A DNA stretch of 12,061 bases from Candidatus Hodarchaeum mangrovi (GTDB lineage Archaea > Asgardarchaeota > Heimdallarchaeia > Hodarchaeales > Hodarchaeaceae). The notes beneath the pieces were generated by a model. The model did not search any database. It was not told the origin of the DNA and was given only the letters and a program-made list of their open reading frames with translations. Location: positions 1-12,061 of the forward strand of contig JAEOUE010000059.1 of assembly GCA_016839515.1 (NCBI GenBank), read 5' to 3'. The position numbers and the translations under genes were made by a program. How positions within the stretch are numbered: the stretch's first letter is position 1; every line of letters starts with the position of its first letter. This document shows, piece after piece, positions 1 through 12,061 of this stretch.

Positions 1-19
1 GAGTTAGGGATAGAGAAAT

Positions 20-301
20 CTAGTCTTCACCAATAGTAAGGAATTTTTGATCCTCATCGATCCTTTTAATCACTCTTTGATTTTTTTTAATCGATTGTAC
101 TAGAATAAGGCCATCAACTTCAAGTTGCATAAGCGCTTTATTTAATTCCCTCTCAGAAATTTCCCCAATGTCATTTTTAAGTAACCTAATTAAATCATCT
201 TCAAGAAGAACGCCTTCACGTCTTTCTACTATATTCATAATAGAGAAAGCTAGCGGAAATGGTCTCCAATAAGGATATTTGTCGTCTGATATTTTAATCA
301 C
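20..301 (-). CDS. Small winged-helix protein encoded directly downstream of cdc48 (conserved archaeal hypothetical)
   Basis: 93-aa ORF with GTG start (start uncertain). The pattern W-x3-PL...I...G...DL...L...ISERELNKALMQLEVDGLILV followed by a beta-hairpin (QSIKKNQRVIKRI) fits a winged-helix fold. It resembles the small proteins I recall following cdc48 in TACK archaea. Confidence 0.7.
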   Translation of the reverse strand: MIKISDDKYPYWRPFPLAFSIMNIVERREGVLLEDDLIRLLKNDIGEISERELNKALMQLEVDGLILVQSIKKNQRVIKRIDEDQKFLTIGED

Positions 302-405
302 CGAAGGTACTACTTTATAAGTTCATTTTAATTAGTTATAATGTTTAATGACCGTATTTAAGGTTTATATGTAAAATATACAATTGTTTTATGGATTGAT
401 CTATT

Positions 406-2586
406 CTACCCAAATAGTGGGATAGTTTGCTGAGAATCGATTCCAATACGTCTACGGAATTGTGATTCTTGATTTTCATACCACTTCATCATTTCTTGAG
501 TACATGAAGAATGCACTCGGGAAAGTGCAGCCTCAAAATGTCTCCACTCAACGAATTCACGTTCCTCTCGAAGAGCAAGCATTCCTGCTTCTCGACATAT
601 TGCTTCTAGGTCAGCACCAACATAAAATTCGGTTTCTTTCGCCAATCTATCAAGATTTACATCTTTAGAAAGAGGCATTTCATTTGTATGGATTTCAAGA
701 ATGACTTTTCTACTCTGTTCATCTGGTGGAGAAATGTACACAACACGATCAAACCGACCAGGACGTAATAGAGCAGGATCTATCATATCTGGTCTATTTG
801 TGGCAGCAAGTATTACTACATCTCGAAGTGGTTCGATACCGGCTAATTCAGTTAAAAGCTGACTAATTACACGCTCATTTACACCAGATGAATCGCCTGA
901 TCCTCTTCTAGCGGCCACAGCATCAATTTCGTCGAAGAAAATTAATGCTGGAGCGGCGATGCGTGCCTTCCTGAAAACTTCTCGAATAGCTTTTTCACTT
1001 TCTCCCACCCACTTTGATAGCAGCTCAGGACCTTTAACGCTCAAAAAATTCACTTTACTTTCAGTAGCAAGCGCTTTAGCTATTAATGTTTTACCAGTTC
1101 CCGGAGCCCCAAATAAAAGAACTGCACGAGGTGGATTTATACCTAATTGCTTGAATTTTTCCTTCTTCTTTAGGGGCCACTCCACTATTTCAATTAATTC
1201 TTGTTTTATTAAATCCATTCCCCCTATTTCTTCCCATCTAACATTAGGAATTTCTATAAATACTTCTCTGATAGCTGAAGGATGTATTTCTTTCAGAGCA
1301 GCTTCAAAGTGTCGATCTTCAACTTTTAAGTTATCAAGAACAGAAGGTGGAATTGTATCCTCACTTAAATTTATTTCTGGTAAAATCTCTCTCAACTTTT
1401 TCATTGCTGCTTCTCTTCCTAGAGCTGCCAAATCTGCCCCTACAAATCCATGTGTTATTACTGCAAGTTTTTCAATATCGACCTCTTCTATGCCTGGCAT
1501 TCTTCTAGTATGGATTTGTAAGATCTCTAATCTTTCATTTTTATCTGGAACTCCAATTTCTATTTCACGATCGAAACGTCCAGGTCTTCGTAATGCAGGA
1601 TCCACTGCGTTAGGACGATTAGTAGCACCAATAACAATTGTTTCTCCCCGACTCTCTAAACCATCCATTAAAGCTAAAATTTGTGCTACAACTCTTCTTT
1701 CAACTTCTCCTGTTACTTCCTCACGTTTAGGAGCGATTGCGTCAATTTCATCAATGAATATAATGCTGGGAGCATTATCTTCAGCTTCTTTAAAGATATC
1801 ACGTAATCTTTGTTCGCTTTCTCCATAGAATTTAGACATAATTTCAGGCCCTTGAATAGGTATAAAATGAGCTTCTGATTCGTTAGCCACTGCTTTAGCG
1901 ATTAAAGTTTTACCTGTACCAGGTGGACCATGTAATAAAACTCCTTTTGGTGGATCAATTCCTAATTTTTTAAACAATTCTGGATGTTTTAATGGTAACT
2001 CTACCATTTCACGAATTTTTTGAATTGCTTCTGATAACCCACCTATATCCTCATAACTTACTCCAGGCATGCCAGTTTCCATTTCAGAAACAGGTTTTTC
2101 TGAAACATTGAGCTTCGTTGTGTCGGTAATTAGAACAATTTCAGTTGGGGTTGTAGCATTTACGATAAAAGGAATTGAACGGCCTAAGATTGGGATTAAA
2201 ACAGTATCATTTTTAGATACAGGATAACCGAGGAGTTTTCGTTTGACAAAGGCTTCAAATCCATAATCTAAGGAAATTTGGCGTGTCGGAGCAATATTCA
2301 CAGTCTTAGCTACTTTTATTTGTGCTTTTCGAATACGTACATTTTCTTCCAATGAAACCTTGGCATTTCGTCGAATTATACCATCCATTCTAACAATTCC
2401 TGCCCCTTGATCTTCAATATATGCTGGCCAAGCAATTGCACCAGTTTTTTGTCGTCCTCTAATCTCGACAACGTCTCCTGTAGTAATTCCAATCTCTCGC
2501 ATGTTAATATCATCCATGCGTATTTTTCCCCGACCAACATCTCGTTGCCTAGCTTCAGCTACTTTCAACATTACTTCCTTTGACAA
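406..2586 (-). CDS. cdc48: Cdc48/p97/VCP family AAA+ ATPase (N domain + D1 + D2)
   Basis: N-domain start [20 protein letters not shown]1 has Walker A GPPGTGKT, Walker B IIFIDEID, pore loop MSKFYGESE and [15 protein letters not shown]2 has [25 protein letters not shown] and [10 protein letters not shown]. The track start (GTG 2646) adds 20 non-homologous residues over a TATA-like tract. TTG at 2586, preceded by AGGTTGA, is preferred; ATG at 2571 is an alternative. Confidence 0.97.
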
Positions 2587-2756
2587 ATTTCTCAACCTGC
2601 TTGTGGATCTGAAGACATCAAATATACTATAATAGTATAAATTCACTGTTACTTTAAATTTAATTCTAATTTATTTCGTCAATATTTAAGGATTTATGAT
2701 ATGAAACTCAATATTCATCCTTCCCCACTGGATTCCACTCCGAATTGATTTATTTA

Positions 2757-3044
2757 TTAATAATCTATAATCGTTTGACGCTCAATTTCACAGTTATCCA
2801 CATCATCAAGTTCAAGAAGACGATCCTCAAACAATTGTAGAGTTGCTGTTCCTTCATCTGAATCAGACGTTTTCACATATAGCTTTATGGCAATTAAACC
2901 AAAAAAAAGAGGTTCTTCTTCTCTCTTCAATATCTCGATCTCAAGTCCACTAATTAAGTCTTCTTGGGCTCGTTTAACAATTGCTTCTCTATCTACTTCT
3001 GGTGAAGTAGGAATAACCTTCAATATTGATAAAACATTTGACAT
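2757..3044 (-). CDS. ef1b: Archaeal translation elongation factor 1-beta
   Basis: 95 aa, acidic. Carries N-terminal V..LKVIP.SPEVD and the signature EEPLFFGLIAIKL (aEF-1beta EP(I/L)AFGL motif). It sits next to the Zn-ribbon gene, as is typical in archaea. Confidence 0.93.
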   Translation of the reverse strand: MSNVLSILKVIPTSPEVDREAIVKRAQEDLISGLEIEILKREEEPLFFGLIAIKLYVKTSDSDEGTATLQLFEDRLLELDDVDNCEIERQTIIDY

Positions 3045-3108
3045 GATTTTTTCCTCTGGTATTCCAAGAATATATCAAAAAATTATAGATATCCTTAGGA
3101 GAAAAATT

Positions 3109-3291
3109 TTAAGGCCCCTCAAATTCACAATTTGGACATTTATATCTGTTACCCAGTTTTCGACAGCGTTCACAACGAATTATTGTGATCATTCCACAAT
3201 TTGGACATAGAAATTTAGTTGTACCATGTTCACTGGGCATAACCGCAACTTGACAAGGATTACATCTCTGCATTCGGATGGTTTCACTCAT
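3109..3291 (-). CDS. Small double Zn-ribbon protein (DUF1610 / HVO_2753-like, predicted RNA-binding)
   Basis: 60 aa with four CxxC pairs (CNPC, CPNC, CERC, CPNC) and the family C-terminus YKCPNCEFEGP. An SD-like GAGG lies upstream, and the gene is in its canonical position before ef1b. Confidence 0.92.
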   Translation of the reverse strand: MSETIRMQRCNPCQVAVMPSEHGTTKFLCPNCGMITIIRCERCRKLGNRYKCPNCEFEGP

Positions 3292-3535
3292 AAAATCGAC
3301 CTCACAGTCTAAATCCCTCTAAAAAAGAAATCATAATAAAGCCTTCTCAACATTATTGAATTTTCAACCACATATGATAAGTCAGATTTATTCTCTCAGA
3401 AGTGAGAAGAAAGGATAATGATTGATATCAAAAATAAAATCATCTGAAATTATAATTATAAAATTTTGGTGCTTAAAAATGAAGAAGATGATCAGATTAT
3501 AGAATTTCTAATAATTCATTTAAAATGTGATCGAA

Positions 3536-3955
3536 ATGGCAGCTTTTGGACATTTAACCTCTAAGAGATCTGAGGATATTTCATCAACTGAAAAAATACA
3601 GAAAATATTAGATGAATTAGGAGCGAATATGGGTGTAAAAAAGGCGCTCCTAGTAAGTGAAGAAGGTTTTCCTATTATGTCAGCACGTACAGCTCCAATA
3701 ACAGATGAGATCGAGACTTTAGTGTCTGCCATGGTTGCAGGAATAGTAAGTACATTCTCTGGAGCATGTATTCAGCTTGATCTTGGGAGTGATATTGAAT
3801 ATATAAATGTTAAAACCCCTTTAGGTTTAGGATTAATGTGTAGTGTTGGGGCAACTATTCTAGTGTTAATCACTAGTAGCGATGTGAGAATCGGGTTGAT
3901 GCAATACCTTCTTTCAACAAATCGAGAAAAAATGCTAAAAGTACGCGATTTTTAA
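3536..3955 (+). CDS. Roadblock/LC7 (MglB/LAMTOR-like) domain protein
   Basis: Motif run IQKILDEL...GVKKALLVSEEGFPIMS...LVSAMVAGIVS...LDLGSDIEYINVKTPLG...ILVLITSSDVRIGLM matches the Roadblock alpha-beta-beta-alpha-beta-beta-beta-alpha pattern. ATG 3536 is preceded by SD-like GTGATC (the track uses GTG 3527). Confidence 0.88.
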   Translation: MAAFGHLTSKRSEDISSTEKIQKILDELGANMGVKKALLVSEEGFPIMSARTAPITDEIETLVSAMVAGIVSTFSGACIQLDLGSDIEYINVKTPLGLGLMCSVGATILVLITSSDVRIGLMQYLLSTNREKMLKVRDF

Positions 3956-4103
3956 TATTTACACAAATTTTATTTCTATGTTTCAAAAACGTAAATTTCT
4001 TATTTCTACGAAATTTAAAAAAGTTTAATAATTCCTTAAAAGGTCATTCATTAATAGTCAAGTCATAATACCTCGATCAATAATCTAGACATAATAGGTG
4101 ATT

Positions 4104-4565
4104 ATGAAATTGACTCTTAAAGAAACTAATTTGATTTTAAGGACAATAAAATGTCCAACAGGTATGGAACCAATTTGTATCCTTGATCCAGATCACCCTT
4201 GTTGTGAAGACATACCTAGAGAAACCATTGGTTTTGATAATGGAGAATTAATTCGTCAAGGAAATTCTGCGATTGTTTCACTTAAAATTTCTTTTAATGA
4301 TCCTGTGGAAGAATTTATTTTTGAAAGAATAAGAAACGAATTGTGGAGAGAACCAGGTTCAAAAGTTAAAGTGATTCGTGCTCCTGAAGAAGGGTATGCT
4401 ATATCATTTTTTTTAAATACTGAAATGGTTAAGACCAAAGAACAAAGAGAAGCTTTAATAACATATTGGATGAATTTTGAAGTTAATTTGAGACAAGTTC
4501 TTACTGATGGTAAAATGGTTATTAATAAATTTGTTCGGAGTCGATCAGATATTTGTCGTTTCTGA
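4104..4565 (+). CDS. ARPC4-like protein (homolog of Arp2/3 complex subunit 4, p20-Arc)
   Basis: NSAIVSLKISFNDPVEEFIFERIRNELWREPGSKVKVIRAPEEGYAISF aligns ungapped with human ARPC4 as recalled ([49 protein letters not shown]). Identities are NS..VS, D..E and R.P.EGY.ISF. The C-terminal long helix (F...L...L...KMVINKFVR vs F...I...I...KLSVNARAR) also matches, and the size is similar. ATG 4104 follows SD AGGTGAT (the track uses GTG 4098). Confidence 0.82.
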   Translation: MKLTLKETNLILRTIKCPTGMEPICILDPDHPCCEDIPRETIGFDNGELIRQGNSAIVSLKISFNDPVEEFIFERIRNELWREPGSKVKVIRAPEEGYAISFFLNTEMVKTKEQREALITYWMNFEVNLRQVLTDGKMVINKFVRSRSDICRF

Positions 4566-4584
4566 TATCTCTTTCAAAAATCTG

Positions 4585-4600
4585 AAAAAAAAAGAAAAAA
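4585..4600 (-). terminator. Oligo-T tract (possible archaeal terminator) inside a 9-bp inverted repeat
   Basis: The minus strand reads TTTTTTCTTTTTTTTT. It is flanked by AATCTGAAA (4579-4587) and TTTCAGATT (4608-4616). Confidence 0.35.
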
Positions 4601-4876
4601 GGGATTATTTCAGATTATAATGAAATGAGGAGGCATCAATGTAAATATTCACATCATTGCTATTTATAATATTATCCTATCTGATACTAAATCAAATAGG
4701 ATCAGGTGAATTCATGTTGGGAACATTTGAAGTATCAGGGTCATAGTAAATTGTTACTGACCATATCCATTGGGCGCTTAAAAATTCCCCTCTGGTTAAA
4801 ATGACAAAAAGTATACTAAAAGAATAAAATTCACCATATTTTTGTTGAAAAGGGCAAGCTAGTAACTTAGGACCAG

Positions 4877-4897
4877 AAAAAAGAAAAAAAAAGAAAA
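4877..4897 (-). terminator. Oligo-T terminator of the pilin gene
   Basis: The minus strand reads TTTTCTTTTTTTTTCTTTTTT, starting about 12 nt after the pilin stop codon, which is typical of archaeal U-tract termination. Confidence 0.6.
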
Positions 4898-4909
4898 TCG
4901 GTGTGTTTA

Positions 4910-5332
4910 TTACGAAACAGTTAAAGGCAATACAAGATCCTCTTGGACTTCTCCCTCGACAGAGAATTTAACGGTAATTACCCAATTTCCAGCAGTAAGG
5001 GCTTCTGCGAATGTATAATCTTTTATTTGGGCACCTCCTCCAATGACGTTAAAGCCAATGAATGTAAAATTCGCATAGACTCCACCATTCGAAATAGTAA
5101 TATTTGTGACGGATGCATCCTTTACACCATCATTTCTCAAGGCAATATGAGCTCCAGTTGCAGAGAGAGTGGTTGATTCATCGAACACCAATGAACCACC
5201 AGGAGCTGAGATCATTGGTAGCACAACTACAAATAATACAGCTCCAGCTGCAACAGCAAGACCAATTAATAGAATTGCAGCGATGATAGGACTAACTGCT
5301 CTTCTTTTACGTATAATTCGTGGCATCTTCAA
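4910..5332 (-). CDS. Archaeal type IV pilin-like protein with class III signal peptide
   Basis: Basic leader MKMPRIIRKRRA, a PibD/FlaK-type cleavage site RA|VSPIIAAILLIGLAVAAGAVLF, then a small beta-rich domain (IALRNDG..DASVTNITI) with sequons NIT and NFT. SD GGAGG lies at 5343-5347 before TTG 5332; ATG 5326 is an alternative start. Confidence 0.9.
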   Translation of the reverse strand: MKMPRIIRKRRAVSPIIAAILLIGLAVAAGAVLFVVVLPMISAPGGSLVFDESTTLSATGAHIALRNDGVKDASVTNITISNGGVYANFTFIGFNVIGGGAQIKDYTFAEALTAGNWVITVKFSVEGEVQEDLVLPLTVS

Positions 5333-5429
5333 GGTTTATTTTCCTCCAAACAATTTCTTTATAATTTAAATAACATTATATGCTTTTTTTGTTGTTTATG
5401 CATTTGTGAACTAATTATATTGATATGAC

Positions 5430-5450
5430 TATTTAAATAATTTTTTTTCC
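5430..5450 (-). promoter_or_regulatory. Putative BRE-TATA promoter of the pilin gene
   Basis: The minus strand reads GGAAAAAAAA-TTATTTAAATA, a purine-rich BRE-like run followed by a TATA-like box, about 100 nt upstream of the start. The AT-rich background lowers specificity. Confidence 0.4.
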
Positions 5451-5507
5451 GAGAGATTACTAAAAGCAGTTTTTCTTTTAATACAGCGAGAACTAACATT
5501 CATTGTT

Positions 5508-6020
5508 TTAAAAAGTGTTTTTACGAAGGATTTCAATTTCCTTTTGTAGTTTAATTAATGTTTGAGGTAGAGTTTCTACCATAACCCGTGTTCCAAGTAT
5601 TTCCAAGAAATTATAGTCTCCAAAGTAGCGAGGAACTATATGCCAATGGATATGACGAACACTAGCTCCTGAAACATTCCCAATATTTAAGCCAATGTTA
5701 AATCCTAAGGGAAAATGAGTTTTTTTTAATAGTTTTATTGAACTTTGAATTAAAATAGTTAAATGACTGGAAAGGGAGGCAGATAACATATCGAATTCTT
5801 CAAAGTGATCAAGTGGAACTATAAGGAGATGTCCAGGATTATATGGATATTTATTTAATAAAATCATCGCTTGGTCATCTCTAAAAACCTCCCAAGCAGT
5901 AAAGCTTTTGTTCTTATTCGCTATTGCGCATAAGATACATTCATTTGAATCTTTCTTTTTTCTAACATACTCAGCTTTCCAAGGAGCTGCAAGATAGCTT
6001 TCAAATGGAGATTTTTTCAT
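5508..6020 (-). CDS. HIT family nucleotide hydrolase (FHIT/Ap4A phosphorylase-like)
   Basis: Contains APW..EYV, CILC, LNKYPYNPGHLLIVP, GFNIGLNIG.VSGASV and the histidine triad HIHWHIVPR. Confidence 0.95.
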   Translation of the reverse strand: MKKSPFESYLAAPWKAEYVRKKKDSNECILCAIANKNKSFTAWEVFRDDQAMILLNKYPYNPGHLLIVPLDHFEEFDMLSASLSSHLTILIQSSIKLLKKTHFPLGFNIGLNIGNVSGASVRHIHWHIVPRYFGDYNFLEILGTRVMVETLPQTLIKLQKEIEILRKNTF

Positions 6021-6171
6021 TTATTTTTCCTCAATTTATCACTATTCTATTTTAAATATAAAATAGTATTTGATTGTCTCTTGAAATAAATAAGCTGATT
6101 GCGGTTTATTGTTTCAGAAAGGTTTTTTTTGAACAACCACAATTAAAGGAATAAACAGGTGTAACTAAATA

Positions 6172-7650
6172 ATGCTCTGGTCAAGACACATTCCATTGAG
6201 TATTTTCCTTCTTTTGAGTATTTTAATCAGTGGATTTTGTGTTCTAAATTCCAAAACACTACAAATTATGAATTCTAAGGCACAAGAGGATAAAAACGTT
6301 AATATAGCCATATTTTTTGGATCAGATCGTGATAAAAAGCTTGGAGAGGAGTTGATTAAAGATTTAGATGGGAAAATTTCATTTTATAACATCTCCTCTG
6401 TTCTTACCAATGAATCTTTTGGGTTGGATAATACTAGTATCACAGCTGTTTGGTGGTTGAATGAACTCCTTCTTCCAATAGACTTCTCTATTTTTGGAGA
6501 TATAGCCCAATGGATAAAGGAAGGAAGAGGTATATTTATTTTGAATCAATTCTTTCAAAAAACGCCACTTCAAGAATTAAGACAAATAGGTATTGAATCA
6601 TATAGTCCTTTTATTTATCCCTTAAACCAAGATGAAACACAACTTGACCTAAAATTAAACAAAGACGCCCAATCAATGTTAAACATTAGTTTAGAAGAAA
6701 TAGAATTCAATGGTAGCTGCGGATGGGTACAGCTAAATAATCAAACAACAATACTGGCAGAAATTCCTTTACCAATAGAAATTCCTCTGAATAATCATCT
6801 TACATCTGGAATATGGTTACACGGATCTAAAATTGTCGTAGGAAGTTTTTCTCTAAGATTTGATCAAGCAATAAATAGTATGTATTCCCTTCTCGGAATC
6901 CATAATGTAATGGAATATACAATAATCGACATCATCCGACAATCAGCTCTTCTTTCTATTTCAGATATACCTACCGGAGCACATCTTCAATTAACCGGAT
7001 TTGAATATATATTTAATGTTGCTATATTGTCTATTGGGATAATTTTCGCAATATTTCTATCAATAAAACTAGGAATCCTCTCTAAGCTGAATGAGCTAAT
7101 TTTTGGTTTATTTACTGGTTTTATTTTCTTTATCGCTCATGTTACCTATTCACCTCAGAGAAGAAGAATCAGTGAGGAAGAATTACTAGATAATGAGCTA
7201 AGAGGATCAATTGTCGATTATCTAGAATTAAAAGGAGGGCAAGGAGCTCATCTCAGAGAAATTCAAAGGGAATTAGGCTGTGGAATCTCTACCCTACTTT
7301 GGCATTTACAAGCACTGGATGATTTTAATTTTGTAACCCATGAAAAAATTGGAAAATACCATATTTTCTATATTACAGGAGAAAAATCTATTCAAACTTC
7401 AGAAATAGCGTTAGCATTGAAAAGTGATGTAGCAAAAGATTTATGTAGATTATTAATTAGAAAAAAGAAGCCTGTTTCTTTGTCGAAGATTTCTCGTGAA
7501 ATATCTGTCCATCATTCTAGTGTTCAGCATCATATAAAGAAATTATTGGATTTAGAGGTCATTTTATTAATAAAAGAAAAGAAAAGGTCATATTATGGAG
7601 TCAATCCTAAACAAATTCGTTGGTTAAAAGATCACTTGGAGATTGCGTAA
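6172..7650 (+). CDS. Membrane-anchored transcriptional regulator: signal peptide, extracellular alpha/beta domain, TM region, tandem winged-HTH (COG3398-like)
   Basis: N-terminal hydrophobic signal, then a domain of about 250 aa with six N-x-S/T sequons (NIS, NES, NTS, NIS, NGS, NQT). Hydrophobic segments are YIFNVAILSIGIIFAIFLSI and LIFGLFTGFIFFIAHV. HTH1 is LLDNELRGSIVDYL...HLREIQRELGCGISTLLWHLQAL and HTH2 is SLSKISREISVHHSSVQHHIKKL. SD AGGTG lies upstream. Confidence 0.85.
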   Translation: MLWSRHIPLSIFLLLSILISGFCVLNSKTLQIMNSKAQEDKNVNIAIFFGSDRDKKLGEELIKDLDGKISFYNISSVLTNESFGLDNTSITAVWWLNELLLPIDFSIFGDIAQWIKEGRGIFILNQFFQKTPLQELRQIGIESYSPFIYPLNQDETQLDLKLNKDAQSMLNISLEEIEFNGSCGWVQLNNQTTILAEIPLPIEIPLNNHLTSGIWLHGSKIVVGSFSLRFDQAINSMYSLLGIHNVMEYTIIDIIRQSALLSISDIPTGAHLQLTGFEYIFNVAILSIGIIFAIFLSIKLGILSKLNELIFGLFTGFIFFIAHVTYSPQRRRISEEELLDNELRGSIVDYLELKGGQGAHLREIQRELGCGISTLLWHLQALDDFNFVTHEKIGKYHIFYITGEKSIQTSEIALALKSDVAKDLCRLLIRKKKPVSLSKISREISVHHSSVQHHIKKLLDLEVILLIKEKKRSYYGVNPKQIRWLKDHLEIA

Positions 7651-7652
7651 TA

Positions 7653-9305
7653 ATGAAAAAGAGATCAATATTGATTAAGATTTTTTCTGTTGGATTAATT
7701 TTTGTAGTTGCTACTACAACTGGAATGCTTAAATCAGAAAACTCATTTCAATTCGCTCAGCTGGATTTTTTCTTTTCTGAACCTCTTGCAGGAATAAAAG
7801 CTGATTATAGTCCTGGACTTTCTCCTGAAGAATCATTAAATATTTTTTTTGACATAATAAATAATCAGTCGATCACAACTGGGAATGATACTGATCTACA
7901 GCAGGATAACATTTTCACATTAATGAAGCACTCCAAGTTTGGATTCAATTCATTAGTTTTAGTACTTGAACATATTCGAAGAACACAAACGATTTTCCCT
8001 CTTCCAACCATTGAGTGGAACGCCACAGTACCTTTTATAAAACTTCTCCATCAATTTCAACTTGATTCAGGCGAACAGATCATTATATCTAAGGATATTT
8101 TGGGATTTGCTTTGAAATTAAATAGTAGCGATTTTAAGGCAAATGAGTACCAGTTAGGCTATCCTAATATTCCAATTGAATTTTTAGAATTCTTGATCAC
8201 TGAATTTAGTCAAGGCTTTAGCATAAAACAAGACCAGATTGATACATCTGGGACTATTTTTTCAACAACCTCAAATTGTAGTATCGCTTTGGAAGAGACA
8301 ATGAACGAAGTGGTCGTAACAATTAATTTTGAGAATATAACTTACCTATTTCAAAATAATAGCATTGATCTTGATGAGATTACTCCTAATAAATTTGATC
8401 TATCAAGGAAATTTTTAATTATCCAATTTAAGGATATAGCTTTTACAATTTGTCTTAGAAAATTTAGTCCTAATGAATTAGTAGGCATGGAGACATTTAC
8501 ACAAATATCTATAGGTGATGTATTAAATTTAATAATTAATGAACCATTGCCAACTGAAGGTTCTTGGGACTGGTCTATTGAACATACCATTCAAAAAGAC
8601 TTTCTAGGTTTGATTCCAATAGAAGAAGTTTTATCTTGGTACTCTGGACCTGATATTCAAAAGAGACTAAGCCTTTTTAGTGAGACTCAATTTTCTTTTC
8701 TAACCTCCTATCAAATAGCGATATTGAACGGCACAGAGAGATTAAAGGACAAAATTCTAATTGATAATACTCCTATAACAACATTGGAATTAGCACAAAT
8801 GAATGTACCAGTCAATGAGGAAATCAAAATTAATTATAATGAAATTCCCTATTTTGTAAAAAAATTTATTGGATTTGATTTTGTAAATAAAGATGAGAAT
8901 CAGATTGATCAATTAGAAAGTAATTTGATTGCTCTTTCCCAACAGTCTGGTTTTTCTGGAAATAAATTATTTCTTGAAAAGACAATATTAGTTCGAGAAC
9001 TTATTAGTGAAGGGCTTAAACGATTTATCAATAAACCTGAGATTATACAATTAACTAGTGACCAGCTTTACCAATTATGCGGATTATATTTTACTTATTC
9101 CAGGTTTATTCAAGATTCATCTATTAAATCGTGGGATGGAAAGAAATTCTACTTCAATTCGATAGAAGAGGGAATTAGAAAAATTGGTTTACAAATATCA
9201 GGAAAAAATGATCAAATTACATCATTTAACATTGTTCATTGGATACTTGTTATATTAATTATGATCCCACTTTCAAAAAGACATAGAATTATCCTATTCA
9301 AATAA
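7653..9305 (+). CDS. Secreted, C-terminally anchored surface glycoprotein; diverged paralog of 9622..11379
   Basis: ATG 7653 lies 2 nt after the regulator stop (TAA-TA-ATG) and gives a normal signal peptide MKKRSILIKIFSVGLIFVVATTTG; the track start at 7620 overlaps the regulator. Many sequons (NQS, NDT, NAT, NSS, NCS, NIT, NNS, NGT). The C-terminus is ITSF + hydrophobic helix + KRHR. Confidence 0.75.
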   Translation: MKKRSILIKIFSVGLIFVVATTTGMLKSENSFQFAQLDFFFSEPLAGIKADYSPGLSPEESLNIFFDIINNQSITTGNDTDLQQDNIFTLMKHSKFGFNSLVLVLEHIRRTQTIFPLPTIEWNATVPFIKLLHQFQLDSGEQIIISKDILGFALKLNSSDFKANEYQLGYPNIPIEFLEFLITEFSQGFSIKQDQIDTSGTIFSTTSNCSIALEETMNEVVVTINFENITYLFQNNSIDLDEITPNKFDLSRKFLIIQFKDIAFTICLRKFSPNELVGMETFTQISIGDVLNLIINEPLPTEGSWDWSIEHTIQKDFLGLIPIEEVLSWYSGPDIQKRLSLFSETQFSFLTSYQIAILNGTERLKDKILIDNTPITTLELAQMNVPVNEEIKINYNEIPYFVKKFIGFDFVNKDENQIDQLESNLIALSQQSGFSGNKLFLEKTILVRELISEGLKRFINKPEIIQLTSDQLYQLCGLYFTYSRFIQDSSIKSWDGKKFYFNSIEEGIRKIGLQISGKNDQITSFNIVHWILVILIMIPLSKRHRIILFK

Positions 9306-9501
9306 ATAAGCTTTTAAATTAGCAAAAAAACTCCTAAGCTCATTCCAATTGCTTAAGATTATATACCAAAGTAATTAAGAGTGATACAGGATTAGTAATA
9401 TGTTTTGAATCTTTGAACAGCTGATAAAAAATACAAATCTGCGGATAATTTACCTAGCGGTTAATCTCTTTGATGTTATGCCGAAATTTATTCCATACTA
9501 G

Positions 9502-9509
9502 TTTATATA
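9502..9509 (+). promoter_or_regulatory. Putative TATA box of the PGF-CTERM surface protein gene
   Basis: Consensus TTTATATA about 115 nt upstream of ATG 9622, with SD GGTGAT at 9610-9615. This implies a leader of about 90 nt. Confidence 0.5.
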
Positions 9510-9621
9510 TGAGACATGAGTGATATTTCATAGATTAAGGACTCTGGATAGAAAAAGAATGATTTAAACATAAAAATCAAAATTCCTATTCTTTAAGTCC
9601 AAAATTAATGGTGATAAAGTA

Positions 9622-11379
9622 ATGAAAAGGAAAATTCTATTTGGATCTTCAGTAATCCTATTACTGATTATTCTAACCTTTACTTCTCCAGCATCTGCTG
9701 CAACATTTGCAGGTCATGATTTTACAGAAGAATATTTTGCAGTAGAGGTTGATTTAGCTGTTCCTGATCCTAGTCAACCTGATGTCATCTCTGACCTTTT
9801 AAATGCAGCTGCACCTATTGGAGATTCTAATGAAGATTTCGATATCCAATTCTATATGAATTATATGAATAATTCAGGGATCGAAACTGCCTTTTCCGCA
9901 TTAGAAAAGGTAGAATACGATTTGAAATTTGGTGATCTTTTATCAAGCGATGTCAAAACTGTTCTTGAAATGAACCCCACTTATGATGAGGCTTTAGAAG
10001 CAAGTATTTTTCATATTAATGCTACTGCACCGTTTCAACAATTAGTACAACACTATAAAACACCTTGGGCCGAAGATGTCTTTGTTACAAATAACTTCAT
10101 GTCATTGATTGCATACTCTTCAAGTCCTGATGACCAAATTATGGATTCTGGAGATGAAATTTTCATGGGATATACTTTTAGTGCTCAAGAATTAATTGAT
10201 GCAGTAAATACAGTTCTATCAAATAACGGTAAAACTTATCAAATCGGTTATTTTGATTATAATCCTTATTTTGAGAAAACCGCAACAGGCTTTAAATTTG
10301 GGATTGACTATTCAAATATGTTCGTTCTATGGCAAAGTCTCGCTATAAAACCAAGAGGGGTTAATATCTTCGGACAGTCTGTTCCAACTGCTGCTGTTCA
10401 ATCTGAAACAAATGGAATAATCTTTGGACAAGACATTGTTGCAGCAAGTGTTCTTGATTTTCTCAATTTTGAGTATATATTTGAAACTCAAACAATAACT
10501 GGTGCAAATGAATATGTTTTAGGAACCGTAACAACCCATTATAACATTGGAGAAACGAATTTATTAGTTGTGAAAGAAACTAGTATTCCAAGCGAAGAAT
10601 GGAGTTTTAGTCCATTTCTAGCAACCCCTTCCTACACCTTTAATATACCTTCAGTTCTTGTTGGAACTCCTATTCCTATAGCAGGAGTTAATATTCCCTC
10701 ATCTGTAACCATAAATCTTCCTGAATTAGCATTCTATATTGATGATGATGCAAAGACAAGAATGCGCTTGGCAAACAGTTTTGGCCTTACAGTAGCTACC
10801 GCGACAACAACATTTGGTCTTTCAGTTTCTGATCCAACTTATGAAGACAATCTAGATCAAACTACTAGCACAATTGATATTGCAATGGGTGGAAATACCT
10901 TTTTCTTCACAGAATTTACTGGAAAAAACACCTACAAACTGCTAGGTCTTCAAAGTCTGTTTGGTATTGACCCAACAGTTGATCGTCCTGTACATATTCT
11001 TCCCTTTGATCCAGCTGGTTGGATAGTAACCAATGTTGCACATGCTTACTTTGTGGTTGAATTTGCTTTAGCTTATGGATTTACAAAATTCCTAGCTGAA
11101 CAATTATCACCTCAGCTATTTACAATGCCATCTAAAGAACTTTATATCAATTGGGTGTTATACTTTACATTCACTGAATTCCCAGAGTGGTACGGTGGTG
11201 AGATCTTACACGATCCTTCATACTCAGCTGTTGCAGCACTATCTGTTTCAGGAGCTTCGTCTACTACCGCTCCTCCAGGTGGCGATACAACTGGATTAGG
11301 AATACCAGGATTTGAATTAATCTCAGTTCTCCTTGCAATTCCTCCCCTATATGCTTTATACCGTAAAAGACGGCGATAA
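9622..11379 (+). CDS. Cell-surface (candidate S-layer-like) protein with PGF-CTERM-type archaeosortase sorting signal
   Basis: Sec signal peptide MKRKILFGSSVILLLIILTFTSPASA|A. The body is acidic and rich in aromatic residues and Thr, ending W.G..I.HDP. It is followed by an S/T/P/G linker SVSGASSTTAPPGGDTTG and the tripartite tail IPGF-ELISVLLAIPPLYALY-RKRRR. Confidence 0.85.
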   Translation: MKRKILFGSSVILLLIILTFTSPASAATFAGHDFTEEYFAVEVDLAVPDPSQPDVISDLLNAAAPIGDSNEDFDIQFYMNYMNNSGIETAFSALEKVEYDLKFGDLLSSDVKTVLEMNPTYDEALEASIFHINATAPFQQLVQHYKTPWAEDVFVTNNFMSLIAYSSSPDDQIMDSGDEIFMGYTFSAQELIDAVNTVLSNNGKTYQIGYFDYNPYFEKTATGFKFGIDYSNMFVLWQSLAIKPRGVNIFGQSVPTAAVQSETNGIIFGQDIVAASVLDFLNFEYIFETQTITGANEYVLGTVTTHYNIGETNLLVVKETSIPSEEWSFSPFLATPSYTFNIPSVLVGTPIPIAGVNIPSSVTINLPELAFYIDDDAKTRMRLANSFGLTVATATTTFGLSVSDPTYEDNLDQTTSTIDIAMGGNTFFFTEFTGKNTYKLLGLQSLFGIDPTVDRPVHILPFDPAGWIVTNVAHAYFVVEFALAYGFTKFLAEQLSPQLFTMPSKELYINWVLYFTFTEFPEWYGGEILHDPSYSAVAALSVSGASSTTAPPGGDTTGLGIPGFELISVLLAIPPLYALYRKRRR

Positions 11380-11382
11380 AGC

Positions 11383-11399
11383 TTTTCTTCCTTTTTTTT
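11383..11399 (+). terminator. Oligo-T terminator of the surface protein gene
   Basis: TTTTCTTCCTTTTTTTT lies immediately after the TAA at 11379. Confidence 0.6.
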
Positions 11400-11653
11400 C
11401 AATAAAGTCGGGTAGGGATTTCTGAAGTAGTTTTAGCTTGTTAAGTCCTCACAGTCTTAGAGTCTAATGGAAATAGGTGATTTAATTCTTACTTTTTGAA
11501 GATGAAATTTATGGATGAAATTCTTGAATAAAAAATAGATCAAAATTTTTTTAATTTGAATTCCTTTAAAATGAATTAATGAAATTATTAATTATCTCAA
11601 TTAAAAGTTAATTATTCTCATAAAATTAATACGAATAAAGCGAATGATCCATT

Positions 11654-12061
11654 ATGGCAATTATAGATCCCCTCTTAGACCCTTTTAATTTAATTATTTC
11701 ATTTTTTCTAAGTTTTTCACCTGTTATTATTCTTTTTCTTCCCTATCTATTGACCAGAAGGAAAAATGAGAACTTTATTGCCATTCTTTATAATCGTGCA
11801 TATATTGGATTTTTTGTGTTTTATCTTGCTTATTTCATTTTTCCCAGTATATTAAACTTCTTAGTACCTAATCCAACTGGTTATCTGAATAAGGAATATT
11901 ATTCCGTACCAGGAACAAATCAATGGACGACGGTATGGGATTCCGCAGCTGTGGTAAGATTTGGATTAATCTATCTTCCCGTCCCTTTACTTATAAAATA
12001 TTTGATCGGACACTTCGTTAATTCGATTATTATATATTTAACATATCCTGTGGTAATTTTA
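11654..12061 (+). CDS. Multi-pass membrane protein, 5' part only (runs off the window; absent from ORF track)
   Basis: Hand translation from ATG 11654 is open for 136 codons to the window edge: MAIIDPLLDPFNLIISFFLSFSPVIILFLPYLLTRRKNENFIAILYNRAYIGFFVFYLAYFIFPSILNFLVPNPTGYLNKEYYSVPGTNQWTTVWDSAAVVRFGLIYLPVPLLIKYLIGHFVNSIIIYLTYPVVIL. It has at least three hydrophobic segments, and an in-frame TGA lies upstream at 11645. Confidence 0.8.
   Translation, partial: MAIIDPLLDPFNLIISFFLSFSPVIILFLPYLLTRRKNENFIAILYNRAYIGFFVFYLAYFIFPSILNFLVPNPTGYLNKEYYSVPGTNQWTTVWDSAAVVRFGLIYLPVPLLIKYLIGHFVNSIIIYLTYPVVIL

Follow-up and report, generated by a model that had tools for sequence, protein, structure and literature searches.

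An archaeal ARPC4-family protein in a Hodarchaeales genome and its possible relation to actin

Among the questions surrounding how eukaryotic cells arose is the origin of the seven-subunit Arp2/3 complex. Within the complex, the ARPC2/ARPC4 pair is described in the available text of one source as the structural core and the part that chiefly holds the mother filament (PMC9894260). A stretch of 12,061 nucleotides from Candidatus Hodarchaeum mangrovi (contig JAEOUE010000059.1 of assembly GCA_016839515.1, hereafter the window) contains a reading frame that an earlier sequence-only reading had taken for a stand-alone archaeal homolog of ARPC4, possibly homodimerising into a forerunner of the clamp that binds Asgard actin filaments. 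The locus raises the question of whether the gene truly belongs to the ARPC4 family and, if it does, what the encoded protein might do in such an archaeon. The features of the gene are as follows:

4097..4101, plus strand: GGTGA, Shine-Dalgarno-like, 8 nt upstream of TTG 4110 and 2 nt upstream of ATG 4104, read from the sequence
4104..4565, plus strand: ARPC4-like coding sequence, 153 aa from ATG 4104, from the list of open reading frames and its translation
4152..4205, plus strand: Cys/His cluster, putative metal site (C17, C25, D28, H31, C33, C34), residues 17-34, from conservation in relatives
4263..4409, plus strand: conserved ARPC4 core, residues 54-102 (NSxxVS ... DxxE ... RxPxEGYxISF), within the alpha/beta domain, where it forms strands and a helix, from an ungapped alignment and the model
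4437..4556, plus strand: long C-terminal helix, residues 112-151, with K137, N141, and R145, from the model and an alignment

Membership of the ARPC4 family

The Pfam ARPC4 model (PF05856) matches the protein at 31.8 bits, above its gathering cut-off of 22.2 (E 1.3e-7), with residues 54-146 lying on profile positions 68-159 of 167. The same model reached 30.7 bits in a six-frame search of the genome and matched none of 14 control genomes. The P34-Arc model (ARPC2, PF04045), which the sequence-only reading had named alongside it, gave no signal in the protein, and the relation to ARPC2 is seen by fold. The 49-residue ungapped core match noted earlier is real, since residues 54-102 align without gaps to residues 68-116 of bovine ARPC4, the whole ungapped run extends to 52 residues, and the NSxxVS, DxxE, and RxPxEGYxISF motifs are all present. 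A search of the PDB with the single sequence found ARPC4 at E 0.16 only, whereas a profile built from 24 archaeal relatives matched bovine ARPC4 (1k8k_F) at E 4.8e-6 and Schizosaccharomyces pombe ARPC4 (3dwl_F) at E 3.8e-4. Run over 1.84 billion representatives, the archaeal profile found 27 proteins at E ≤ 1e-3; after five short fragments were left out, 22 of these were scanned with Pfam, and the ARPC4 model was matched by 16 at E ≤ 0.01, 15 of them above the cut-off. Detection is also reciprocal, as the archaeal profile recovers three canonical ARPC4 sequences (P0098-P0100) at E 3e-4 to 1e-3, which score 134-192 bits against PF05856 and are probably eukaryotic, the library carrying no names.

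The predicted structure points in the same direction. The AlphaFold2 model, built on the 24-sequence alignment, has a pLDDT of 88.3 and a pTM of 0.79, and it places a coil-like N-terminus (residues 1-38) before three strands, a helix (67-82), two further strands, and a final helix (112-151), which bears out the long C-terminal helix expected from the sequence. In architecture, the protein consists of one globular alpha/beta domain with a C-terminal helix of ∼40 residues. In a Foldseek search of the PDB, where the earlier reading had suggested looking for Arp2/3 structures, ARPC4 chains fill the best nine rows (E 3.3e-7 to 2.6e-5, TM 0.67-0.70), and ARPC2 chains follow in rows 10-30 (E 2.9e-4 to 8.3e-3). 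Similarly, VIA-align superposes 148-149 of the 153 residues on ARPC4 chains (Z 13.2-15.1, rmsd 2.7-3.3 Å), and gives Z 6.1-9.8 for residues ∼116-275 of ARPC2, with unrelated folds at Z ≤ 5.4. The homology extends over the entire protein, which is nearer to ARPC4 than to ARPC2. With the sequence matches and the model taken together, homology of the archaeal protein to ARPC4 is almost certain, and the gene truly belongs to the ARPC4 family as one of its archaeal members.

Compared with eukaryotic ARPC4 (p20-Arc; chain F of 1K8K, 3DWL, 6W17, and 9M64), the archaeal protein has the same fold across its full length and shares the core motifs NS, DxxE, and PxEGYxISF, together with the long C-terminal helix carrying equivalents of K150, N154, and R158. 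It differs in sequence identity, which is only 13-18%, and in an N-terminal Cys/His cluster that the canonical form does not have. Eukaryotic ARPC2 (p34-Arc) matches more weakly than ARPC4; the shared fold lies in its second alpha/beta domain and C-terminal helix (residues ∼116-275), and there are two such domains in ARPC2 but one in the archaeal protein. Horizontal transfer from a eukaryote was considered as a source of the gene and rejected, because the family is deep and diverse in Asgard archaea and its identity to canonical ARPC4 is so low.

By sequence, the gene belongs to the Asgard eukaryotic-signature protein family annotated as 'ARP2/3 complex subunit 4', which was already described when the first Asgard genomes were published. 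For example, the accessible text of one paper reports Arp2/3 subunit 4 homologues in Asgard and Heimdall genomes (PMC7444086), and in the available part of another, 'Arp2/3 complex subunit 4' is listed among Asgard actin-binding proteins (PMC7522288), in agreement with the sequence-only reading, which had mentioned ARPC4-like domains in a few Asgard genomes. Putative ARP2/3 homologues are mentioned for Hodarchaeales in an excerpt of a further paper (PMC12077186), and ARPC4 is counted among catalogue-matched clusters in the visible portion of a 2026 preprint (bioRxiv 10.64898/2026.10.28.762692). In those sections of a 2024 review of actin evolution that are accessible, the only Asgard regulators named are profilin and gelsolin (PMC12050087). 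A literature search covering article text found neither a functional or structural study of an archaeal ARPC4-like protein nor a mention of its cysteine cluster. The gene is a real and ordinary member of a known, uncharacterised Asgard family and not a new kind of thing.

The reading frame, which stops at 4563-4565, can open at GTG 4098 (155 aa) or TTG 4110 (151 aa) as well as at ATG 4104, from which residues are numbered here. In 13 relatives compared, the frame begins at the equivalent of TTG 4110, with TTG in ten, ATG in two, and GTG in one (for L004, whose compared sequence opened two codons further in, the TTG was taken from the alignment of eight relatives); a GGTGAG lies ∼6-7 nt upstream of the start in five of eight relatives aligned, with GATGAG or GATGAA in two more; and the profile match of the relatives to the gene begins at 4110. 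These starts, the spacing of GGTGA, and the beginning of the profile match suggest that translation may in fact begin at 4110, for a protein of 151 aa, and the choice among the starts leaves all other findings on the protein unaffected. The gene is under purifying selection, with a median dN/dS of 0.11 from the 40 of 91 pairs with a usable dS, the remaining 51 being saturated or undefined. NCBIfam models gave no match to the protein, and an Rfam search of the window returned no family. A bacterial-type promoter scan of the window found 10 sites against 8.0 ± 3.2 expected, the model being bacterial and the host archaeal, and a bacterial-type terminator scan found none, a result that is uninformative for an archaeon. 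Among 23 sequencing runs, none is an RNA run listed as containing the stretch, whereas 20 DNA runs from seven studies contain it.

Arp2/3 subunits in the genome and spread among Asgard archaea

The host genome (4.0 Mb in 348 contigs, 91% complete) contains one copy of the ARPC4-like gene, and no paralogue is found by the archaeal ARPC4 profile at E ≤ 10. At E ≤ 1, the 91%-complete genome has no match to ARPC2 (PF04045), for which the control genomes are also silent, and none to ARPC3 or ARPC5 (PF04062, PF04699), the control for PF04699 likewise being silent. Actin (PF00022) has a single match, a protein of 380 aa on another contig (contig 41, 1474-2616 of the extracted locus L002), so that, at 91% completeness, no Arp2 or Arp3 gene in addition to actin is detected. 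There are six matches to the gelsolin domain and none to the profilin Pfam models, for which the controls are silent too. Because ARPC2, ARPC3, and ARPC5 are undetected and only one actin-family gene is detected, in contrast to eukaryotic Arp2/3, the ARPC4-like protein is most unlikely to work within an Arp2/3 complex of seven parts. The earlier description of the gene as stand-alone holds in this sense (one copy, no paralogue, and no ARPC2, ARPC3, or ARPC5 match), to be read with the completeness of 91% and the silence of some controls. In a separate comparison, the actin of this genome matched 9wc4_A, a solved structure deposited as 'HC1 actin', at E 1e-213.

The search with the archaeal protein returned 74 relatives at E ≤ 1e-3, 69 of them already annotated with PF05856, and the full-length ones are 60-90% identical to it. 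The named close relatives are Heimdall/Hodarchaeales metagenome-assembled genomes, and the host itself falls in the Heimdall group of Asgard archaea (Hodarchaeales-like). Across the phylum, the ARPC4-like match occurs in 68 of 301 sampled genomes and is unevenly spread: it is present in 19 of 20 genomes of the host's own family, in 25 of 29, 3 of 3, 4 of 4, and 6 of 6 genomes of the families f3, f6, f8, and f23, respectively, and in none of 76 and one of 68 genomes of two large Asgard families.

The C-terminal helix and the fused forms

In eukaryotes, ARPC4 touches actin through its C-terminal helix. In the available text on the S. pombe complex, ARPC4 R158 and N154 bond the mother-filament actin residues D80, E83, and T126, with N154 hydrogen-bonding E83 and T126, and ARPC4 R55 pairs with actin E99 (PMC10918085). 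In the profile alignment, S. pombe K150, N154, and R158 fall on K137, N141, and R145 of the archaeal protein, all three of which are invariant in 24 close relatives. Among 35 diverse archaeal members, N141 and R145 are each kept in 28, and position 137 is Lys or Arg in all 35. A new detail from these alignments is that equivalents of the mother-filament-contacting residues N154 and R158 have been retained in the archaeal protein. The third named contact could not be placed, R55 being outside the aligned region, and its partner position 99 is Ser in the actin of the genome. That actin keeps D80, E83, T126, and E100 (numbered by offset from the alignments), and D80, E83, and T126 are present also in the other aligned actin, 8thx_A. 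To our knowledge, these three residues are near-universal in actins, and for both reasons their retention is weak evidence.

The preferred reading of the protein is an actin-binding and self-pairing mechanism. The protein is predicted to be a small binder of the sides of actin filaments, whose C-terminal helix would present Lys137, Asn141, and Arg145 to actin subdomain 1, the part played in eukaryotic ARPC4 by Lys150, Asn154, and Arg158; with no ARPC2 partner detected, the free helix would pair with that of a second copy, forming a symmetric version of the ARPC2/ARPC4 pair. Self-pairing would be consistent with the genome, in which another protein of this fold was not found, either as a paralogue or as a P34-Arc match. 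A precedent for binding by such a pair is the isolated ARPC2/ARPC4, which according to the accessible text binds filaments with micromolar affinity and provides 60% of the buried mother-filament surface (PMC9894260). Against the mechanism, the gene is too patchy in its distribution for a general actin cofactor, it shares no contig with the actin gene, and the domain is fused to non-actin modules in other lineages. The conserved residues of the helix could also serve a different partner. With these points weighed, the mechanism is put forward tentatively and at well below even confidence.

The fused forms bear on a different reading, in which the protein would be a general adaptor or scaffold without actin contact, that is, a small dimeric ARPC4-fold platform for a protein or peptide, the fold having been recruited to actin later, in eukaryotes. 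In family f8 the ARPC4-like domain lies in frames of 383-394 aa, and one fusion (P0086, 383 aa) has an ATC_hydrolase/V4R-type domain (28.5 bits) in front of it, a module unrelated to actin. Another fused form, of Atabeyarchaeia type (P0097, P0090, and relatives), has a long linker, which is disordered, and a tail of four helices; its model has a pLDDT of 55.9 overall, with residues 272-361 forming four helices at pLDDT 71-89. Pfam found nothing in this tail, and Foldseek gave no match to it at E ≤ 0.001, the best row outside ARPC being the C-terminal domain of Vps28 (2j9w_B; E 0.38, prob 0.99, TMt 0.64, 78 columns). This modelled resemblance may be taken as a weak lead at most, four-helix bundles matching many things, and what the domain is fused to elsewhere is no direct evidence on the unfused protein. 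An adaptor would also fit the patchy spread among Asgard genomes, the lack of any neighbour gene conserved across families, and the next structural neighbours of the model beyond ARPC4 and ARPC2, which are type III secretion chaperones (VIA-align Z ≤ 5.4). Such chaperones are peptide-binding dimers. The retention of N141 and R145, equivalents of two actin contacts, across deep archaeal divergence stands against an adaptor that makes no contact with actin, and this reading is considered possible though rather doubtful.

The cysteine cluster and the gene neighbourhood

The N-terminal region preceding the alpha/beta domain contains a group of conserved cysteines. C17, C25, and C34 are invariant in the 24 close relatives aligned, and among the 35 diverse archaeal members Cys is found in 34 at position 17, in 34 at position 25, in 30 at position 28, and in all 35 at position 34. 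Of the three canonical ARPC4 sequences, P0098 has no Cys at these positions and the other two have gaps. The norm of the Asgard family is four cysteines in the motif C-x(5-11)-C-x2-C-x(2-6)-C, three of which are kept in the protein of the window (C17, C25, and C34). The clade of the window differs from this norm in having the form C-x7-C-x5-H-x-C-C, where the third Cys is replaced by Asp, Glu, or Gln (Asp28 here) and His31 and Cys33 are added. Among 75 close sequences, 47 have the window form, 14 the canonical four Cys, and two are variants, the other 12 being truncated, chimeric, or without the motif; among 22 distant sequences, the corresponding numbers are 0, 17, 1, and 4. A new detail is that the archaeal Cys cluster has been remodelled in the clade of the ARPC4-like gene. 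A metal site is the natural reading of the cluster, which, in the preferred mechanism, probably holds a metal ion that would stiffen the otherwise coil-like first 38 residues.

The same cluster could be given a more active part, as the functional centre of a small metal- or redox-sensing protein in which the ARPC4-like body transmits a change of metal or thiol state. The cysteines are the most conserved archaeal-specific feature of the family, with the near-complete retention counted above (34, 34, 30, and 35 of 35), and the Odin-type fusion brings a cysteine-rich ATC_hydrolase/V4R-type domain to the ARPC4-like domain. In addition, a feature-based search of the ESM Atlas gave only thioredoxin-, glutaredoxin-, and ArsD-like clusters, at 0.76-0.78, which is under the reliable score; the best of these scores (0.78) falls in the range reached by shuffled sequences. 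The clade has swapped one Cys for Asp, Glu, or Gln and gained a His-x-Cys-Cys, a change that fits a tolerant structural site. Four-Cys knuckles are usually structural, which also counts against sensing, and a sensory role is regarded as quite improbable.

Under the preferred actin-binding and self-pairing mechanism, the cluster could be joined with the helix in a single and more specific proposal. A metal-stabilised homodimer with antiparallel C-terminal helices, like those of ARPC2/ARPC4, would use Asn141 and Arg145 to bind Asgard actin filaments along their sides, and would then show, in a present-day organism, what the symmetric ancestor looked like before duplication gave rise to the mother-filament clamp. 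A homodimeric actin clamp may be called a reasonable idea, and the full proposal, with all its parts, is judged unlikely. If a lone archaeal ARPC4-like homodimer did bind actin, it would provide an experimental handle on the first step of Arp2/3 history. Such experiments are favoured by the small size of the protein and by the solved structure of a close relative of its actin, and the near-identical archaeal actin of 9wc4_A is already in hand for binding tests.

The remaining features of the window belong to the neighbourhood of the gene and are as follows:

406-2646, minus strand: CDC48, without an insert
2757-3044, minus strand: aEF-1beta, lying with the zinc-finger gene between CDC48 and the Roadblock gene
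3109-3291, minus strand: HVO_2753-type four-Cys zinc-finger protein, 63.7 bits
3527..3955, plus strand: Roadblock/LC7 gene, upstream of the ARPC4-like gene and co-directional with it, Pfam Robl_LC7 33.8 bits, given as context only
9622-11379, plus strand: secreted protein of 585 aa ending in the sorting signal Heimdall-CTERM (NF045529), 30.1 bits, cut-off 24

The neighbours comprise CDC48, aEF-1beta, the HVO_2753-type zinc finger, Roadblock/LC7, a pilin-like protein, HIT, and the Heimdall-CTERM surface protein. The gene context had been called clearly archaeal, and it is so, as seen from aEF-1beta, CDC48, the HVO_2753-type zinc finger, the archaeal pilin N-terminus of the pilin-like neighbour, and the Heimdall-CTERM protein. 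The order of CDC48, aEF-1beta and zinc finger, and Roadblock is kept in nearly all close relatives.

The Roadblock/LC7 gene, ∼150 nt upstream of the ARPC4-like gene and on the same strand, could form a two-gene module with it, for example as a platform for a small GTPase. It lies upstream in 18 of 20 close-relative loci and is directly adjacent in 17, the exceptions among the 20 being one locus with a 1.8-kb insert, one cut by a contig end, and one without Roadblock. This adjacency is perhaps an inherited order, since the whole 12-kb neighbourhood is syntenic in close relatives, and the intergenic DNA is poorly conserved, with a mean column identity of 41%. Moreover, Roadblock is never a neighbour in 14 loci drawn from five other Asgard families, and family f3 carries an unrelated helical reading frame upstream instead. 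A conserved Roadblock module was rejected on the synteny and on these last two grounds, and any working partnership of the two proteins is very improbable. A new detail is that the Roadblock pairing is a local gene order confined to close relatives.

The upstream reading frame of the Heimdall-class family f3 is of interest in its own right. It encodes a conserved helical protein of 146-166 aa with invariant Trp residues, precedes the ARPC4-like gene on the same strand, and was seen at L025:2023-2460, L026:853-1290, and eight further loci, eight f3 loci being among the 14 compared above. It has no Pfam match, was not found in the genome of the window, and is unrelated to Roadblock, at an hhalign probability of 0.3%, as well as to the ARPC4-like protein, at 1.9%. 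It is a candidate partner of the ARPC4-like protein in family f3.

Two further observations concern other genes of the neighbourhood. Upstream of the gene for the secreted protein, which has no family match outside its sorting signal, are conserved uncharacterised genes at 6172-7650 (transmembrane and HTH) and 7620-9305, whose reading frames overlap by 31 nt. In two relatives, CDC48 is broken by an in-frame insert of ∼498 aa (L016:2223-3716, and at the same place in L018); the translated L016 insert contains LAGLIDADG-like motifs and a C-terminal His-Asn, and by these features it looks like an intein.
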